A stretch of DNA of 64,000 bases from Cyanidioschyzon merolae (taxonomy: Eukaryota): NCBI GenBank assembly GCA_000091205.1, contig AP006492.2. One strand, written 5' to 3'. Positions 1-64,000 of this stretch are shown here, one piece after another. The translations under genes were made by a program, and so were the position numbers. Numbering within the stretch: the first letter of the stretch is position 1; every line of letters begins with the position of its first letter. The notes beneath the pieces are model-generated. The model was not told the DNA's origin. It ran no database searches and was given only the letters and a program-made list of their open reading frames with translations.

Positions 1-518
1 CTCTCGAATGCGTTGATGGAAGGAAAACGCCAGTGCATCTATGTACAAACCCGGTAGCATTCTGCAAGGGCGTTTACCGGAGATGGGGTTTCCGGTGCAC
101 CAGTGTCGCGCGTGCTGCCTCCCCGATGTTTGCGATCACGGGCGTGCTGCTGTATGGACCCGGTCGGTACGCAAGCACGATCCACAGCAGCTGGGCGATC
201 AAGCCGCTTGCGGAACAGCGTCAGCACAGCGCGTATCTGCGCTTATTTCAGGGACTGCTCAAGAGTCTGGTCGACCGATGACGGTTTATCTTTTGCTTCC
301 AAACTAGAGCAGATGCAACACAGAATGAAGGCACCTTCCCCTGTAATCGTCAACGGCTCTCACTGAAAACCCATGCAACCGAAACGTCCAATCATGCGGA
401 TTTCGTAAAGTGTCAGCGTCTTGCACGATCTATGCATGATTCTGGGTCCCATGTGATCGACAGACGCTGTTGAGAGCAGGCTTGCGTCGCGTGTCCCCGT
501 TGTAACGGAACGCCGGTG

Positions 519-1193
519 TCACTTGCGCCACTCCGTGGACTCATCCTTCATTGCAATAGAGGGCGGTTTACCGCGACCCAGTTTCATTTTTAACCATTGG
601 ATAAGGCTCATAGCTTGTTCGGGTCGAATCATCTGCGTCGGATAGTCAAAATCTTTCGCAATAACGCGGTAGCCGTACTCCAGGTCATCAGCGGTATACT
701 TTCGCAACGCGGAGTACTTGCGCAGGGCGGCGTGGATCATGCGACGCCCCTGCTCACTGAAAACAGAGCGTGCCACTCCCTTGTTCAAAGTGTCGCCATA
801 GAATTTGCGTCCCCAGCTCGTGCGCATAGCGTTAACCAGCATCTTCGCGCGCCCGTCGCCTCTCATGGTGCCCAGTGGGTACCACAGCCCCGAGACGGGA
901 CTACGCGCGAGAATTGCAAACACCGGTGTACCGTCTTCAGGAACCTCTAGTTCGCTAGGCGGTGCCAGTGGAGCATTAGGTTTACCTTTCTTGGCTTGGA
1001 GGCCAATAACGCCTCGATGCGGCAGTGCGGTCGAGCGATGCACCCCAGCGGCGCTTGCCGGTGCGCTCTGTACGCGTGACCTTGGACAGAAAACACCGTG
1101 GGTATGAGCAGTTGTTAGAGATACCGCTTGTCCATTTCTGTTTAGACTTGGTTTCCAACGTGTACCACTGAAACCAGCGCCTTGGATGAACAT
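519..1193 (-). CDS. Hypothetical ORF; the C-terminal half (about 519-900) looks protein-like with weak GIY-YIG / T5orf172-like spacing (GLWYPLGT...R...E)
   Basis: 224-aa minus-strand ORF in the track. Only the C-terminal roughly 125 aa has non-repetitive, conserved-looking composition (WGRKFYGD..., HAALRKY..., EYGYRVIAKDF...). The domain assignment is a guess from motif spacing. Confidence 0.2.
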   Translation of the reverse strand: MFIQGAGFSGTRWKPSLNRNGQAVSLTTAHTHGVFCPRSRVQSAPASAAGVHRSTALPHRGVIGLQAKKGKPNAPLAPPSELEVPEDGTPVFAILARSPVSGLWYPLGTMRGDGRAKMLVNAMRTSWGRKFYGDTLNKGVARSVFSEQGRRMIHAALRKYSALRKYTADDLEYGYRVIAKDFDYPTQMIRPEQAMSLIQWLKMKLGRGKPPSIAMKDESTEWRK

Positions 1194-2120
1194 CTGTTAC
1201 CAGTTCACCTGTGCGGCACACGAAGAGTGATGGACAATGCCTGCAATGTTCGTTGTACGGAAGGCCATCGATGGGCAGCGAGTCGTGATCGCCGGCTCCG
1301 CTGCGTGCCCGCCGTGAGCACCCCCGCAGCAGCGCTCATGGTGCCGGTGCAGATGTATGCTTGAGTCAGAGCGACTTGGCCGTACCACTTTGGGCATCGG
1401 ATGGAGTAATACTACAGCTGGCATGGAATTAGGGCTAGGTATCATTCTGGGAACCTGAAATATAGGCAGATGGACGTACTGGCTACGGCCACGCGAAGCG
1501 ATATGCTTGGAGATAACTGCAATATGAGCAACGCCCAGTCGCAGCTTGAATGCCCCTAGTCCCAGAATAAGCTGCGTTGCGAACGAGTCGCGCAGGTCTC
1601 GCCGGAGCAACCGCCACTTTAGAGGCACACCGAGCGCAAACCTGGGAGACTCGTCCGGCTCGCGGGACCTGCCTCCTGTACGGTAAACTTTCGACAATAT
1701 GGAAACCTGTTCCCGCTCTAAAATTTTTTTTGTTGAGGGGAAAGAAATTATTTTCTAGTTGCTAGGTAGTGGTTGGTCTCTGTCCTTTATTACGATATGG
1801 CGCACTCGATACGCCCACCTCCATATTCGGCAGGAACGGAACACGTCGCGCATGTCGCCTTTGTGGGGAGACACGATCCTGGGCACTCGTTGACCTACTG
1901 CTCTAACGGGCAAGTTGTACTAACATGAAAGTCGCATCAAAGTATAGTCTTCCATTCCAGTTGTGTTTCAACCCTCAAGTAAGTGTATTCAAGTGATTTT
2001 TTGCAGTTTATAACGAAAGCGTTCACAGCGCGGTTTTCTCAAAAATAACAAAGTAGTGGAAGTGGAATTGGAGGATTCTCGAGGACCGATATCGCCGGCT
2101 GAAGGGAAAAACGAAAAGAA

Positions 2121-4378
2121 TTGCCGAGCAGAGAGGACCAGGAGAAGACAAAGAAGCTGAGACAGGAGGCCAGACGTCAAAGGCTGCACGAGAGACGACA
2201 GTGCGACGAAATGGTGGTGCAAGCTCTTCTTCTACGCCGTACCAAGCATCCCTGTGGGCAAACGTTGCGAGAGGCCATCAGAAACCGTGTCGAGTCGTAC
2301 TCCGTGAGTATTATAAAGGCCTCGTCAGGGCTAATGCATTTGGTGAAGGAGATGTACCATCACATTACGGATATCACAACAGTCGAGGTTCCGGAAGAAT
2401 TTTTCATCGGGACCTTTATTCGCCACCTGATGCCTGGCACAGGGAAAATGTCGACGAAATGCGAGGGAGTGCACGCCCTCCACGAAAAATTTCCCCTTTA
2501 GAGCTCCAATGGTGCTCGATACAGGGATGAAGGAGATATTTACACCTACAGGGCGATGAAGTACTTCACGAATCTGAAGGACCACGTGAAAATGAACCGC
2601 GAACGTTTCATGAAACGCTCCGTATTTGCGCTCTACCCGGGCATCTCTCGCAAGCGGATACGTGCGATTATCCATGGCATCATGAACAATCGCCAGCATG
2701 GACAGGAGATCGAATTCGTTGACGAGAAGACATCACTCTGGTAAACGAATCAGGCTTATGTCATTCGTGCGGTTATACAAGAGCACCGTGCAATCTTGGG
2801 GCTGGCGAACCCAACAGAAAAGGTATTAGATTTGAAAAAAGATAAGGAAAGATGCTATCGCCTCGTCCTACGCTATTTCGTGTTCCTGGACCGAGAACTG
2901 GAACGCAAGGCGGAGATGACGCTGAGTGAGGAAAACAATGATGAATGGCAGAGACGGAAGGCTGTCCTGATGGGTAAGCGCTTCAATGGCGTTCCGTTGT
3001 GCAGCATCAAGTCGCACTATGTGATTATCGACTCCAGAGTCCTCTACGGCGTCATGGAGGAGACCTGTCCGCAGTTCGATGGAAGGAAGACGGAGTTCAC
3101 CGGTGAAAGCCGGGAGACGTACTGGAAGAATATCTTCTATTTCAAACGTCGCAAAGTGAGCAAGCAGAGGGTATTCACGGGCATAATCGAAACCGATGGA
3201 GTGTCCATGTGTGTACACTGTCGGCGGTTGAAGGCGGATCGTCCTATCGTGCCTTCGGCTTCGCCCGTGACGAAGCATGAAGAAAAGAAAGAGGCGGATC
3301 CTGCGACGCAGGAGGTGCATGAGAGTGACTTTGTCGTCGGCGTGGACCCCGGAAACACGATGAATATAGCCGTTGCAGCACCCAAGCGTGCGGAAGATGG
3401 CAGTGACGGTGACTTACGTCAGAAAGACATGCGTCTTTTCAAGCTCTCGAGAGCAAGATACCATCGAGAATCGGGAATCATGAATGCGAGGAAGAAAATC
3501 GAGACGTGGAATGCAGGAATCAAGGATCACCTGGAAGTTATGGGCGAGGTGGCGAGCCGCGGAGCAGACTTTAAAGCTTTTCGGGAGTTCGTGAAAATTC
3601 GTGTTGCCCATTGGGGTGCGCTGTGGAAAGAGTACGCCAAGCCCCGGTGGGCTCGTCTGCGTATGAACCTGTACTGTGGAAAACAGCGTGCATTCGCGAA
3701 TTTTTTCAATCAGTTGAGAGCCTTGAAGGAGGCCGAGAGTCAGAGGCTCGTAGTGGCATACGGAGCAGGGCGCAGGAAGACCCATAAAGGAACTACGCCA
3801 GCTCCAAGGACGAGAGCGTACAAGGAATGTGCACCGCGTTTCGACACGATACCTGTAGATGAGTTCCGAACGTCGTATACACATCATGAACTGGGGGTGT
3901 ACGCTTCAGAGAGTTGGGATGGAAAAGCGCCAGCAGAGCTCCGAGGATATGGCAAAAGTACGGAGCCCTGACGGAAGAGCAAATGGAAAGGAGGGCGAAC
4001 GTTCGTGGACTACTTGCATCAGTGAGTACAACCAGTGATGGCAAGAAACGTATGGAGTTCGTGAATAGAGACTTTCATGCAGCTATCAAAATAAGAAGAC
4101 GTGCGATGATGGAGAAAAGACCTGCAGAGTGGACGCGAGAGAACTTTGTTGGGCAACGTCTCAAGGTGGAACTATATGAGAAAAACTTGAGACCAGTAGA
4201 AGGTGGCCGGTCCAAAAAGACGGGGAAGCGTCTGCACATCAGTTGGAGACGTTTCGTCTGGGGCAAGTTTCTCGCCACAACTGTGCACTGCCGGCGACTG
4301 CTTTCGACTTTTAAAAGGCGTTCGCTAGCGGTGTCTTTCCAGCCGTCGTCCGGTGTACTCGCGAAAGGACCAATGTGA
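2121..4378 (+). pseudogene. Fanzor1-like (TnpB/OMEGA-family RuvC nuclease) ORF, disrupted by in-frame TAG at 2499-2501, in-frame TAA at 2742-2744 and a frameshift near 3900-3975. Either a decayed transposon-borne gene or an unresolved multi-exon gene.
   Basis: Frame 0 is open from 2103 to 3971 apart from two single stop codons, and frame 2 continues from 3914 to 4378. Motifs seen: a K/R-rich N-terminal tract (EKTKKLRQEARRQRLHERRQ); RuvC-I '[17 protein letters not shown]'; the Fanzor1-type block 'VVAYGAGRRKTHKGTTPAPRTRAYKECAPRFDTIPVDEFRTSYTHHELG' with the relocated Glu in 'vdEfRTS'; and RuvC-III 'VNRDFHAAIKIRR' (matches D.NAA.NI). The zinc-finger cysteines after 'RTS' appear lost. Confidence 0.6.
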
Positions 4379-4980
4379 TGCACAGAGGTAGATGCCGGAA
4401 ACAGAAGCGCGCCCTAGGTTTCGTGGATACAAGGCGCGGACCCACGTAGAGATATTCCCGAAAGTTTCCCAAGGGCTACGTTCGAGTCCAAAGTAAATAC
4501 TCTTCGGAACATCAGACGACGAGCTATGCCCTTTGTCATGGACGCAGCGGAGCGGAGGACATTGTCGCCGCCACCGCCACCACCACCAACGCACCCGCAG
4601 GTATCACAGGTCTTCGAAAAGGAAACCATCGAGGCCGTTGAGCCGCATACAAGCCGGATCACGTTTCCATGGATGGTTCGTACATGAAAGCACCTCATCA
4701 TGACCAAGCTCTGGTTAACTGTTGACTCGGCGCGTGCCAGGGCCTGATCAAATGATAGCAAACACGATCCCCGGAACGCTTCGCACCAGACTTTTTGTAC
4801 CCCGCATGATTGATGTATAGCATGCCCGCTTCCCATATCCCATGAAAGGAACCCGCTGTCCCGCTCCACGATGCATCGACAGAGCAGCGTTCTAGCAGAG
4901 CGCGCTCATAGGCGCATGGCGATCAGTACACGCGGGCTTCTGCGCTGGAGTTGTTGCTCGACGACGTACCGCAGCCGTCT

Positions 4981-6870
4981 ATGCCAACCGTAACAGTTAT
5001 ACGCGATCGATTCTTGAAGGCACTGGACTCTGATCTCGATGAAGCGGCGCTAGAGCAACTCTGCTTCTCGTATGGTCTAGAAGTGGAAACCGTGGAGGAC
5101 GAGCCGCTGAGCGACCTGCTCGGCGGCCAGCGCGCTCGCTCTGGTTGGTCAGACTCCATCGACGACGTCGAAAACTACGCAGGCCCTCTAGACCAGCACG
5201 TCGCTTGTTTAAAAATCGAGGTACCGGCAAACCGTCCAGACTTGTTGTGCTTCGAAGGCTTAGTGCAGGCGCTTCGCGTCTTCCGCGGCCTTGATAAACC
5301 AGCTGCGTTTCTGCTGCAGCGAACGGAGCCGCGGGAGCGGATCCTTGTGAGAACGAATGCACTGCGCCCATACATTGTGGCTGCAGTGCTGCGCGGTATA
5401 GACCTATCGGATCCGCTGCGGTATCAGTCGCTGATGGATCTACAGGAGCACCTTCATCAAAACCTAGGTCGTCGCCGTGCGCTCGTCGCGATCGGTACGC
5501 ACGACCTCGATACTGTCAAGGGGCCCTGCACCTACACGGTGAAAGACCCCAGAGAGATTCGCTTTCGACCATTGGCCGCTGAGCGCGAGCTGAGCGGTCT
5601 CGAAATCATAGAGCACTACCGACTCGACAAGCATCTGAAACGCTACCTGCCGCTCGTGGAAGGTGCACAGGCGTACCCGCTCCTTCATGATAGCGAGGAT
5701 CAGGTGCTATCGCTCCCGCCTATCATCAATGGTGATCGAACCAAAATCCGTCCTAGCACGCGAAATATGTTGATCGAATGCACTGGAACGGACCTAGTGA
5801 AGCTCACCACCGCGCTGACCGTCATCGTGGCCTCCTTCTCCCGGTATTGTCTGCCGGCGTTTTATGTGGAGCCAGTGACGATTCACTACGATCAACCGCT
5901 ACCGGAGGATAGGCTTGCAGCGATCAAAGCCAACGTGCTCGATTCGCAAACGCTATGCACACCGTGGGTCGAGGACGCGCAAATGCAGGTTTCTGCGCGT
6001 TACGTACAATCGCTACTGGGGGTCTCGCTCTCGGTATCGGAGCTGGAACGTCACCTTCAGCGCATGCAGTTGCACCTAGTGTCTGTCGTGGAAAACGAGG
6101 CATTCGATCAGGTCCTCAACGTTCAGGTACCAGTCTTCAGGAGCGACATCCTCCATCCGTGTGACGTTGCGGAGGACGTAGGCGTCAGTTATGGTTTCGA
6201 TCATGTTCCCGAGCGCACTGCTCCCTGTGTGCCAGTCGGGCAGTGGCGACCCTTGGAGCGCTTAACAGATCATCTTCGTCGCGAGCTCGCGCAACAGGGA
6301 TACTTCGAGGTTTTAACCTGGGTAACCGTGTCGCACGCTGAAAATACCGAAATGCTGCAACGCAGCGATGCACAGTCGCCAGCTGTGCGTCTACATAATC
6401 CCAAAACTCTAGAATTCGAGGAATGCCGGACCAGTCTTCTCGTGGGGCTGTTGAAGACACTTCGCGAGCATCGGGAAGCGCCGCTTCCTCTGCGCCTTTT
6501 CGAGACCGGTGATGTCGTCCTGCTTGATTCCAAAAGCGAGACCGGAGCCCGAAATGAGCGTCATCTTGCGGCAGTTTATAGTGACGTCCGCGCAGGTTTC
6601 GAGATCGTGAAGCATCTTCTCGATCGGATCATACTTGCTTTGAATTTGAAGTCCTTGGGATACAATGCAGGTTACCGACTGGACCCAAAAGCTTGTCACG
6701 ATGACCTCTTCTTTCCAGGTCGACGAGCGACGATTCTTGTGGAGCGGCCCAACGGGGCTCGGTTCGCGCTCGGGAGTATGGGCTGGCTCCACCCGCAGGT
6801 ACTGAAGAACTTTGGTCTTGCGGCGCCAGCGTCAGCGTTCGAGTTGAACGTGCAACCTTTTGCTGCGTAG
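4981..6870 (+). CDS. FARSB: Phenylalanyl-tRNA synthetase beta subunit (cytoplasmic, eukaryotic type)
   Basis: Single 630-aa ORF. The N-terminus 'MPTVTVIRDRFLKAL...EQLCFSYGLE' matches eukaryotic PheRS-beta 'MPTVSVKRDLLFQALG...DELCFEFGLELDE'. The B3/4 and B5-like regions are continuous and the ORF ends at a TAG stop. Confidence 0.9.
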   Translation: MPTVTVIRDRFLKALDSDLDEAALEQLCFSYGLEVETVEDEPLSDLLGGQRARSGWSDSIDDVENYAGPLDQHVACLKIEVPANRPDLLCFEGLVQALRVFRGLDKPAAFLLQRTEPRERILVRTNALRPYIVAAVLRGIDLSDPLRYQSLMDLQEHLHQNLGRRRALVAIGTHDLDTVKGPCTYTVKDPREIRFRPLAAERELSGLEIIEHYRLDKHLKRYLPLVEGAQAYPLLHDSEDQVLSLPPIINGDRTKIRPSTRNMLIECTGTDLVKLTTALTVIVASFSRYCLPAFYVEPVTIHYDQPLPEDRLAAIKANVLDSQTLCTPWVEDAQMQVSARYVQSLLGVSLSVSELERHLQRMQLHLVSVVENEAFDQVLNVQVPVFRSDILHPCDVAEDVGVSYGFDHVPERTAPCVPVGQWRPLERLTDHLRRELAQQGYFEVLTWVTVSHAENTEMLQRSDAQSPAVRLHNPKTLEFEECRTSLLVGLLKTLREHREAPLPLRLFETGDVVLLDSKSETGARNERHLAAVYSDVRAGFEIVKHLLDRIILALNLKSLGYNAGYRLDPKACHDDLFFPGRRATILVERPNGARFALGSMGWLHPQVLKNFGLAAPASAFELNVQPFAA

Positions 6871-7597
6871 CTGGGCGTCTGCAAGTGCAGTATATCCAGC
6901 ACAGAGAGTTGCTCGGTTCGGCACGCGTTTCCTGTGCCGTCAACAAAGTGCTCGATTCACGCGTATTGGCCAGCGTCGTGCAACTGCCAGGGCCTTTGCC
7001 AGACCAGTTCAAAACATTCATGGAACAGAAATCCTTAAGGATGTGCAGTGTTGGAGCGATAGTGTTGCAGGACGCCAGCCCTTACGTCGCGTCTCCAGCA
7101 CGTTAGCCAGAGTCTCAGGCGAGCGCAACTCCTGCGGCGTTGCCAGTGGAATCTAGCACCTGTTCTTGAGGAAATTCCTATGCCACAGTGGGTGGAACGC
7201 GAAAGCATCTGTTCAGGAAGAGCGGTCTCTTCGCTGGTCACTAATGGCAACCACGTAGCCTTCAAGTGTAAGTTTCATCCTCTTTAGAATGAAATGGAAC
7301 GGGTGGTCCATCTGGGGCGTACCCCCTTCAGGTTGTGTCTCTTCCCGGTGTCATGAAGAATACGAGGTGCCATGGACCAGACAAATCGGAAACTTGAAGC
7401 ATGCTTTGTCCGGCCTTGGTATGCGCTGGGAACAGAAAAGAATGGCGACCTGTACGTATGCATTGGACGATGACACGGGTTATTTTACGAAGCTTTATTT
7501 GTAGGCATCGCGAATCATTTGATGACAATGACGTATCGAATTCTATTGCCAAACCGCCGAAGGAACCTCGCCAAAAACAACACAACCGAAACCCCAA

Positions 7598-7740
7598 GAA
7601 TTACGTATGCATCCGTATGCCCGCATTGCTGAACGTCAAATATCGACGCTGTACGTCCCCCGAAAAAAAATACTCGGAGATATCTCGAGGCAGGAAGAGA
7701 GCGAGCAGTTCAGTTTTTCTTTTCCATTGGACTCGGGTGG
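7598..7740 (+). repeat. Dispersed repeat, copy A (about 140 bp), paired with 17678-17830
   Basis: Shares GTATGCATCCGT, CCGCATT..GAA.GT, ATCGA, CGAAAAAAA and GCAGGAA.AG.GC.AGCAGTTC.GT.TTCT.TT blocks in the same order and orientation as the copy at 17.7 kb. Confidence 0.5.
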
Positions 7741-7933
7741 ATGGAAAACGCTTGACGAGGATGGAGCATCCGCAGGGCCGTCCGATCGTTCCAACTTCGG
7801 CTCTCCAGTCATTGCTCTGGTGCGGTTTCCGCTTGGCGAGCGCAGTGTACACGAGCTGGACCGCAACGCGCTCCCGTTGACCGAGTTGCAAAATGAGCTA
7901 CACTAGGCTGGACGGAATCACCGTTCACCAAGT

Positions 7934-8725
7934 TTGAACGAGCAAGACTGTCGCCATAATACGAGTCTTTCTTTCGTTCTCGCAAACGCTGTGGGATCGC
8001 GAAAAGCAATTCAGCCCCGGGGGAGAGGTATGTGGGTGCCGGTTGGCGCTCAGAGGCCCCAGAAAGCGCCGCGACGATGGGTGCTCTTTGTGTCGCGCCC
8101 GCTCATTGCTTGCAGTGATGCCGGAAACCACAGCGACAACGGTCGAGAAGAGCCGAACCCTGCTTCAGGCTCGGGTCACGGGTTCCTGCTGCCGCCCCAG
8201 CGAAAGCCAGTAGAAAGGATCCTCCGAGACCAAGTGCAGGCGTACGTCGCGCGGCGAACGGCGCCTCCGCCGGGTCCGCTCTATGTTGCCGTACCTGCTC
8301 AAGAACTAACGCTCTATGCAGAACAGATTCAGGTATTTTTGCATCCCCAGAAGGGCGCGGAGATGGCTTGGCTACGACCACTGATCCTGCGGCTTCCCTA
8401 CTCGGAACCTGGGGCGACCACTGGACGGGGCACTGCCCCAGGGTCGTCAGCGACGCCCGGAGCGAGCGCAGCGCCAGCTGGAGCTGCACCCAGCTCGGAA
8501 GAACATATGCCGCAAGTTTATCTCTGTGCCGGCCTCGTATCGGATATTGTCATTCCAGCTGGGTGCTGCTCGCGCATCGTTTCTGAATGGGAAAAGACAA
8601 TGATCCGAATGTATGTCGTAGCGAGCCAATATCAAGCAGCCTGCAACGCTGCAGATGATACAGCACGGGCACGCATCATGACGCTCTATGGACGCTGGCT
8701 GCGGGAAATCTGTGGAGCGGACTAG
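7934..8725 (+). CDS. Hypothetical protein (Pro/Ala/Gly-rich middle, Cys-rich C-terminus); may be part of a spliced gene
   Basis: 263-aa ORF with no recognisable domain. GC-rich context makes a spurious ORF possible. Confidence 0.2.
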   Translation: MNEQDCRHNTSLSFVLANAVGSRKAIQPRGRGMWVPVGAQRPQKAPRRWVLFVSRPLIACSDAGNHSDNGREEPNPASGSGHGFLLPPQRKPVERILRDQVQAYVARRTAPPPGPLYVAVPAQELTLYAEQIQVFLHPQKGAEMAWLRPLILRLPYSEPGATTGRGTAPGSSATPGASAAPAGAAPSSEEHMPQVYLCAGLVSDIVIPAGCCSRIVSEWEKTMIRMYVVASQYQAACNAADDTARARIMTLYGRWLREICGAD

Positions 8726-9469
8726 AGCCCTCGAACGAGTGCAAAGCGTGCATTTCAGCTGGTGCCTGGAAGCGCCTAGAGGTCGCTCTCATATTCGCAC
8801 TCGCTGTGAGGCAGTGCCTCAGTGAACGACTCAGGGCAAGCATATGCGCTGTAGAGCGACCTGGGAACAGCCACGCACCATTGCGGATTCCAGCAACCGG
8901 ATCAGAACGACTCATTCGGAGAAAGCACCGGTTTTACTAGCACGGAAAGCGTAACAGAACGTAACAACGGCGACAGCAGCATCAGCAAGGTACGCTGGCA
9001 CTGCCTGCCGCGCCATCACGCAGTGACAGCGCCAATGCGCTACGGAAACTGTGCATCCAAGGCCGCAGCAGAGCATGCGATGTCGTCAACGGGTGTTGCT
9101 ACTTGCACACCATACAACAAAAACCCGCTTCCATGTACCCGCATAGGCCGTAAAACGAAACGTACGCTCGCAGTGACAAGCGCGTTTGGCAAGTTTGTAT
9201 AGATCTGTCCCGGGCTTGCGCCCCCTACGGAAGGTGCCGCCAGCCCGCATTTCATGCATAACGTGAACCAGCGGCTGCCTCAGGATCATCTCTCGAGCTC
9301 GCCGTAGCGATGGTGCTCGCGCTAGCGCCCCCCGCGCGATCCCTCTCGTGTGCGTGTCCAGCGATGCGGTCGATGCGTGCGAGCACTGCACACCCGCGAT
9401 CCGCCTGGCACGCGTGTGCCCGCCTCGGATCATAGAGGGCGCCAAAATGCCGTGCTCACTTGCCCAGCT

Positions 9470-10443
9470 CTAATCATCCCAGTCTGAACTGCAGACGGAA
9501 TGCTCGTCATCGCTGAGAGGTACCGGAGCTGAGAACTTTCGCAGCAACGGATCGCTGATGACGTCGGCCGGGACCGAATGGAAGGGAACGCTTGGTGTGT
9601 GCGGAAGCGATCGCAAACTTTCGAGCAACTGCACCATCATTCGATGCAAGTAACTCGGCGTGTTCAGGTTCTCCATATTGCTTGGTCGAATTCGCAATCG
9701 AAAATCCGGTCCATAGTACTCATAGTATGGGTTGTAGGGTATCATGTCATCGAGAACGACACCGGCTGCGAGCGCCGTTTCATACGCCCAACATCGCGCC
9801 ACGTTGCGAATGGTATAGCCGCCGCCACCCAGCAGCATCAACTGGACGCCGTAGCGTTGGAAGAAACGTACGCACTGCGCGTGTCCGTCCAGCGACAGGT
9901 TGAAGCAACCCAGACGATCGCCACTGAGGGAGTCGGCCCCGCATTGGAGCACGACTGCGGTCGGCTGATACCATTCCATCACTCTGGACATGATCGGAGC
10001 AAAGATTTCGCGATAGCAGACATCGTCGATACCGTCCTGCAATGGGAAATTGAGTGCGTAGTGTCTTCCAGGGCCGTATCCAATGTCTCGCACATCGCCG
10101 GTACCAGGAAAAAAGTTCCCGAATTTGTGGAAAGAGCACGTCATCACCCGGTTGGTCGTGTAGAACGCCTCCTCGACGCCGTCGCCATGATGTACGTCGA
10201 TGTCACAGTATAGAACGCGGGCGTGATGCTTGAGCAACTCTAAAATCGCCAGCACGCAGTCATTGACGTAACAGAAACCGGAAGCTTCACTTTTCTTCGC
10301 GTGATGCAGTCCGCCTGACCAGTTGATAGCCACGTCGCAGAAACCGCGGTTCAGGCGGGCAGCACCAGCTAGGGAGCCGCCGGCGCTTATCTGGCAAAAG
10401 CGATAGATGTCATCAAAACAGGGGGAATCCTCAAACAAGCCAA
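9470..10443 (-). CDS. Class I histone deacetylase (RPD3/HDAC1-type), exon 2 of 2
   Basis: Translation aligns almost residue-for-residue with HDAC1 from '[15 protein letters not shown]' through '[16 protein letters not shown]', '[14 protein letters not shown]', '[15 protein letters not shown]' and 'PSNMENLNT'. Stop at 9470-9472. Confidence 0.9.
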
Positions 10444-10685
10444 CTAATTGACGGAAATGGTTAGTTCAAGTTCTGGGGTATACGCGCTCGAACGTGCGAT
10501 TCGCTGGCGCTCCTCTCAGACTGGGCAGCACAACCGTTACTCACGTTCAGCGAGCTAGCGGTTGCGGATTCCGGAGTACGCCCTCGTTGCATCCAGCCTC
10601 TTTGGTCTCGGTAGAGGAAGCCTGGTTGTCATCAGTGAAGAGCCGGCGCGCGAACCGTTTCATCAGTGCGAAAATGAAAACTTAC
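10444..10685 (-). other. Spliceosomal intron of the HDAC gene (242 nt, phase 1), donor GTAAGT, acceptor ...CAATTAG
   Basis: Exon 1 reading '...QLQR|' is followed on the minus strand by gtaagt. Splicing to the AG at 10445-10444 restores '...[16 protein letters not shown]', matching HDAC1 'QMQRFNVGEDCPVFDG'. The exon lengths sum to a multiple of 3. Confidence 0.7.
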
Positions 10686-11016
10686 ACCTCTGCAATTGGT
10701 CCAGCTGCTTCTGTGCGGTTTCCGGGGTGATGCGCCGCAAGAACTCGATGTACTCGTCGGAGTGGAAGCGCGTCAGATCTCGCTCCGTTGCGCGAGGCGG
10801 TTGCAGTACCTGCAGTTTCTCGTGAACTCCGTAAGCAATAAGAAGCTCGTGAACCATTCGCATTCTATGGGGTTTCATTGGATGTCCCAAAGCGTAATAG
10901 TAGTTGCCGACGTCATGGTCGTAAAAGTACGCCACGCGGGACGGGAAAGCCTCAAGCGTGCCGACGCGCGACTCGGACGTGCCAGCCTCCGCTTTCATTG
11001 GAGCGGTGCTCAGCAA
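10686..11016 (-). CDS. Class I histone deacetylase, exon 1 of 2 (start codon at 11016-11014)
   Basis: '[44 protein letters not shown]...RFHSDEYIEFLRRITPE' matches the HDAC1 N-terminus '[44 protein letters not shown]...KYHSDDYIKFLRSIRPD'. Confidence 0.85.
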
Positions 11017-11275
11017 GTAGAGACGTCGATCACGCCCTTGTTTGCAGCGTGACCGAAATAAGACAATTGCTGCTCAATAACGAGGTCAGATCAAGTCGAT
11101 GCTCGCCGAAGCAACAGGAAACCTCTGTTGATACGAGCCTTGAAACAGCACCGGCAGACGCAACGACTGTAGCCAGGGCGCGCCATCATCGCAGCAGCCG
11201 CAACCTAGAGGTCATCGGTTGGCACGCGTTGGTGATAGGTACTGTGAACGGGCGTTCGAGCACCGTAGACACGCC

Positions 11276-13285
11276 ATGTACGTTGTGTTGCCTGCACACT
11301 CCGGGACAAGACAGTTGCAGCGGGGTCTGCGGCCTGCCCTGCACCCAATAAGTGACGGTGTTGGCGTTCGAGCGACTCGCCAGCGAGCCTCAAGGCGACA
11401 CCGGACACCACTGGTCGCGGTTCAGTGGGAATGGTTCGGCTGGGATTTGGATGGGCGTTTTGAGCCAGATCTCACCGACATCACACCTAAACCGGAAAAA
11501 GTGCTCCCGAATACGGGAACGACGTATGCTGATTCGCTCGTTTTCCCGACAGACTCGAAACGCTGGCCTGATTCTCTACCGGGCACCGCGTTGCTCTGGT
11601 TCCGAAACGATCTCCGTTTGCACGATAACGAAGCGCTACGTCTTGCGAACCGCGCAGAGAGCCTGCTCTGTGTTTACGTGTTTGATGAGCGCTACTTCTT
11701 CGGAAAGTCCCGATTTGGAGGCTTCCTCCGCATTGGTGAGCATCGCGCATACTTCCTGCGGGAGTGCATCGTAGACCTGCGACAGGCACTCCGGAGTCGT
11801 GGTCAAGAGCTAATCGTTGAGATCGGCTCACCGGTGGATGTCATCCCCCGCTTAGTGCAAAAATTCGGGGTGCAGCATCTCATTTTCAGCAAGGAGGTCA
11901 CCGAGGAGGAGATCGCCACTGAAAATGCCCTCGTTAGGACGCTTGCACAAGTTGCCGCCCAGGGCCAGATCTCCGCGCCCGTCCAGTGCCATGCAGTATG
12001 GAACGCAACACTCGTGCATATTGAAGACCTACCGTACCCGTTCCCAGGCAAAGCAAAAGACATCAGCAGGCGTGCCGAGTCACCAGTTCCGAAAACTCGT
12101 GGTACACCAGCAGTGGATCGCGTTTTCCCGGATACATTCACGACGTTCCGTCGACTCGTAGAGCGAAGCTGGACCGTTCGCGAGACCTGGCAGTGTCCAG
12201 AGGTGCTTACACTGTTACCAGACGATGCCAGCAACTTCAATACCATAGACTGGTCTGGCGCCCTGCCCATAGAGTATCCCGCTGAGGCGACGCGTATCGG
12301 CGCTGAGCCGCCCAAGCTGCTGCTCATGCGACCCTATCCAGACCCGCGAGCCTGCTACGATTTTCACGGAGGCGAGACGGTTGCGCTTTCCCGCCTCGAG
12401 GATTGGATATGGGAGACGCAATCGCTCGCCAGCTATAAGGAAACGCGGAACGGCTTGGAGGGACCCGACTACTCCTCCAAGTTCAGTTGCTTCCTTGCCC
12501 ATGGCTGTATATCGCCGCGGTTGATCTACAATGCAGTGCGGGACTTTGAGCGCCGCGTGGAATCCAATGAATCCACGTATTGGCTGCTGTTCGAACTGCT
12601 CTGGCGAGACTTTTTCCGCTTTACTGCAGTGCATCATGGAAACGCAATTTTTAAGCGGCGGGGTCTGCGAGGCGTCCGCGGTGCCTCTAAAACTTCACAA
12701 AGCGGAGCGCGTTCCGCTGTTGTACGACAGCGCGAGGACGTCTCGCCAGATGCACGCTTGACGGCCTGGTGCCAGGGGCGTACGGGGGTTCCCTTCATTG
12801 ATGCCGCTATGCGAGAACTGCGGCTCACGGGCTTTATGTCCAATCGAGCGCGTCAGGTCGTCGCGTCATTCCTGATCAACGACCTGGGATTGGACTGGCG
12901 ACTTGGCGCCGAATGGTTCGAATCACAGCTCCTCGACTATGACCCATGTAGCAACTGGGGGAACTGGTGTTATCTTGCGGGAGTCGGAAACGATCCGCGC
13001 AGCGGTTCTCGCTATTTCCATCCGCTGAAGCAGGCGTATGAGTTCGATCCTCGGGCAACGTTCACAAAGCGCTGGTGCCCCGAGCTCTTCTGGGTGGATA
13101 ACGCTCTGATCCAAACGCCATGGAAATGGAATCGCAAAATGCAAGAGGCGTTTCGAGTGACCCTGGGCGACCAGTACCCGGAGCCAATTGTAACTTTGCG
13201 GGAGCCGGGGCGCGCCCGAACACCACCGAAGGTATCGCCATCGACGCCCGTGGACACTGACGCGGCGGTGCATCACGAGTCGTGA
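11276..13285 (+). CDS. Cryptochrome DASH / photolyase-family flavoprotein, with an N-terminal extension of about 90 aa before the photolyase domain
   Basis: 'ALLWFRNDLRLHDNEAL' photolyase N-terminal motif. 'YKETRNGLEGPDYSSKFSCFLAHGCISPR', 'STYWLLFELLWRDFFRF', 'TGVPFIDAAMRELRLTGFMSNRARQVVASFLINDLGLDWRLGAEWFESQLLDYDPCSNWGNWCYLAGVGNDPR' closely match plant CRY3 (CRY-DASH). The first in-frame ATG is at 11276 and the ORF opens at 11219. Confidence 0.85.
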   Translation: MYVVLPAHSGTRQLQRGLRPALHPISDGVGVRATRQRASRRHRTPLVAVQWEWFGWDLDGRFEPDLTDITPKPEKVLPNTGTTYADSLVFPTDSKRWPDSLPGTALLWFRNDLRLHDNEALRLANRAESLLCVYVFDERYFFGKSRFGGFLRIGEHRAYFLRECIVDLRQALRSRGQELIVEIGSPVDVIPRLVQKFGVQHLIFSKEVTEEEIATENALVRTLAQVAAQGQISAPVQCHAVWNATLVHIEDLPYPFPGKAKDISRRAESPVPKTRGTPAVDRVFPDTFTTFRRLVERSWTVRETWQCPEVLTLLPDDASNFNTIDWSGALPIEYPAEATRIGAEPPKLLLMRPYPDPRACYDFHGGETVALSRLEDWIWETQSLASYKETRNGLEGPDYSSKFSCFLAHGCISPRLIYNAVRDFERRVESNESTYWLLFELLWRDFFRFTAVHHGNAIFKRRGLRGVRGASKTSQSGARSAVVRQREDVSPDARLTAWCQGRTGVPFIDAAMRELRLTGFMSNRARQVVASFLINDLGLDWRLGAEWFESQLLDYDPCSNWGNWCYLAGVGNDPRSGSRYFHPLKQAYEFDPRATFTKRWCPELFWVDNALIQTPWKWNRKMQEAFRVTLGDQYPEPIVTLREPGRARTPPKVSPSTPVDTDAAVHHES

Positions 13286-14418
13286 GCACCTCGTGCGGAG
13301 GTCGTCACGTGTGCGCTGGTTTCAAGTCGACCTCTGACGGCCTTGCATAGATGCTGTTACAGATTCGATAACTCGAGGCCGATAATTCTGGAGTCCATCG
13401 ACACGAAGCCGTGTTCGAGTGTCGCGCTGCATTTCGCAACGACGCAGTGCATTCGCGGTTTCGCGGGGAATCCAACTGCAAGGCGACTGCGCTGAAACCT
13501 GCCATGCGAGTGCGTTCTCCGAGAATAATCGTCAACATCAAGGGTGTTGCCGGCGCTCTTCGACTCGAATAAAGTGTTGCGGAACGTTGCCTGTTGTTTG
13601 AGGAAGGTGGCTGCGTCCAAGAAAAGGACTAGCCTGGCACTGCAGAACTCGTCATCGAAGCTCGCGCAGGCGATCCAGTCCGGCGCGATTCCAAAACCAG
13701 ATTGTCCATAGGCACCGACTCGATTCGGTATTGACAGAGGATTTGCAACATCAAGTACCCGGAGTCGCGCGTGAACTAGCGAAATACGGGCGCATCCATC
13801 AGCTCTAGCGTCAGGGACGAGTCGCTTGCAGGGAAACGCAGACGCGTCGCGAATCGCTGCCTCGGCCCGAGCCTCCCGACACGAACACGAGATCGTCTGT
13901 GGTCGCCAAATCACTTGTGATGAACACGGTAAATATCTATGCAATGTCTGATACAGTCTAAAAATCCGTCAGCTCGATATGGTGGATTTTATACACAAAA
14001 GCGCTGACCGAGGCGATGCCCACGACGCGAAGCGTGCTGTCCCAGTATCCACGACCCAGCAAGCACCTTGTCAATCACCGTGGCGTCATACGTATGCGGT
14101 TGCCGGTGGTGCCAGGGGCTGCAGACGCCAGTGCTGCGCCTTTGCGGCGCTCGCAAGCCGTAGCATCGCTGGATTGGACATCCATTCCCGACGATGTTCG
14201 TGGTTTGAAATTCGTAGAATATAGGTGCGCATGCGGATGACTTGCGCTCTCTTCCTTCATCACGGACATCACGCAAGTATCCCGAGAATTCCTGTTCATT
14301 TCATATTGCTTGCTCTTGCAAACTAGACGTCCGCGCGTACCAACATGAATTCCAAGGTTGTACGACGCCGTCTCTATCCGATTCCCGTTCGACACCATGA
14401 GCATATGAAAGCGCGCGA

Positions 14419-15612
14419 CTACGTTGCGGGCAGCGCAAGGGTGCGCGATGCTGCGAGCCACGGCTCGAATGCAAACCCCAACATATCGAAAAGAGGAGGC
14501 AGCAACGCCAGACTGAAAAAGAAGAAGATGCTGTAAATCGCACCGCTCGCCGCAAAACGTGCTGCGGCACAATAAGACACCCTGCTCTTCGCCTCGTGCC
14601 GGGCGCGCTTCGCGCCCGGCACATCGGGTGCGTGGCGGTCATCCGCTGATGGGCTTCTCTTAGAGCGCCACCTTGAGCCCGGCTCGCTCGTCGAGCCTTT
14701 CGCTATCGACTCCGATTCCGTACATGGAGACGAAAACAGATACCCTTTCGCGTCCTCTTTCTCACTCGGTGGCGGTGTACCAACTTGTGACGCTCCCGTC
14801 CAGCCCAGTTGACCGTTCGAGATAGTCAAGAACGAGGCGAGTTCTCGCAGCACCGACTTGGTGACACAAGCGAAACCGACAATCATTCGCTGACCATTTG
14901 TCGGAGGTTTTCCGTTTGTCTCGCAGCTAGCTTGCGACGCGGCCTCATTCGGGTTGTCTGGCGAGCTCCTCGCTTCCACAGTGCGAGTGCTTTGCGCGCA
15001 CACGAGCGCTTCCAGTTCGCGAACGCGTTCCCTCAGCCGTTGATTCTCGACCGCGAGATCGCTGAGTGCCCGAGATAACAACAGGTAGTCTCCAATGCCC
15101 ATGTCGCGAGAACTCCACGCTGTGTCCTCTAAACAAAATGATGCAGCACGAGGCGACTGTGGCAGCGACTCCGCGGCGACAGTGCACCCACCAAAGTCGG
15201 TGGACGAGTCCGTCTCGAACCGCCCTGAAGTAGGTATGATACCCGAACGTACCTCCCATTCACCATTTTGTTCGTCTTGAGAACAAGATTCTAAGTTAAG
15301 AAAGTTGTCCCAGTTAGATAGGTTTGTTGAGGTCGTGTGTTCCACTGCCATGCAGTCCGTTTCGAGGCGAACGCAAAACACGAATCGGATACGGGATCGC
15401 GTATGCGTGTGCGCCTTCGAGAATCGCGGAGGCGCTTCCAACCGATCGGACACGTGTCCCGCGCGTTGATCCACAGGCATGCGTGCCTGGCGGATGAAAT
15501 CCCTGATTTTGTTGGATAGGGCCCAGACAATGTGCCTGGATTCTAGAGTGCGCGTTGCAACTGGGCACTCGGGAAAGCATCCATCATACTTCGTGATACG
15601 TCCAAGTTCCAA
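14419..15612 (-). CDS. Hypothetical protein with a Cys/His-containing N-terminal segment and a leucine-zipper-like coiled coil (LAVENQRLRERVRELEAL)
   Basis: 397-aa ORF with no confident domain match. The C-terminal part is low complexity. Confidence 0.3.
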   Translation of the reverse strand: MELGRITKYDGCFPECPVATRTLESRHIVWALSNKIRDFIRQARMPVDQRAGHVSDRLEAPPRFSKAHTHTRSRIRFVFCVRLETDCMAVEHTTSTNLSNWDNFLNLESCSQDEQNGEWEVRSGIIPTSGRFETDSSTDFGGCTVAAESLPQSPRAASFCLEDTAWSSRDMGIGDYLLLSRALSDLAVENQRLRERVRELEALVCAQSTRTVEARSSPDNPNEAASQASCETNGKPPTNGQRMIVGFACVTKSVLRELASFLTISNGQLGWTGASQVGTPPPSEKEDAKGYLFSSPCTESESIAKGSTSEPGSRWRSKRSPSADDRHAPDVPGAKRARHEAKSRVSYCAAARFAASGAIYSIFFFFSLALLPPLFDMLGFAFEPWLAASRTLALPAT

Positions 15613-16219
15613 GACCCATTCATTGTTTCGAATAGACTGGTCGTTCCATACGATCCATGATGCTCCGAGCCTGTCGTACGCATCCGCAAGAGCGTGAAGA
15701 GAGCCAGTGCGGACACCGGACGCGGGTAGACCACTTTTTTATCATTCCGCTGAGGGCGGCTGCTCGAGGCGTGGTCCACCTGACGCGGGATCCGGTTTCG
15801 TTGTCAGTGCACGCTCTGGCAGGCTGCATATGGGACCCTATTGAAGCGGCACGGCGCTTTGGAGAAATCTAACTGCTAGGAAGAATTCTGGCCATAGAGT
15901 CTCACATTCGCCATCGGATACGGATTGCGTTGCGGTATAGGAGCGCGGGTCTTGGCTCGGTACCCATCAGCGAGGAGGTAGATGAAACGCTGGGCCGGCA
16001 CGCCCATCCGTATTGCGCAGCCTTCAGCCAAGAGGCTAGAATGTGAGATTGGTCGGCGCTCGCGGGGTTGTGGCTCAGACAGAGGAACACCAGGTGCCAG
16101 AACTGCAATCAATGCGAATGATCGTCCTCGATCGCCTATAGTGACGTTTCGAAGATGTGCTCCCTCAGGGAGCCTGCAGTGATCCTCTAGCCAAAGCGGA
16201 CTCTGTAGAAACGACTTTG

Positions 16220-16240
16220 TGTGTGTGTGTGTGTGAGTCA
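16220..16240. repeat. (TG)n microsatellite
   Basis: tgtgtgtgtgtgtgtgtg. Confidence 0.9.
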
Positions 16241-17677
16241 CAGGAGTTGCGTACACGAAGCCAAGGTGGTGTGATTCCCTGTGAGCCGCTTATGTCTTGG
16301 TACGGCATGCAGCCGGGGCCAGCGACAACGGACTGACACGCGCGTTGGCGAGCCAGTTGGTGACTCGGGCAAGCACTATGCACACCAGCGCCTCCTATCA
16401 AGAGCAGCGTGCATCTACTATATCCACGTTTGAATAAAACAGAACGAGTCCATCTGGCTACTTCGAGCGTACTCGATAGAGTATGTGTCATAATCATAGT
16501 CTTCATCACCGGCGTTCGTCAGCCTCTGCTTCAACTGTTTTGTTTCCCTCTGTCTTGTCTCCGGAGAGAAGTACGCCCGTCTTTCCTGCGGCTTCGGATC
16601 CGTTGTCAACAGTTAAACGATGTTCACCTCAGCGTTCTGGTCCCGATTTTGCTGCTTGAGGCTGGTGTTCACGCGTTTTATGCACAGAAAAAGTGCTCGA
16701 TCGGCGCATCGCTCGCAATGTTCGACTTCTTCGAATTAATCCATTGTACGTTCTTCACAGCAGCGATGCTCATTTGTGGTCATGTGTCCCTCGGAGATCC
16801 AAAACACCTTCGCTTTCTTCGAGGGCCACTTCGAGACTCGTGAACGCTTCCTTTCCTGCTCGATATATGCGGTGGACGGGGACAGGAGGCTTCATTGGAC
16901 CCCGCTCCCTGGTTCCCGTGTCAGGGGCCATACTCTAAGATAACGGGCTACTTGTGAACGATTTCTTCGCCCAGTACTCTGCTCTAGGAAGCGGAAGCGC
17001 ACGCGATTCCATTCGATAGATGATCTGTGGAACACGATGTCGTTCGTGCTGAAACTAGAACGGGGAGGAAAACCCGAACTGGAGATCGTGCCGGGAATTT
17101 TCGATCCGCGTACGCTCGCTTCGTGCAAAACGTTGACGTATTCTCCACTGGGACCGATCGCTCCGATGATACAAGTCCGGGGGCCACGACCCTGCTCTAT
17201 GCAAACACCCGAGACAGCAGCCTCGGTGAGTATCACTAGTGAGGCGAATCATGCTGTTGTAGATCTTTGTTTCGACGACGAGAACGAAAAGAGGAGGATT
17301 TGAATTTTGAGCAGAATCCCTCATTTGGCGTGAGAGGTTCCGTGAACCTTCGGTATGTGCTTTCAAACAAGTCGTTACGGGACGACGTCGAGTTTTCCGT
17401 CCTCTTCAATCCGATGGGATGAATCGCTGCGCTCGTGAGTAGCCTTGAAACCGAGAGATTGATACGTTAAGGGATTCGTGATTCTGGCATGCTACGCGTA
17501 ATGAAAGAAGAAGAGTAGAGGCTGAAACGTATGAATATGATCCTGGTATCGTTTACTCTATGAGCCATTTTCGATTGCGTCGCAAATCGTCTTGATCCCT
17601 GTATCGTAAAGAATTCCAGGGGGAAAATATCGAAGGCGCAACACCGGACTGGTCATCGGGACTCCTATATCTATGTA

Positions 17678-17830
17678 TGCATCCGTCCGCCGTTTTTGCC
17701 GCATTCCGAATGTGGAGGCAGCACATCGAAAACAAGTTCGAAAAAAATTGGTACGCAGGAACAGCGCAAGCAGTTCCGTCTTCTATTTGAACCTGTGACG
17801 GATTTAGATGCCAATACCGATACGAAATGC
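17678..17830 (+). repeat. Dispersed repeat, copy B, paired with 7598-7740
   Basis: See copy A. Roughly 70% identity with small indels, lying in an ORF-poor intergenic stretch. Confidence 0.5.
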
Positions 17831-18489
17831 AAGCACGTCCGTTTTCTACAACCAACCGCCTTTCCATACCTCTATACGTATCTAAGGTGCCACACTAGAT
17901 TCAAAATATATCTCATAGACCTCTACACACTGCGATACGTTCAAGAGCTTAGGGTGCTCGTACAGGCGCATGCCTACGCATATATGTACGTATAGGCACT
18001 CTCGTTGCCAGTGACAAGTACGGACCAGTGGACGCGTTTTCTCGAGTTGAGGCCGACGCCTCCACTTTGCCGTCTGTTGTACACAACGTATGCAACGGAA
18101 CTTTGGTCGGGAAAACGTGGATCGCCGCCAGTTCTAGCCTATTAGAGACCTCGTGCCATCAGCACGATCCACGTAGGGTATGGATACCGACTCACAGACA
18201 CTTCGCTGGGTTGCCCGACTCGCCGACTGGTATCAGCTTCAGCTTCTCCTGGTACATCTCGACCTCGAGAGGTTCCCCCACAGAGTTCGCTCGCGTTAGC
18301 TCCGTGGGTCTCATCTTCAGGACTGCACATCTCCTCGTATTGATGGCGGCGTTAAAGTTCACGAACGCCATGCGTTTCTTGCCTCTGCGCGAACCCATCA
18401 ATGCAAGGATTCCTAGAATTCGCGCCCTTCGTACCACTACAGCCTCATCAACGCCCCGCCGTGCGAACACGCTCTCTCGCCTATCCCCC

Positions 18490-18850
18490 TTCTTCTACTT
18501 CGTCATTTGCTATTCTTCGCTCAATGTTCGGCGAGAAGAGGACTGTTTCGTTATTTTCCGGCACCCTTGCCTATCCCCCTTCTTCTTCTACTCCGTCATT
18601 TGCTATTCTTCGCTCAATGTTCGGCGAGAAGAGGATTGTTTCGTTATTTTCCGGCACCCTTGCCTATCTCCCTTCTTCTTCTACTTCGTCATTTGCTATT
18701 CTTCGCTCAATGTTCGGCGAGAAGAGGATTGTTTCGTTATTTTCCGGCACCCTTGCCTATCCCCCTTCTTCTTCTACTTCGTCATTTGCTATTCTTCGCT
18801 CAATGTTCGGCGAGAAGAGGATTGTTTCGTTATTTTCCGGCACCCGACGA
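18490..18850. repeat. Minisatellite, 93-bp unit in about 4 tandem copies
   Basis: The unit starting 'gtcatttgctattcttcgctcaatgttcggcgagaagagga' recurs at 18502, 18595, 18688 and 18781. All three plus-strand frames stay open across it. Confidence 0.9.
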
Positions 18851-19308
18851 TGACGGCTGTCCACGATCCTCGACTTTTATGTCCGTAACTTGCGCATGGG
18901 TATTCTATTTGTTCAAGTGCACGCACGTGTCTCTGCCCTGAGGTGAGGATATCCCAGGAGGAGAGAAGAACGTGCACAAGAAAGACGGCACGTGTCCCGC
19001 AGTCACCGTGTGCTGAACACATTAGCGATTTGCCCAGTAGAGCGATCATTACGTTTCACGATAGAAAACACTCTTTTTTTATGGGGTAGCACAACGGATT
19101 CTACAGAAGAATGAAAAGCAGCTCTACCCTGATAAAATTCGCAAAAGCCCGATCGCAAGGGGAATGGTGAAATACCACACTGTCCACCGGAAGAACGACA
19201 CCAAATGTCGGGGGAAATTCTTCAACGATGGGATGAGGCGGGTCCAGTTTTGTGAGCCCTTTCCGCCAGCGAACCAGAGGCGATCAAATGAATGCACTGC
19301 ATCTAGAG

Positions 19309-19330
19309 CAGATGATGATGATGATGATGT
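19309..19330. repeat. (ATG)n microsatellite
   Basis: gatgatgatgatgatgatg. Confidence 0.85.
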
Positions 19331-20018
19331 TCTCGTCTTCTTCGAGCTCGATCGTACATACAACGGGCTTTCTTTCCGCGAATACCCGTGTACACTCCGA
19401 CCGTTTCATCCGAAAAATCTCCTCGACAAAGAATCAAACCGACATCCCGGTGCTTCATACCTATCGCGACGTCCCAGGAACGCTATCGTTGCGATTTCTG
19501 TGGAGAATATTCATTCTTGAACTAGGACTCTTTCTTGAGACTGTATCCCGGTGTTTTCAGGACAACGCGAACTAACCGTACCGAAACAGAGACGCCTGTG
19601 ATGTTTACTATCATCGCTTTTCGATTTCCCTGGAGTGGTCAACAGATCATTTTTTACCATTGACCGTAAGCAATCTTTTAGAATATCAGTTTTTGGCGGG
19701 GTGCCTATCTATCTGTTTGTTTCAGAGTTCCCCGACCATCTGAGTCCTGTTCTATGCCTTACCTGATTGAGTAATGCAGTTCTCCTTGAAATGTTCAGTA
19801 AAGTATATGTATCCTACACGCAATTCGTCTACGATCTATTCGGTACATTGCATGGTCATTTCGATCTCTTGCCATGCACCGCATCGAAGTTGAAACAATA
19901 ATGAGTTGAAAGCATATAACCAGATACTCCGGACGACAGTTTCCAGTCCAAACAACATTTGAAAACTAGTAAAAGGAATGCTGACGAAACTCCGGATTCG
20001 GGTAAAGTGTCGAACGCT

Positions 20019-22514
20019 TTACGCCTCAGCAGTGGGCACGTGCTCCGCTGGGGTCGCAGCGTCAGCAAGGTCAGCGAGGTCGTCGACGCCGTCATCGTCG
20101 CGCACACAACGCGCTACCTGCCAACAGGTTACGCACTGAATCGTCAGCGCTAAGCAGCCAATGCCACAGAGTCGAATGCTCTGCCATATACTGCGAACTT
20201 GGCGCGAAATATCCTGTTGGATGAGCACCGCTTCCGCGCGAAGGCCGCGCATGCGGTACTTGCGACGCAACCTACTAGGGAAGAGGCGCGCGTGCACGTT
20301 CGGTCCCAATTTGCGACCCTCTCGAAGTGATAGGAGAAAGATATGCCGCCAAAAGAGTTCTTCCGGAGCCTGCCAGGGTCGACGACCATGCGCCATCGAA
20401 TCGTGATCTGAGGAGCTCTCTGGCACCTCCATTGATGCCGTGGATTCGGTGCCGATGGCGTCATCTGCGAAGCGAACATGCGCGTCGTCGGGTCGAGCTC
20501 GCTCCTCGACGGGCGCCTCCAAAGACGCTGCTGTTGCTGCTGCTGCTGCTGCTACTGCCGAACTGCCTTGCACCGACTCCGTACCAGCATCAGTGGCCGC
20601 TTGCACAGAACGGGAGCTGCGACCACGCTGCTCCGTTCGTTCCAGCAGATGTTGTGGGTTCTGCTGCGATGATGCGTCGCCGTTTTCCGCATCTGCGCTC
20701 TCGCTGAGCTGCGACGATAAACGCCTATCTCGGTACAGAGCCTGGGCCGCGTGGACGCGTTCTCCGTAGAGGTCGGGGTTCGCGGAAAACGCCTCACGAA
20801 GCGAGGATCCGCTATGGGTACTCGCATACTCCAGCTCGTGCATGAAGCGCTGAATCTCTACGTACATAGAAAGGCGACCCATCTCAAACAACTCCAATTG
20901 ACCGGTTGTCGAGATATCCGTGTCCAGCGCGCCATACTCGCCGACGCAGAGGAAGACGGCACGAGGCATGCTTAAACCGCCCGGCCAGCGCTCTGCGTAG
21001 CGATAGATTTGCTCGCGGGTTAGCCGATCGTAGATAATGCGCATGCTTCGTGTCGCTACCCCAAAGATTGATGTCGTCTTCTCCGAGTGGCTGTAGAGTG
21101 CCTGGGCGAAAGCCTGCCCAATGCGTTCATAGTCAAAGCCACGCGTTTCCGGCGGGATCGGATCCCACAAAAGATGGTACAGCTCATAGTGAATAAAGTC
21201 ATTGAAGGAGAAGGTCACCATACCAAGGCCGGTGCCATCCTGTGGCAATGCATCGACTGGCCAGTTATTGACGAGTCCTCCATCACAGTACTGATGTCCC
21301 TGGTACGCGTACACGTCGAAAACAATGGGAATGCCAGCGGACATGCGCACGGCGGCCTTCACCGGCAGGTCTGGATCACTATGCGGCGTGAGTTTGCGCT
21401 CGCGGCCGGTGTCCAGTTCAGTCGTCACAATGACGAGCTCCTTGCCGTACCGCTCAAGAACCTGGCCCATGGTGATGTTCGGATCTCCGGTTTGCTCGGC
21501 GAGCACCTGCCCCATCCAGCGCTCCAAAGCACGCCCCGAACTCAGACCGCGACCACGAGTCAGCGCACTCAAATCCGGCGACATGAGGTCGTCAAAGTTG
21601 AGCGCCTGGAGCTGTCGCATACAGCCAGCAGCTCGATAGCCCACAGCGAGCGTCGACGCCATGATGGCCCCAGCGGAGGTCCCGGCGAATCGTTTTATTC
21701 GGGTGTAATCGAGCCCGTGCTGCTCGAGCACCGAAAGCGCGCCGACATAGGCAGTGCCGAGAACACCGCCACCGCAAAACGCTATCGCAGTGAGCCTCTG
21801 AAGCGCTTCACGCATGGGCACTCGGCACGACGCATCGTATCGGGCAAAATCTCGAGATAATTCCTGCAAAAGGCGCAATCTCTGCAGATACTTGTCGACT
21901 CGTTCCCGATCGGAACGGCTAAGCTGTCGTCGGGCGTGTCGTGCTGCATCCTCCAGAGATTCCATCATCGCCTGCGAGAGATGTTCAGAGGATTGTCGGG
22001 ACGGCCCAGCTTGCTCTACTGAAGAAATGGCGCTCTTGAGTCTGTCCAGTTGCAAGGAGTCAGGACGTTGCGCTTCCAGTGATGCTGCATCGAGGCCGCG
22101 GCTCTGGTTCAAATGGTCGTCCTCGTGCTCATCTATGGGCTGGGTCGTAGCTTCCTGTGACAAGTCTCGCTGCGGGCTGAGTTTTGCTTGCACCGCCACT
22201 TTCCCATCCACGTTCTTGCTTCGATGCACTCTAGACCATGGCGCCCGAATCGCAGGAAGCATCGTGAACACCGCGCACGGATCTGGCTGTGACCTACTGT
22301 ACCACGACGGAAGCAACGCTGATATCTCGTACACGTGCCTGCTGTTCCGAGCTTGGGAACGCTGCAAACCCGTTTCCGTATCCCAGACGAGTACGCTGTT
22401 CGCGTTACGTTCACTCGAACGCTTTCCAGCGGAGCAAGTCGCTCGATATGCAGGCTGCACAACTGCTTCGCCGCGACGGACCCGGGTGCGTTCGCAAGCC
22501 GCCGCAATCGCCAC
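20019..22514 (-). CDS. Patatin-like phospholipase domain protein
   Basis: 'AFCGGGVLGTAYVGALSVLEQHGL' oxyanion/Gly-rich loop, 'FAGTSAGAIMASTLAVGY' GxSxG lipase serine, and 'YCDGGLVNNWP' DGG catalytic Asp motif, followed by long low-complexity tails. 831-aa single ORF. Confidence 0.8.
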   Translation of the reverse strand: MAIAAACERTRVRRGEAVVQPAYRATCSAGKRSSERNANSVLVWDTETGLQRSQARNSRHVYEISALLPSWYSRSQPDPCAVFTMLPAIRAPWSRVHRSKNVDGKVAVQAKLSPQRDLSQEATTQPIDEHEDDHLNQSRGLDAASLEAQRPDSLQLDRLKSAISSVEQAGPSRQSSEHLSQAMMESLEDAARHARRQLSRSDRERVDKYLQRLRLLQELSRDFARYDASCRVPMREALQRLTAIAFCGGGVLGTAYVGALSVLEQHGLDYTRIKRFAGTSAGAIMASTLAVGYRAAGCMRQLQALNFDDLMSPDLSALTRGRGLSSGRALERWMGQVLAEQTGDPNITMGQVLERYGKELVIVTTELDTGRERKLTPHSDPDLPVKAAVRMSAGIPIVFDVYAYQGHQYCDGGLVNNWPVDALPQDGTGLGMVTFSFNDFIHYELYHLLWDPIPPETRGFDYERIGQAFAQALYSHSEKTTSIFGVATRSMRIIYDRLTREQIYRYAERWPGGLSMPRAVFLCVGEYGALDTDISTTGQLELFEMGRLSMYVEIQRFMHELEYASTHSGSSLREAFSANPDLYGERVHAAQALYRDRRLSSQLSESADAENGDASSQQNPQHLLERTEQRGRSSRSVQAATDAGTESVQGSSAVAAAAAATAASLEAPVEERARPDDAHVRFADDAIGTESTASMEVPESSSDHDSMAHGRRPWQAPEELFWRHIFLLSLREGRKLGPNVHARLFPSRLRRKYRMRGLRAEAVLIQQDISRQVRSIWQSIRLCGIGCLALTIQCVTCWQVARCVRDDDGVDDLADLADAATPAEHVPTAEA
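20519..20552. repeat. (CTG)n trinucleotide repeat within the patatin-like gene (encodes poly-Ala/Gln on the minus strand)
   Basis: gctgctgttgctgctgctgctgctgctactgc. Confidence 0.85.
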
Positions 22515-23061
22515 AGGCGCTCACGATAACACACGAACTGCTTCTTGGTCACGCTCGCTAATAAGCGGACTGTTGGCAGAAGCGTTATGCGCTTCGAGGC
22601 CTCACTACCGCCTTAGAGGCGGGCGCATCTGCCCCGTAGGTCTGGCTGCCTACCTCGACACGCCCCCGGTGGCTGCAGTTGCGCGGTAGCAGCAGTCGCC
22701 CCGTAGAGGGTAGCGTCAATGGCTTTCGCCTGAAACAGGACATTTATGGATGTATGTTGCATAGGTGGATGCGGCCCAGGCGTCTGCCTCATTCCATTCC
22801 TGAACATTCTGGGAGAATACAGACATATGTCACGATGCCGTAGCGAATCTGGACTCGATGGTACCCGATGTTCTTCGCTGAGCACAGGATCGTTCCTGTG
22901 AGCGTGCAGGCATCGCTGCTTTCGTAATGGTTGTACGCATCCGGCACCTTGTTCATCGTGCCGTACTAGACCTTCAGGTTCCACCAGTGACCATGTGTAA
23001 TTCGCTTCGGAGATCATGGTTGGTTTGTATGAACTTGCAGGTGCCGAGTGTACACCCGGCG

Positions 23062-23697
23062 TCAGACGAATATCGAACAGGTCCACGAACAAGGACGTAT
23101 GCGCTGAAGTTTGGGTTTCTTGGGACTGTCGTCAGCACCAGCCTTTGTGCGCTTTTTTTTTGCGACAGCTGCCTTCCCTCGTACGTCCGGCTTTAAGTAC
23201 GCAGGTTTCTCCGTACCCACCAGCGCCGTTTCCGAAAGTCGAAGGATGTCGATGGCAGCGCTCGGATCCCGAATTCGACACTTCCGGCTGTTTTCGACGT
23301 ATTTCATGCACATACAAAAGTCGTGAACTGTGATTCGCATGCCATTTTCATCTTTGTCGTATATAGCCTTGCTGTGCCCGTCGCAGCTGTGACCATTAAG
23401 GAAGAACAGGTGTTCCCACATATCCATGAATTCTGCATCTCGCGCCATGCCGCGATGCGTGGACCCTGCCTTTACCCCTCGGTTCACGCCCTCGACGGGC
23501 AGAGAAGGCTCGTGGCAAAAGCGGTCGTGCGTGTACGCGCCCGATATTGTGCATGACGATCGGGGGCATCTTCGACGTGATCCCCCGGGCAAGCACTGTG
23601 TTCGCTGCGCGCTCAAGCGCATGCTGCTGCATTTCATACAAGATTTGTGGAATGCAGCACTGCCCATGATGAAACAAGCGCCGAAAGGAAAATCCAC
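23062..23697 (-). CDS. Hypothetical protein with a Cys/His-rich core (HSCDGHS...TVHDFCMCMKYVENSRKC) and a Lys-rich C-terminus
   Basis: 211-aa ORF with faint Yippee/zinc-binding-like spacing but no confident family assignment. Confidence 0.2.
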   Translation of the reverse strand: MDFPFGACFIMGSAAFHKSCMKCSSMRLSAQRTQCLPGGSRRRCPRSSCTISGAYTHDRFCHEPSLPVEGVNRGVKAGSTHRGMARDAEFMDMWEHLFFLNGHSCDGHSKAIYDKDENGMRITVHDFCMCMKYVENSRKCRIRDPSAAIDILRLSETALVGTEKPAYLKPDVRGKAAVAKKKRTKAGADDSPKKPKLQRIRPCSWTCSIFV

Positions 23698-24694
23698 GCG
23701 GGAGAAGAGCTAACCGATACCTGTCCGTCTACGAACCCTTTGTGCCAAGCGATGACGCAATCCCCACTGGAAACGATCGCTAGGATAACTGAAATCCGAG
23801 TCCAGGTCCCTTTTCTATGCAAACAGGAGAGACACAGGCCTGCGCGTGGATGTTGCGTGAAAGCGACATCACGCGTCTGTGGAATGGCGTTTCGTCGATG
23901 ACCAAAAGAAGAACAAGGATTTCTGTTTCGAAGGAAAAAACCCAGTTGACGTGACATTCCCCGTGAACCTGCGGCTTGAGCTCGTGAACAAGTCATCAAA
24001 TGACATTGTCGAATATTTCGTTTCCTCGTCAAGTTTGCCGCGCGAAATGCTGCGCCCACCAGTCACCTTGAAACCGAACCGTCCAAGTCTTGAAGAATGC
24101 GTGACGCGAGCATGCTAAAAATAAGGAAATAAAAAACCTAGAGGCTTCTTTTTATGAACCGAATCATGAAGGCCGTCATTTTACCCACCCCTGTTCGGGA
24201 ACACGAAGCATCACCTTGATTCTGGTGATAGAACGAACACCAGCGAAAAGAAAAGCCCCGAAAGAGCCACTCCGAAAACACGTCCCACAAAGCTACCATG
24301 ACGTATGGATCCGCAAAACCTCATCACGACATCCTAAATAGCCATCCCATACATCTATTGAACCTCGAAAATTCTTGTGGTAGCGAACCCAGCGAGCAGC
24401 TCCATACGCTATGCTCATCGTGTATGCGTGCAGCGATACCGTGCTGGATGCGCTGTCGATGCATCCGATCGGCGATCGCTGCAGGCAACTGCCCGAGGCG
24501 TCATGCATCATGCTAGACGTATCTACCAATATATACCAAAAGCGTACCCCGGGGCTAGCTGCACAACGCGTTGCACACACGCGGGACAGACGGCGCGCAC
24601 GCAGGCCTCGATGGATCGCGAGTCGCGCGTTGCAGCGCAGTTGGACGCAGCGCAGCGCAGCACGCAAGGCACGGGCGAGACAGGGAAACGCACC

Positions 24695-26209
24695 ATGTTG
24701 GATAAGGTAAACTGGTCTGACGTAAAGCGGAAGGGAGTTCGTCAGCGTGGGAAACTCGTTTCCTGGTTGAAAGATGCGGTAATGACTGACGTCGAGAACA
24801 GTGTGCGCGCGGCGACGAGCGTTGAGCCGTACGGGCCCACACAGCGGGAACTGGCGGAAATCGCGAGCGCTACCCACAACGCGGAAGAGTATCCCCTTGT
24901 GATGAGTATCATCTGGTCACGGCTGAACGACAAGGGGCGATACTGGCGGCGGGTATACAAGGCTCTGGACTTGTTGCGGTACCTGCTGCTGCACGGCTCG
25001 CCACGCGTGTTGGAGGAGGCGCGAGCAGCGTTGCCGCACCTCGAGGTTCTGCAAGAGTTTCGTTATTTTGACCAGACGGAGCGGCGGGACTGTGGACTGA
25101 GTGTTCGCCAGAAGGCCAAAGTCGTTGTGGAGATCATACGAGACCCTAGGCGATATGAGGAGGAGCTGCAGCGGAGTCTAACCATGATGCAGAAACTGGG
25201 CGCTTCAGTGGGGTCGACGCCCCTGCACAGCGGTTCAACTGGTGCAGCCCCGGGTGATTTGCCTTTTTACGCAAGCAGATCTGGCGGAAGCCTGGCACGC
25301 GGTCCAGATATGTACACAGGCGCAGCGCGCAGTGCACTGCGGTCTGGTGATGCCTACGCACCGGCGCCCAGCGCCGGCTTTCGTGGTTTCGGCTCCGAGG
25401 AGGTCGACTTTGATAGGGCAGCGACGATAGCCTCAACTTCCGCGTCTACAACAGCTGCTTTCTGTGCCACCAATAGTGCACCAGTCAGAGCCGACACAGG
25501 GCCTAGCGCTACCCGAGTCGATGATTTGCTGGGCTTCGACGACGGCGATGCATCTGAAGCGGCCACCAGCAAAGCATCAAAAGCGGAACTCGAAAGCAAG
25601 GATGATGCGCTTGGAGGTATGAACGCAACGAACGATTGGAGTGACTTTGTGGCGGCCTCGTCGGGCACCGGCGCCAGCGGTCTTGCATCCAAGCCAAGCA
25701 CCGCTGCGATGCCTTCTGCGAGCGGCACGGTTCCAAGCGCCGCATACGCCAGCGATGGTGATGATTTTTTCCAAATGATCCAATCTTCTGTCGTCGTGTC
25801 GCGATCAAAGGCCTCAGACGCATTGCACAGTACCGAAGCGCCGTCGGTTAGCGTACTCCATACCGAAAACCGCGTCGAAGCGCAAGGCATGTACCCGCCA
25901 TCGCTCTCTACGAATGCGCACAGTTCAAAGAAGCTCTCGGAATCGCCTGGAAATAACTTGCTGAGTGATTTGCTCTCAGGAGCAACGCCAGCAACACCAG
26001 CAACGGCAAACTCGGCATCGAGTCGAACACCAAACGCAATGCAGCGTGCGGGGGTGGCGGCTTCGACGGGGCCGCGTGTCCAACCGACAGCGCGAGGCGC
26101 TCTGCGACCGAATTCCAGTGGCCTCGAGGCAGGCCCCTCGGACGATCCGTTTTCAAATCTTCTCGCTGAAATGGCGTTGAAAGACGCAGATACCGTGAAA
26201 AACAAATGA
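24695..26209 (+). CDS. Epsin-like ENTH-domain protein (clathrin adaptor family) with a low-complexity C-terminus carrying a DPF motif
   Basis: 'MLDKVNWSDVKRKG...VENSVRAATSVEPYGPTQRELAEIASATHNAEEYPLVMSIIWSRLNDKGRYWRRVYKALDLLRYLLLHGSPRVLEE...LQEFRYFD...GLSVRQKAKVVVEIIRD' matches the epsin ENTH consensus ([56 protein letters not shown]). 'DDPFSNLL' near the C-terminus is an adaptor-binding-type motif. Confidence 0.8.
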   Translation: MLDKVNWSDVKRKGVRQRGKLVSWLKDAVMTDVENSVRAATSVEPYGPTQRELAEIASATHNAEEYPLVMSIIWSRLNDKGRYWRRVYKALDLLRYLLLHGSPRVLEEARAALPHLEVLQEFRYFDQTERRDCGLSVRQKAKVVVEIIRDPRRYEEELQRSLTMMQKLGASVGSTPLHSGSTGAAPGDLPFYASRSGGSLARGPDMYTGAARSALRSGDAYAPAPSAGFRGFGSEEVDFDRAATIASTSASTTAAFCATNSAPVRADTGPSATRVDDLLGFDDGDASEAATSKASKAELESKDDALGGMNATNDWSDFVAASSGTGASGLASKPSTAAMPSASGTVPSAAYASDGDDFFQMIQSSVVVSRSKASDALHSTEAPSVSVLHTENRVEAQGMYPPSLSTNAHSSKKLSESPGNNLLSDLLSGATPATPATANSASSRTPNAMQRAGVAASTGPRVQPTARGALRPNSSGLEAGPSDDPFSNLLAEMALKDADTVKNK

Positions 26210-26457
26210 GATGCGCACAGGTAGGCGAGCAGAGCGCGTCAGAGGCGCAATGAGCGAAGCGATCGCTGAGGCGACGTGTTTGTTCCTCGGCTACGAGCAT
26301 GAAAGCGCTGGCCGTGTGTTGGACGTTCTCGTTCGTTAAAGATGCGGTGATCACGTCCGTCCGTATTCTTGTCGACCGGGTGCGTTGCATGAACACAATG
26401 GTCACCGAGCTGACGCCCGTCCAGACAGCTCCAAGTTGTTCTGTCTCTGCCGGGCAG

Positions 26458-26530
26458 CGGCGGCGGCGGCGGCAGCAGCAGCAGCAGCAGCAGCAGCGGC
26501 AGCAGCAGCAGCAGCAGCAGCAGCGCATCT
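26458..26530. repeat. (CAG/CGG)n trinucleotide repeat
   Basis: cggcggcggcggcagcagcagcag... Confidence 0.9.
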
Positions 26531-26756
26531 AGCGTTGCTTCAAACGCTAGCGATAGGTTCGGCAACTGAAAAGTACCTGGATCGATCCAGGGCGTGTCTC
26601 GTGAGCCATCGAAGCACTGCTATGAGGTTTGAGGTGCACAGAGGCGTAGCTAGGGGCGATCACATCTGGTCATCGTTCTCCGGTAGCGTTAGCGCATCGA
26701 AGGCAAACGTGGCTGCGTTCATCGATCCGAAACTGCAAGAGACGGGACATCTGTTC

Positions 26757-26980
26757 GGCGGCTGGTCGTAGGTGCTGCTCCAAAGCAGGTATTTCACATC
26801 GTTTCTCGCTAAACAAGTCCATTCGCTCCCACACGACACTTGAAAGCGAGCATCACCCACGGACAGGGGCGGCTGGTCGTAGGCGCTGCTCGAAAGCAGG
26901 TATTTCACATCGTTTCTCGCTAAACAAGTACATTCGCTCCCACTCGACACTTGAAAGCGAGCATCACCCACAGACGGGAA
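26757..26980. repeat. Tandem duplication, 112-bp unit in 2 copies
   Basis: The run 'ggctggtcgtaggtgctgctccaaagcaggtatttcacatcgtttctcgctaaacaagtccattcgctcccacacgacacttgaaagcgagcatcacccac' is repeated with a few substitutions. Confidence 0.85.
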
Positions 26981-28382
26981 CAGTGCTGGTCACGATGGAT
27001 GATCGGTTCTGCGCCCAGGTCGAGTCGCCTGGAGCCAGGCGTAGTGCAGCGCCCGGATCCCGTGAACTTTCCCCCGGCAAGGTTGCTCCTCTGGCGTCCG
27101 AGCTCGATCTGCTCGGATGGTGTACTGTTGATCCGCGTAAACGGTGACAATGATCGCTGTTCATGGACATCCAGTGGGTAGCCTCGGAGCCACCGTATTG
27201 ACACATGCTGGAAGACGAATGCCGGTGCGCCCGAACTGGACGCTAGCGAGCCATGCGATGACGGGTTGTGGTGTGCGTTGTGCCCAAAGCGAGTTCGTTA
27301 CTCTCAAGCGTCTTTAGCGGAAACCTAGTCGTGGAAAGACTCGATCGCCTCTAGTCCGATGGGCAAAGTCGCTTCGAAGAACTGGTAGGGACAAAACAGC
27401 GCCGGATCAAGTCGTTTCGTTCAGCGATAGCGGGCGGTTTCAGCTACTCTAGAAACTCCGCGGAGCGTCTGCTGGGTTGCAGGCTTCCGTATGCGTTCAG
27501 CCTTCGTGGTGGTGCGAGCGCGCGGTGCTCGCTGCGCTTGACCATTCGGAAAGCAGTGAAGCACCCAGTGCGTGAGGCAAGTAGGATCCCTTTCCAGTAC
27601 GTGCTGTAGCATAGCTCGATGCACGTTCGGGTTCACTGAATTCGAAATTCGCGGCCCCCGGCTATCGGACCTCATCCATGTACTAGTTGTACCTCATTGG
27701 GCACAGTGTGCTCGAACAGCATCGCACGCCATAGAACAGCACCAAGCCAGCGCCTTCTGCCGGTTGTCACGGTACCGTCCACGCACGCTTCTATGGGCGG
27801 GCAGGTTCAAGTTCCCGCGGCTACCCAGAAGCGATGCGACTGCGGGCGACTGTTCGGGAATCGATGCTGACCGATGCAGTACTCGCGCTGAAGCTCCGTC
27901 TTTGTGCCTGCATCCGCTGGGCGTCCGTTCGCGTGGCGCTTCACAGACTCGATGTTGCAGCGTACTGTGCAGAGCTGTGAGGTCGCCTGCAAATGCATGT
28001 CGCCGCTTCACGAGCCGCTCTGAAGAGTTGAATCACGGGAGCGCACTCCAAAGGTTTCGTATTTCCGTGCTTGCGGTCGCTACGTGAGGCGCCAAGCGGC
28101 CCTTGAAGACCACACATTCAAAGCGTGCCCTACCCGCGACTCTTTCAACTAAGCACAGGCTCTTTGTCGTGTGCACGATACGACGCTCATGGTCTGAATA
28201 TTCAGGGCCCCGCAACAATAACAACGACCAGGTATGATATGATATCCACTTGGCGACCAGCAATCGCAGCCTTCACTTTTCGAAAAAGAAGCGCTTACGC
28301 GTTTCGCATCGCGCACGTGGCGAGGCATTACTTGGATCGCCCAACACCTGGTTTCCATGAAAAGCGCACAGCCAAACACTAT

Positions 28383-28952
28383 TCAGTAATAGGTAGCGTG
28401 TGCCTCCAATGCCGCCCGAAAATATCTATACCCGGATACGAGCGACAGAACCGCAGCAGCATGCAGAAAGCTCACACCGAGATACAGTACGGGTGGCGGA
28501 AGTCCGATGCTGGGTTGCGCCAGCAGCAGCAACATAATACTGCCCATCTGGAACACCGTTTTCAGTTTCCCGTGCTGATTCACGGCGACAACATCCCGTA
28601 GACCTCGAGAGGCCATCCACTCGCGTAACGCTGTGATCGCTATCTCTCGCACAAGAATAACGACGGCCGGCAGTGTGACCCAGAACCGCGCGTAACGCTC
28701 GACAAGTAAGATAAGCATCGTTGCGACGCTGAGTTTATCGGCAACAGGATCCAGGAACGCGCCCCATACGCTCGATACGTTAAGGCGACGAGCGATGTAC
28801 CCATCGAGCCAGTCTGTGAGGGAAACCATGCCGAAAAGCGTCGTGCACACAAGCGCAGCCCAGCGCTGAGAGATGTAGAAGAACACGACTATGGGCGGTA
28901 ACAAAATAAGGCGGGCAAGCGTCAGTGCATTGGGCAAGTTCCAAAAGCTCAT
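28383..28952 (-). CDS. CDP-alcohol phosphatidyltransferase (PgsA / phosphatidylglycerophosphate synthase or cardiolipin-synthase type)
   Basis: 'LARLILLPPIVVFFY...SLTDWLDGYIARRLNVSSVWGAFLDPVADKLSVATMLILL' is the D-G-x2-A-R-x8-G-x3-D-x3-D signature. The Met at 28952-28950 gives a 190-aa product. The ORF stays open upstream to 29672 through a repeat region. Confidence 0.75.
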   Translation of the reverse strand: MSFWNLPNALTLARLILLPPIVVFFYISQRWAALVCTTLFGMVSLTDWLDGYIARRLNVSSVWGAFLDPVADKLSVATMLILLVERYARFWVTLPAVVILVREIAITALREWMASRGLRDVVAVNQHGKLKTVFQMGSIMLLLLAQPSIGLPPPVLYLGVSFLHAAAVLSLVSGYRYFRAALEAHATYY

Positions 28953-29460
28953 ACTTTGGACAGGTACAGGTTTCGCCTCGTGAGCGTCTGGACCCAAATC
29001 CAAACGATAGCGCTTCTCGGATTCTAGTGGCTTTTTCCGTCGGATCTGTGAGGGCACATCCTCTATGCAGCCGCGAAGGAGCGTCGGTCGTTTAGCGTGG
29101 ACGCACAAACCGCACCTCCGGAGTGAAGCAAACGCACCGTGCCTCTGTGGGGCGCGCTCCGGCGCCAACCTACCGACAGGTGCCACAAATGCCACCAGTT
29201 GCGACAAGTGGGCACCGTACAGGATGCTGCACGGCGTACACCAGAAACCCATGATGCCTATTGATGACTGGAATTCGTAACTGATTTCATGAGTAAAGCC
29301 ACACCCGCGGCACAGCACAGCAGAGCACAGTGCCGCCTTGCAGGGCAATCGCGAACGACGCTCTTCCCACGGGATGCAGTGATCCGGTAGATGCGCCTGC
29401 CGCACTGCGGCTGGACATCGACGGCGTCGGAGGCGGCATTCCTGCAGCAGTTCCTTATCC

Positions 29461-29680
29461 TGTACAAACCTGCATGAAATAGACTCCTGGGATTCGATGC
29501 GCTCCTCAATATTCAGTACAAACCTGCATGAAATAGACTCCTGGGATTCGATGCGCTCCTCAATATTCTGTACAATCCTGCATGAAATAGACTCCTGGGA
29601 TTCGATGCGCTCCTCAATATTCTGTACAATCCTGCATGAAATAGACTCCTGGGATTCGATGCTCTGACGCATGACGCAAT
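29461..29680. repeat. Minisatellite, 54-bp unit in 4 copies (encodes the 18-aa unit IESQESISCR[I/F]VQNIEER on the minus strand)
   Basis: 'cctgcatgaaatagactcctgggattcgatgcgctcctcaatattc' recurs at 29469, 29523, 29577 and 29631. Confidence 0.9.
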
Positions 29681-29986
29681 CGCATTCCGCATTCCACTAG
29701 TGCGCGGTTGAGGTGTACCCGTTCGTTACGGACGGTTCCCTGGTCCGTGTGTGTATATGTGCGGAGAGTCTTCGGGTATACTTTTGAGATCGTTCTTGGT
29801 ACTCCAGCGACTGCTCTTGTTCGGAACGACGGCTCTGGCCGCCTGTTGAAACTGAACGCAGCCGACCAGAGCGAGCGCTCCTTCTGCACCACTGGCAGCA
29901 AGCACCGTTCGAGCGCACGGGCTGGCTGCCTCGAAAAGGGCGCTTTCGTGTCGTGTCTCCTTTCGACGAACCAGTGATCCGCATTT

Positions 29987-31648
29987 TTGGACCAGCTGGT
30001 GTCTACCTACGCTGCTTGTAAACCCATGGAGCCGCTTTACGCGCTACAGAAGCTAGGAGAGTTTGGCTCCGCCATGACGGGGTCCCGTATGGACGAGGAT
30101 AAGCAGCTGCTGTTTGTGGGGACGACTGCCTACCCGCTTGACCAGCTGACGCCTGCGCGTCGCACTGCAGGTGCGCGCAAAGGGGAACCCTACACGCTTC
30201 GTGATATTTATGTCGCGCTCCTTTATACGGACGCTTCGCTTCGTGAATATGTGGCATACTGTCAACAAAACGGCGTCAGTCGGTTGATGGAGGCAGAGCG
30301 CAAAGAGCTTGTGAAGTTTATGCTGGGAGAGATCAGCGTCGAGGAGTCCTCGCTCCTTGGTGCGAGTGTCGACTCGGCAGGGAGCACGTTGCGACACGCG
30401 GCCTCCGCGCTGCCGCCAACCACCGCGCCAGCTACAGGCGAAGACGCTGATCAGCTACCCCGGGGAAGTGCCCCCGCTCGGGAAAGCCCAGTACCCAGAG
30501 AGTCTTCTGCGCCTCCGGCAATCGATGGAGATAAGGTGAAACACGAACGAAGCGATTTCAATGGCGAGGCCCCGTTGGCCTCCGCTGCGGATTCCACTTT
30601 CTTAGCGCAATGCCGCGAAATGGAGCGCATCCAACGCACGTGCGATGCGTTCTTCGAACTTGACAAGCGGAAACAGATTAATTTTTTGTCTTTCCCGGTG
30701 ATTGAAGCACTTCGCAAATCTTTGATCGCACCAGCACCAACAGATGAGCAACCACGAGAGTCCGCTGCGACCGCACAGAGCCTCCAAGCCAACGGGTCGA
30801 GCGGCGTGGATATCGCACGTGGTGATCGATACCGCACTGATCCGCTGCGAGCGTATCGAGAAGCCGGTCTCACTGAAATTGAGCGTTTGGAAATCGATCC
30901 CGCTGTCAGTTTGGCTTCCGTGGCAGCCAGTCTTGGCGATGTTGGTACGAGTACCGCAGCTCGGTCCAAAGCGACCGTGGCGCCGCAGCAGGCAGCATCG
31001 GCTGCGACGACGCTAACATCTGCAAGCGAAGTGCACATGCCCGGTATCCCAGCGGGTCAAGGGCAAAACTATGCTCGAAAAGACGCTAGAGCGGCAGGTT
31101 CGGAAAAGCCTCAGACCGGAACTGGGGGCCTCCGAGCGCCAGCAACACCCGGACGCGGTCCAGATCGAGGATCAGCGCCGATCATCATTCTGCCTTCAGG
31201 TCAGCAACCATTGGTTACGATGTTGAACATCAGGGATTTCGTGGAAAAGGGCACATTTAGATCCCAGGAGGAATTGCGGAAACAGGGGATCGTTCAGAAG
31301 CCAGCCAGCCCTGTGGAGATCTATCACCGGGGTCAGTGTTATCTGTTCACCGATCAGCCTGGGCAGCTGCAGCCCAATGAATGGAAGCGCGTGGTCATGG
31401 TTGTCTGTCAGGGAGCACTGTGGCAGTTCAAGGGATGGCCCCTGCCGGGTGATCCGGCGCAGTTGTTTGCCAGAGTCCAGGGCGTCTACTTTTACTACGA
31501 GGATGAAGAGATTCCGCCAACGGTGCGGCAGTGGGCCGTGAAATGCATCCCGATTCGGCGCCACCGGCGTTATACGGACGAGGGCGTCGTCCGCGAGTTT
31601 TGGTCTCTTGTCGAGTTCGCTTGTAGACGGGCCCAGTATGTGTCGTGA
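29987..31648 (+). CDS. CDC73: CDC73/parafibromin (Paf1 complex subunit)
   Basis: N-terminal 'YTLRDIYVALLYTDASLREYVAYCQQNGVSRLMEAERKELVKFMLGE' and C-terminal 'PIIILPSGQQPLVTMLN...RVVMVVCQGALWQFKGWP...' match the parafibromin N- and C-terminal (Ras-like) domains. Confidence 0.85.
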   Translation: MDQLVSTYAACKPMEPLYALQKLGEFGSAMTGSRMDEDKQLLFVGTTAYPLDQLTPARRTAGARKGEPYTLRDIYVALLYTDASLREYVAYCQQNGVSRLMEAERKELVKFMLGEISVEESSLLGASVDSAGSTLRHAASALPPTTAPATGEDADQLPRGSAPARESPVPRESSAPPAIDGDKVKHERSDFNGEAPLASAADSTFLAQCREMERIQRTCDAFFELDKRKQINFLSFPVIEALRKSLIAPAPTDEQPRESAATAQSLQANGSSGVDIARGDRYRTDPLRAYREAGLTEIERLEIDPAVSLASVAASLGDVGTSTAARSKATVAPQQAASAATTLTSASEVHMPGIPAGQGQNYARKDARAAGSEKPQTGTGGLRAPATPGRGPDRGSAPIIILPSGQQPLVTMLNIRDFVEKGTFRSQEELRKQGIVQKPASPVEIYHRGQCYLFTDQPGQLQPNEWKRVVMVVCQGALWQFKGWPLPGDPAQLFARVQGVYFYYEDEEIPPTVRQWAVKCIPIRRHRRYTDEGVVREFWSLVEFACRRAQYVS

Positions 31649-34035
31649 ACGCGCAAGCCGTTCAAGGAACATTACAGCGCATCACGGTGCTGCGGAGATA
31701 CGCCTGTTGTACGTATTCCCTTTGCGGGTAGCGCATTTTCGTATGCCGCAGTTTGAATACAATGGTTACCAGCAGCCACGACCTAGTCTCTCGCTATAAG
31801 CGCATTGTTCCAGTGAGGCTCCAGCGCTCTGCACGTACCCTCCTTGTATCGTTTCGTTTCCGCGCGCAGTTTCGCGCTACACCTGAGCCACATCCCTGGG
31901 CGTGCAACGTTTGCGTTTGAGTCCCTTCTTGAAGAGACACCGAAACCAACGTCCAGTTACAAATCGTGCTTCGGTCTTCGCTCTGCCTGATTCGTTGGTT
32001 TCCATGGAGCATGGGGTGCTCCCGTGCACTGACAGTCGAGGCGAGCAGGCCTGCACTGGGAGCGTACCCCGAGTCGAGTTTCGGCAGGTTCTGGCGGCAG
32101 GGGTGCTGGTCGCTCGCGGGGGCGCAGCGGACCTCAGTACCAAGGCGCTTGCCGGCCTGTATGAATATCAGCTTGCTTCTTCTCTGCAAACGCAAGGCGC
32201 TCTATCGTGTACAGGGAGTATGGAACGATGTGAACGTTTCCAGAACGTGCATGTCGTACTCCAGCATGCGTACCGGATCGTTGCGTGCTCGCTAAGAGCG
32301 TCGCCAGCATGTCAGTGAAGGGTAACGCGCCTCTGATGCAATGGTTCCTGCCACAAACCCCTAAACTAGGCCCATGGTAGAATCAAGGGGAAAGGGTCAA
32401 CTTGTATTCCTGGGGTGCACATACCAGAGTTTTCGCCTCGCCCTACTGGTATCAATACGAGCCTAGACGGGCATTTCCTCCAACCGCTTCATTTTCGTCT
32501 CTCTCATCTCCGGCGGTAGACATGCCGATCTCTCCGGTCACCCCAGACCGGTTGACAACAGTCACAGGGTGTTGATGGCAGCATTCAGGTCCCAGTTTCG
32601 CAGCTTCTGGCGCTTTGCAACGCATTCCATGTACAGCCAGAGGTCGCTATTCATGCTGCGCTTGCCACTTCCATATTCCTTGTATACAGCCTCGGAACGC
32701 GCTTCGCAGCGGGGCCAGTTGGTCGTAGTAACTTATCCCCAAACGTATACAGCAACAGCGTCTCTACGAGCACTCATGTGGAGCGTGAGCACTTGCTTCA
32801 TCGCTCGTTGCATGCTCCTGACGGAGACAAAAACAGAAAACGTCGCGTCTCGATGCCCTGTCCCGTTTCCACACCCAGTATTGTACCGAGCGGGCACCGA
32901 CGTCTTCTGGGCGATCCCTGTGGCGAGTACTGTGTTTCCTAGACTCGCCAGTACGCGCTATCCGATTCGATAGAGGATTGTTGGAAAAAGATGTTGTCTT
33001 CTGTCACCCGTGCACTGAGCGTAACGCATACGCGCGAGAGCACGTCAAGATCTTTCGATCCGTTTACGCCCCCGTCATGCAAAGCGATGACATACACTGC
33101 ACTGGAGGCGATCGTAGCGATGACTGAATTTCGAATCGAAGACGCATCCCAGAAAAACACAAGAGACTTGAGCCCCCTGCGGACGTATCGCTTGAGAGGT
33201 ATCACGCCGCTGTCGAAAGCGGTTTCGTGGCTCACATCTATAAGAGGACGCTTTGCAATCCGTACCGAACCGATTATTTCACGCGACACGCTCGGTGAAC
33301 TCACGGCATGAGCTTGTACAGCAGTCGGCACCGGGCGTCCCCAGGTATGTTTCCTTGTCAATGCAGCGACGCGTATTGCGGTGTCCACGAGTCTCCTTGG
33401 AAACGAGCGATCCGCAGCCTGAAGAATACGTCATGTGCGCTCGCTATACGTAATGAAAGGCGAAGCGTGGACGCTCGTACGTATGAAACGGATCATGAGA
33501 CCAGTTACTCTAAGAACCCTATTTCGAGGTCCCCGAGAATGATCCCTTGATTCCGGTGACCTTACGCGTTCCAGTTTCAAGGAGTCGAATGTATCACTTT
33601 GAGAAGGTCATCGAGAGTCCCAAGATTCCGTGTAAATCCCCAAGTCCCTGTTCCTGTCGTTTGGATTTCGAGACTGTTCATCGAAAGAATTCGGAAAAAA
33701 ACATGGCGAGGCAAGAACAGAGCAACCAGTTCAGGATTCGATTTTCATCTGACAGAGGCGAGCGCTAGGGCAACGATGGAGCTGGCTCTGTCGTCTGACT
33801 GACTCGACACAAGTCGCTGAAAGCGTTTCATTGGGTGCACATTCCGAGCGCTGGGAGAGCGCTTGGCCTCCGAAACCTCTTTGCGTGCTCTTCCGCTTGC
33901 AGTTTTCTGGGCGCTCAACGTCAAACGCGAAGCAAGTGACCAAGCACTAGCGTACCGACGTCGCCGGGGGTGGGGTTCTTCCTTCGGCTTGGCGAATAGA
34001 AGTTATGAAGTGAGCCAGGGTGTGTTCGGCTTTCC

Positions 34036-37000
34036 ATGCAACCACTTCATACTCCTGTGGAAGCGCCTGTGTTTCCTGGACTTGGAGACCCGATTCGACG
34101 CACGCGCTGGGTTTCCGTGCCGCTCACTGACCCGGATACCGACGCGCTGAACGGCGGATCGCGACCAGCTCCAACACCTGGGACGCACGGCACTCGCTTG
34201 GTTCTCGTCGGAACCCAGCATGGACAAGTACGCACGAGCGTGTATCCTTCGGGTTGCCTCTTTACCAGCTGGGTCGGATCTGTGGCTGGGGCGCTCTCCG
34301 ATGGCGTTCGAGACGTTGCCGCGATCCAAGGCGCTTCAACGGAGAGCCTCCTTGTCTCCGTATCCGCAAATGGAACCCTGATACGAACCACGCTGGGTCT
34401 ACCACTGCACACGTTGACGAGCTCGGACTGGACGCAGTCGCGACTCTGTCGACCAATGCCTCTACAGGGCCATGCGTTGCTCCTGGTAACCACTGACCTC
34501 GGACGCATGCACCTGTTGCAGGCCGAGAGAGGCACTGCGCTGCGCTCGTTCGTGGATCCACCGCATATTCGTCGAGCGCTCGCTGCAGACTGGCTCTACA
34601 ACCAAGCGATTGTTCTGGGATATGATGACGGATCTATTGCGCTGAAGGATCCATCCTCATTGCGCGTGCTCCACGAGGAGCCGCGGCACCCGGCAGGCAA
34701 CGCTGCGCGCTTTCCTGTCGTCGACCTGGTCGCGTTAAGCGAGCATGGTTTAGTGGCGGCAGTCTATGGGGTTGTCCCGCTCATTCGACTCTATGACATT
34801 CGAAAGGGTCTAGGGAACGGCGGTCGCGTCGGCAAAATATCACCCGCTATCGTCCAGGAGCTGGCTGTGCCGAGTTCGGACTCGGTCATTGCCCTGAAAT
34901 GGTTACCAGGGAAGCAGCGCCTGTGGACGCTGGGTGTTGGTGGTCATTGTGAACGTTTCAGCGTCGACGGGGCTGCAAGTGTCCTCTGTTATGAGGCTGG
35001 GTTGTGTTTGCCGGTCGGCAACGGTCTCTACTCCTGCTTCGATATCACCGCTGAAGGCGGTACGTTGGTGACTGGCGACCTCGGCGGTTGTGTCCAGTAT
35101 CTGCATCTCGAGGAAAGTGAGAAGCTGGAAGCATTGGCGAATGCCCAGTGTCCAGATCCAGCGCTCTCCGAGCCTGCTCTCATAGAGGCTCTCTGTTCGA
35201 GGGCGGCACGCAACGCGAGGCCGCGTCGAGACCTCACCGACTCGACACATACAGAACAGCGCTGCTGGCTTGCGGATACGCCCTGGCCTTTAGTCCAGCA
35301 GCAACGGGGCAATGCGACAAAACGGTTGAAATTCCGTTTCCCGCTGCTGGCCAGTCCGATAGCAATACGGAGCGCCCGCTTTGTGGGTCCAGTTGGCTAC
35401 CTGCCCGTAACTGGTTCAGCATCCGACCAGCTCTACCTGCAACCAGATGAAGGCTGGCAACAGACGAGTATCTCCACTGCGAGCATGCAACCAAAACTGG
35501 ACACACTCGAGGAACGTGTGCGTTTCAGACGCATCGATCTGGTGAAGGCGGAGAGTCTCGAAGGCTTCGATTATGCCCTGTACAATCGAACGCGTTTTTG
35601 TGGGCTTGAAAACAGCCTCCCGACGATGTACATGAATCCAATCTTGCAGATGTTCTTCTTCATTCGTCCGTTTCGTGAGGCGATGTTCGGACTGTGTCAT
35701 CGCTTTGCGTGCACTGGCGAGGAGTTGCCCACGAGTATAGCCGCGGAGCTCGGGTACCTCTATGACATGATGGAGCGCGGCGGCAGCCTTGCATGTGATA
35801 CGGTGCGTCTTATGTACGCTTTTCAACAGAGTCATCAGGCGGTAGCTCTGGGTCTCGTCGATCGTTTGAGTGGTGGTCCAACGCTGATGCAGTCTGGGAT
35901 CCCGCTGGAGCGCCTTGTTGATAAGTTTTGCCGCTTTCTGCTGGAGAACTTGTCGCGCGAGGAAATGCACGATGCGTATGGCGCTCCGCCAGATCAGCGG
36001 GTCATCGAGAGACTCTTCGCCTTTCGAACGAGGACCTGTATTCGTTCAGTTGCGAGCGGATTAGAAACGACGCGAGAAGATGTACAGTACGTGCTGTCGC
36101 TCTCGAGCGACAATGCAGAACCTGTGGAGGCGGCACACTTTCCATCGTTGGTGAACGCTGCGCTGCGGCAGACGCAGCCACCGATACGGGCGCTGCACCC
36201 GGCGAGCCAGAAAGTGGAACTTGTTGAGCAGCGTCGCGAGGTCCTCTCGCTGGCCCCCTATCTGCTGTGCAGCAGTGCGGGCATCACAGTTCGGTCGCTT
36301 CAACCTGAACTGGAGCTCGAGCTGCCGCTCGACGCTGCTTGCTACCGGTACCGTCTCATCGGCGAAGTCGTAGGCGTACGTCCAGCAAACGTTCCAGCAT
36401 CCACAAATCAACAAAAAGCGCCGGCTGCGACCTCAACAGTGGCATTTCTCAGAATCCAGGGACTGGAACCGCACCAGGCATCACTGAGTGCCCAGGAAGG
36501 GTCGTGGTACTGTTTTAATGATTTTACAATCACTGCGGTGCGCGATGCTGCACAAGTCGAGCGCTTCGATTCGTGTTTCATGCAGCCGCTCTTGCTGCTG
36601 TATCGTAGAGAGACCGGTGTTGCCGCAGTTGCGCTCGACGACAAGCCGCCCGTGTCGTTCGAAGCACGACTCTGGCCCGACTCGGAAACAGAGTGGGCGC
36701 GCGTATTTGCGCTGCGCCCTATGAGTACGACTCATAAGCGGCTGCTTCAAGCGGGCGACAGGAATGCGCTGCGAGCTCGGTTGTCTTTCGTGCCGCTGCA
36801 GCCGGGCGAGCGTCTGACACGCGGTACGCTCGTCGCGATCGACACTGAGTTTGTGCTCGTATCCCGGGAGAAGGCAGAAATATGCTGCAGCCGTCGATCG
36901 ACGGGACATACGCCGCGCTGGTGCCGCTGGAGCAGCCCGTCATTGGGCCAGGCACCAGAAGAGGAGGAGCCGCTCTTGCGACGGGTGATTCTGGAACCCT

Positions 37001-37578
37001 CTCGCAAACATGTGGCCCGAGTCACCGTGATTCGGGAAAATGGACAGGTGCTGCTGGATGACTACGTCATGCCCCCGCCCGGATGCACGATTGTGGACTA
37101 CCTGACCCGCTACAGTGGGATAACTGCACCGGATTTGCAGCCAAACCGCACCCGACATTATTTGACGCTGAGCAAGTATGTGTACGCCAAGTTGCATGCA
37201 TTGCAGCGCACCGGATGTGTGTTCGTGGGTCATGGTCTAAGAAGTGATTTTCGCCAGTTGAATTTCCTGCTTCGGTCCGAGCAATACCGTGACACGGCGC
37301 TGTTGTTTCGCTTGCCCGCAAACGAACGTACGCGTGGGCGGTCTCGACTGCTTTCATTGCGCTTTCTCGCTGGTTGTCTGTTGAAACGACGGGTCCAGAA
37401 CGGCTCCCAAGGTCACGATTCCGTTGAGGACGCGCGTGCGGCGCTCGACCTCTATCGTTTATATCTGGAACTCGAACAGCGACAGCTCCTCAAAACGACC
37501 GTTGAGCGGCTCTACGAGTACGGCAGCAGAAAGCACTGGCAACCAGACTTTGCGGATCCCTTTGAACTCGCACTATAG
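34036..37578 (+). CDS. PAN2: PAN2 poly(A)-specific ribonuclease catalytic subunit
   Basis: 1180-aa single ORF with N-terminal WD40-like repeats, a central UCH-like fold (YNRTRFCGLENSLPTMYMNPILQMFFF...) and a C-terminal DEDDh exonuclease ('GTLVAIDTEFV', 'VGHGLRSDFRQLN', 'HDSVEDARAALDLYRLYLEL'). Confidence 0.9.
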   Translation: MQPLHTPVEAPVFPGLGDPIRRTRWVSVPLTDPDTDALNGGSRPAPTPGTHGTRLVLVGTQHGQVRTSVYPSGCLFTSWVGSVAGALSDGVRDVAAIQGASTESLLVSVSANGTLIRTTLGLPLHTLTSSDWTQSRLCRPMPLQGHALLLVTTDLGRMHLLQAERGTALRSFVDPPHIRRALAADWLYNQAIVLGYDDGSIALKDPSSLRVLHEEPRHPAGNAARFPVVDLVALSEHGLVAAVYGVVPLIRLYDIRKGLGNGGRVGKISPAIVQELAVPSSDSVIALKWLPGKQRLWTLGVGGHCERFSVDGAASVLCYEAGLCLPVGNGLYSCFDITAEGGTLVTGDLGGCVQYLHLEESEKLEALANAQCPDPALSEPALIEALCSRAARNARPRRDLTDSTHTEQRCWLADTPWPLVQQQRGNATKRLKFRFPLLASPIAIRSARFVGPVGYLPVTGSASDQLYLQPDEGWQQTSISTASMQPKLDTLEERVRFRRIDLVKAESLEGFDYALYNRTRFCGLENSLPTMYMNPILQMFFFIRPFREAMFGLCHRFACTGEELPTSIAAELGYLYDMMERGGSLACDTVRLMYAFQQSHQAVALGLVDRLSGGPTLMQSGIPLERLVDKFCRFLLENLSREEMHDAYGAPPDQRVIERLFAFRTRTCIRSVASGLETTREDVQYVLSLSSDNAEPVEAAHFPSLVNAALRQTQPPIRALHPASQKVELVEQRREVLSLAPYLLCSSAGITVRSLQPELELELPLDAACYRYRLIGEVVGVRPANVPASTNQQKAPAATSTVAFLRIQGLEPHQASLSAQEGSWYCFNDFTITAVRDAAQVERFDSCFMQPLLLLYRRETGVAAVALDDKPPVSFEARLWPDSETEWARVFALRPMSTTHKRLLQAGDRNALRARLSFVPLQPGERLTRGTLVAIDTEFVLVSREKAEICCSRRSTGHTPRWCRWSSPSLGQAPEEEEPLLRRVILEPSRKHVARVTVIRENGQVLLDDYVMPPPGCTIVDYLTRYSGITAPDLQPNRTRHYLTLSKYVYAKLHALQRTGCVFVGHGLRSDFRQLNFLLRSEQYRDTALLFRLPANERTRGRSRLLSLRFLAGCLLKRRVQNGSQGHDSVEDARAALDLYRLYLELEQRQLLKTTVERLYEYGSRKHWQPDFADPFELAL

Positions 37579-38562
37579 CGCGTATGTACCAAGTCTGCGA
37601 GACTGGATCGCGACCCCAGGCTCGTATTGCTGGTCAATGACGGGTCACTCGTTGGAGTGCGGTGACGGATGTTGAGTCTGATGTGGAACGACAGCAGCTT
37701 GCAGCCAGTGATCGACCGAGTCGCCTGTTGGCGTAACGGCCTGATTCGCAAGCATCCTCGGGGCGAGCACTGCCCGACTCGGGGGCTGTTCCCGTCACCG
37801 CCACGCAAAGCATCCGAGAAGGAGCAGCGGTGGCACCATTCGATGCGCTGCTGGTCGATATCGCTTGTCTCGGACACGCGGGCAGCCTCGGCAACGCCAT
37901 AAAATCTTAAAGTCAAGGATCTTACGACTCTACGGAAAATACACGGGCGGTATTCTTGTTGCGAAGCGCGGCCGCTGTGCGCAAATCATGGCGCTTCTCC
38001 GGGGGCGGGTCGAGTCCCACACACTGGGCGCCACAAGTCTTGCTCCGGGATCATCCTGCCCGTTCCATGACGCTGGTGAACGCATCAAATCCATTGCGGG
38101 TCCGTAGCGTCAGTGTGACCTTGACACGTACTCGGATCGGGTTCCATCATGCTGCGTGCCTCTACAGTGGGGCACGTGCCTAGACCCCGACACAGGCGCA
38201 TCCATGGACCCGCGGGATTGAACCTGCTCTAGCGACTGTGTAAACCGGAGTTCTCCTGCGCTGTAACCCCATTCAGAGACCAGAACAGCAGCTGCTCAGC
38301 AGAGGCAAGGGTGTAGTCGAGGCCCGTGCTTTGTGCCTGCTTGCCTCGTACGCGTGTACACGTGTGTGTATGTGTAGGTGTTCGTGATGCGTCTCGGATA
38401 TCGTGGCGAGTCGCGCTGTATCCGTTCTCGTAGCGGTGTGAGCGCCACGGCGTCCTGTCGTCGACCACCAGACACGTCTAGCTGCTGCCAAAGTCAATGC
38501 AGTGGTCGCCAGATACCCTTTGCTCCAGTCGGTACCGTGCACGCATCCCGAGCGCCCGTATC

Positions 38563-39081
38563 CTAGGATCTTCTTCTGCGGCGTTGCACAGTTTTACTGG
38601 ATCGTCGTCGACGCAACTTAGATGCCTCAGCAATACGTTGCGCTCGCTGCTGCACAGCTCGAAAGCGCCGTTTGACGTACCCCCGTGCTCGCGGGTCCGC
38701 CAAGACCTCTTCAATGATGCGCGACTTGCGCGCCCGCCGTGGTAAACGCTCGCCTGTGTAGTACTCGTGTGGAGCTTCGATCACCGTTCCAAGCTGGAAC
38801 CTACGGGGATCAAGTTTCTCCTCGTGCCCCATTGACTTGTAAAAGCGTTTCGGATCCCAGTGCTTGCGCAGTTGCAGAAGTGCAACCTCTTTCGCGAGCA
38901 GCGCCTGGGTTTCAGGCGTCGGAACAGACTCCTCGTCCGGCTCGCCAGTAGCTTCGCTCCTGCCACCAGAGTACTTCTCGATGAGATCTTCTACCTCTCG
39001 ATCCGTCCCGCACGACAAATCGTCCTCATCGAGAAACGACCTCGTTGTCGGAAGCAAGCAGTCCGAAAGATTCGTAGTCAT
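38563..39081 (-). CDS. FCF2: Fcf2 pre-rRNA processing protein (DNTTIP2/Fcf2 family)
   Basis: 'LLQLRKHWDPKRFYKS...RRFQLGTVIEAPHEYYTGERLPRRARKSRIIEEVLAD' matches the yeast Fcf2 C-terminal domain (LDPKRHYKK...YFQVGTVIEGANEFYSSRMTKKQRKQTLLEEIMAD). Confidence 0.8.
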   Translation of the reverse strand: MTTNLSDCLLPTTRSFLDEDDLSCGTDREVEDLIEKYSGGRSEATGEPDEESVPTPETQALLAKEVALLQLRKHWDPKRFYKSMGHEEKLDPRRFQLGTVIEAPHEYYTGERLPRRARKSRIIEEVLADPRARGYVKRRFRAVQQRAQRIAEASKLRRRRSSKTVQRRRRRS

Positions 39082-40890
39082 TTGCGAGCTTCAGTCAGCA
39101 CAGCAGCACAAGAAACGCAGCGTAGCGCGACGGGATCAACGGCTCGTGAGCGGCAGCGACGCGTCCTCGTGTGTCCATTGCCCGCGACAACTGGTGTGTG
39201 CGGGTGTTGGCGTCGACGCGCCCAAGGAGCGGGTACACGACACCTATGTGGAAAGTTGTTGAAAGCAGTCCTTTTGAGGTAATTGCGGACGCACCTGCTA
39301 CAGTTGGGGTCTCGTGCCAGTGTCAGGAACACACCAGCGTTTGGGAGATTCTTGTTTCTCCTTCCTATCTGGCTTTACAAAAACCGGTGTCTGGTACCTG
39401 TCGAGCCACGTAGTTCGCACTGGGAAGATGCTGCAGATGGGAACCTACAAGTCCCGATTCCGCCGCTTCTAGGTGTTGTCAACGCTTACCACGCACAAAT
39501 GCAAGCTACGGTCCACGCAGTGCTCGCCATCTCATCTTCTTTATCTACAGCTCTGGTGCGCCATTCGCAACGGTGACACTGACCTATAAGCAGGTGCTCC
39601 CATTCGTCCACCGAACCTCCTGCTCCTCCTCATCCGGATATCGTCTAGTCGTGTTTGAAGGCTTCCATGATGTTTCCGAATATGCCTCTAACGGGTGCAG
39701 AGGGCTTCCCGCGAGGCGCTCCTTCGATGGCGCCTATCGAGGATCCGCTCGGCGCCTATACCCTGTCCGATGCACCCGCAAGCGCTCGCTCTACCATTCG
39801 AAGGGGATTTGTGGAATGCGATATGGTCCTTGATGAAAGAATTATCGGAAGGAAAATCCAGACTGGAGAACACGAGTCGAGACGTTTGAACACGTCTAGG
39901 ATTCCATCGCTCAAAGCGCAGACGCACGCTCTACGGAAAGCGATCACTGTGCTGATGAGCGCTCGATTCCAAGACGCTTTCGATGCAAACAAAAAAGGCG
40001 AGGGCCTCTTACAGCTTGTTACGTGCTAGGCACCATGCCGCTGTCGGATGCAGATTCATCGACTGTCACAGAGGTGGATTTGTCTGTCGGACGGAAGTGA
40101 TGACTCGACGTGACGAATTCGGTGAACGCTCAGCATGAGCGTACGACCAGGTCGTCAAGAAGCGTCACCGAGTTTTCTCATGGTCGATCCAGCCGCGCGA
40201 ATTCCTGTGCCCTCGAATTACCTCGGAACAGAAAGATCGACACCTCGAAGAATGCATGATGTTAGCGTGTCACTCGCAACGACAGGACAAACATGGAGGC
40301 TCGGACGTATGACTGGATGATCCTATCGCATCATTTACGCGCGCGTGTTCGAGGTCGTCGTGAATCCTCGTAATCCCCATGACGTAAAGAATGCCAGGTG
40401 CAGTGCGTCGAAGCAGCGACTCCGAGAACACGTCTGAAAATCCTGTAACTGCCTTCGATTCCATAATCTTTCTCGCTGTACTTTGACTGTCGAGGCTGTA
40501 GATCGAGCAAAGTCCAGAAAAGGGATCAATAAGAACGAACACAGCACGTAACTCCATGTACTATGCTCAGCTAACGCGGATCTAGTGGGTAACACAAGTT
40601 CGATGCATCGATCCCGGATCTAGACTTGTTTGCAACTGCATGTACCGTCGACGCCATGAGCGTCGCGCATTGACACTGAGCAGCGCGTGGCGAACGCGAG
40701 GTCGCATCCCGAGATGCACCGCGATCACTCATGGGAATAAGCAAGGCGAATCGATAATATCGCTGCTGCTGCTGCCGCTGCTGCTGTTGCTGCCGCTGCT
40801 GGTGCGACGTCGTGCTCCTCTTCCTCTGCTGCCGCTGCAGCTGGTAACCCCGAAGCCGACATACGACTCGGACGCATACGATAGGTCACT

Positions 40891-43047
40891 ATGGATACAA
40901 CCAGCACCGGTACGTGCGGTGCTCTGCCTGACGTGGAGGGCGCTGGTGCTCCAAGCCGTAGGCAGCAGCAGCAGCAGCAGCAGCGGCGGCGGCGGCGGTT
41001 GGCTGTGCTTTTTCGCCGTCTCTGGCGCTACGCGGGACCCGGCTGGCTCGTATGCGTGGCATACCTGGACCCGGGCAACTTGTTTTCTGATATATTATCT
41101 GGTTCTCAGTACGCTTACTCACAGCTGTGGGTAGTCTGGTGGTCGCAGTGGTTTGCACTCTTCGTGGGTTGGCTGTGCGCGCGCCTCGTGCTACGCAGCA
41201 GCCCGCTGGAGGACTTTGCGTCGGCCGAGCGCAAGCGCTACCGGAAACCCCCAGCAGCACGCTATTTTCTCTGGCTCTTTGCCGAGCTTGTGGTTATTAT
41301 TGCCGATATTCCGGAAGTGATTGGTTTCGCGTTTGGAATCCATATTTTGACGGGACTACCTGTCTGGGCGGGCGTGTTGCTGTCGTTCCTTGCGACCTCG
41401 TTGGTTCTTCTGCTGGAGCTTGGTGACTTTCGTTTGGTGGAGATGGTGGTAGCGTTGTGCGTATTCGCATTGGGTCTCGTGCTCCTCGTGTCCCTAGCGA
41501 AATCTGGACTAGATGGCAAAGCTTTCATGGTTGGCTGGTTGTTACCTCGATTCCAAGGAGGTCAGTCGGTCTACGATGCGTTAAGCATCATCGGAAGCGT
41601 TGTGATGCCGCACAATCTCTATCTGCAAACCGGGTCGCTGATCGCGCATCACACTGCGGCGTTCGTGGCGCTCGATATCATAGACAAGGTACATGTGAAC
41701 GAAACGGGCGGGGAATTAGATGCCCAGCTCGTCGACCCCTCGTTCACGAAAGATACCGACGACAACGGCGACGGCGACGCGGACTCCTCCGAACAGGATG
41801 TCGAGGCTGCGGCTGCGACGTCGGCAACGTTGTGGGAATCGGATATGGCGGACAAGTCCCGAGGCGCTGGTTCGGTACAAGACATCGCTGAGGATTCCGT
41901 ATCTGTTGTTGTGCATGCGGCGCACAATGCTCATGCGCACTGGTCTGTGGACGATGCGCAAACCCAGTACGCAGAGCCCGGACCTGATGCGGGAATCACG
42001 TGCAGCCGCTCTGACCTCGAGGACACGAACGCGTCTTCGGGAATAAATGCTTGCACTGGTGAGCGTGCAAGCGAAAGAGGCCTGAATGAACCTCTTTGTG
42101 ACGCATCTAATACCGAGCTGGACGAGATCCACAGCGCCGTGGTACCGCAGACTCAGCAACAACAAGTGGAAGAAGCGCGATGCATAGGGCCGCTCGGCGC
42201 TGATGGGTCCAGCGACATCACTGTCGAGCGAACGCCCGTGCATGTGCTTGGCAAAGGCGATTTTGAGACAAGTGTGAGGCGCTTAAGCGGCAAAACATTG
42301 GAGCAAGAGAATACAACTGAACGACAAGGTTTGGACGTTTCCAGTCAATATCAAGACGGGTTATGCGCACCGGCGCCACTGCCAGCTGTAGGCGCGGTGG
42401 TTCTCGAACTCGTGCTGCCAACATGCTTCGCATTTTTCGTGAATGCGTCGGCGATCGCCATAGCAGCGGAGCACGTGTTTTCGCAAGGATCCAGTACGAG
42501 CGACAGCCTAGGCCTGTACAACTTTTGCAACTTTCTACCCTTTGATGGTGCGTGTATCCTCTGGGGCATCATTCTGATTTTATCTGGAACAGCTTCTACG
42601 GTAACAGCCACGCTGACTGGTAGCTACGTCATGAGCGGTTTTCTCCATCTCCGTATTCCCATGCTCGTCCGAGCCGCCTTGGCACGAGGTCTTGCACTTA
42701 CGCCAGCGCTGATTATTGCCGCGACCTCGGGACCTGCAACGGTGAACGCCATCATCGGCGTCGTGAACGCCACTTTGAGCATTGCCCTGCCGATAGTGCT
42801 GGTGCCTTTACTACGCTGCTCCCATGAGCGGAGGAAATTGCACTGGTTCCCGCACGCGGCCGGTTGGCTCTTTACAGCGTTCATTTTTGGTCTGAACCTC
42901 TATGGGCTCTGTGCGCCTCAGGGTGGCATGTTTGGCCTCTACACTGGTTCGTCAGACAACTTTACATGGTCCGTTCAATCGAACATTCTGCAGGATCTTG
43001 TGGTCCTCTCGTATACAGCCATCGTCGTCTGGCTGGCGGTGTCGTAA
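40891..43047 (+). CDS. NRAMP-family divalent metal transporter with a long acidic/polar insertion
   Basis: 'GPGWLVCVAYLDPGNLFSDI' (DPGN signature) and 'VVMPHNLYLQTGSLI' (MPH motif) with multiple hydrophobic helices. Poly-Q/R at the N-terminus. Ends at a TAA stop. Confidence 0.85.
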   Translation: MDTTSTGTCGALPDVEGAGAPSRRQQQQQQQRRRRRLAVLFRRLWRYAGPGWLVCVAYLDPGNLFSDILSGSQYAYSQLWVVWWSQWFALFVGWLCARLVLRSSPLEDFASAERKRYRKPPAARYFLWLFAELVVIIADIPEVIGFAFGIHILTGLPVWAGVLLSFLATSLVLLLELGDFRLVEMVVALCVFALGLVLLVSLAKSGLDGKAFMVGWLLPRFQGGQSVYDALSIIGSVVMPHNLYLQTGSLIAHHTAAFVALDIIDKVHVNETGGELDAQLVDPSFTKDTDDNGDGDADSSEQDVEAAAATSATLWESDMADKSRGAGSVQDIAEDSVSVVVHAAHNAHAHWSVDDAQTQYAEPGPDAGITCSRSDLEDTNASSGINACTGERASERGLNEPLCDASNTELDEIHSAVVPQTQQQQVEEARCIGPLGADGSSDITVERTPVHVLGKGDFETSVRRLSGKTLEQENTTERQGLDVSSQYQDGLCAPAPLPAVGAVVLELVLPTCFAFFVNASAIAIAAEHVFSQGSSTSDSLGLYNFCNFLPFDGACILWGIILILSGTASTVTATLTGSYVMSGFLHLRIPMLVRAALARGLALTPALIIAATSGPATVNAIIGVVNATLSIALPIVLVPLLRCSHERRKLHWFPHAAGWLFTAFIFGLNLYGLCAPQGGMFGLYTGSSDNFTWSVQSNILQDLVVLSYTAIVVWLAVS

Positions 43048-43879
43048 ACCAGACTTTCGAGCTGTGAACACGAGGGCCAATCGAGAACAGGTTGACTGGT
43101 GCGATTTTCCAGAGACGGGCACGCCAGACCGCTATGGACAGCTTATGCACTCATCCTGGTCATACGTGGACTCGTTCTGGGCTATGCTGAACCCAGCCGC
43201 AGTGTTTGCTGCATGTCGAGATCGCATGTTCGATGCTCGGCGAACCAAGTGCCAACATGGCCATCTGCTGGGAAACCGCCGGAACCCGTTCGAGCAAAGC
43301 GCATACCCGGTGCCCGAGTAAGAAGGACTCGAACATCGCTAGCCGATCAGGCGTCGTGCGGCATCGTTCCATGCACTCGTGATAAACCCGAGTATTCCGG
43401 CCGATTACTTTTCGGCCACGTTCAGGGTCCCAGTCTGTGCCATTGCATAAGCGTACGCGCGCCCATTGCAGACGCTACGCTGGTCTCCTGTGCGCTTCCG
43501 ATCGAGCTGCCACGCGACTGGAATCGAGTTGTTTCGTAACGAACCATGTAGAGCAGACGGGGATATCAAACCGTTGCGTTCCTGCGGTATCCTGTGAAGC
43601 AACGAGCAACAGCGTGGATAATGTACCGATGCTGTGCGTCCTCGCTCTTTTACAGGATTTGATGCATGCATCCATGTCCGTGCGTGTGCATGTGTATGCG
43701 TGCTGCGACACGCTCTCCTGATGCCCAGCCTGCACCTCAGTCGCTGCCATCCGATCTGAGCACGCAGCGGCTGTCGGGGACACGTATGTGCCTGCGGTAA
43801 CGCGAAATTGCTTGCAACGGCCGTCTAGCGCGCAGATTGATTCCGCAGTACGGTGTCGTGATGCGAGGGGCAAGCGCAC

Positions 43880-43881
43880 AC

Positions 43882-43934
<53 letters not shown>
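43880..43934. repeat. (CTGT)n microsatellite, about 13 units
   Basis: ctgtctgtctgtctgt... Confidence 0.95.
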
Positions 43935-44067
43935 GCATGCATACGGACGCTGATCACCACGAAACCGCTATCCCTATCCAGCAACAAATATTGGGACAAC
44001 ATCCACTCCGCGCTCGCTTACAATGCAGTGCCGCAACGATAAAACCGGGGAAAACGGGTGTGCACGC

Positions 44068-45351
44068 TCACGCTTTACTGCGGTAGCGTCGCACCTTCTC
44101 GAGGAGCTGTCTCGCCTCGGGGTTGCGTTCAAAGTGGTCGCGTACAGGTTGCAGAATAAGATTCAAGGCTCGTGCAAGCGCCGGTTTCAAGTCCGACGGA
44201 TGCAAAGCACCAGAAGCATAGTCACGGGCCAGGTCGTCAAAAGCAGCGTAATGGACGGAGCCACCGTGTTCGGGGCGTCGGTCTACCGAAAATCCCCCGA
44301 GCTTCGGCATAACCATGTACTGCAAATATTCGATGCACGGATTACCCTCTACCACGCCCGGAGGGCAAAATGCCTTTTTGATTTTGGTATTGACTTCGAT
44401 TTCAGTGTCTTCCATGAATATAGCCGAGTCCGGATCTGACTTGGACATCTTCTCCTGGCCCTGCTTCAGGCCAGGCATCATCCGATGGGAGAGAATAACT
44501 GGCTTGTGAGGGAGCTTGCGCATGTCGCAGTACTCTCGAGCAAGCACGTTGACTTTGCGCTGGTCCATACCGAGCTGGCAGATATCAGCGCGGAGAAAGA
44601 ATATATCCGCGCATTGCATGCAGGGATAGAGAATTTGCGCAGCGGAAAGTTCATCAGACTCATTGCGTCCCATAATCTGGCAGCATCGAATGATTCGCGC
44701 CAGTGAATTGCGGCGCGCAATATCCATCACCAGCGTCCAGTACTCCGTCGAGCGTTTGGCGATTTCCTCGGACGCCCAGAGGAACTCGACGCGCTCCATA
44801 TCCATGCCGCAAGCTCTCCAGACTTCGATAAAATAGCGACCTACAGTGCGAATCTTTTCCAGATCGCCGCCCAGCTTGTTGTTCAGCTGTGCGAAATAGT
44901 CGGCAATCCAGAACTTGAATACGCAGCCCGCTGCAGTCAGTTTATTCACATTGAGTGCTTTCTGTACGCCCTGCGCGATATGCATACGACCAGAAGGCTC
45001 GAAGCCGTCGTAACAAACCGGCGCTGATTGCTTCTGTGCCAAGAGACGCCACAGTTCCTCTTCTTGAAGGCACTCTTCGGCAACAGATCGACAGAGTGCA
45101 TGGCGCTCTTCCAGCGTTAGAGATCCGGTCCACCAGGATGGTCGAGGCAGTTCTCGGAGCTTGCTGATCGTCACGAGGTCGATGCAGCCGCTGGTGTCCT
45201 GGTCTTGGGCCGGCACGGCTAACGCTCCTTCCGTCACCGGCAGGGCTTCGTTTTCTCCCTTAGTCTGTTGTTCGATTTTGGCGTGATGTTCCTGTTCTTG
45301 AACCAAAGATTCTGGTGCACCCTCTCCCATGAGTGTCGTAAAGCGAAGCAC
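44068..45351 (-). CDS. YARS: Tyrosyl-tRNA synthetase, cytoplasmic type
   Basis: 'YDGFEPSGRMHIAQG' (HIGH-class motif), 'KMSKSDPDSAIFMEDTE' (KMSKS), and near-identity to human YARS1 across 'KIRTVGRYFIEVWRACGMDMERVEFLWASEEI...AAQILYPCMQCADIFFLRADICQLGMDQRKVNVLAREYCD'. Confidence 0.9.
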   Translation of the reverse strand: MLRFTTLMGEGAPESLVQEQEHHAKIEQQTKGENEALPVTEGALAVPAQDQDTSGCIDLVTISKLRELPRPSWWTGSLTLEERHALCRSVAEECLQEEELWRLLAQKQSAPVCYDGFEPSGRMHIAQGVQKALNVNKLTAAGCVFKFWIADYFAQLNNKLGGDLEKIRTVGRYFIEVWRACGMDMERVEFLWASEEIAKRSTEYWTLVMDIARRNSLARIIRCCQIMGRNESDELSAAQILYPCMQCADIFFLRADICQLGMDQRKVNVLAREYCDMRKLPHKPVILSHRMMPGLKQGQEKMSKSDPDSAIFMEDTEIEVNTKIKKAFCPPGVVEGNPCIEYLQYMVMPKLGGFSVDRRPEHGGSVHYAAFDDLARDYASGALHPSDLKPALARALNLILQPVRDHFERNPEARQLLEKVRRYRSKA

Positions 45352-46167
45352 GCGGAGCCTTCGCGCTCTGTTGCGGTTTCCGAGGCAGCGTATACTCGTA
45401 CTGGTGGCGTTTCGTCGACCGAGACCTCAGGCCGCAGCGCGTGCGCCGCGTAACGGAAGCCCGCATGGCGACCCGCACGCCGGACATCCATGGGGGTTTC
45501 TCCTACTCTACGCCGAAGCGCGCGCCGGCAGGCAGGCGCCAGCAGCATCAGCGCCGCGTGGCGGCGTGCGGATCGCGATCCCCCAGCCGAGCACGGGCCG
45601 TACCTCTGGGCAGCGCACTCGTCGGTGGCAAGGTACAGACTGGACTCTGACTCTCAAGGAAAGAGGCTTCGAGTAGGATAGCTTTTGCTGGTGTACGTGA
45701 AGTTGGTAGTATTCGGGAACTGTTTGGCTCATGGAACGCGCAAGCACAGTGATGAAAACGTCGGTTTGACAGCGAGCACTGATTTCTTGAGGGCAGCTCT
45801 ACACCCCCGCCAAGACGCAGTGGAACGCGAGCCCGAACGCGGACGTCCATCTTGATGTTTGGGACTCTACCCAGTGCCATCAGCACAGGGCTTTTCGGCA
45901 AGTCTGCTGCGACTGCTTTCTTTTCTTCTCTCCTAGTTCTCGCTTTATATTAGCCCGTACTTCCATGTCGCTCCAGCTCCGTAGGCAGGCATCAAGGGAT
46001 GTCGATGGCCGCGTTCGAATCCGGATTTTGCCGCCTCCAGCTGCAGTTCATGCTTTTCATGCCCAGACGGAGGTTGTGACATATATTTTCGCATGCCAAT
46101 TCCATCTTCCTTGGACACAGCATTGATGCGTCTTTCGTGGCGGTGACAGTTGAATGCGTGAAGCGGT

Positions 46168-46722
46168 GTGCATGTACAAGTCCACGACGCCTCCTCTGCA
46201 TCCTCCTCAGGGCGCTGTCCTGTGGTGCTTGACGGCTCGCTTGGTCGTTCAGCACATGCCCTTGACCGGCACAGAAGGTTTCGTTCGACGTACGCCTCCG
46301 TTCCCGTGTCGGGTGCGGTGCCCTGCGATCACGAGATTCGCCCTGGCGAATCGCGCAGCGAGTCCTCTGTCTGCTGGATTTGCGAGCGCACGATGCTCCA
46401 TTCGATAGGGGAATCGTGGAGCGCGATTGTACCCATCATGGTACAAATACTGGAAGGAAAAACCACGATGGTGATCAAGTCGAGAAATTTCAATTCATCT
46501 ACGCTCATTTCGTGCAAGGCAGCGACGCAGATAATACAAGAAGCGATCGTTGCGAAGAAGGAGGTCCGAGTCCAGTACGCTTTCGCATGGGGACAAACGA
46601 GGCTGGAGCTTACGGAAATAGATTCCTCGAGCGTTATCATGGTGCAGTCAAGTCACGTCTCGTCGATTGTCGCCAGGGCAGGAGGATCTGAATTTCGTAT
46701 CGAATCGATGAGTTTGGCTTGA
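46168..46722 (+). CDS. Hypothetical protein
   Basis: 184-aa ORF with non-repetitive composition and no recognised domain. Confidence 0.2.
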   Translation: MHVQVHDASSASSSGRCPVVLDGSLGRSAHALDRHRRFRSTYASVPVSGAVPCDHEIRPGESRSESSVCWICERTMLHSIGESWSAIVPIMVQILEGKTTMVIKSRNFNSSTLISCKAATQIIQEAIVAKKEVRVQYAFAWGQTRLELTEIDSSSVIMVQSSHVSSIVARAGGSEFRIESMSLA

Positions 46723-49700
46723 GAATTGCATTGAACCTTCGGCATGTGCTCATGAACAAGTCCTCAAACGCTGACATCGAGCGCCTTTTCTCTTCAATCC
46801 AGCGGCGCAAATTGATGCACGACGACTTTGCTTCAAAGAGAAAGATCAATACTTGAAGAAAGCTAGCGTCGAAGATGCCGCGTGCAAAGAACGGCGATAC
46901 ATGGAGTCACACACGTGTGGATTCTATGATGATATTCGTTATTTTACGAGCCCTTGTTCGAAGTTGCTGCGAACCACCTTGATTCCCACGAAATGACGAA
47001 TTTCAGCGGGAAAGCGCGGATGGAGCAAATCGGGAACAACCTGCAGCTGTCCTACAACTGCGTATGAATCCCGAAGCCTCCATTGCTGCTCTTTGAATAT
47101 CCATACTTTCGGTTTGAAACACAAATTCTGTAAAGGTTCGAAACCTGGGAACAGAACTACGAGTTCAACGTTCCGTTTTGATCTGCTATCGTGTAGGGGT
47201 GAACACCAGTGCCCCGGAGCGTCGTCCTGCCAATCATCGGGGGCAGTTGCTGCTGATCAGCGGCCAATCTTTATCCTTCCACTGGCACGATCACGACATA
47301 CACCATGAGGTTTAGGACCTGGAGGCCGACGGCTTTATTCCAAATGAGCCCATTCGTTGGCACTTGATCTATGATGTCTTGCACATCCAAGGCCCGTGAC
47401 TGATCTCCGATGCGTTGATTTCAATGGCCTCTGCAACCGGCAAGTATTAGCCAAGGTGGCTCGCTGTACTCGGCGCGATGAAGCCTAGAACGTCTGCACT
47501 AGCATGCCATTTTGTCTTCCCTTGTGTTATCTGCAGGGATTCAACAAATGGAATGTCTCCTGGATTGTGGAGAATGGTCACGGGAAGGCTTTATTCCTCC
47601 GGAATTTTTCGACCGAAACCTTCATGCACCAACACAACTGATACTCGGGACATACGACGCAATACGGCCTAATTGCAGGATCAGAGACTCGCAAAACATT
47701 TATGCCAGAATACCTGGGCGTATCGGCATGCCACCTCGGTACCCCGAACATCCACAACGCCGGTACCAGAACGGATGAAACCTACATCAGGAAACAACAC
47801 GGTACGATGGTCCATATCCAGCGCATCATGAAGCAAACTCTACGACCTTTATAACCTCACCCGAATGGTACGGAAAAGTAAATACTGATATAAAGAATTC
47901 TTGAGATATGGACGAAGGCAAATGACGAGCTGACGCGGAACCATACGAGATGGTATCGAGATCGAAGGAGAAGTCGTAACGAGCGCGAGAGACGCTTAAG
48001 ATCGACCAAGCGCATGGTGTTGTGGTCTCGTTCTCGGACACACGTGGCTAACACTCCAAGGAGCGCTGCAACGTGATACCGGCCTGTTTTGGATGACGTG
48101 CTTCTGCGTTTCTCTTGACAGAAATCTTGAGAGCACAGCACAATTCCTCCATAGATTCGAGAGCAGTGGTCGCTTTCGACGTCCTTTAAGTATGACCCGC
48201 ATTCTTCAAGTCTAATTATTTCCCAGTTAACACATGTGTACTGCAGTCTGTCGCATCGTTCGTGAGCTACGTCTGGTCTCTTTGAGCAAGTACGAAGCAT
48301 CCAAAGTCACTTGCGAAAAGCGTTGACGGGACTCGTTCATCGTTCCTCAGCCACAGGGATGAAATGAGAAGAAGCTGATCGGATGATGGAGACTGACGGC
48401 ATATCAATCTGCATGCACTATGTGCAACATAAACCCGGGTCGTGGACCGAGACTCCTTTTCAAAGTTTCAAGACAGACGAAGACGAAGACGCCGCGCTGA
48501 GCGTGTGGATCGCCCGATGAAGCACACGGCAGCCGTCGCAGTACGTTTCAATCCACAGGACAGATCCAACGATCTGAACGAAAAGCAGATGAAGCTGCAT
48601 ACGTTCTTCAGGGCTCCGTGCGAGCGCGAGTCGAGCACCTTGATCGCCAGCGCGCATGCGAACGACTGAAACAGCGGCATCGCGACCAATCTCGACGCTC
48701 TGAATACCGCATCGAGCAGCTAATCACGCTTTGATCGCTTCACGCTGACACTTCGTGTACGTCCAAATGGCTCATGTGGACGTCCTTCGGCAGGCCGACA
48801 CGGAACCGCGTCCGAGTCGCCGACGTTTTCGGCTTTATGGAGACCGGCAACGGACTTTCGCCAACCCGGTCCATGAGTTGGAAAAAGCAAATCACCGAAA
48901 AGCCGTATGCACTGGTGGTAGCCTACGGCAATGCGCGTTCTGTGACGCCTGAAGACAGCGCTCGTTTTCGCTCGACGAGCGCGTGCAACCAGTGCAGACA
49001 TTGATGCCGCACGATTCCCATCAACGAATTCCGGGCTTCGACGTACGCACACCATGAGCACGGGTGCACGCTAGATCTGCCTGAGACACAGAGCATGGAA
49101 CAGAGCCGAATACAATGGATGCTGTATTGTGAACTGAACAAGCGTCAAATGGCGCAGTACCTGGAAAAGGAGACGCATCCTACGATGTGATTCCGCGAAG
49201 AGATGATGCGCGCAACCACGAGATGCACCGAAAGCTGAACGCCTCAATCAAGATCCGGAAGCATCTCGTGGTTTCGGAGGATTCAGCGGTATTCTGTGGA
49301 GCGACACTTGTGAGCGCATCGTTTTGTATACAGTATATGCATTGTGTTGGCACGTCGAAGACTTGCAGGGAGAAAAATCAGCCGTCATCCGGGCTGGCAT
49401 TGGACGCTTGCCTGGAGCAGCGCGCATCTATAATGGGGTCCAGCAAGCAGGCAAGCATGAATCGCCATATATACATTGGGAATGGTCTCCCTGCGTCATT
49501 GGTGAACGATAAGACTTCTCCACTACTCCATTCTACTGAATATACCAAACACACACTGAAAGACATTCATGAAGCAGGCGATCTAGTGCCTCGTAGCGCT
49601 GTCCTCGTGGCCGTGGCGCGTGTTGTGGCGCCTGGAGACCTGCCAACGAGCAGCGATCGTGCATCCCATACCAGTACGTAATACGCATTCAGTTCGTTAC

Positions 49701-50219
49701 ATGCAGTCATGTTGCGAGGAGCATGTCGCGCTGTCCAGCAGCCGTGGAAACTCCTGTCTGATGCATGCATCTCTTCGCAGACAAGTCGTCTGAGAAATGT
49801 ACAAATGATGTTTGGCTGAGTTTAGCATGCGCAACGCTGATATTCTATAAACACAGACTATCGCTCCAAGTTCCCAGTACAAATTGCTGAGCCAGCATCT
49901 CGCTCCATTTCCGAGATCGGTCGCTAGTAAGCGTAACGCCTTGTCGGCGACGAGCGCTGTACCTCGCACAACACAGATCGAAATTGGAGCCGCTGGCACT
50001 CGGTACACCTCTGTTGCAGACCAGCATCAAGAATGCAGCGATCGTGTCTATCACTCGCGTATAGCACATGGCACCTGTGGGCGTCTACCATTCGGTTTTG
50101 AGGGACGGAGCGCCAAGGTTTCCCGGTCATTTGCTCGGTCTCCGTAGACACGACGACATATCACGTGATCGAAGGTAAACAGCACGCATCGATGATACGG
50201 TGCAGATACGAGAGCGCAT

Positions 50220-51170
50220 CTAGAGCTGTGCCTCCATATCCTTGGTTATACCTTTCATGGTAGGCTCTAGGACACGATCGATAAGTCCATACTCCCGCGC
50301 TTCTGCAGCCGTAAAATAGCGATCTCGCCGAAAATCCTCCTTGATCTTTTCCACCGGGTGTCCCGTAAATTCTGACAGATGATGAAGCCATTGGTCGCGT
50401 TGGCGCAGCACGTTCAGAACTTCAGTCTTAATATCCTCTGCACTGCCCTCGACATCATCCAGTAGACTCGGCTGCTGGAACAGAAACCTAGCGTTTGGTA
50501 GCGCAAATCGTTTCCCTTTTGTCCCGCCAGCGACAAGGAACGCACCCATACCCGCCGCCATACCCATGTTCAACGTTATGACATCGAACGGCAAGTTTTT
50601 CACGCAATCGTAAATCATCATCCCCGCAGTGTAAATACCGCCCGGTATCTGACAATAGAGCCGCACAGGTGACACCGAGTCTTCCTCCTTCATCTGCAAT
50701 AACAACGCGACGGTCTGATTAGCGACTTCCTCGTCTATTTCCTCACCGAGGAAAATTATTCGGTCTTTATTTAAGCGTTGCATGAGGTCAATGAAAACGT
50801 ACTCCTGCATGCCGGGACCGCGGTACGGCACCCGCGGCATTGTCCGACTCATCTGTACGAGCTGGCAGGCGTTACGCTGGCACCGCCGACGTCCCGAGCA
50901 CGTGTTCCCAGCGCGGTACACGCCTTGTCCACGAAGGTATACGAGCTTGTGGAGAAAGCCCTCGCCAGCCCGGGCACCGCGTGAACGGACGCCCCGTCCA
51001 GCACCAGAGTCTATACCGGCTACGCGACGGACCAGCGTACGTCGTGTTTGCGCTGCCCCAGGACTGGAGCTCGCCAGTGATGAAACGAACATATTCAACC
51101 AGTCAGAGCGATGTGTAAATCGTTCAACAGACGCTTGGCTAGTGGCGTAGCGCTTTGAGGACAACAACAC
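50220..51170 (-). CDS. ClpP-family protease subunit, apparently catalytically inactive (ClpR-like), with an N-terminal extension of about 100 aa
   Basis: Aligns with E. coli and human ClpP: 'RIIFLGEEIDEEVANQTVALLL', 'GGIYTAGMMIYDCV', 'GMAAGMGAFLVAGGTKGKRFALPNARFLFQQP', 'RDRYFTAAEAREYGLIDRVL'. The catalytic Ser position (GQAASMG) reads GMAAGMG and the catalytic His (MIHQP) reads LFQQP. Confidence 0.8.
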   Translation of the reverse strand: MLLSSKRYATSQASVERFTHRSDWLNMFVSSLASSSPGAAQTRRTLVRRVAGIDSGAGRGVRSRGARAGEGFLHKLVYLRGQGVYRAGNTCSGRRRCQRNACQLVQMSRTMPRVPYRGPGMQEYVFIDLMQRLNKDRIIFLGEEIDEEVANQTVALLLQMKEEDSVSPVRLYCQIPGGIYTAGMMIYDCVKNLPFDVITLNMGMAAGMGAFLVAGGTKGKRFALPNARFLFQQPSLLDDVEGSAEDIKTEVLNVLRQRDQWLHHLSEFTGHPVEKIKEDFRRDRYFTAAEAREYGLIDRVLEPTMKGITKDMEAQL

Positions 51171-51298
51171 GAAGATGCAGTGGTTACGTCATGCGCTGCG
51201 ATGAACGTGTCGGGTGCGTCGGCGCGGCAGGTGCACCAGTCTAGTGGCATTCGTTCACTGTTTCGCGAACAGCGACTCCAAGGCTTGTTACCGCATAG

Positions 51299-52021
51299 TT
51301 GACGTACCCTGGTGCGTATGGGGGCGGAATGCACGATCACCGACCTGGGCATACCGACTCGCTTGAGCGTGACGATAAGCTGTCTGCTGAGGACCTTTTA
51401 ACGTTTGCTGTAAAGGCCGTTTTCGAACGCTGGACTGCTTTGCGGCTCGCAATAGCTGGATGCTGGGCTGGTTCGGACACCACGGAGCGCGTTGACGACC
51501 TCATCGACGACGTGATCGAGCTTTGTCTGGGTCAGAGGCAGCGAGCGGATGGAAATATCTTGCCGTACTCGCAGAGGATACTGAGTTCTTGGCTAGAGGA
51601 CTTTTTCGTCGAGGACTGTTCTGCCGACGTTGAAGACGGCAGCATCGGGCAAGTCGCTGTTGTGATCGATGGCTTGCGGACGGAGATCTTGCGTGCAGCG
51701 CCGTGTCCTGTCGCAATGTGGCGCGAGGTGTGTCCTGAGCTCGCCAAACTCGCGGATCGGGTGCGATCAGAGCGAGCGCAAGGCCGGTCGCTGCTCGCTT
51801 CTACTGAAGAGTCGTCAACTTCCGAGGGAAGCCTCAGTGCGGAGCAGCGCGCAGAAGACAGCGTTGCTGACAATGCGATGGAAATACTGCCACGACCAAC
51901 AGCGGATAATCCCTCTGATGCCAATGAAGAGAATGACACTACTGAGCTACCTCTCGTAGATGAGGACGGCTTCCAGCTCGTTGTTTCGCGTCGACATCGG
52001 CGAGCATTTAAGTCAACGTAG
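51299..52021 (+). CDS. TSR2: TSR2-like pre-rRNA processing protein
   Basis: 'FAVKAVFERWTALRLAIAGCWAGSDTTERVDDLIDDVIELC...SSWLEDFFVEDCSADVEDGSIGQVAVVI' follows the TSR2 domain pattern (W.aLqiAv..gwGG...ek.ewl.......f......d..EdGS..qva), with an acidic Ser-rich tail. Confidence 0.6.
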   Translation: MTYPGAYGGGMHDHRPGHTDSLERDDKLSAEDLLTFAVKAVFERWTALRLAIAGCWAGSDTTERVDDLIDDVIELCLGQRQRADGNILPYSQRILSSWLEDFFVEDCSADVEDGSIGQVAVVIDGLRTEILRAAPCPVAMWREVCPELAKLADRVRSERAQGRSLLASTEESSTSEGSLSAEQRAEDSVADNAMEILPRPTADNPSDANEENDTTELPLVDEDGFQLVVSRRHRRAFKST

Positions 52022-52934
52022 CATAGCGGGCCTGCGACATGCACGATATTCTTGGATCCACTGGATGCACCCACTTGCCAGCCGGCAGGTAACTGGATGG
52101 AGTCTGCTGGTGGCAACTCGAAAGATAACTTCCCCTGCGAAGCTTACAGTGGTGTCGTGGTGTCGGCGACTTGCTCCAGCATGACGCTGTTTCGTACTTG
52201 GACCGACGATTCGCACGGATTCGTCTTCCATACAGGCATTGGTACTGATGCCTTTTCCTCGAACGAGTCGTATGCTCAGCTGATTGCGTTCATTTCAGTT
52301 GCTGTACCGAGATTCTCTGACAAAGCGCCTCGGATCCACGGCACAATCATTGATGTCATGCTCGCAATCCATCGGCGTTTCTTTTTGCGCGCGGCCTTGA
52401 GCTGCACCTCCGATTCCATGGAGTAAAACAGCGTAGAGCGCGTCTGTCCTACTTTTCAATATACGATCGGCTGTACTTACATGATCCTGGATGCCCGCAA
52501 AAGATGAAGCTCGGCTTCCGTACCATTCACTTCTCATTGGCCTCGAGTGCGGTGGCCACAGCTGTAAGATGTACGAGCTGGAACGGTAGCAGAAGCACTG
52601 GCAGCGCTCCTGACGAACATTTGTGTTCACGTTCTGCGATTTTATGTGTGCCCGATGGGAAATCCCTGTTGTGGTCGAAGCGGATCGACACCGCGTCAGC
52701 GGCAATGCCTCAAGTTCACGTCTCGTACAGAAGCATTGCTCCAAAATCTCCGTTTATGATGCGCAGGATTTTCTGATTCCGGAGCGCATGAGCAGCGCTG
52801 TCATGAAGAGCGATCGTGAATGATCACGCTGGGTGCCCCACGAGATGCCTGATGCATATTCTCGCACCGAAGTATTGCTCTATCATCGCCGTTCGCAACG
52901 CACACGACTAACTGAATGCGACGAGCGACGGACG

Positions 52935-54653
52935 CTACAGCGCAGTACGATACTCCACGCTCACCTTCGCCGCACCGAGAAGATGTCTGTGGATATTTTG
53001 GCGATGTCGCTCTCGCGAATACGCTTCTTTCAAGGCCTTTTTGACCGCTCTGCGCTCCCGTCGTTGCGCTTTGAGAAGCCGCTTCTCTTCGCGCGAATCG
53101 TTGGCACCGCCATGCCTCAGCACCCGTGAATTCCCTGCCACCATCTGTTCCTGATTGGGACTCTCAGCGGATATCCTTACACCAGACGGCAGTGGCGGGA
53201 AAGCATCTGCCGGTTGCCGCTGTTCAATGATTGCACCGTGCGCTGCGTTCGAGCCTAGATGCGGTACTGCCTTCTCAGACTCAGGCAAGTCGAGCTCGCG
53301 CGCTGTCTGACGACCCGCGCTGCTGCCGCGCACACACCGGATGAGCTGCGGTACATACCGGCCCGCAGCAGCTCTGGCGACGGATCCGGACTCTGCGGTG
53401 ATCCGATCTGCACTGCATACATCATCACTGGAGCTCCAATGATCGCTCCAGTCCGAGGCATCAGATTCCGTGCTGTAGCAGGCGTTGTTATCGTCGGATA
53501 GGCGCTCATGCGGTGGCGCTCTAGGCGCTATCGCGGTGCAGCGGGGCGCAACTTGATCAGGATGCGCGATGCGCGGTACGACCTGGCGAGCGTCAAGGCC
53601 CGCCGCGATTTCAGCTGGACCATGCAGTTCACGACATCCTTTCGCTGAACCAGACTGGATGCCTTCCGTCATGCCATTTGAAGGTTCGCAGTGGGCGGCG
53701 TCTCTGGAGCGAAGTTGCACACGCTGAAAATCCTTTGTAGGATCCACACGTAATCGTCGCAGATCCTCCTCAAAGTCGGCCAGCATCCGGTCGAAAACGT
53801 CTGGGGAATGCGGGTGCCGAGCGGTCGGCGACGCGGTGCATGCATCCGGTTCGCCTGGATCACCATGGTCTGCATACACAGTCTGTAGAAAGGAATCGAA
53901 TTGTTCATCCAAGAAGTCTCTAGGACGCCTCTGCACTGGGCGTTGCTTCTGGGTTGCGTCAACGTCTCGAAAGCGGACATCAACCGCGTTCTTCGAAAGA
54001 GAACATGTACCGACTAGTGCGTTTGCCTGAAGCACAAAGTCGTCGGTAAGCTCGTCAGCTGAGGCGACATCTGCAGCAGAGCATGCTGTTTCTTCGGACT
54101 CAGATCCCGCCTCGGAGGCTTCCTCGTCAGACGCCAGTAGATCCAGCACCCGATTCAGGTCCGACGCAAGTTCAGGGTCAGCGGGGTCTCGAGCGCCAGC
54201 GGAGCCGCAGGCGTCGCATGCTCGCGTGTTCAGGTCAGTGGCGATTATTGGCGCTGGGATAAATACTCCATCGCCACGCTCTCGAAAATGCTGTTCATAG
54301 TCGTATCCATCATCTGGAAAGGTGTCTTCCGGGATGAAAAGCGATTTTTCCTGCTGATAGGCGCGTTCTGCTTCAGCGAAAAACGCCTCTTCTGCTTCAC
54401 TCACCGGCCGGGCGTAAATGGTATGCGTCTCAAGCTGCTGCATCCGCTCACTTGGAAGAACTGCCTCTTCTGTATGGGGATCCAATCGAGGTGCTTGGAG
54501 TACGAGCACCCGGCGGTGAACGTCGCTGCTCGTGACTTCGGAGGTCTCGCCATTGCGCTCCGACAGTGACTCGTGGAGCAGGATGTACGTACGGCAGCTT
54601 CGTCGTCTCTGTCGTGACCGAGGCATCGTACCGTTGGACGCTCGCTGCTGCAC
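52935..54653 (-). CDS. LTV1: LTV1 ribosome biogenesis factor (40S pre-ribosome)
   Basis: N-terminal 'RRVLVLQ...DDGYDYEQHF' and 'DDFVLQANA' match human LTV1 (QRVLLPT...DDDYDYLQHL...DDFILQANKA). The basic C-terminal 'KRLLKAQRRERRAVKKALKEAYSRER' matches the LTV1 tail. Confidence 0.8.
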   Translation of the reverse strand: MQQRASNGTMPRSRQRRRSCRTYILLHESLSERNGETSEVTSSDVHRRVLVLQAPRLDPHTEEAVLPSERMQQLETHTIYARPVSEAEEAFFAEAERAYQQEKSLFIPEDTFPDDGYDYEQHFRERGDGVFIPAPIIATDLNTRACDACGSAGARDPADPELASDLNRVLDLLASDEEASEAGSESEETACSAADVASADELTDDFVLQANALVGTCSLSKNAVDVRFRDVDATQKQRPVQRRPRDFLDEQFDSFLQTVYADHGDPGEPDACTASPTARHPHSPDVFDRMLADFEEDLRRLRVDPTKDFQRVQLRSRDAAHCEPSNGMTEGIQSGSAKGCRELHGPAEIAAGLDARQVVPRIAHPDQVAPRCTAIAPRAPPHERLSDDNNACYSTESDASDWSDHWSSSDDVCSADRITAESGSVARAAAGRYVPQLIRCVRGSSAGRQTARELDLPESEKAVPHLGSNAAHGAIIEQRQPADAFPPLPSGVRISAESPNQEQMVAGNSRVLRHGGANDSREEKRLLKAQRRERRAVKKALKEAYSRERHRQNIHRHLLGAAKVSVEYRTAL

Positions 54654-55431
54654 GCAATTTGTCTTGCGCTGTCTTTTAAGCGTGCAGCGACCAAGCCGCA
54701 GGAGTGGAGGCGGTTATTTTCGAGTGCAGACGACACCGGCCTCGGCCTTGCAACTCGCAAGCCAGAACGAGTCCCTGTGTATGCGCTACGAAGCGAGAAC
54801 CTTTTCACGGACTTTGACAATTGCAGAGCCTAATGCAGCGCTCGAGCAGAATCGACGCGCTTGGCCTAGGGGTCCGACGAGCCGTTCGCAGCACGAACGG
54901 TTGTTGCAAGACTATGCGCCACCAAGCGTAGTTCACTGTCACGGTTTCGCAACACACGAGTCTGGAAGCCCAGTCGCTTTACCTGGCAATGCCCTTGCAC
55001 TCCTCACGTTAACTGATGAGTAAGGGTTCCGGCAGATCTAGAGCAAGTCACTCGAAGAATTGACGCAGCTGCTCTGTGACGCGCACGATCGACAACGAGG
55101 TTTGTGGTGTAAGCTGGCGTCGTCGCCAAGAAGCTCACTCGCTTGTACCCGTTGTTCTAGACAATAAACCGCAGTTAAGGAAGATCTAGATCAAGACACT
55201 CGAAGATTTGCTGCAACTTCTCTGGGACGTGCACCACAGTCCGACAGACTTGCACTGCATCCTGGTAACGATACGGAGCGCTGCCGCTCTTTGGTATCCC
55301 GCGTCGCGGCGTCGACGACGGCGGCGGCGGTATCCCCCCAGCGCTGCGGCATCCCAGCAGCTGCGGCTGAAGCTGAGCCTTTATCCTGAACACCTGCGAA
55401 GCAGGTATCCATTGCACAGGCGAGCTGCGCG

Positions 55432-56265
55432 ATGGTTTACTGGGATACCCGAAATTGCAATGAAAACATCCAAGTTCAGGCGGGCAGCGTGGAGAACACG
55501 TCGTGGGCGAGCGGGTACCGTGTTCGACTCCGCTGCGGCTTTCTACCGATGATCCCGACGCTGGGGCCGTCACGAGAGCGACACTCCGTGTTGCACACAA
55601 GAGAGCAGCACTCCAAGCTTGTTCGTCGACCAGACGCTAGAAAAGTGAGACTTGTCTGCTCCAGAGAAACGAGGACGGTGTCCGTGCGACTTCCGAGGCC
55701 CCCGCTGAACACCACAGAGCTGACGCTCGTTGCTCGTGGTAGCAAACGAAAGACGCCAGAGAAGGACAGGAAGCTAGAGCAAAAACCTGAACAAAGTACA
55801 AGTCCTATGCTGAACTTGAATGGATTCAAGCTGCCTGGAACGCCGATTTCATCCTTTTGGTTTCTCGGGGGCGTCGTGGTTTTGTCTCTGGGTATTCTCC
55901 GTCGACTACTGGGAAGCAAGGAGGTTGCTCACATCCCCGCTGGATCGGTGAGGTACCGCGCGTCGAACGACGCTGAATTGCACGTATACCGATGTGGCAA
56001 GTGCGGGTACACGCTCTACCCAGCAAGAGGGCGTGAACTCAAATTCTTTCCGCGAACGTTCAAGTGCCCGCAGTGCTCTGCGCCCAAATCCGAGTTCTGG
56101 GACCTGAATGATCCCAATGATCCACGGAATCAGGAAACGGAGTCCGATGAAACTGATCAAGCGTCATTGGAACAAACGCAGTCCGAAGATGCACCAGACA
56201 CGCCCCAGGACACGGGCGGGAGCACTCCTCCGATTGACTCGTCCCCGGGGGAAAACAAGCCTTAG
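55432..56265 (+). CDS. Rubredoxin-like zinc-ribbon protein with one predicted transmembrane helix and an acidic C-terminal tail (the N-terminal extent is uncertain)
   Basis: 'CGKCGYTLYP...FKCPQCSAPKSEF' has the CxxCGY...CPxCxxxKxxF rubredoxin-type knuckles. It is preceded by the hydrophobic 'ISSFWFLGGVVVLSLGILRRLL'. The spacing between knuckles is shorter than in classic rubredoxin. Confidence 0.45.
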   Translation: MVYWDTRNCNENIQVQAGSVENTSWASGYRVRLRCGFLPMIPTLGPSRERHSVLHTREQHSKLVRRPDARKVRLVCSRETRTVSVRLPRPPLNTTELTLVARGSKRKTPEKDRKLEQKPEQSTSPMLNLNGFKLPGTPISSFWFLGGVVVLSLGILRRLLGSKEVAHIPAGSVRYRASNDAELHVYRCGKCGYTLYPARGRELKFFPRTFKCPQCSAPKSEFWDLNDPNDPRNQETESDETDQASLEQTQSEDAPDTPQDTGGSTPPIDSSPGENKP

Positions 56266-56735
56266 CGTTGTTGCGTGATGCTGCACTTGTGTGCACGGAG
56301 GATCGCATTCTCTGTTGAAATTGGAGCCATGTTTTTTGCTCGATCTTTCTTGCCCTGGTGTGTGGGAAACAGATCCAAAATCATAGACGAGTGCTCTAGA
56401 GCATGTGTGCAATCGATAACGGATCCGCTGCGAAAAGTACAGCGCTCTCGGAAAACATCAGTCGCTGTGGCGGCGTCACGGGGAGCGCTCTGGCGCAGAG
56501 CGAGCGTAGCCTTCCGGTCCTCGTGCGAGAAATTTAGGTTATTAACCCATATCAACTTGAAAACGACGATCCGCGTGCACGACGCAGCTGGCGAAATGAA
56601 CGGGCACGAGCAGCTGGCCTACTTGCGTGGCTCAGCAGGGCAGTACCTGCCGAGCCGTCGCCGGGAACGGCTGATGGCCTCTACGGGATTGCTGGAGTCG
56701 AAAAACGCATATTCCCGAAGCCGCCAGCCAGCTAG

Positions 56736-56768
56736 TCAGTCAGACAGACAGACAGACAGTCAGTCAGT
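56736..56768. repeat. (GACA)n microsatellite (complement of CTGT)
   Basis: gacagacagacagacagtcagtcag. Confidence 0.9.
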
Positions 56769-57492
56769 AGTTGCATGCCTTGCTCAGGACTAGAGAGAAA
56801 GGGCTTCGTTGCCACGGGAATACAAAGATCTGGCTGTGCTCCTCTTGATCGCAGCCGAGCCTGAGACATCCTGCGACGCAACCGATGATGGCGCTTGAGC
56901 CTATTGCGCTGTTCATTCACTGCGGACAAACCTCTGGGTCTGTGCCTTGCAGGCGCCCCGGCGATGAAAACGAACTGCTGGACTTGTGGGTGCGTTCAGT
57001 GCGCGGGCCTGCACGGTGTCATCTCGACCAGTGTTCGCAAACACGCGTTCTTCGGCTCAATCGCAGGATAGAGCGCGCGAATGCGACCACATCTGTTTAT
57101 CAAGGTCGCATTTGATCAATGATCTGCTTGCGGGTAACGACTTGAGGACAGGGGTGCACTCTATCAGGATCTGGTCGAAAGCGAAAGCCTTTCGTAGGAG
57201 ATGTGTATCCAAGCGTCTGCGAAAATGGAATGACGGTCGACGCATGCTGCGATCTGGAGCTTCGGTTCATGTGAAGCGCGCTCAGTATCAGCTGAACGCC
57301 CGTAGATAGCGTCGCCCGCAGAATCCAACAGAAAGCACCACTGTCGTTGAATTGAAAACGCGGCTCACATTGGTGAATGCACGAGCATCATCTGTGGTCC
57401 ACGAAGCATCGGAGTAACGAAGCCCGATTCTCGAGCGAATCCTTTGCAACGCATTAGGGATTTTGCGTCGTCCTCTAAGCACTTGGACGCAT

Positions 57493-58158
57493 CTACTGCT
57501 GTAGTCTTGGTCTGGACACTGCGTCGTCGTCGTCATCGTCGTCCGCCGGGGCGGCGTATTCCCGCTGAGGCAGGACACCGCGGGCCTCCAGCTCGTATCG
57601 CGGTGGCAGGTGCGGAAAGGGGATAACGTCCAGAACGAATGGTTCTTCTAGAGAAACCAGGGCACATCGATATCGTAACAACTGATCAATGAATACATCC
57701 AAATACGAGTTGTGATACGAGTTGTCTTTTTGGCGAACCTTGATAGGCCGGTAGTCCCTGTAAAGCGGGTCAAGGAGCTGGTAAACCTGCTCGGCTCGCG
57801 ATTCTTTCCAACGAATCCAAGTCGCCACAATTGCCCGCCAATATACATTCTTGGAACAATCAAGGTGCGCAGCAACCTCTTCACGCGAAGGGCTGCAACA
57901 ATCATAGGCCAGTAGAACGCAAAGAAACGGTGAGGGCGGCAGTGCGGCACAGTCCCCGACGTATGTAACGTGTTCCTCTGTAACCTCTTCAAGCTGCTTT
58001 AGACTCGCCTTGAAGCAGTAAGTTCTGTAGAACGTACAATGTCGAGTTTGCTCGCGGAGACGAGCCCAGGTGCTCCGACTCCCCAGCGGCGATTTCCAGT
58101 CTACATCGCCTGTGAGCGGTGTGCTCTCCAGTGCTCGCATCCGCGACACCTTCTCCAA
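57493..58158 (-). CDS. Hypothetical protein with an acidic poly-Asp C-terminus
   Basis: 221-aa ORF, divergently oriented to the ORF at 58337. No domain recognised. Confidence 0.3.
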   Translation of the reverse strand: MEKVSRMRALESTPLTGDVDWKSPLGSRSTWARLREQTRHCTFYRTYCFKASLKQLEEVTEEHVTYVGDCAALPPSPFLCVLLAYDCCSPSREEVAAHLDCSKNVYWRAIVATWIRWKESRAEQVYQLLDPLYRDYRPIKVRQKDNSYHNSYLDVFIDQLLRYRCALVSLEEPFVLDVIPFPHLPPRYELEARGVLPQREYAAPADDDDDDDAVSRPRLQQ

Positions 58159-58336
58159 GGCAGCCCACTTCCCTGCCTGCTTTGCAGGTTACAGTCCAGT
58201 TTCAAGTGTGTGAAGCACGTTCACCGCAACGCGTCACTATTTGGATAACGTGGGTACTCCAATCGATGAGCAACAGTTCCCCGCAGCTGCAGCAAAAGCA
58301 GCAGAAGCCTAATCATAAAGGCACCTGAATGTTCCG

Positions 58337-59434
58337 ATGCGCCTCCGTGCCCTGGGGTGGCGCTATGCCTATGACGCACTTGTGCGGTATTTCGCGTGCG
58401 TTTGTTTCGGAAAACGCTCTATCACCGGTCGTCTGTGGCTAGACAGTGAGCACCAACGGAGGCGTGCCGCACTAGAGAGCATGAGTCAGCAACGGGCTCT
58501 TGGTTTACAGCCACAGGCGATTGCCGCAGCCCTTCCGGAGAACGTCTGGGACCCGTTACGACACGAGGATGCCGATCCGTTCTGGCGAGAAATTGAACCG
58601 TTTTTCAGCCCGATAACGGTGGAGTCCCTCAGTTACATGCGGGAAAGTGATACGATGAATGACGGACCGGACACGGACTTGCTCGTTCCAACGGCAGACG
58701 CGGAAAACGTTGTCCCCAACGGCGAGCCTGGGGAAAGTGCTCCGGAGACGCGCCAACCGGAACGACGACGCCGACGCCCGGAAGCGACCAGTTCCGGGGG
58801 CTCTGCCGTGGACCACTCGGAGAAATGGACTGTGGAGAGACTCCTCCGGGCACGCTTGAACTCTTATCCGTTTTTCCAGCGAGTGGCTGCTGCCTTTGTT
58901 GAGTTGCCGAGCACTGGGGATGCACCTGCCTCTGCGATGCGAAACAAGGGCTCGGGTCCCGAAGATCTCTTTTGGAGCGGACCCGCAGATTCCCAGCTCT
59001 TGGATGAATACCACCGTATTCTAGAAATTCGTGTCACCAATGAACTACAAAGCATTGGTCTCATTGACGACACCGACGCCGACGAGCTTCAAAGCGAAAT
59101 GCGCCTGTTGCAGTGGCAGCTGCGGAATGCAAAAGCCCGCAATCGCTCGATACGGAGCTGGTCCTACAGTGACTGGAACCGCGTCCTGAAAGCGCAGGGC
59201 AAGGCACGTGAGCTCGAGCAAGGGAATCAGAACCTCCAGATCCTCTATCTGGAACGAGCGATTCGAAAATGTCGCAGAAACCGGCGGATGCGACAGCGCT
59301 TCGAGCGCGTGCTCAAACTGCTTTTCCCGAGTCACCGCATCGGTAACTTGAACTTGCAACGGCGCACGGAACCGGCTGCTGGAGCGCATACTGAACAGAA
59401 GACGCTGCCAGCTGGTGCCGAAAACTCTCCCTGA
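58337..59434 (+). CDS. Hypothetical coiled-coil protein; weak resemblance to the ADA3 C-terminal region
   Basis: 'ELQSEMRLLQWQLRNAKARNRSIRSW...KAQGKARELEQGNQNLQILYLERA' is a coiled-coil segment. The ADA3 likeness is tentative. Confidence 0.3.
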   Translation: MRLRALGWRYAYDALVRYFACVCFGKRSITGRLWLDSEHQRRRAALESMSQQRALGLQPQAIAAALPENVWDPLRHEDADPFWREIEPFFSPITVESLSYMRESDTMNDGPDTDLLVPTADAENVVPNGEPGESAPETRQPERRRRRPEATSSGGSAVDHSEKWTVERLLRARLNSYPFFQRVAAAFVELPSTGDAPASAMRNKGSGPEDLFWSGPADSQLLDEYHRILEIRVTNELQSIGLIDDTDADELQSEMRLLQWQLRNAKARNRSIRSWSYSDWNRVLKAQGKARELEQGNQNLQILYLERAIRKCRRNRRMRQRFERVLKLLFPSHRIGNLNLQRRTEPAAGAHTEQKTLPAGAENSP

Positions 59435-60327
59435 GCGCCTTCCTCGTCTCGACGCCGACACCGAAACTTTCCCTCCGTCACTCCTCGTGATCACGATGGA
59501 ACGATCTGAGGCTTCGGACTGGGCAGTGCGAACCGTGCGCCTGAACGCGCCTTGGTTCTAGTGAGCGTGGCATGCGAATCCATGACCGCATGAAGGAGCG
59601 ATCGGGTAGATGGGTGCGTTTCCAGAACGCGAACTCGCGTTATGCCAAGGCCACAAGCGATCCCGTTGCCACTGTGCCTTCGAGGTATCACGCGTACCGT
59701 GCCTGAGGCGGCTGGCGACATGTGGAGCGTGCGCCCTGGGGCGATGCCCACAAGCGCTGTGACGAAGCCGTTCAAGGTGCAGTTGTGGGCGATCGCGAGA
59801 GGCACTCGCCTTTCCGAGGGTGTTTTTTAACGAGGCACGAACTCTGAAGGGGTGCTTAGGAGGTGATTCTTGGAATGTAGAGAATGTGGTGCGGATGGTG
59901 GCTGCTTCCCCCAGATGGCGGAAACAATCACGCAGTTGGGAATCCCCGGTTCGATGCGAGGATCCTGCACAACAACCGGTGTCAGCGTAGAATCGAATGC
60001 TGAACTGCTGGCTCTGTCCGCGCCTCGCGATTATTTTCCGAAATATTTGAAGGTGTACAGCCTCTGCATTGGAAATGCAGCAATCAGGGCCCATGGATGC
60101 TGACGTGGATTAGGATTCGCGGTCATCGTTTCACATCGGCTTCTTCAACACTTTGCTGCTGGAATTCGATACGTGGTACCGGAATCAAGATGATTATCGA
60201 TATGGTCCAACAAGGGCGTCCCTGGAATCAACGATCCCGTTACTTAATGGATACGCGCAAGCCTGTACGCTTCTCCTCAACGTATGAGTACCATGCTCGA
60301 ATAAAGTATGCTTCAGGTTTTCGATTT

Positions 60328-60358
60328 CTCTCTCTGTGCGTGTGTGTGTGTGTGTGTC
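60328..60358. repeat. (GT)n microsatellite
   Basis: gtgcgtgtgtgtgtgtgtgtgtc. Confidence 0.9.
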
Positions 60359-60390
60359 AAGGCAACTCGTGAGCGCACCTATTCCGTCCA

Positions 60391-61077
60391 TTGGATTGCC
60401 GACGGGAAAGCGCCGCGACGTCGTCCCTGCACGACTCGCTTACGAGCGCACGCCCGAAACTCACTACATGCTTCACGTCAATAACCGATTCCATTCGCAA
60501 GACAAATCATGCTTTCGTTCAAACCAACGATGAAACGTCATCCGATGCCAGCACCATCCCTCTTGCGGGATACGCTCCGCGACGCTCCCGACTCTTCTGC
60601 GTGCCCGGCAACGAGTTTCGCGCTCAAAGGGGCGTCATCGCCGCGGCCCCTTCCAGTGGAGCATGCGTCGCAACTTTACACGAAGGAGGCGTACACGGAC
60701 CGGAATTTACCAAGTGGTTCCCCCAGCCTGCATATCCCTCCCGGTACTTGTCTGTTCATGGAGAGCACCGGGCCCCAAAAAGCATCCACCGAGCTGGACA
60801 GCGTGCGCTTGCGTACACAGCGGACAGCGAACTCGACGAGGTGATCGCCCAGAGCAAGCGCGTCCTCTTCGAACACGGCACCGGGCATGGAATCGGAGGC
60901 GGACCCTTAGGGAAGCCCACCTATAGCCCTCCATCGCATGTGCGGGGCGATGTGTCAGGCCTTGAGGCGCGGTACTCCAGCGCTCTTAGGCGCAAATGCA
61001 GTGTGTCGATGCGAAAACGTGGCCACAGCCAGTTGTCACCGATGCGAATGACGCTCTGTGGCGGTGTACAAACATAG
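60391..61077 (+). CDS. Hypothetical protein (a Cys-rich continuation in another frame at 60996-61304 suggests a spliced or frameshifted gene)
   Basis: ORF track only. Confidence 0.15.
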   Translation: MDCRRESAATSSLHDSLTSARPKLTTCFTSITDSIRKTNHAFVQTNDETSSDASTIPLAGYAPRRSRLFCVPGNEFRAQRGVIAAAPSSGACVATLHEGGVHGPEFTKWFPQPAYPSRYLSVHGEHRAPKSIHRAGQRALAYTADSELDEVIAQSKRVLFEHGTGHGIGGGPLGKPTYSPPSHVRGDVSGLEARYSSALRRKCSVSMRKRGHSQLSPMRMTLCGGVQT

Positions 61078-61709
61078 ATGAGCGCTGGAAGCGAAGCGTG
61101 GACTGCATCCACCGCCTGTGCATGACATGCGTGGACAACAGCCAGATGCATCGAACTCGAGACTTGAACGCTTATAGGAACGTCCGCCGATCTCCGGCAA
61201 CCGAGGTTGACGGACCGGAGAGGCCGGTGTATCTAAAGCCGGCGCCTAGAGAGAAAGACGGCGAAAAAGCAGTCCCAACGCCAGTCGCGAACAGCTGGCG
61301 TTGATGACCCTGGGATGACACTCCTCCGTAGCTTTAGAGTACGCGCCCGTATTCGTGGACTTGTTTCATACTGCTATTGCACCAGTGCACAAACACTTTG
61401 CTGCGTATGCTATGGTGCGATTTCAAGCGCGGTGACGCGCATCCGCGTTACATCGACAATACATGGTACTCGCGTCTTTTCGACATGCTTAGTATCCACG
61501 CAAATGAGGATAGGTCGCTGCGAGCCTCACACAAAGAGACGCGGTGACCAGAGACGATATCCGCGGATAGCCGCATCCGGCAAGCCGACAAGCGTCGCGT
61601 CACCAGAGCCAGTTCGCATCAACTACCTAGTTGCATCGCAGCGCGCACTGTCTTGGAGAAAATGCGGATCCATCTTTTATGTCCCAGTTTAGAATATCCC
61701 TGTGTCATC

Positions 61710-62528
61710 TTAGGTGAAAAACGTGAATGCAAGTACCGCTACGATTGCAACCGCGCCACCCAGAGCCCACAGCAACCAGGTCTGGCGAAAAGGCTCATCC
61801 ACAGCGTCGGTGAGTGTCCGCTCGAGCTCTGGATCGTTTAAGTCGCTGCTGCTATTTTTAGGCACGGAACGGCTGGTCCAGGTCACCGGATCAAGCACTT
61901 CGCGTTCTCCGTACTTCTCTCGAGCCTCCACTGCCCGCCGTTGTGCTATTTCATAGGCGTCAGTTTTCTTCTGCTCAACCGTTTGTTCGTCCTCAACGAC
62001 GAGGGTAACAAAGTCTCCAGATCGAACTTTTATCGACTTGAGCACGCGATCAAGCCCGACGCCGCGCACGCTCCAAATCTCGTCGCCAAAAGTCGCACTG
62101 ACTGCGGTCACTATCTGACCGGGCCTCAGTACCCCTGTCTTCGCCGCGTTGCCCCCAGGCTGAACGGCCGCTATGTACACCATACCGTCGTCACGCTCCG
62201 CAAGTGTTAGACCCAAAGGTTTTTGGACAACCGCGTAGATGTCATTTTCTGAGAGTTCACGTTTGGCACGGTCCTCCGGGTCCAGGTACACATTATAGCC
62301 GAAGTCGTTCGCGTAGACGAAGAGCGCTCGAGCCGTGCGTTGACAGCGCGCGAACTTTCGACCCTGTCGTCGTATCCGCAGGGTGCTACGCGGCGTTTCA
62401 GAGGCAGCCGTACCACACTTTGGGAATACGCCCGCTGGTACGAACATTTTGGCGGCCTCAGAAGCGTTCACCAGCAAGTGTTCAACAAACACCAGATAGC
62501 GAATTAAAGCAGAACTTTGCGTTCGCAT
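61710..62528 (-). CDS. PDZ-domain protein with a C-terminal transmembrane anchor
   Basis: 'GLTLAERDDGMVYIAAVQPGGNAAKTGVLRPGQIVTAV' has the PDZ carboxylate-binding-loop and beta-strand pattern. The C-terminal 'WLLWALGGAVAIVAVLAFTFF' is hydrophobic. Confidence 0.55.
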   Translation of the reverse strand: MRTQSSALIRYLVFVEHLLVNASEAAKMFVPAGVFPKCGTAASETPRSTLRIRRQGRKFARCQRTARALFVYANDFGYNVYLDPEDRAKRELSENDIYAVVQKPLGLTLAERDDGMVYIAAVQPGGNAAKTGVLRPGQIVTAVSATFGDEIWSVRGVGLDRVLKSIKVRSGDFVTLVVEDEQTVEQKKTDAYEIAQRRAVEAREKYGEREVLDPVTWTSRSVPKNSSSDLNDPELERTLTDAVDEPFRQTWLLWALGGAVAIVAVLAFTFFT

Positions 62529-64000
62529 CCAAAATCGGCCGATGCACGTCTGCCGTCAGCGGTGCATCCAGACAGCTGTGCAGTGCATCGAGTGTTGTCG
62601 TACGCATTGCCCGTCCGTCTCCCTATTATCGGCAGGTGCAGGGGCATGAGATACCGAGGTAAATACTGAACGAGTGTTCCGGATAGATGAACCTCAGGTC
62701 ATATGAGCGAACTGTATAAGGATACCGCCAGACTCGCCGGACGTGCAGACCCAGCAGGGGCAAGCGCCTCACCATGATTCCTCTCGTTGCACGTCGTCAG
62801 TCGCGTTCGGTCTCTGTGCGGCGAGCGCACCAGTGTTCTAGGCGTCGTCACGGGTACGGACAGCAGGCTCGGCACCTCGAGGATCGTGTGAACGAATCCG
62901 TTTCTTCGAAGGGCAGTATGGATGGTAGAGGCCGCTGGAGCTTGGCGGTATCGTGCAGAACGATAGATGCCTCCCGTAGATGCAGATCACTAGTGCACAG
63001 TTGGGGATCTCTGCTCAGTGTAAACGCTTCGTAGATACGAGAAGAGTAAAAGCTATATGAATGACTGTAGCCTTGTCAATCCATTCCAATGCATACATTC
63101 ATCACGAGATACTACCAAAGACGCCACAAACTGTGAATTCTGCGTACGCTTGATACATATGCCCATGCAGAGACATGCATGGACCATGACACAGGCATGC
63201 TTCAGTGCGAGACGCTCTCGCGCTGATCATCACGCACATGCTTTCGCACTGGAATGAGAATGCTTACCAAAGGAGCGACGGGTTCTCCTCTCGCTCAATG
63301 AGAATTTATTCGGAGGGCATGGTGAATCTGTGTAAGTGTACTCGAAGAATGACAAAACGCTTTTCGTAAGCAAGAAACAAGCGCGAATGACCATGTCATT
63401 TTCCTGATGCTAATGGATACTTGTGCTCGCCTACAGATCCCAAAACGGACAGGGTCGAAAAACACTTCATCCGGCGTCGGAGCACCCGTCATGGATTCCA
63501 GTTCCTACCTGGCTATGTCCTCTTTTTAGACTACGTCGCTTTCCATCACTTAATGGCTGTTAAAGAATACGCAGAGAAGATCGCCATTGAGCCGCTCTTC
63601 GTGCCACCAGGTTCTCTCCTGTTCAATCGAATCGTTGTTGTCTTTTCTGTTGCCTAATGCAGTTTTTACGCTCGCAAATTCATACGTATGTCGTTCGCGT
63701 CCGTTGAACCATTCTTCGATGAGTCGCCCTCTACCCTAGCCTTCACACCTCGTCCCGCAAATGTTCATATGAGTTCTCCAGATACAGGGCTACGAGCTAT
63801 CCGCGATTCTCTGTAATCCGTCGAGCAAACATTCGTTCGACGATACACATGATGCTCGCGACAGAGGACGCAACACTCCCTGGCCGTAGGATCAGAGATT
63901 CGAACACGTGCTTTCCAGAAAGTGTTGACGCGATGCCGCATCGCGTAGGCAGTTGAAAGAATGCTCGAGTCCAGGTTCTAGACAATATGAAACACACCTC

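What the first reader, a model, noticed from the sequence alone, without database searches (positions are those of the whole stretch)
2103..4378. Fanzor1-like (TnpB/OMEGA-family) RuvC nuclease ORF in a eukaryotic nuclear locus
The roughly 750-codon frame carries three hallmarks.
- RuvC-I: '[14 protein letters not shown]'.
- Fanzor1-specific block: 'AYGAGRRKTHKGTTPAPRTRAYKECAPRFDTIPVDEFRTS'. The canonical RuvC-II Glu is absent and a Glu sits in 'vdEfRTS', the rearranged catalytic arrangement reported for Fanzor1.
- RuvC-III: 'NRDFHAAIKI' (D.NAA.NI).

The N-terminus is K/R-rich and NLS-like. Fanzors are eukaryotic RNA-guided DNA endonucleases derived from TnpB, so this is the one plausibly programmable-nuclease locus in the window. 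The zinc-finger cysteines that normally follow 'RTSK.C..C' are missing (TSYTHHELG). That points either to a degenerate copy or to a variant worth comparing with characterised Fanzors.
Basis: partly seen in the sequence, partly recalled or inferred. Interest (0 to 1): 0.75.

Follow-up and report, generated by a model that had tools for sequence, protein, structure and literature searches.

The report
Dead Fanzor1 transposon copy, red alga

Summary
The window is Cyanidioschyzon merolae 10D chromosome 10. Positions ~1305-4322 (+) hold one 5'-truncated copy of a ~3 kb repeat. Its only gene, at 2056-4261, is a Fanzor1 pseudogene.

A profile of the protein clade matches solved Fanzor1 structures (E 2.6e-22, 5e-14, 1e-7). 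An AlphaFold model of a near-intact paralogue matches SpuFz1 (TM 0.70-0.72). DPG, the alternative RuvC-II Glu, the RuvC-III Asp and the WED TDG motif are all there.

The window copy is dead:
- start ATG changed to GTG
- a 1-bp deletion
- two in-frame stops
- two 1-bp insertions
- native stop TAG changed to TGG
- two RuvC-III Asn residues replaced

Strain contigs show the same gene spacing, and at least one shares a truncated ORF.

The missing zinc-finger cysteines are not decay. 90 of 91 clade representatives lack a C4 site.

Bao and Jurka (2013) already described this family as CMe-1A: about 150 copies, about 3 kb, no TIRs. The finding is correct, but known and low in interest.

A conserved 3' tail folds into hairpins and may be a relic of the guide RNA. 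That is inferred, not shown.

The parts
1305..4322 (+). One copy of the CMe-1A-type Fanzor1 repeat element. It lacks about 167 nt at its 5' end relative to long-form copies. It lies between an HHL1-like gene (519-1193, minus strand) and PheRS-beta (4981-6870, plus strand).
   Evidence: Coverage by 81 related loci falls to zero left of ~1305 and right of ~4322-4334. The 3' boundary is sharp after ...AAAGGCGTT. The 5' consensus aligns from its position 168 to window 1305. The 5' terminal motif is absent from the window. No terminal inverted repeats were found.
1305..2055 (+). 5' non-coding module. Its first part resembles the TE-N2_CMe-like module shared by long-form copies.
   Evidence: 77% identical to the long-form 5' consensus. 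The consensus has no ORF, and conservation shows no codon periodicity. Bao and Jurka report that the 5' 635 bp of CMe-1A equals TE-N2_CMe.
2056..4261 (+). Fanzor1 pseudogene: the region homologous to the family ORF, from the start-codon position to the stop-codon position.
   Evidence: tblastn and alignment to P0001-P0030 give 54-76% identity. hhalign against the clade profile gives E 5e-113.
2056..2058 (+). GTG where the family consensus has the ATG start. A second, upstream ATG used by some copies corresponds to GCG at 2028-2030.
   Evidence: Alignments.
2101..2102 (+). Site of a 1-bp deletion (frameshift) relative to other copies.
   Evidence: DNA alignment with L014, L032 and L034 and with the consensus.
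2499..2501 (+). In-frame TAG. Paralogues have Tyr here.
2742..2744 (+). In-frame TAA.
3192..3200 (+). TDG motif of the Fanzor1 WED domain (IETDGV).
   Evidence: D is invariant and T/G nearly invariant in A3. The motif is described as characteristic of Fanzor1 by Yoon 2023.
3270..3338 (+). A single unit of the variable-number acidic/basic tandem repeat ([23 protein letters not shown]) that precedes RuvC-I.
   Evidence: Copies carry 1 to ~5 units. L001 has 4 units of 75 nt. AF2 predicts this stretch as disordered.
3345..3353 (+). RuvC-I DPG motif, containing the catalytic Asp.
   Evidence: The Asp is invariant in A3. It aligns to DPG of PaFz1 and DPN of SpuFz1.
3762..3770 (+). Canonical RuvC-II position occupied by Gly (AYGAG).
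   Evidence: An invariant Gly in A3. Gly/Pro substitution at this site is reported for Fanzors.
3861..3863 (+). Alternative RuvC-II glutamate (vdEfRTS).
   Evidence: The Glu is invariant in A3. It aligns to IDEFRTS of PaFz1 and LDEYKTS of SpuFz1.
3893..3897 (+). G run with one extra G: a +1 frameshift.
   Evidence: DNA alignment with 9 paralogues.
3950..3956 (+). Second 1-bp insertion (frameshift).
   Evidence: DNA alignment with 9 paralogues.
4067..4093 (+). RuvC-III motif RDFHAAIKI. The Asp is kept, but the two conserved Asn residues are replaced by His and Lys in this copy.
   Evidence: The family has RDFNAAINI. R, D, N, A and N are invariant in A3.
4259..4261 (+). TGG where other copies have the TAG stop.
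   Evidence: Alignments.
4262..4322 (+). Conserved 3' non-coding tail. In the family consensus it forms hairpins, including an 11-12 bp hairpin at the very end. The terminal hairpin is degraded in this copy. It is a candidate relic of the omega-RNA scaffold and/or a transposition signal.

Best explanation
Positions ~1305-4322 are an old, fixed and decayed copy of the CMe-1A transposable-element family of Cyanidioschyzon merolae. The element's single gene encoded a Fanzor1 protein. Fanzor1 is the eukaryotic descendant of the bacterial TnpB RNA-guided DNA endonuclease.

By homology, an intact family member would work as follows. The protein has REC and WED lobes plus a single RuvC nuclease domain. 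Its active site is Asp (DPG), the relocated Glu (DEFRT) and Asp (RD.NAA.NI). It would bind a guide RNA (omega/fRNA) transcribed from the 3' end of its own element. It would cut DNA that matches the guide next to a short adjacent motif, which favours persistence of the element.

Shown here:
- family membership
- the motifs
- the fold of a near-intact paralogue
- the multi-copy element with a fixed 3' end
- the lesions in the window copy

Inferred only:
- RNA guidance
- the identity of the guide RNA
- how the element moved

The window copy cannot make the protein. It has no ATG, three frameshifts, two premature stops and a lost stop codon.
For: **Organism and locus**
Eight window ORFs are identical to C. 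merolae 10D chromosome 10 proteins.

**Homology**
- 30 close relatives at 54-76% identity.
- 1516 cluster representatives in an exhaustive HMM search.
- The clade profile hits only Fanzor1 among 177,635 PDB sequences: PaFz1 2.6e-22, SpuFz1 5e-14, GtFz1 1e-7.
- The window translation against the profile gives E 5e-113.

**Fold**
- The AF2 model of P0001 has pLDDT 78.5 and pTM 0.76.
- The top Foldseek hits are seven Fanzor1 chains, with E 6e-16 to 5e-12. TMt is 0.70-0.72 for SpuFz1 and 0.48-0.56 for PpFz and GtFz.
- Far weaker hits follow: Cas12i (E 4e-3), then Fanzor2, Cas12f and TnpB (E 3e-2 to 4e-2).

**Motifs**
Invariant D (DPG), G (AYG), E (DEFRT) and RD.N.A.N.

**Repeat element**
- 199 related stretches in metagenomes, of which 81 were fetched.
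- The repeat unit is bounded at ~1305 and 4322.

**Decay**
- Lesions were mapped against paralogues.
- Non-orthologous copies are at most ~90% identical, with a median of 82.6%.
- Strain contigs keep the same spacing between the flanking genes. L085 carries the same 391-aa ORF, bounded by the TAA and the first frameshift.

**Past selection on the protein**
Codon positions 1 and 2 are more conserved than position 3 in the RuvC part: 0.92-0.97 against 0.80-0.88.

**Literature**
CMe-1A was described with the same properties.
Against: - Direct Pfam and NCBIfam scans of the window translation found nothing. Relatives give only sub-threshold hits to the Cas12f1-like TNB domain.
- The C4 zinc ribbon is absent. 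Bao and Jurka list it as part of the strictly conserved motif.
- No transcript, guide RNA or activity data exist for this family. Covariation support for the 3' structure is weak.
- Among the fetched loci, no copy runs intact from the consensus ATG to the consensus stop.
Confidence: 0.93

Rival explanations
1. The locus is a live gene. On this reading, the apparent stops and frameshifts lie in introns or are bypassed, and an active Fanzor1 nuclease is made.
For: A 391-aa ORF (2796-3971) survives and contains RuvC-I and the alternative Glu. Fanzor genes in other algae have introns.
Against: - The frameshifts are single-base indels relative to nine paralogues. The stops replace sense codons inside well-aligned coding sequence, so there is nothing to splice out.
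- The start and stop codons are also lost.
- The RuvC-III Asn residues are mutated.
- From general knowledge, not tested here: C. merolae has very few introns.
Confidence: 0.02
2. The relic has been exapted. It lies between two divergently transcribed genes, is fixed in all sampled strains, and now serves as promoter or regulatory DNA, or as a source of a small RNA.
For: - It sits between the HHL1-like gene (minus strand) and PheRS-beta (plus strand).
- It is present in all six strain contigs that were fetched.
- The 61-nt 3' tail is 100% identical in five of the six.
Against: - The pseudogene body diverges faster than the flanking genes: 98.2-98.4% against 99.4-100%. That fits neutral decay.
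- 61 nt is too short for its identity to mean much.
- Rfam found no hit.
Confidence: 0.04
3. It is not Fanzor or TnpB at all. It would instead be another transposase or nuclease family with chance motif matches.
For: No curated Pfam or NCBIfam model matches. The zinc finger is missing.
Against: Profile E-values of 1e-7 to 2.6e-22 go exclusively to Fanzor1 chains. Fold matches have E of about 1e-15. All catalytic and WED signature residues are invariant across the clade.
Confidence: 0.01

Closest known systems
CMe-1A Fanzor1 element of Cyanidioschyzon merolae (Bao and Jurka 2013, Mobile DNA 4:12; PMC3627910)
   Same: Same genome. About 3 kb with a single Fanzor1 ORF. Many diverged copies, about 80% identical to consensus; here the median pairwise identity is 82.6%. 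No TIRs. The 5' ~635 bp is shared with a short non-autonomous element. The window copy is almost certainly one of their ~150 copies.
   Different: Nothing essential differs. Added here:
- the exact lesions of this copy
- the sharp 3' end with a terminal hairpin
- several alternative 5' modules
- the clade-wide lack of the C4 zinc ribbon
Structurally solved Fanzor1 nucleases: SpuFz1 (8GKH, 9CEU-9CEZ), Parasitella PaFz1 (9CF0-3), Guillardia GtFz1 (9CER-T)
   Same: - Overall fold: TMt 0.70-0.72 to SpuFz1.
- DPG RuvC-I motif.
- Gly at the canonical RuvC-II site plus the alternative Glu in (D/E)E(F/Y)(R/K)TS.
- RuvC-III NRD.
- WED TDG motif.

   Different: - The solved proteins carry CxxC directly after E(F/Y)(R/K)TSS and a second Cys pair before NRD. 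The CMe-1A clade has neither.
- Sequence identity is only 12-14%.
- The window copy is a pseudogene.
Chlamydomonas reinhardtii CRe-1/2/3 Fanzor1 elements in non-autonomous Helitron2 transposons (Bao and Jurka 2013)
   Same: - An algal Fanzor1-only non-autonomous element.
- Frequent 5' truncation or variable 5' ends with a constant 3' end.
- A 3' terminal hairpin.
- A T-run next to the 5' end.
- ~650-bp non-autonomous partners.

Green-algal proteins (Tetrabaena, Haematococcus) fall in the same protein clade.
   Different: - No asymmetric terminal inverted repeat was found.
- No RepHel partner was identified.
- TSDs are undetermined.
- The CRe genes have 5-10 exons, whereas the CMe-1A ORF is continuous.
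Bacterial TnpB (e.g. ISDra2; 8H1J)
   Same: RuvC fold and D-E-D chemistry. The guide RNA is encoded at the 3' end of the element. The bacterial system is the model for the inferred function.
   Different: - The canonical RuvC-II Glu and the C4 zinc ribbon are present in TnpB.
- TnpB is about 400 aa, against about 700 aa here.
- TnpB is associated with TnpA.
- The fold match is only weak (E 4e-2).

Membership tests
Fanzor1 | RuvC-I Asp within a DPG motif | tested here: met
   Window 3345-3353 encodes DPG. The Asp is invariant in 38 diverse clade members. The motif is described as defining by Yoon 2023.
Fanzor1 | Canonical RuvC-II Glu replaced by Gly/Pro, with an alternative conserved Glu downstream (E-alt) | tested here: met
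   AYGAG with an invariant Gly. Glu at 3861-3863 in VDEFRTS is invariant and aligns to the DEFRTS and DEYKTS of solved Fanzor1. Literature.
Fanzor1 | RuvC-III RD.NAA.NI with the catalytic Asp | tested here: met
   The Asp at 4070-4072 is present. In this copy the two Asn residues are replaced by His and Lys, which is decay. The family has RDFNAAINI.
Fanzor1 | C4 zinc ribbon (OrfB_Zn_ribbon / TNB) between the [TS][TS] motif and RD. Bao and Jurka call this motif strictly conserved. | tested here: not met
   - The window and its close relatives have TSYTHHELGC...C, with no CxxC pairs.
- 90 of 91 clade representatives lack any C4 arrangement; the median is 1 Cys in the segment.
- Only sub-threshold PF07282 hits were found.
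- All other evidence still places the clade inside Fanzor1, and the family (CMe-1A) is listed as Fanzor1 by the authors of that motif.
Fanzor1 | WED-domain TDG motif | tested here: met
   IETDGV at 3186-3203. D is invariant and T/G nearly invariant. Yoon 2023.
Fanzor1 | Significant sequence-profile similarity to experimentally characterised Fanzor1 | tested here: met
   PaFz1 2.6e-22, SpuFz1 5e-14, GtFz1 1e-7, and no other family. The window is linked to the profile at E 5e-113.
Fanzor1 | Fanzor1 fold (REC/WED/RuvC architecture) | tested here: met
   - The model is of paralogue P0001, not of the window pseudogene. It has pLDDT 78.5.
- The seven best PDB matches are Fanzor1, with E 6e-16 to 5e-12 and TMt up to 0.72.
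- Fanzor2 and TnpB reach only E of about 3e-2 to 4e-2.
Fanzor1 | Guide (omega/fRNA) encoded at the 3' end of the element, overlapping the ORF end | tested here: inconclusive
   - A conserved non-coding tail follows the stop codon (61 nt in the window copy, 4262-4322; somewhat longer in the family consensus).
- The consensus of the last 97 nt folds into three hairpins, with z -2.9 and 0 of 200 shuffles as stable.
- 84% of cells are paired, against 38-57% in slid controls. Covariation is weak, at 31/500.
- RNAalifold finds only 8 pairs, and Rfam finds nothing.
- There are no RNA data.
Fanzor1 | RNA-guided, TAM-dependent double-strand DNA cleavage | not testable with these tools
   This needs biochemistry on an intact or consensus protein.
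Fanzor1 | N-terminal nuclear localisation signal | not tested
   The consensus N-terminus MEKQVDDPGGPVSPAARKKRKTVPSPEEQEKTKKQR has a basic cluster. The window has REKRKE...KTKK...RRQR. This is compatible only. No predictor or experiment was run.
Fanzor1 | Carried by a eukaryotic mobile element in multiple copies | tested here: met
   199 related stretches in metagenome contigs. The repeat unit is sharply bounded at its 3' end. Three relics lie in this window alone.
CMe-1A (Repbase family of C. merolae) | C. merolae; about 3 kb; Fanzor1 ORF only; no TIRs; 5' ~635 bp shared with TE-N2_CMe; copies about 80% identical to consensus | tested here: met
   - Organism.
- 3.0 kb here, plus ~167 nt missing.
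- No other gene in the repeat.
- No TIR.
- A separate 5' module that also occurs alone.
- Median pairwise identity 82.6%.
- The Repbase consensus itself was not available for a direct alignment.
Prokaryotic TnpB (IS200/IS605, IS607) | Canonical RuvC-II Glu; C4 zinc ribbon; about 400 aa; TnpA partner or IS ends | tested here: not met
   Gly at the canonical Glu position. No C4 site. About 700 aa. No TnpA in the repeat unit. The fold match to TnpB is weak.
Helitron2 non-autonomous element | 3' terminal hairpin; 5' hairpin plus asymmetric terminal inverted repeats; insertion after a T-run; RepHel-encoding autonomous partner | tested here: inconclusive
   - The 3' hairpin is present.
- A T-run lies 0-6 nt upstream of the 5' end in 7-8 of 10 long-form copies.
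- The 5' ends are variable or truncated.
- No ATIR was recognised by eye, and no RepHel was searched for.
- Bao and Jurka left the class unknown.

The most novel reading that the evidence does not exclude
CMe-1A belongs to a large, mainly algal Fanzor1 subclade with at least 1,500 cluster representatives. It includes Tetrabaena and Haematococcus proteins. This subclade has lost the C4 zinc ribbon that is otherwise treated as a strictly conserved part of TnpB, Fanzor and Cas12f nucleases. It rides on elements with a fixed hairpin-bearing 3' end and interchangeable 5' ends, which may point to rolling-circle, Helitron2-like one-ended mobilisation.

If intact members are still active RNA-guided nucleases, they would be zinc-independent. 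Those from Cyanidiales would also be adapted to about 45 C and an acid-spring host, which would interest enzyme engineers. The window copy itself would still be dead.
Probability: 0.15. Interest if true: 0.55.

Novelty: already known. Interest (0 to 1): 0.25.

Why it matters
Fanzors are the only known eukaryotic RNA-guided DNA endonucleases and are being developed as compact genome editors.

This locus confirms that a sequence-only reader can spot such genes from motifs alone. However, the family in this very genome was published in 2013, and this copy is a mutated relic. It therefore opens no new question by itself.

Three side observations could be useful to Fanzor specialists if followed up on intact copies:
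- the whole clade lacks the zinc ribbon
- the element keeps a constant hairpin-ended 3' terminus while its 5' end varies
- the ORF was under protein-level selection while the family spread

Tried and rejected
- **Direct family scans.** Pfam and NCBIfam scans of the repaired translation found no hits. Pfam on close and distant relatives gave only sub-threshold PF07282 hits.
- **Narrow profile.** A profile of close relatives only (A1) against the PDB found nothing meaningful. The broader A3 profile was needed.
- **First AF2 run.** With the shallow alignment it failed, at pLDDT 34.
- **Second word-indexed homologue search.** Using A3 as the query, it was saturated by CMe-like proteins and added almost no diversity.
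- **Empty-site approach to TSD and target.** The flanking-gene look-up returned six strain contigs. The two that span the site have the same gene spacing, and the other four begin inside the element. Non-orthologous copies are all at most ~90% identical, so polymorphic young insertions are unlikely. The approach was abandoned.
- **5' terminal motif.** A search for it in the window found no matches, so the copy is 5'-truncated.
- **RNA structure.** RNAalifold on the 3' 230 nt predicted only 8 pairs. Manually proposed hairpins are compatible, but covariation is weak. Conservation of third codon positions and of the tail is not elevated near the 3' end.
- **Rfam.** The scan of the window gave 0 hits.
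- **Intron explanation for the stops and frameshifts.** Rejected after DNA alignment with paralogues.
- **TIR search.** None at the element ends.
- **Literature.** One search with poorly chosen terms was uninformative. In the papers read, I found no statement that a Fanzor1 clade lacks the zinc finger.
Full report
**Where the window comes from**

Eight long ORFs of the window are identical in sequence to annotated proteins of Cyanidioschyzon merolae strain 10D. All lie on an 839,707-bp record, chromosome 10. PheRS-beta (BAM80257) is at 4981-6870 and cryptochrome DASH (BAM80259) is at 11276-13285. The locus is therefore nuclear and belongs to a thermo-acidophilic unicellular red alga. Composition dips from about 55% to about 51% G+C at 2001-4000, and similar dips occur at 16-20 kb and 46-50 kb.

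**Checking the observation**

- VGVDPGNT, with the Asp codon at 3345-3347.
- AYGAG...VDEFRTS, with the Glu codon at 3861-3863.
- NRDFHAAIKI, with the Asp codon at 4070-4072.

The frame is interrupted by TAG at 2499-2501 and TAA at 2742-2744.

Comparison with paralogues refines the picture:
- The homologous reading frame starts upstream, at 2056-2058. Here it reads GTG, where the family consensus has ATG followed by MEKQVDDPGGPVSPAARKKRK.
- An extra G in the run 3893-3897 and an extra base within 3950-3956 are two separate +1 frameshifts.
- The family's stop codon (TAG) corresponds to TGG at 4259-4261.
- In RuvC-III, the family's RDFNAAINI reads RDFHAAIKI here.

**Is it TnpB/Fanzor?**

Curated libraries do not recognise the translation directly. 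A database search found 30 relatives with 54-76% identity. All came from JGI metagenomes and are pre-labelled at most as DUF8286. An exhaustive HMM search with their alignment found 1516 cluster representatives (E <= 1e-3), typically 600-700 aa.

I aligned 38 diverse full-length members (A3). The invariant columns are the Asp of DPG, the Gly of AYG, the Glu of DEFRT, and R, D, N, A, N of RD.NAA.NI. The WED-domain TDG motif is also conserved.

- **Sequence profile.** Searched against all PDB sequences, the A3 profile hits Fanzor1 and nothing else of significance: Parasitella PaFz1 at 2.6e-22, Spizellomyces SpuFz1 at 5e-14 and Guillardia GtFz1 at 1e-7. DPG, DEFRTS and NRD align to the corresponding motifs of the solved enzymes.
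- **Link to the window.** The window's repaired translation matches the same profile with E 5e-113 over 600 columns.
- **Fold.** An AlphaFold model of the near-intact paralogue P0001 failed with a shallow alignment (pLDDT 34). With A3 it reached pLDDT 78.5 and pTM 0.76. Its seven best PDB matches are all Fanzor1 chains, with E 6e-16 to 5e-12 and TM up to 0.72 normalised to SpuFz1. Far weaker hits follow: Cas12i (E 4e-3), then Fanzor2, Cas12f and TnpB (E 3e-2 to 4e-2).
- **Literature.** The published descriptions fit. Fanzors replace the canonical RuvC-II Glu by Gly/Pro and use an alternative Glu about 45 residues downstream (Jiang et al. 2023). DPG, E-alt and the WED TDG motif are Fanzor signatures (Yoon et al. 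2023).

**The zinc-finger question**

They are missing in all close relatives (TSYTHHELGCTLQRVEMEKCQ...) and across the wider clade. In the A3 alignment, the segment between E-alt and RuvC-III has no conserved Cys pairs. Of 91 top representatives that contain both motifs, 90 have no C4 arrangement, and the median is one Cys.

The solved Fanzor1 proteins do carry CxxC right after E(F/Y)(R/K)TSS. Bao and Jurka list a C4 zinc finger as part of the strictly conserved motif. So this defining feature is tested and not met, and the failure is clade-wide.

Two named members of the clade are green-algal proteins: Tetrabaena socialis PNH08370 and Haematococcus lacustris KAJ9522957. In the papers I read, I found no statement about a zinc-less Fanzor1 clade. 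I cannot say that it is unreported.

**The element around the gene**

I fetched 81 related loci from hot-spring metagenomes.
- **Size and content.** The repeated unit is compact, at ~2.6-3.3 kb, and contains no other gene.
- **3' boundary.** In window coordinates, similarity stops sharply at 4322, after ...GACTTTCGAA(A/C)GGCG(T/G)T.
- **5' boundary.** On the left, similarity reaches 1305. The window copy lacks the first ~167 nt of the long-form 5' end (...TTTTT-CGACAAAACGTTTaCATTGACCATGG...).
- **5' region.** The ~1 kb 5' region has no ORF and no codon periodicity.
- **No TIRs.** No terminal inverted repeats were found.
- **Variable 5' modules.** At least three or four unrelated 5' modules precede a common core that begins near window ~1800. 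The 3' end is constant and the 5' end is variable.

This matches the published family. Bao and Jurka (2013) describe CMe-1A in C. merolae as follows: about 150 copies, about 80% identical to consensus, about 3 kb, no TIRs, TSDs undetermined, class unknown. They also report that its 5' 635 bp is 95% identical to the ~70-copy element TE-N2_CMe. The finding is thus a copy of an already described family in the very genome where it was described.

**Age and state**

- Non-orthologous copies are at most ~90% identical, with a median of 82.6%.
- In the fetched loci, no copy runs from the consensus ATG to the consensus stop. The best (P0001, 752 aa) lacks the N-terminal Met and ends ~35 codons early.
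- Across 33 non-redundant copies, codon positions 1 and 2 are more conserved than position 3 in the RuvC part: 0.92-0.97 against 0.80-0.88. This shows protein-level selection while the family was spreading. It agrees with Bao and Jurka's remark on long-lasting coding capacity.
- The window insertion is old and fixed. In the two strain contigs that span the site (L082, L085), the HHL1-like gene and PheRS-beta are separated by the same ~3.79 kb. The other four contigs begin inside the element.
- One strain contig carries the same 391-aa ORF, bounded by the TAA and the first frameshift, so at least those lesions are shared.
- The pseudogene diverges faster than its flanks: 98.2-98.4% against 99.4-100%.

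**How it most likely worked**

By homology with characterised Fanzor1 and TnpB, the intact protein would bind an RNA transcribed from the 3' end of its own element. It would cut DNA complementary to the ~20 nt that follow the element's end, next to a short adjacent motif, using the single RuvC site (D of DPG, E of DEFRT, D of RD). This part is inferred.

What I could test is the 3' end.
- After the stop codon there is a conserved non-coding tail (61 nt in the window copy, somewhat longer in the family consensus).
- The consensus of the last 97 nt folds into three hairpins, with delta-G -42.3 kcal/mol, z -2.9 and none of 200 shuffles as stable. One is an 11-12 bp hairpin that ends 1-2 nt from the terminus.
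- On 36 copies, 84% of cells are paired, against 38-57% when partners are slid. Covariation is weak, however: 8 pairs with double changes against 5.3 +/- 1.5, or 31/500.
- RNAalifold alone predicts only 8 pairs, and Rfam has no match.
- In the window copy the terminal hairpin is degraded (z -0.4).

The hairpin could equally be a DNA signal for the unknown mobilising enzyme. Several features recall the Helitron2 features that Bao and Jurka describe for the Chlamydomonas Fanzor1 elements:
- a constant hairpin-bearing 3' end
- variable or truncated 5' ends
- a T-run next to the 5' end in 7-8 of 10 long copies
- ~650-bp non-autonomous partners

I did not recognise an asymmetric terminal inverted repeat, and I did not look for a RepHel gene. 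This remains a lead only.

**Rivals**

- **A live, spliced gene.** Excluded, because the lesions are single-base indels and sense-to-stop changes inside well-aligned coding sequence.
- **Exaptation as regulatory DNA.** Cannot be excluded, but nothing supports it beyond fixation and position.
- **A non-Fanzor identity.** Refuted.

**Verdict**

The element is already known as CMe-1A, and this copy is dead. Interest is low. The clade-wide loss of the zinc ribbon and the 3'-anchored element architecture are the only points that might repay further work, and only on intact copies elsewhere.

Noticed in passing
window 48200-49312 (+): A second, much more diverged Fanzor1-like relic. It covers the WED-RuvC region at 22-40% amino-acid identity to clade members. 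It is broken over frames 2>1>2>3>2 and sits in another low-G+C dip.
   Followed up: partly
window 18216-18446 (-): A short C-terminal fragment (RuvC-III region and tail) of a CMe-1A-like copy. It is 51-55% identical at the amino-acid level and 72% identical in DNA to window 4040-4170.
   Followed up: partly
window 15537-15806 (+) and 62804-62875 (-): Fragments similar to the 5' non-coding (TE-N2_CMe-like) module of the long-form element. They occur without any Fanzor coding sequence.
   Followed up: no
window 3270-3338; L001:11146-11449: A 23-25-aa acidic/basic unit ([23 protein letters not shown]) directly upstream of RuvC-I varies from 1 to about 5 tandem copies between element copies. It is predicted to be disordered.
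   Followed up: partly
L036:4735, L037:10665, L049:433 versus L079:6285 (window equivalent ~2400-2440): The 5' terminus of long-form copies (TTTTT-CGACAAAACGTTTA) matches, over about 19 nt, an internal coding stretch of the Fanzor ORF (GAGTTTTT-CGACAAGACGTTTA, which encodes EFFDKTFI). This may be coincidence or a recognition motif. It is unexplained.
   Followed up: no
L083:239-2413 versus window 2092-4261: In one strain contig the orthologous insertion is only 86% identical over 2.2 kb. Its 3' tail (100%), the downstream spacer (98.9%) and PheRS (99.6%) are nearly identical. This suggests either gene conversion between paralogous copies or a chimeric metagenome assembly.
   Followed up: no
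3' flanks of 35 distinct copies (L001-L081): The first ~9 nt after the element's 3' end are A-poor and G/T-rich (for example TGGTG, TGTTG, GGTGG). Either the element extends a few weakly conserved bases further, or it prefers GT-rich targets.
   Followed up: partly
loci L001-L081: At least three or four unrelated 5' modules precede a common core that starts near window ~1800. The element family has a fixed 3' end and interchangeable 5' ends.
   Followed up: partly
window 28383-29672 (-): The N-terminus of this 429-aa ORF begins with tandem repeats of ESQESISCRIVQNIEERI ahead of a transmembrane, CDP-alcohol-phosphatidyltransferase-like C-terminal half. I only saw this in the translation.
   Followed up: no

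Follow-up and report, generated by a model that had tools for sequence, protein, structure and literature searches.

The element described here lies on the plus strand of a 64,000-nucleotide stretch of Cyanidioschyzon merolae DNA (contig AP006492.2), which in the following is called the window. Seven of the eight long ORFs of the window encode products identical to C. merolae 10D proteins within BAM80257-BAM80269, and the element resides in the C. merolae genome, one of the traits that define the CMe-1A family. By local alignment it matches the CMe-1A consensus, taken from PMC3627910 (suppl. file 2), at 83.8% identity over 3,009 aligned bases (consensus positions 152-3169, window 1299-4320). 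This covers 3,018 of the 3,169 bp of the consensus, or 95% of its length. Leftward of this alignment the similarity fades gradually; the first ~150 bp of the consensus are barely recognisable and can be followed weakly down to about 1135. On the right side, the alignment of more than 80 related copies to the window ends at about 4300-4340. The element thus probably extends from about 1135 to 4334. No inverted repeat joining its two ends was found within 1100-4400, which fits the definition of CMe-1A. The features of the element are collected in Table 1.

Table 1. Features of the window element, placed by alignment, codon mapping, homology and RNA folding; positions refer to the window.
Feature	Position	Strand	Basis or remark
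CMe-1A copy	1299-4320	+	Confident alignment part; consensus positions 152-3169
5' non-coding part of element	1299-2055	+	Aligns with consensus positions 152-905
Fanzor1 pseudogene	2056-4261	+	734-codon CMe-1 ORF plus stop position
Lesion 1, start codon ATG>GTG	2056-2058	+	ATG in at least 21 other copies; orthologue L082 also GTG
Lesion 2, 1-nt deletion in A run at codon 17, shifts frame	2105-2106	+	Consensus alignment
Lesion 3, nonsense TAG at Tyr149 (consensus TAC)	2499-2501	+	Codon map and pile-up
Lesion 4, nonsense TAA at Ser230 (consensus AGC)	2742-2744	+	Codon map and pile-up
RuvC-I, GVDPGNT	3339-3359	+	Catalytic Asp retained; Asp invariant in alignment A5
RuvC-II, VDEFRTS	3855-3875	+	Glu retained; Glu invariant in A5
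Lesion 5, extra G in G run 3893-3897, frame 0 to +1	3893	+	Alignment and pile-up
Lesion 6, extra A in A run 3954-3957, frame +1 to +2	3954	+	Alignment and pile-up
RuvC-III, NRDFHAAIKI	4064-4093	+	+2 frame; Asp retained; consensus NRDFNAAINI
Lesion 7, natural stop lost, TAG>TGG	4259-4261	+	Other copies TAG (37) or TAA (11); orthologue TGG
3'-terminal hairpin, candidate right-end signal or omega-RNA stem	4285-4334	+	RNA fold; 14 nt past consensus end 4320

CMe-1A was described by Bao & Jurka (2013, Mobile DNA 4:12; PMC3627910) as a family of ~150 copies, ~80% identical to a 3,169-bp consensus, without TIRs and with no target-site duplication settled, the gene of which encodes a 734-aa Fanzor1 in one exon (suppl. 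file 1). Our scan of metagenome contigs confirmed at least 169 relatives, of which 80 loci were taken; the full-length elements at other loci measure 3.1-3.4 kb and carry Fanzor1 as their sole gene, and their flanks vary from locus to locus. The published description agrees with these scans in copy number (at least 169 loci), length and lack of TIRs, which supports the family identity. The window copy shares with the published family the host genome, the order of a ~900-bp 5' non-coding part followed by a 734-codon single-exon Fanzor1 and the lack of TIRs, and its divergence is typical for the family (~80% to the consensus). It differs in that it is non-coding, with seven lesions, and in its faded first ~150 bp. 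Judged from alignment, we take it to be, almost certainly, a decaying copy of CMe-1A with a dead Fanzor1 ORF, belonging to a family already known from the same genome.

The first-pass annotation had described a nearly intact frame of about 620 codons that was broken only by two isolated stops, TAG and TAA, and one frameshift. Its count of codons and stops holds: between 2103 and 3968, the 622 codons of frame 0 (position mod 3 = 0) include no stop other than the TAG at 2499-2501 and the TAA at 2742-2744. Across the same stretch, the other two plus-strand frames contain 31 and 17 stops, and 2,000 shuffles of the region averaged 30.9 stops and never fell below 13, as opposed to the two seen. Likewise, the RuvC-III motif is found in the +2 frame, as had been stated. 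After frame repair, the window protein is 77% identical in amino acids to the consensus protein, and all 734 codons map without large indels. The damage, however, was understated. A codon map to the consensus ORF combined with a pile-up of the other copies reveals seven ORF-disabling lesions: beside the two nonsense codons, the supposed single frameshift resolves into two separate 1-nt insertions, and the deletion at 2105/2106 and the loss of both start and stop codon come on top. The TGA at 2100, which bounds the open frame on the left, is out of the true frame.

Two metagenome contigs from different datasets match the window at 99.2% (L082) and 98.8% (L081) identity, and the match of L082 spans 10.1 kb including the flanking host genes. 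We thus regard them as the orthologous locus of a related strain. They carry six of the seven lesions, all but the extra A at 3954. Among the other copies, the codon at 2499-2501 is TAC in 30, TTC in 20 and TAG in 5, so that TAC or TTC is found in 50 of the 64 copies covering it; two of the five TAG cases are the orthologous locus. The codon at 2742-2744 is AGC in 51 of 70 copies, and TAA is confined to L081/L082. The inserted base 3893 is absent from 66 of 84 copies and present in the orthologue, while L081/L082 lack the extra A at 3954, which is hence specific to the 10D sequence and could in principle be a sequencing error. Between these two insertions, the third frame is used for 20 codons (CTLQRVGMEKRQQSSEDMAK), the translation of which agrees with the homologues. 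Following the loss of the natural stop, the frame continues to a TGA at 4376-4378, outside the element. Least certain is the deletion at codon 17: the length of this A run differs among copies, and the ancestral state there is uncertain. As to the question raised earlier, whether the stops and indels are specific to this copy, the stop positions are mostly sense codons elsewhere; the orthologue has six of the lesions, and TAG occurs in five copies. A consensus of many copies showing the same stops had been named as evidence against decay; the consensus carries TAC and AGC. As far as can be read from the DNA itself, no protein can be made from the window copy.

One may ask whether the gene is intact in the cell, the lesions being sequencing or assembly errors of the reference. 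All three indels do lie within homopolymer runs, a typical context of such errors, and one of them, the A added at 3954, is missing from L081/L082. However, both nonsense codons, the GTG start and the additional G at 3893 are among the six of seven lesions that recur in L081/L082, and their presence in two different metagenome datasets indicates that they are not artefacts. The substitutions, moreover, are not homopolymer errors, and the ORF is dead even without the insertion at 3954. We consider errors in the reference to be a highly improbable explanation.

The first-pass annotation had also put forward that the stops lie in short unannotated introns, in which case the gene, with the stops and the frame switch removed by splicing, would be active. 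Contexts that resemble splice sites do exist, albeit superficially: the TAG closes the pyrimidine-rich CCCCTTTAG, the TAA sits within G/GTAAAC, and a GTGAGT is found downstream. This GTGAGT, reported at 4019-4024 near the frame switch, is in fact located at 4022-4027, 70-130 nt downstream of the real shifts; it is present in the consensus as well, where it encodes the conserved Val-Ser of LALVSTT. From 2106 to 3893 the window contains no extra sequence compared with the intron-less consensus. The stops replace Tyr/Phe and Ser codons of most copies, with flanking residues that align codon-for-codon, and the excision of any GT...AG segment would remove conserved residues. The frame changes are single-base homopolymer insertions. 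Furthermore, the 30 homologous protein clusters align straight across both stop positions and the frame switch, and the published gene model has one exon (PMC3627910). The alignment without inserts, the conserved neighbouring residues and the coding role of GTGAGT together leave introns practically excluded. The host ORFs of the window are uninterrupted as well, in line with the near intron-less state of the genome. Almost all genes of C. merolae lack introns.

A full-length protein could, in theory, still arise by stop readthrough, an altered genetic code or programmed frameshifting. Nothing specific speaks for this apart from the openness of the frame beyond chance, and such openness is accounted for by recent descent from a selected ORF. 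Seven neighbouring genes, the products of which match annotated C. merolae proteins exactly, end at TAG, TAA and TGA, which bears out the earlier judgement that codon reassignment is unlikely. The lost start and the three frameshifts would each need a recoding event of their own, and the sites at which the orthologue differs are not biased towards any codon position. The chance that recoding rescues this ORF is therefore negligible, and the alignment to CMe-1A, the lesions and the orthologue all uphold the reading as a decaying Fanzor transposon copy.

How this decay proceeded can be traced from substitution patterns. The dN/dS of the window ORF is 0.40 against the consensus (dS 0.29), 0.42 against the sister copy L083 and 0.46 against a subfamily ancestor inferred from three sequences; such a comparison between copies had been proposed in the first-pass annotation. 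When neutral decay of the consensus ORF is simulated, a divergence of 14% brings ~12 stops (P(<=2) = 0) and one of 3% brings ~3. Given dN/dS values of 0.40-0.46 and only two nonsense codons, the neutral phase appears to have been short; we estimate it at roughly 3-6% divergence, with an onset before the strains split. The bulk of the 16% divergence was thus gained while selection still acted on the lineage. Since six lesions are common to a strain about 1% diverged, inactivation is older than the split of the two strains. The earlier epithet "young" is hence apt in a relative sense only: the neutral phase is short, but the copy is 16% diverged and was inactivated before the strains separated.

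Comparison of the window with L082 covers the time after this split. The ORF has 15.9 substitutions per kb, the adjacent PheRS (phenylalanyl-tRNA synthetase) gene 5.8 per kb and intergenic DNA 10.9 per kb, and the 35 differences in the ORF are distributed 13:9:13 across codon positions 1, 2 and 3. The ORF has changed at about three times the rate of its neighbour PheRS and without codon-position bias, showing that it has evolved neutrally since the strains parted. For the family as a whole, recent activity is suggested by the dN/dS values and by the statement of Bao & Jurka (PMC3627910) that some 10D copies have intact CMe-1 ORFs; a full-length open frame is missing from all 82 metagenome loci, and the longest frame among them, 819 codons in L001, has a premature stop as well as a problem with the frame at the N-terminus.

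Altogether, these data are best explained by the following course of events. CMe-1A is a ~3.2-kb element without TIRs or a transposase gene, its sole gene encoding a single-exon Fanzor1 of 734 aa. For most of its history, the lineage that led to the window copy was kept under purifying selection. Function was then lost and neutral drift set in, bringing the loss of the start codon, three 1-nt homopolymer indels, two nonsense codons and the loss of the stop. As such, the window holds a routine pseudogene of a family catalogued in C. merolae in 2013, with no cryptic introns, no recoding and no new system. Its worth is that of a documented case: a Fanzor1 lineage can look "almost intact" when only the last few percent of its divergence are neutral.

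Fanzor proteins are omega-RNA-guided RuvC endonucleases, the guide RNA of which derives from the right-end region of the transposon and often overlaps the stop codon (PMC10432273). By homology, the window gene is a member of the Fanzor1 family, an assignment made through its relatives. Homologues of the repaired translation fall into 30 protein clusters (P0001-P0030) with 57-78% identity, all from JGI metagenomes. A narrow profile of 31 family sequences matched nothing in the PDB. The CMe-1-only profile recovered relatives at E<=1e-46, and alignment A5, which joins CMe-1 members with distant full-length relatives from a representative library, matches the solved Fanzor1 proteins PpFz1 (9cf0; E 5.8e-19), SpuFz1 (8gkh; 2.3e-11) and GtFz1 (9cer; 4e-6). 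In Pfam, neither the four ORF pieces nor the homologues have a significant match; the best signal is a sub-threshold one to PF07282 (Cas12f1-like TNB domain) in one distant relative, and the precomputed label of the homologues is DUF8286 (weak) only. An AlphaFold2 model of P0001, built from the 30-sequence alignment, reached a mean pLDDT of 32 and a pTM of 0.18, and support for a predicted TnpB/Cas12-like fold (WED, REC, RuvC) thus comes from the sequence profiles and the literature.

The split RuvC signature D ... [TS][TS] ... RD of Bao & Jurka is present, with motif columns that are invariant or nearly so in A5. In the window, the RuvC motifs sit in two different frames. Profile homology of CMe-1 to PpFz1 from Parasitella parasitica, SpuFz1 from Spizellomyces punctatus and GtFz1 from Guillardia theta extends over the FTGxIETDG region and RuvC-I, RuvC-II and RuvC-III, and the catalytic Asp-Glu-Asp positions as well as a K/R-rich N-terminus are shared with these solved nucleases. 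Overall, the sequence similarity is only distant. Between RuvC-II and RuvC-III, the solved nucleases have a Cys-rich (C4) zinc-finger segment, whereas CMe-1 is cut down to HH...C...C: the consensus has only HHELGC...EKC, and the window copy has lost the second Cys (EKR). A further difference is that the solved nucleases are active and have mapped omega RNAs, while the window copy is a pseudogene. With the solved relatives as a guide, the ancestor of the window gene would have been an RNA-guided nuclease, its guide RNA arising by transcription of the element's 3' end.

This directs attention to the right end. Of the non-coding parts of CMe-1A, the last ~110 nt are the best conserved; they end in a long hairpin, which in the window copy folds with -23 kcal/mol (z -3.4) on the sense and -14.7 kcal/mol (z -1.6) on the antisense strand. 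In 45 of 51 non-redundant copies, folding favours the sense strand, by 5.8 kcal/mol on average, and 212 of the 1,078 hairpin pairs in the 51 copies are G·U. With 22 nt past the consensus end included, the fold gains in stability from -10.6 to -22.7 kcal/mol, while an equal length of distal flank yields only -16.9; the own tail is better than the distal flank in 40 of 42 copies. The gain of own over swapped tails is marginal (-1.07 kcal/mol, p 0.05). We conclude from the folding gain past the published end that the element extends about 15 nt further, and in this the right-end hairpin of the family departs from the published consensus. Paired in a fixed register, 18 copies reach 76% pairing versus 37-48% in slid controls; covariation of the hairpin in the same 18 copies is not above shuffled controls. 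For 41 right ends aligned with MAFFT, RNAalifold gave no consensus structure because two hairpin variants occur in different registers. Against Rfam, the window yields no match at gathering thresholds, and a cut-off of E<=1 for 1000-4600 brings up none either. The hairpin is a candidate signal, acting as RNA or as DNA.

If it acts as RNA, the locus might have outlived its gene: with the coding part dead, it could be kept as a "ghost"-like unit that provides only the guide RNA, used in trans by an intact CMe-1 Fanzor1. Stand-alone omega-RNA ghost loci have been described for the S. punctatus Fanzor (PMC10432273), and four loci have only the last ~110 nt of CMe-1A in common. The window copy has also kept its terminal hairpin at the above z-score, with the sense strand the more stable one in most copies. 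On the other hand, the hairpin may be plain inheritance or a transposition signal at the DNA level, covariation stays within the shuffled controls, and the 3' side outside the ORF differs from the orthologue by one substitution, too few for a test of constraint. We deem such retention of the locus for its guide RNA unlikely, and favor plain decay of a CMe-1A copy.

An equally doubtful, broader proposal is that ORF-dead copies and the ~110-nt relatives may be guide-RNA loci serving the few intact CMe-1 Fanzor1 proteins, with the hairpin as omega-RNA stem, and that the family may have spread in a Fanzor-dependent manner without a classical transposase. Fanzor-dependent spread is proposed because no transposase gene was found in the element and the flanks examined, and none has been reported for the family. 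No TnpA-type partner transposase is known from C. merolae. An affiliation of the hairpin with Replitrons or Helitrons was considered and rejected: the element holds a Fanzor1 ORF only, without a Rep or helicase gene, and its flanks vary between loci; in the paper on Replitrons, proteins of this kind are not reported from red algae.

A parallel is offered by the tnpB-only (IS1341-type) derivatives of IS200/IS605. Like CMe-1A, they carry a TnpB-family nuclease gene alone, without TIRs or an evident target-site duplication, and have a structured right end adjoining the 3' end of the gene. They are bacterial, whereas CMe-1A lives in a eukaryote and encodes a much larger protein (734 aa). The longer right-end hairpin, its sense-strand bias and the relatives that consist of the 3' end only may aid in defining the omega RNA of CMe-1A and its mobilisation. 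Solo 5' segments of the element are present at other loci, and the non-autonomous TE-N2_CMe shares the 5' 635 bp of CMe-1A (PMC3627910).

Four metagenome loci match CMe-1A solely over its final ~110 nt, a stretch that begins with GGAAGCGTCTGCACGTCAGTTGGAGAC and ends in the terminal hairpin; upstream of it all four carry one common, unrelated sequence. They appear to form a second family, non-autonomous or 'ghost'-like, based on the 3' end of CMe-1A and complementary to TE-N2_CMe, the non-autonomous element that shares the 5' end.

Most full-length CMe-1A copies have a T-rich run (TTTTTTCGA), often with (GC)TGA ahead of it, before the first published consensus base, so the real left end or target motif could be 10-15 nt outside the published position. 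The right end consists of a long hairpin with imperfect, G·U-rich pairing; its 3' arm lies ~15 nt past the final base of the published consensus. The sense strand gives the stabler fold in 45 of 51 copies, and covariation in the hairpin was not above controls.

Within the element, a ~69-nt (23-aa) unit immediately upstream of RuvC-I is single in the window element and in the CMe-1A consensus; other family copies carry it as a tandem array of up to about five repeats. When the window element is aligned with its orthologue in a related strain (L082), 14 of the 40 substitutions are packed into 113 nt, which suggests either that another copy has donated sequence by gene conversion or that the metagenome assembly is chimeric.

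The window also holds further CMe-1A-like fragments. One includes the RuvC-III region and is directly adjoined by a 93-bp tandem repeat, and another corresponds to the 5' portion that CMe-1A and TE-N2_CMe have in common. Four other tandem repeats, two of them microsatellites, are unrelated to the Fanzor1 pseudogene. Finally, a strongly decayed relic of the RuvC half, whose amino acids are 24-39% identical to those of CMe-1 and other Fanzor1-like proteins, may represent an older or second C. merolae Fanzor1 lineage that is absent from the 2013 paper's list.

Coordinates of the features in the window and in metagenome loci (L) or protein clusters (P) with related copies
Feature	Window	Strand	Other copies	Remarks
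Left end, full-length CMe-1A	~1135		e.g. L068:~5290, L076:~15, L062:~5005	
Substitution cluster	3036-3148			
~69-nt unit region	3266-3345 (equivalent)		e.g. L001:11226-11370, P0008, P0021	
Right-end hairpin	4285-4334		L066:1672-1725, L013:8269-8322, L054:8133-8196, L042:1633-1692	
3'-end-only loci			L050:1150-1342, L041:337-529, L005:839-1031, L011:286-478	
5' CMe-1A-like fragment	15537-15806	+		similar to consensus 27-293, 68% identity
Second CMe-1A fragment	18216-18446	-		consensus 2833-3019, 74% nt identity
93-bp repeat	18489-18845			x 3.8
GCA microsatellite	26454-26524			
111-bp repeat	26757-26975			x 2
54-bp repeat	29456-29662			x 3.8; within ORF 28383-29672
CTGT microsatellite	43881-43935			
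Fanzor1-like relic	48383-49208	+		three frames
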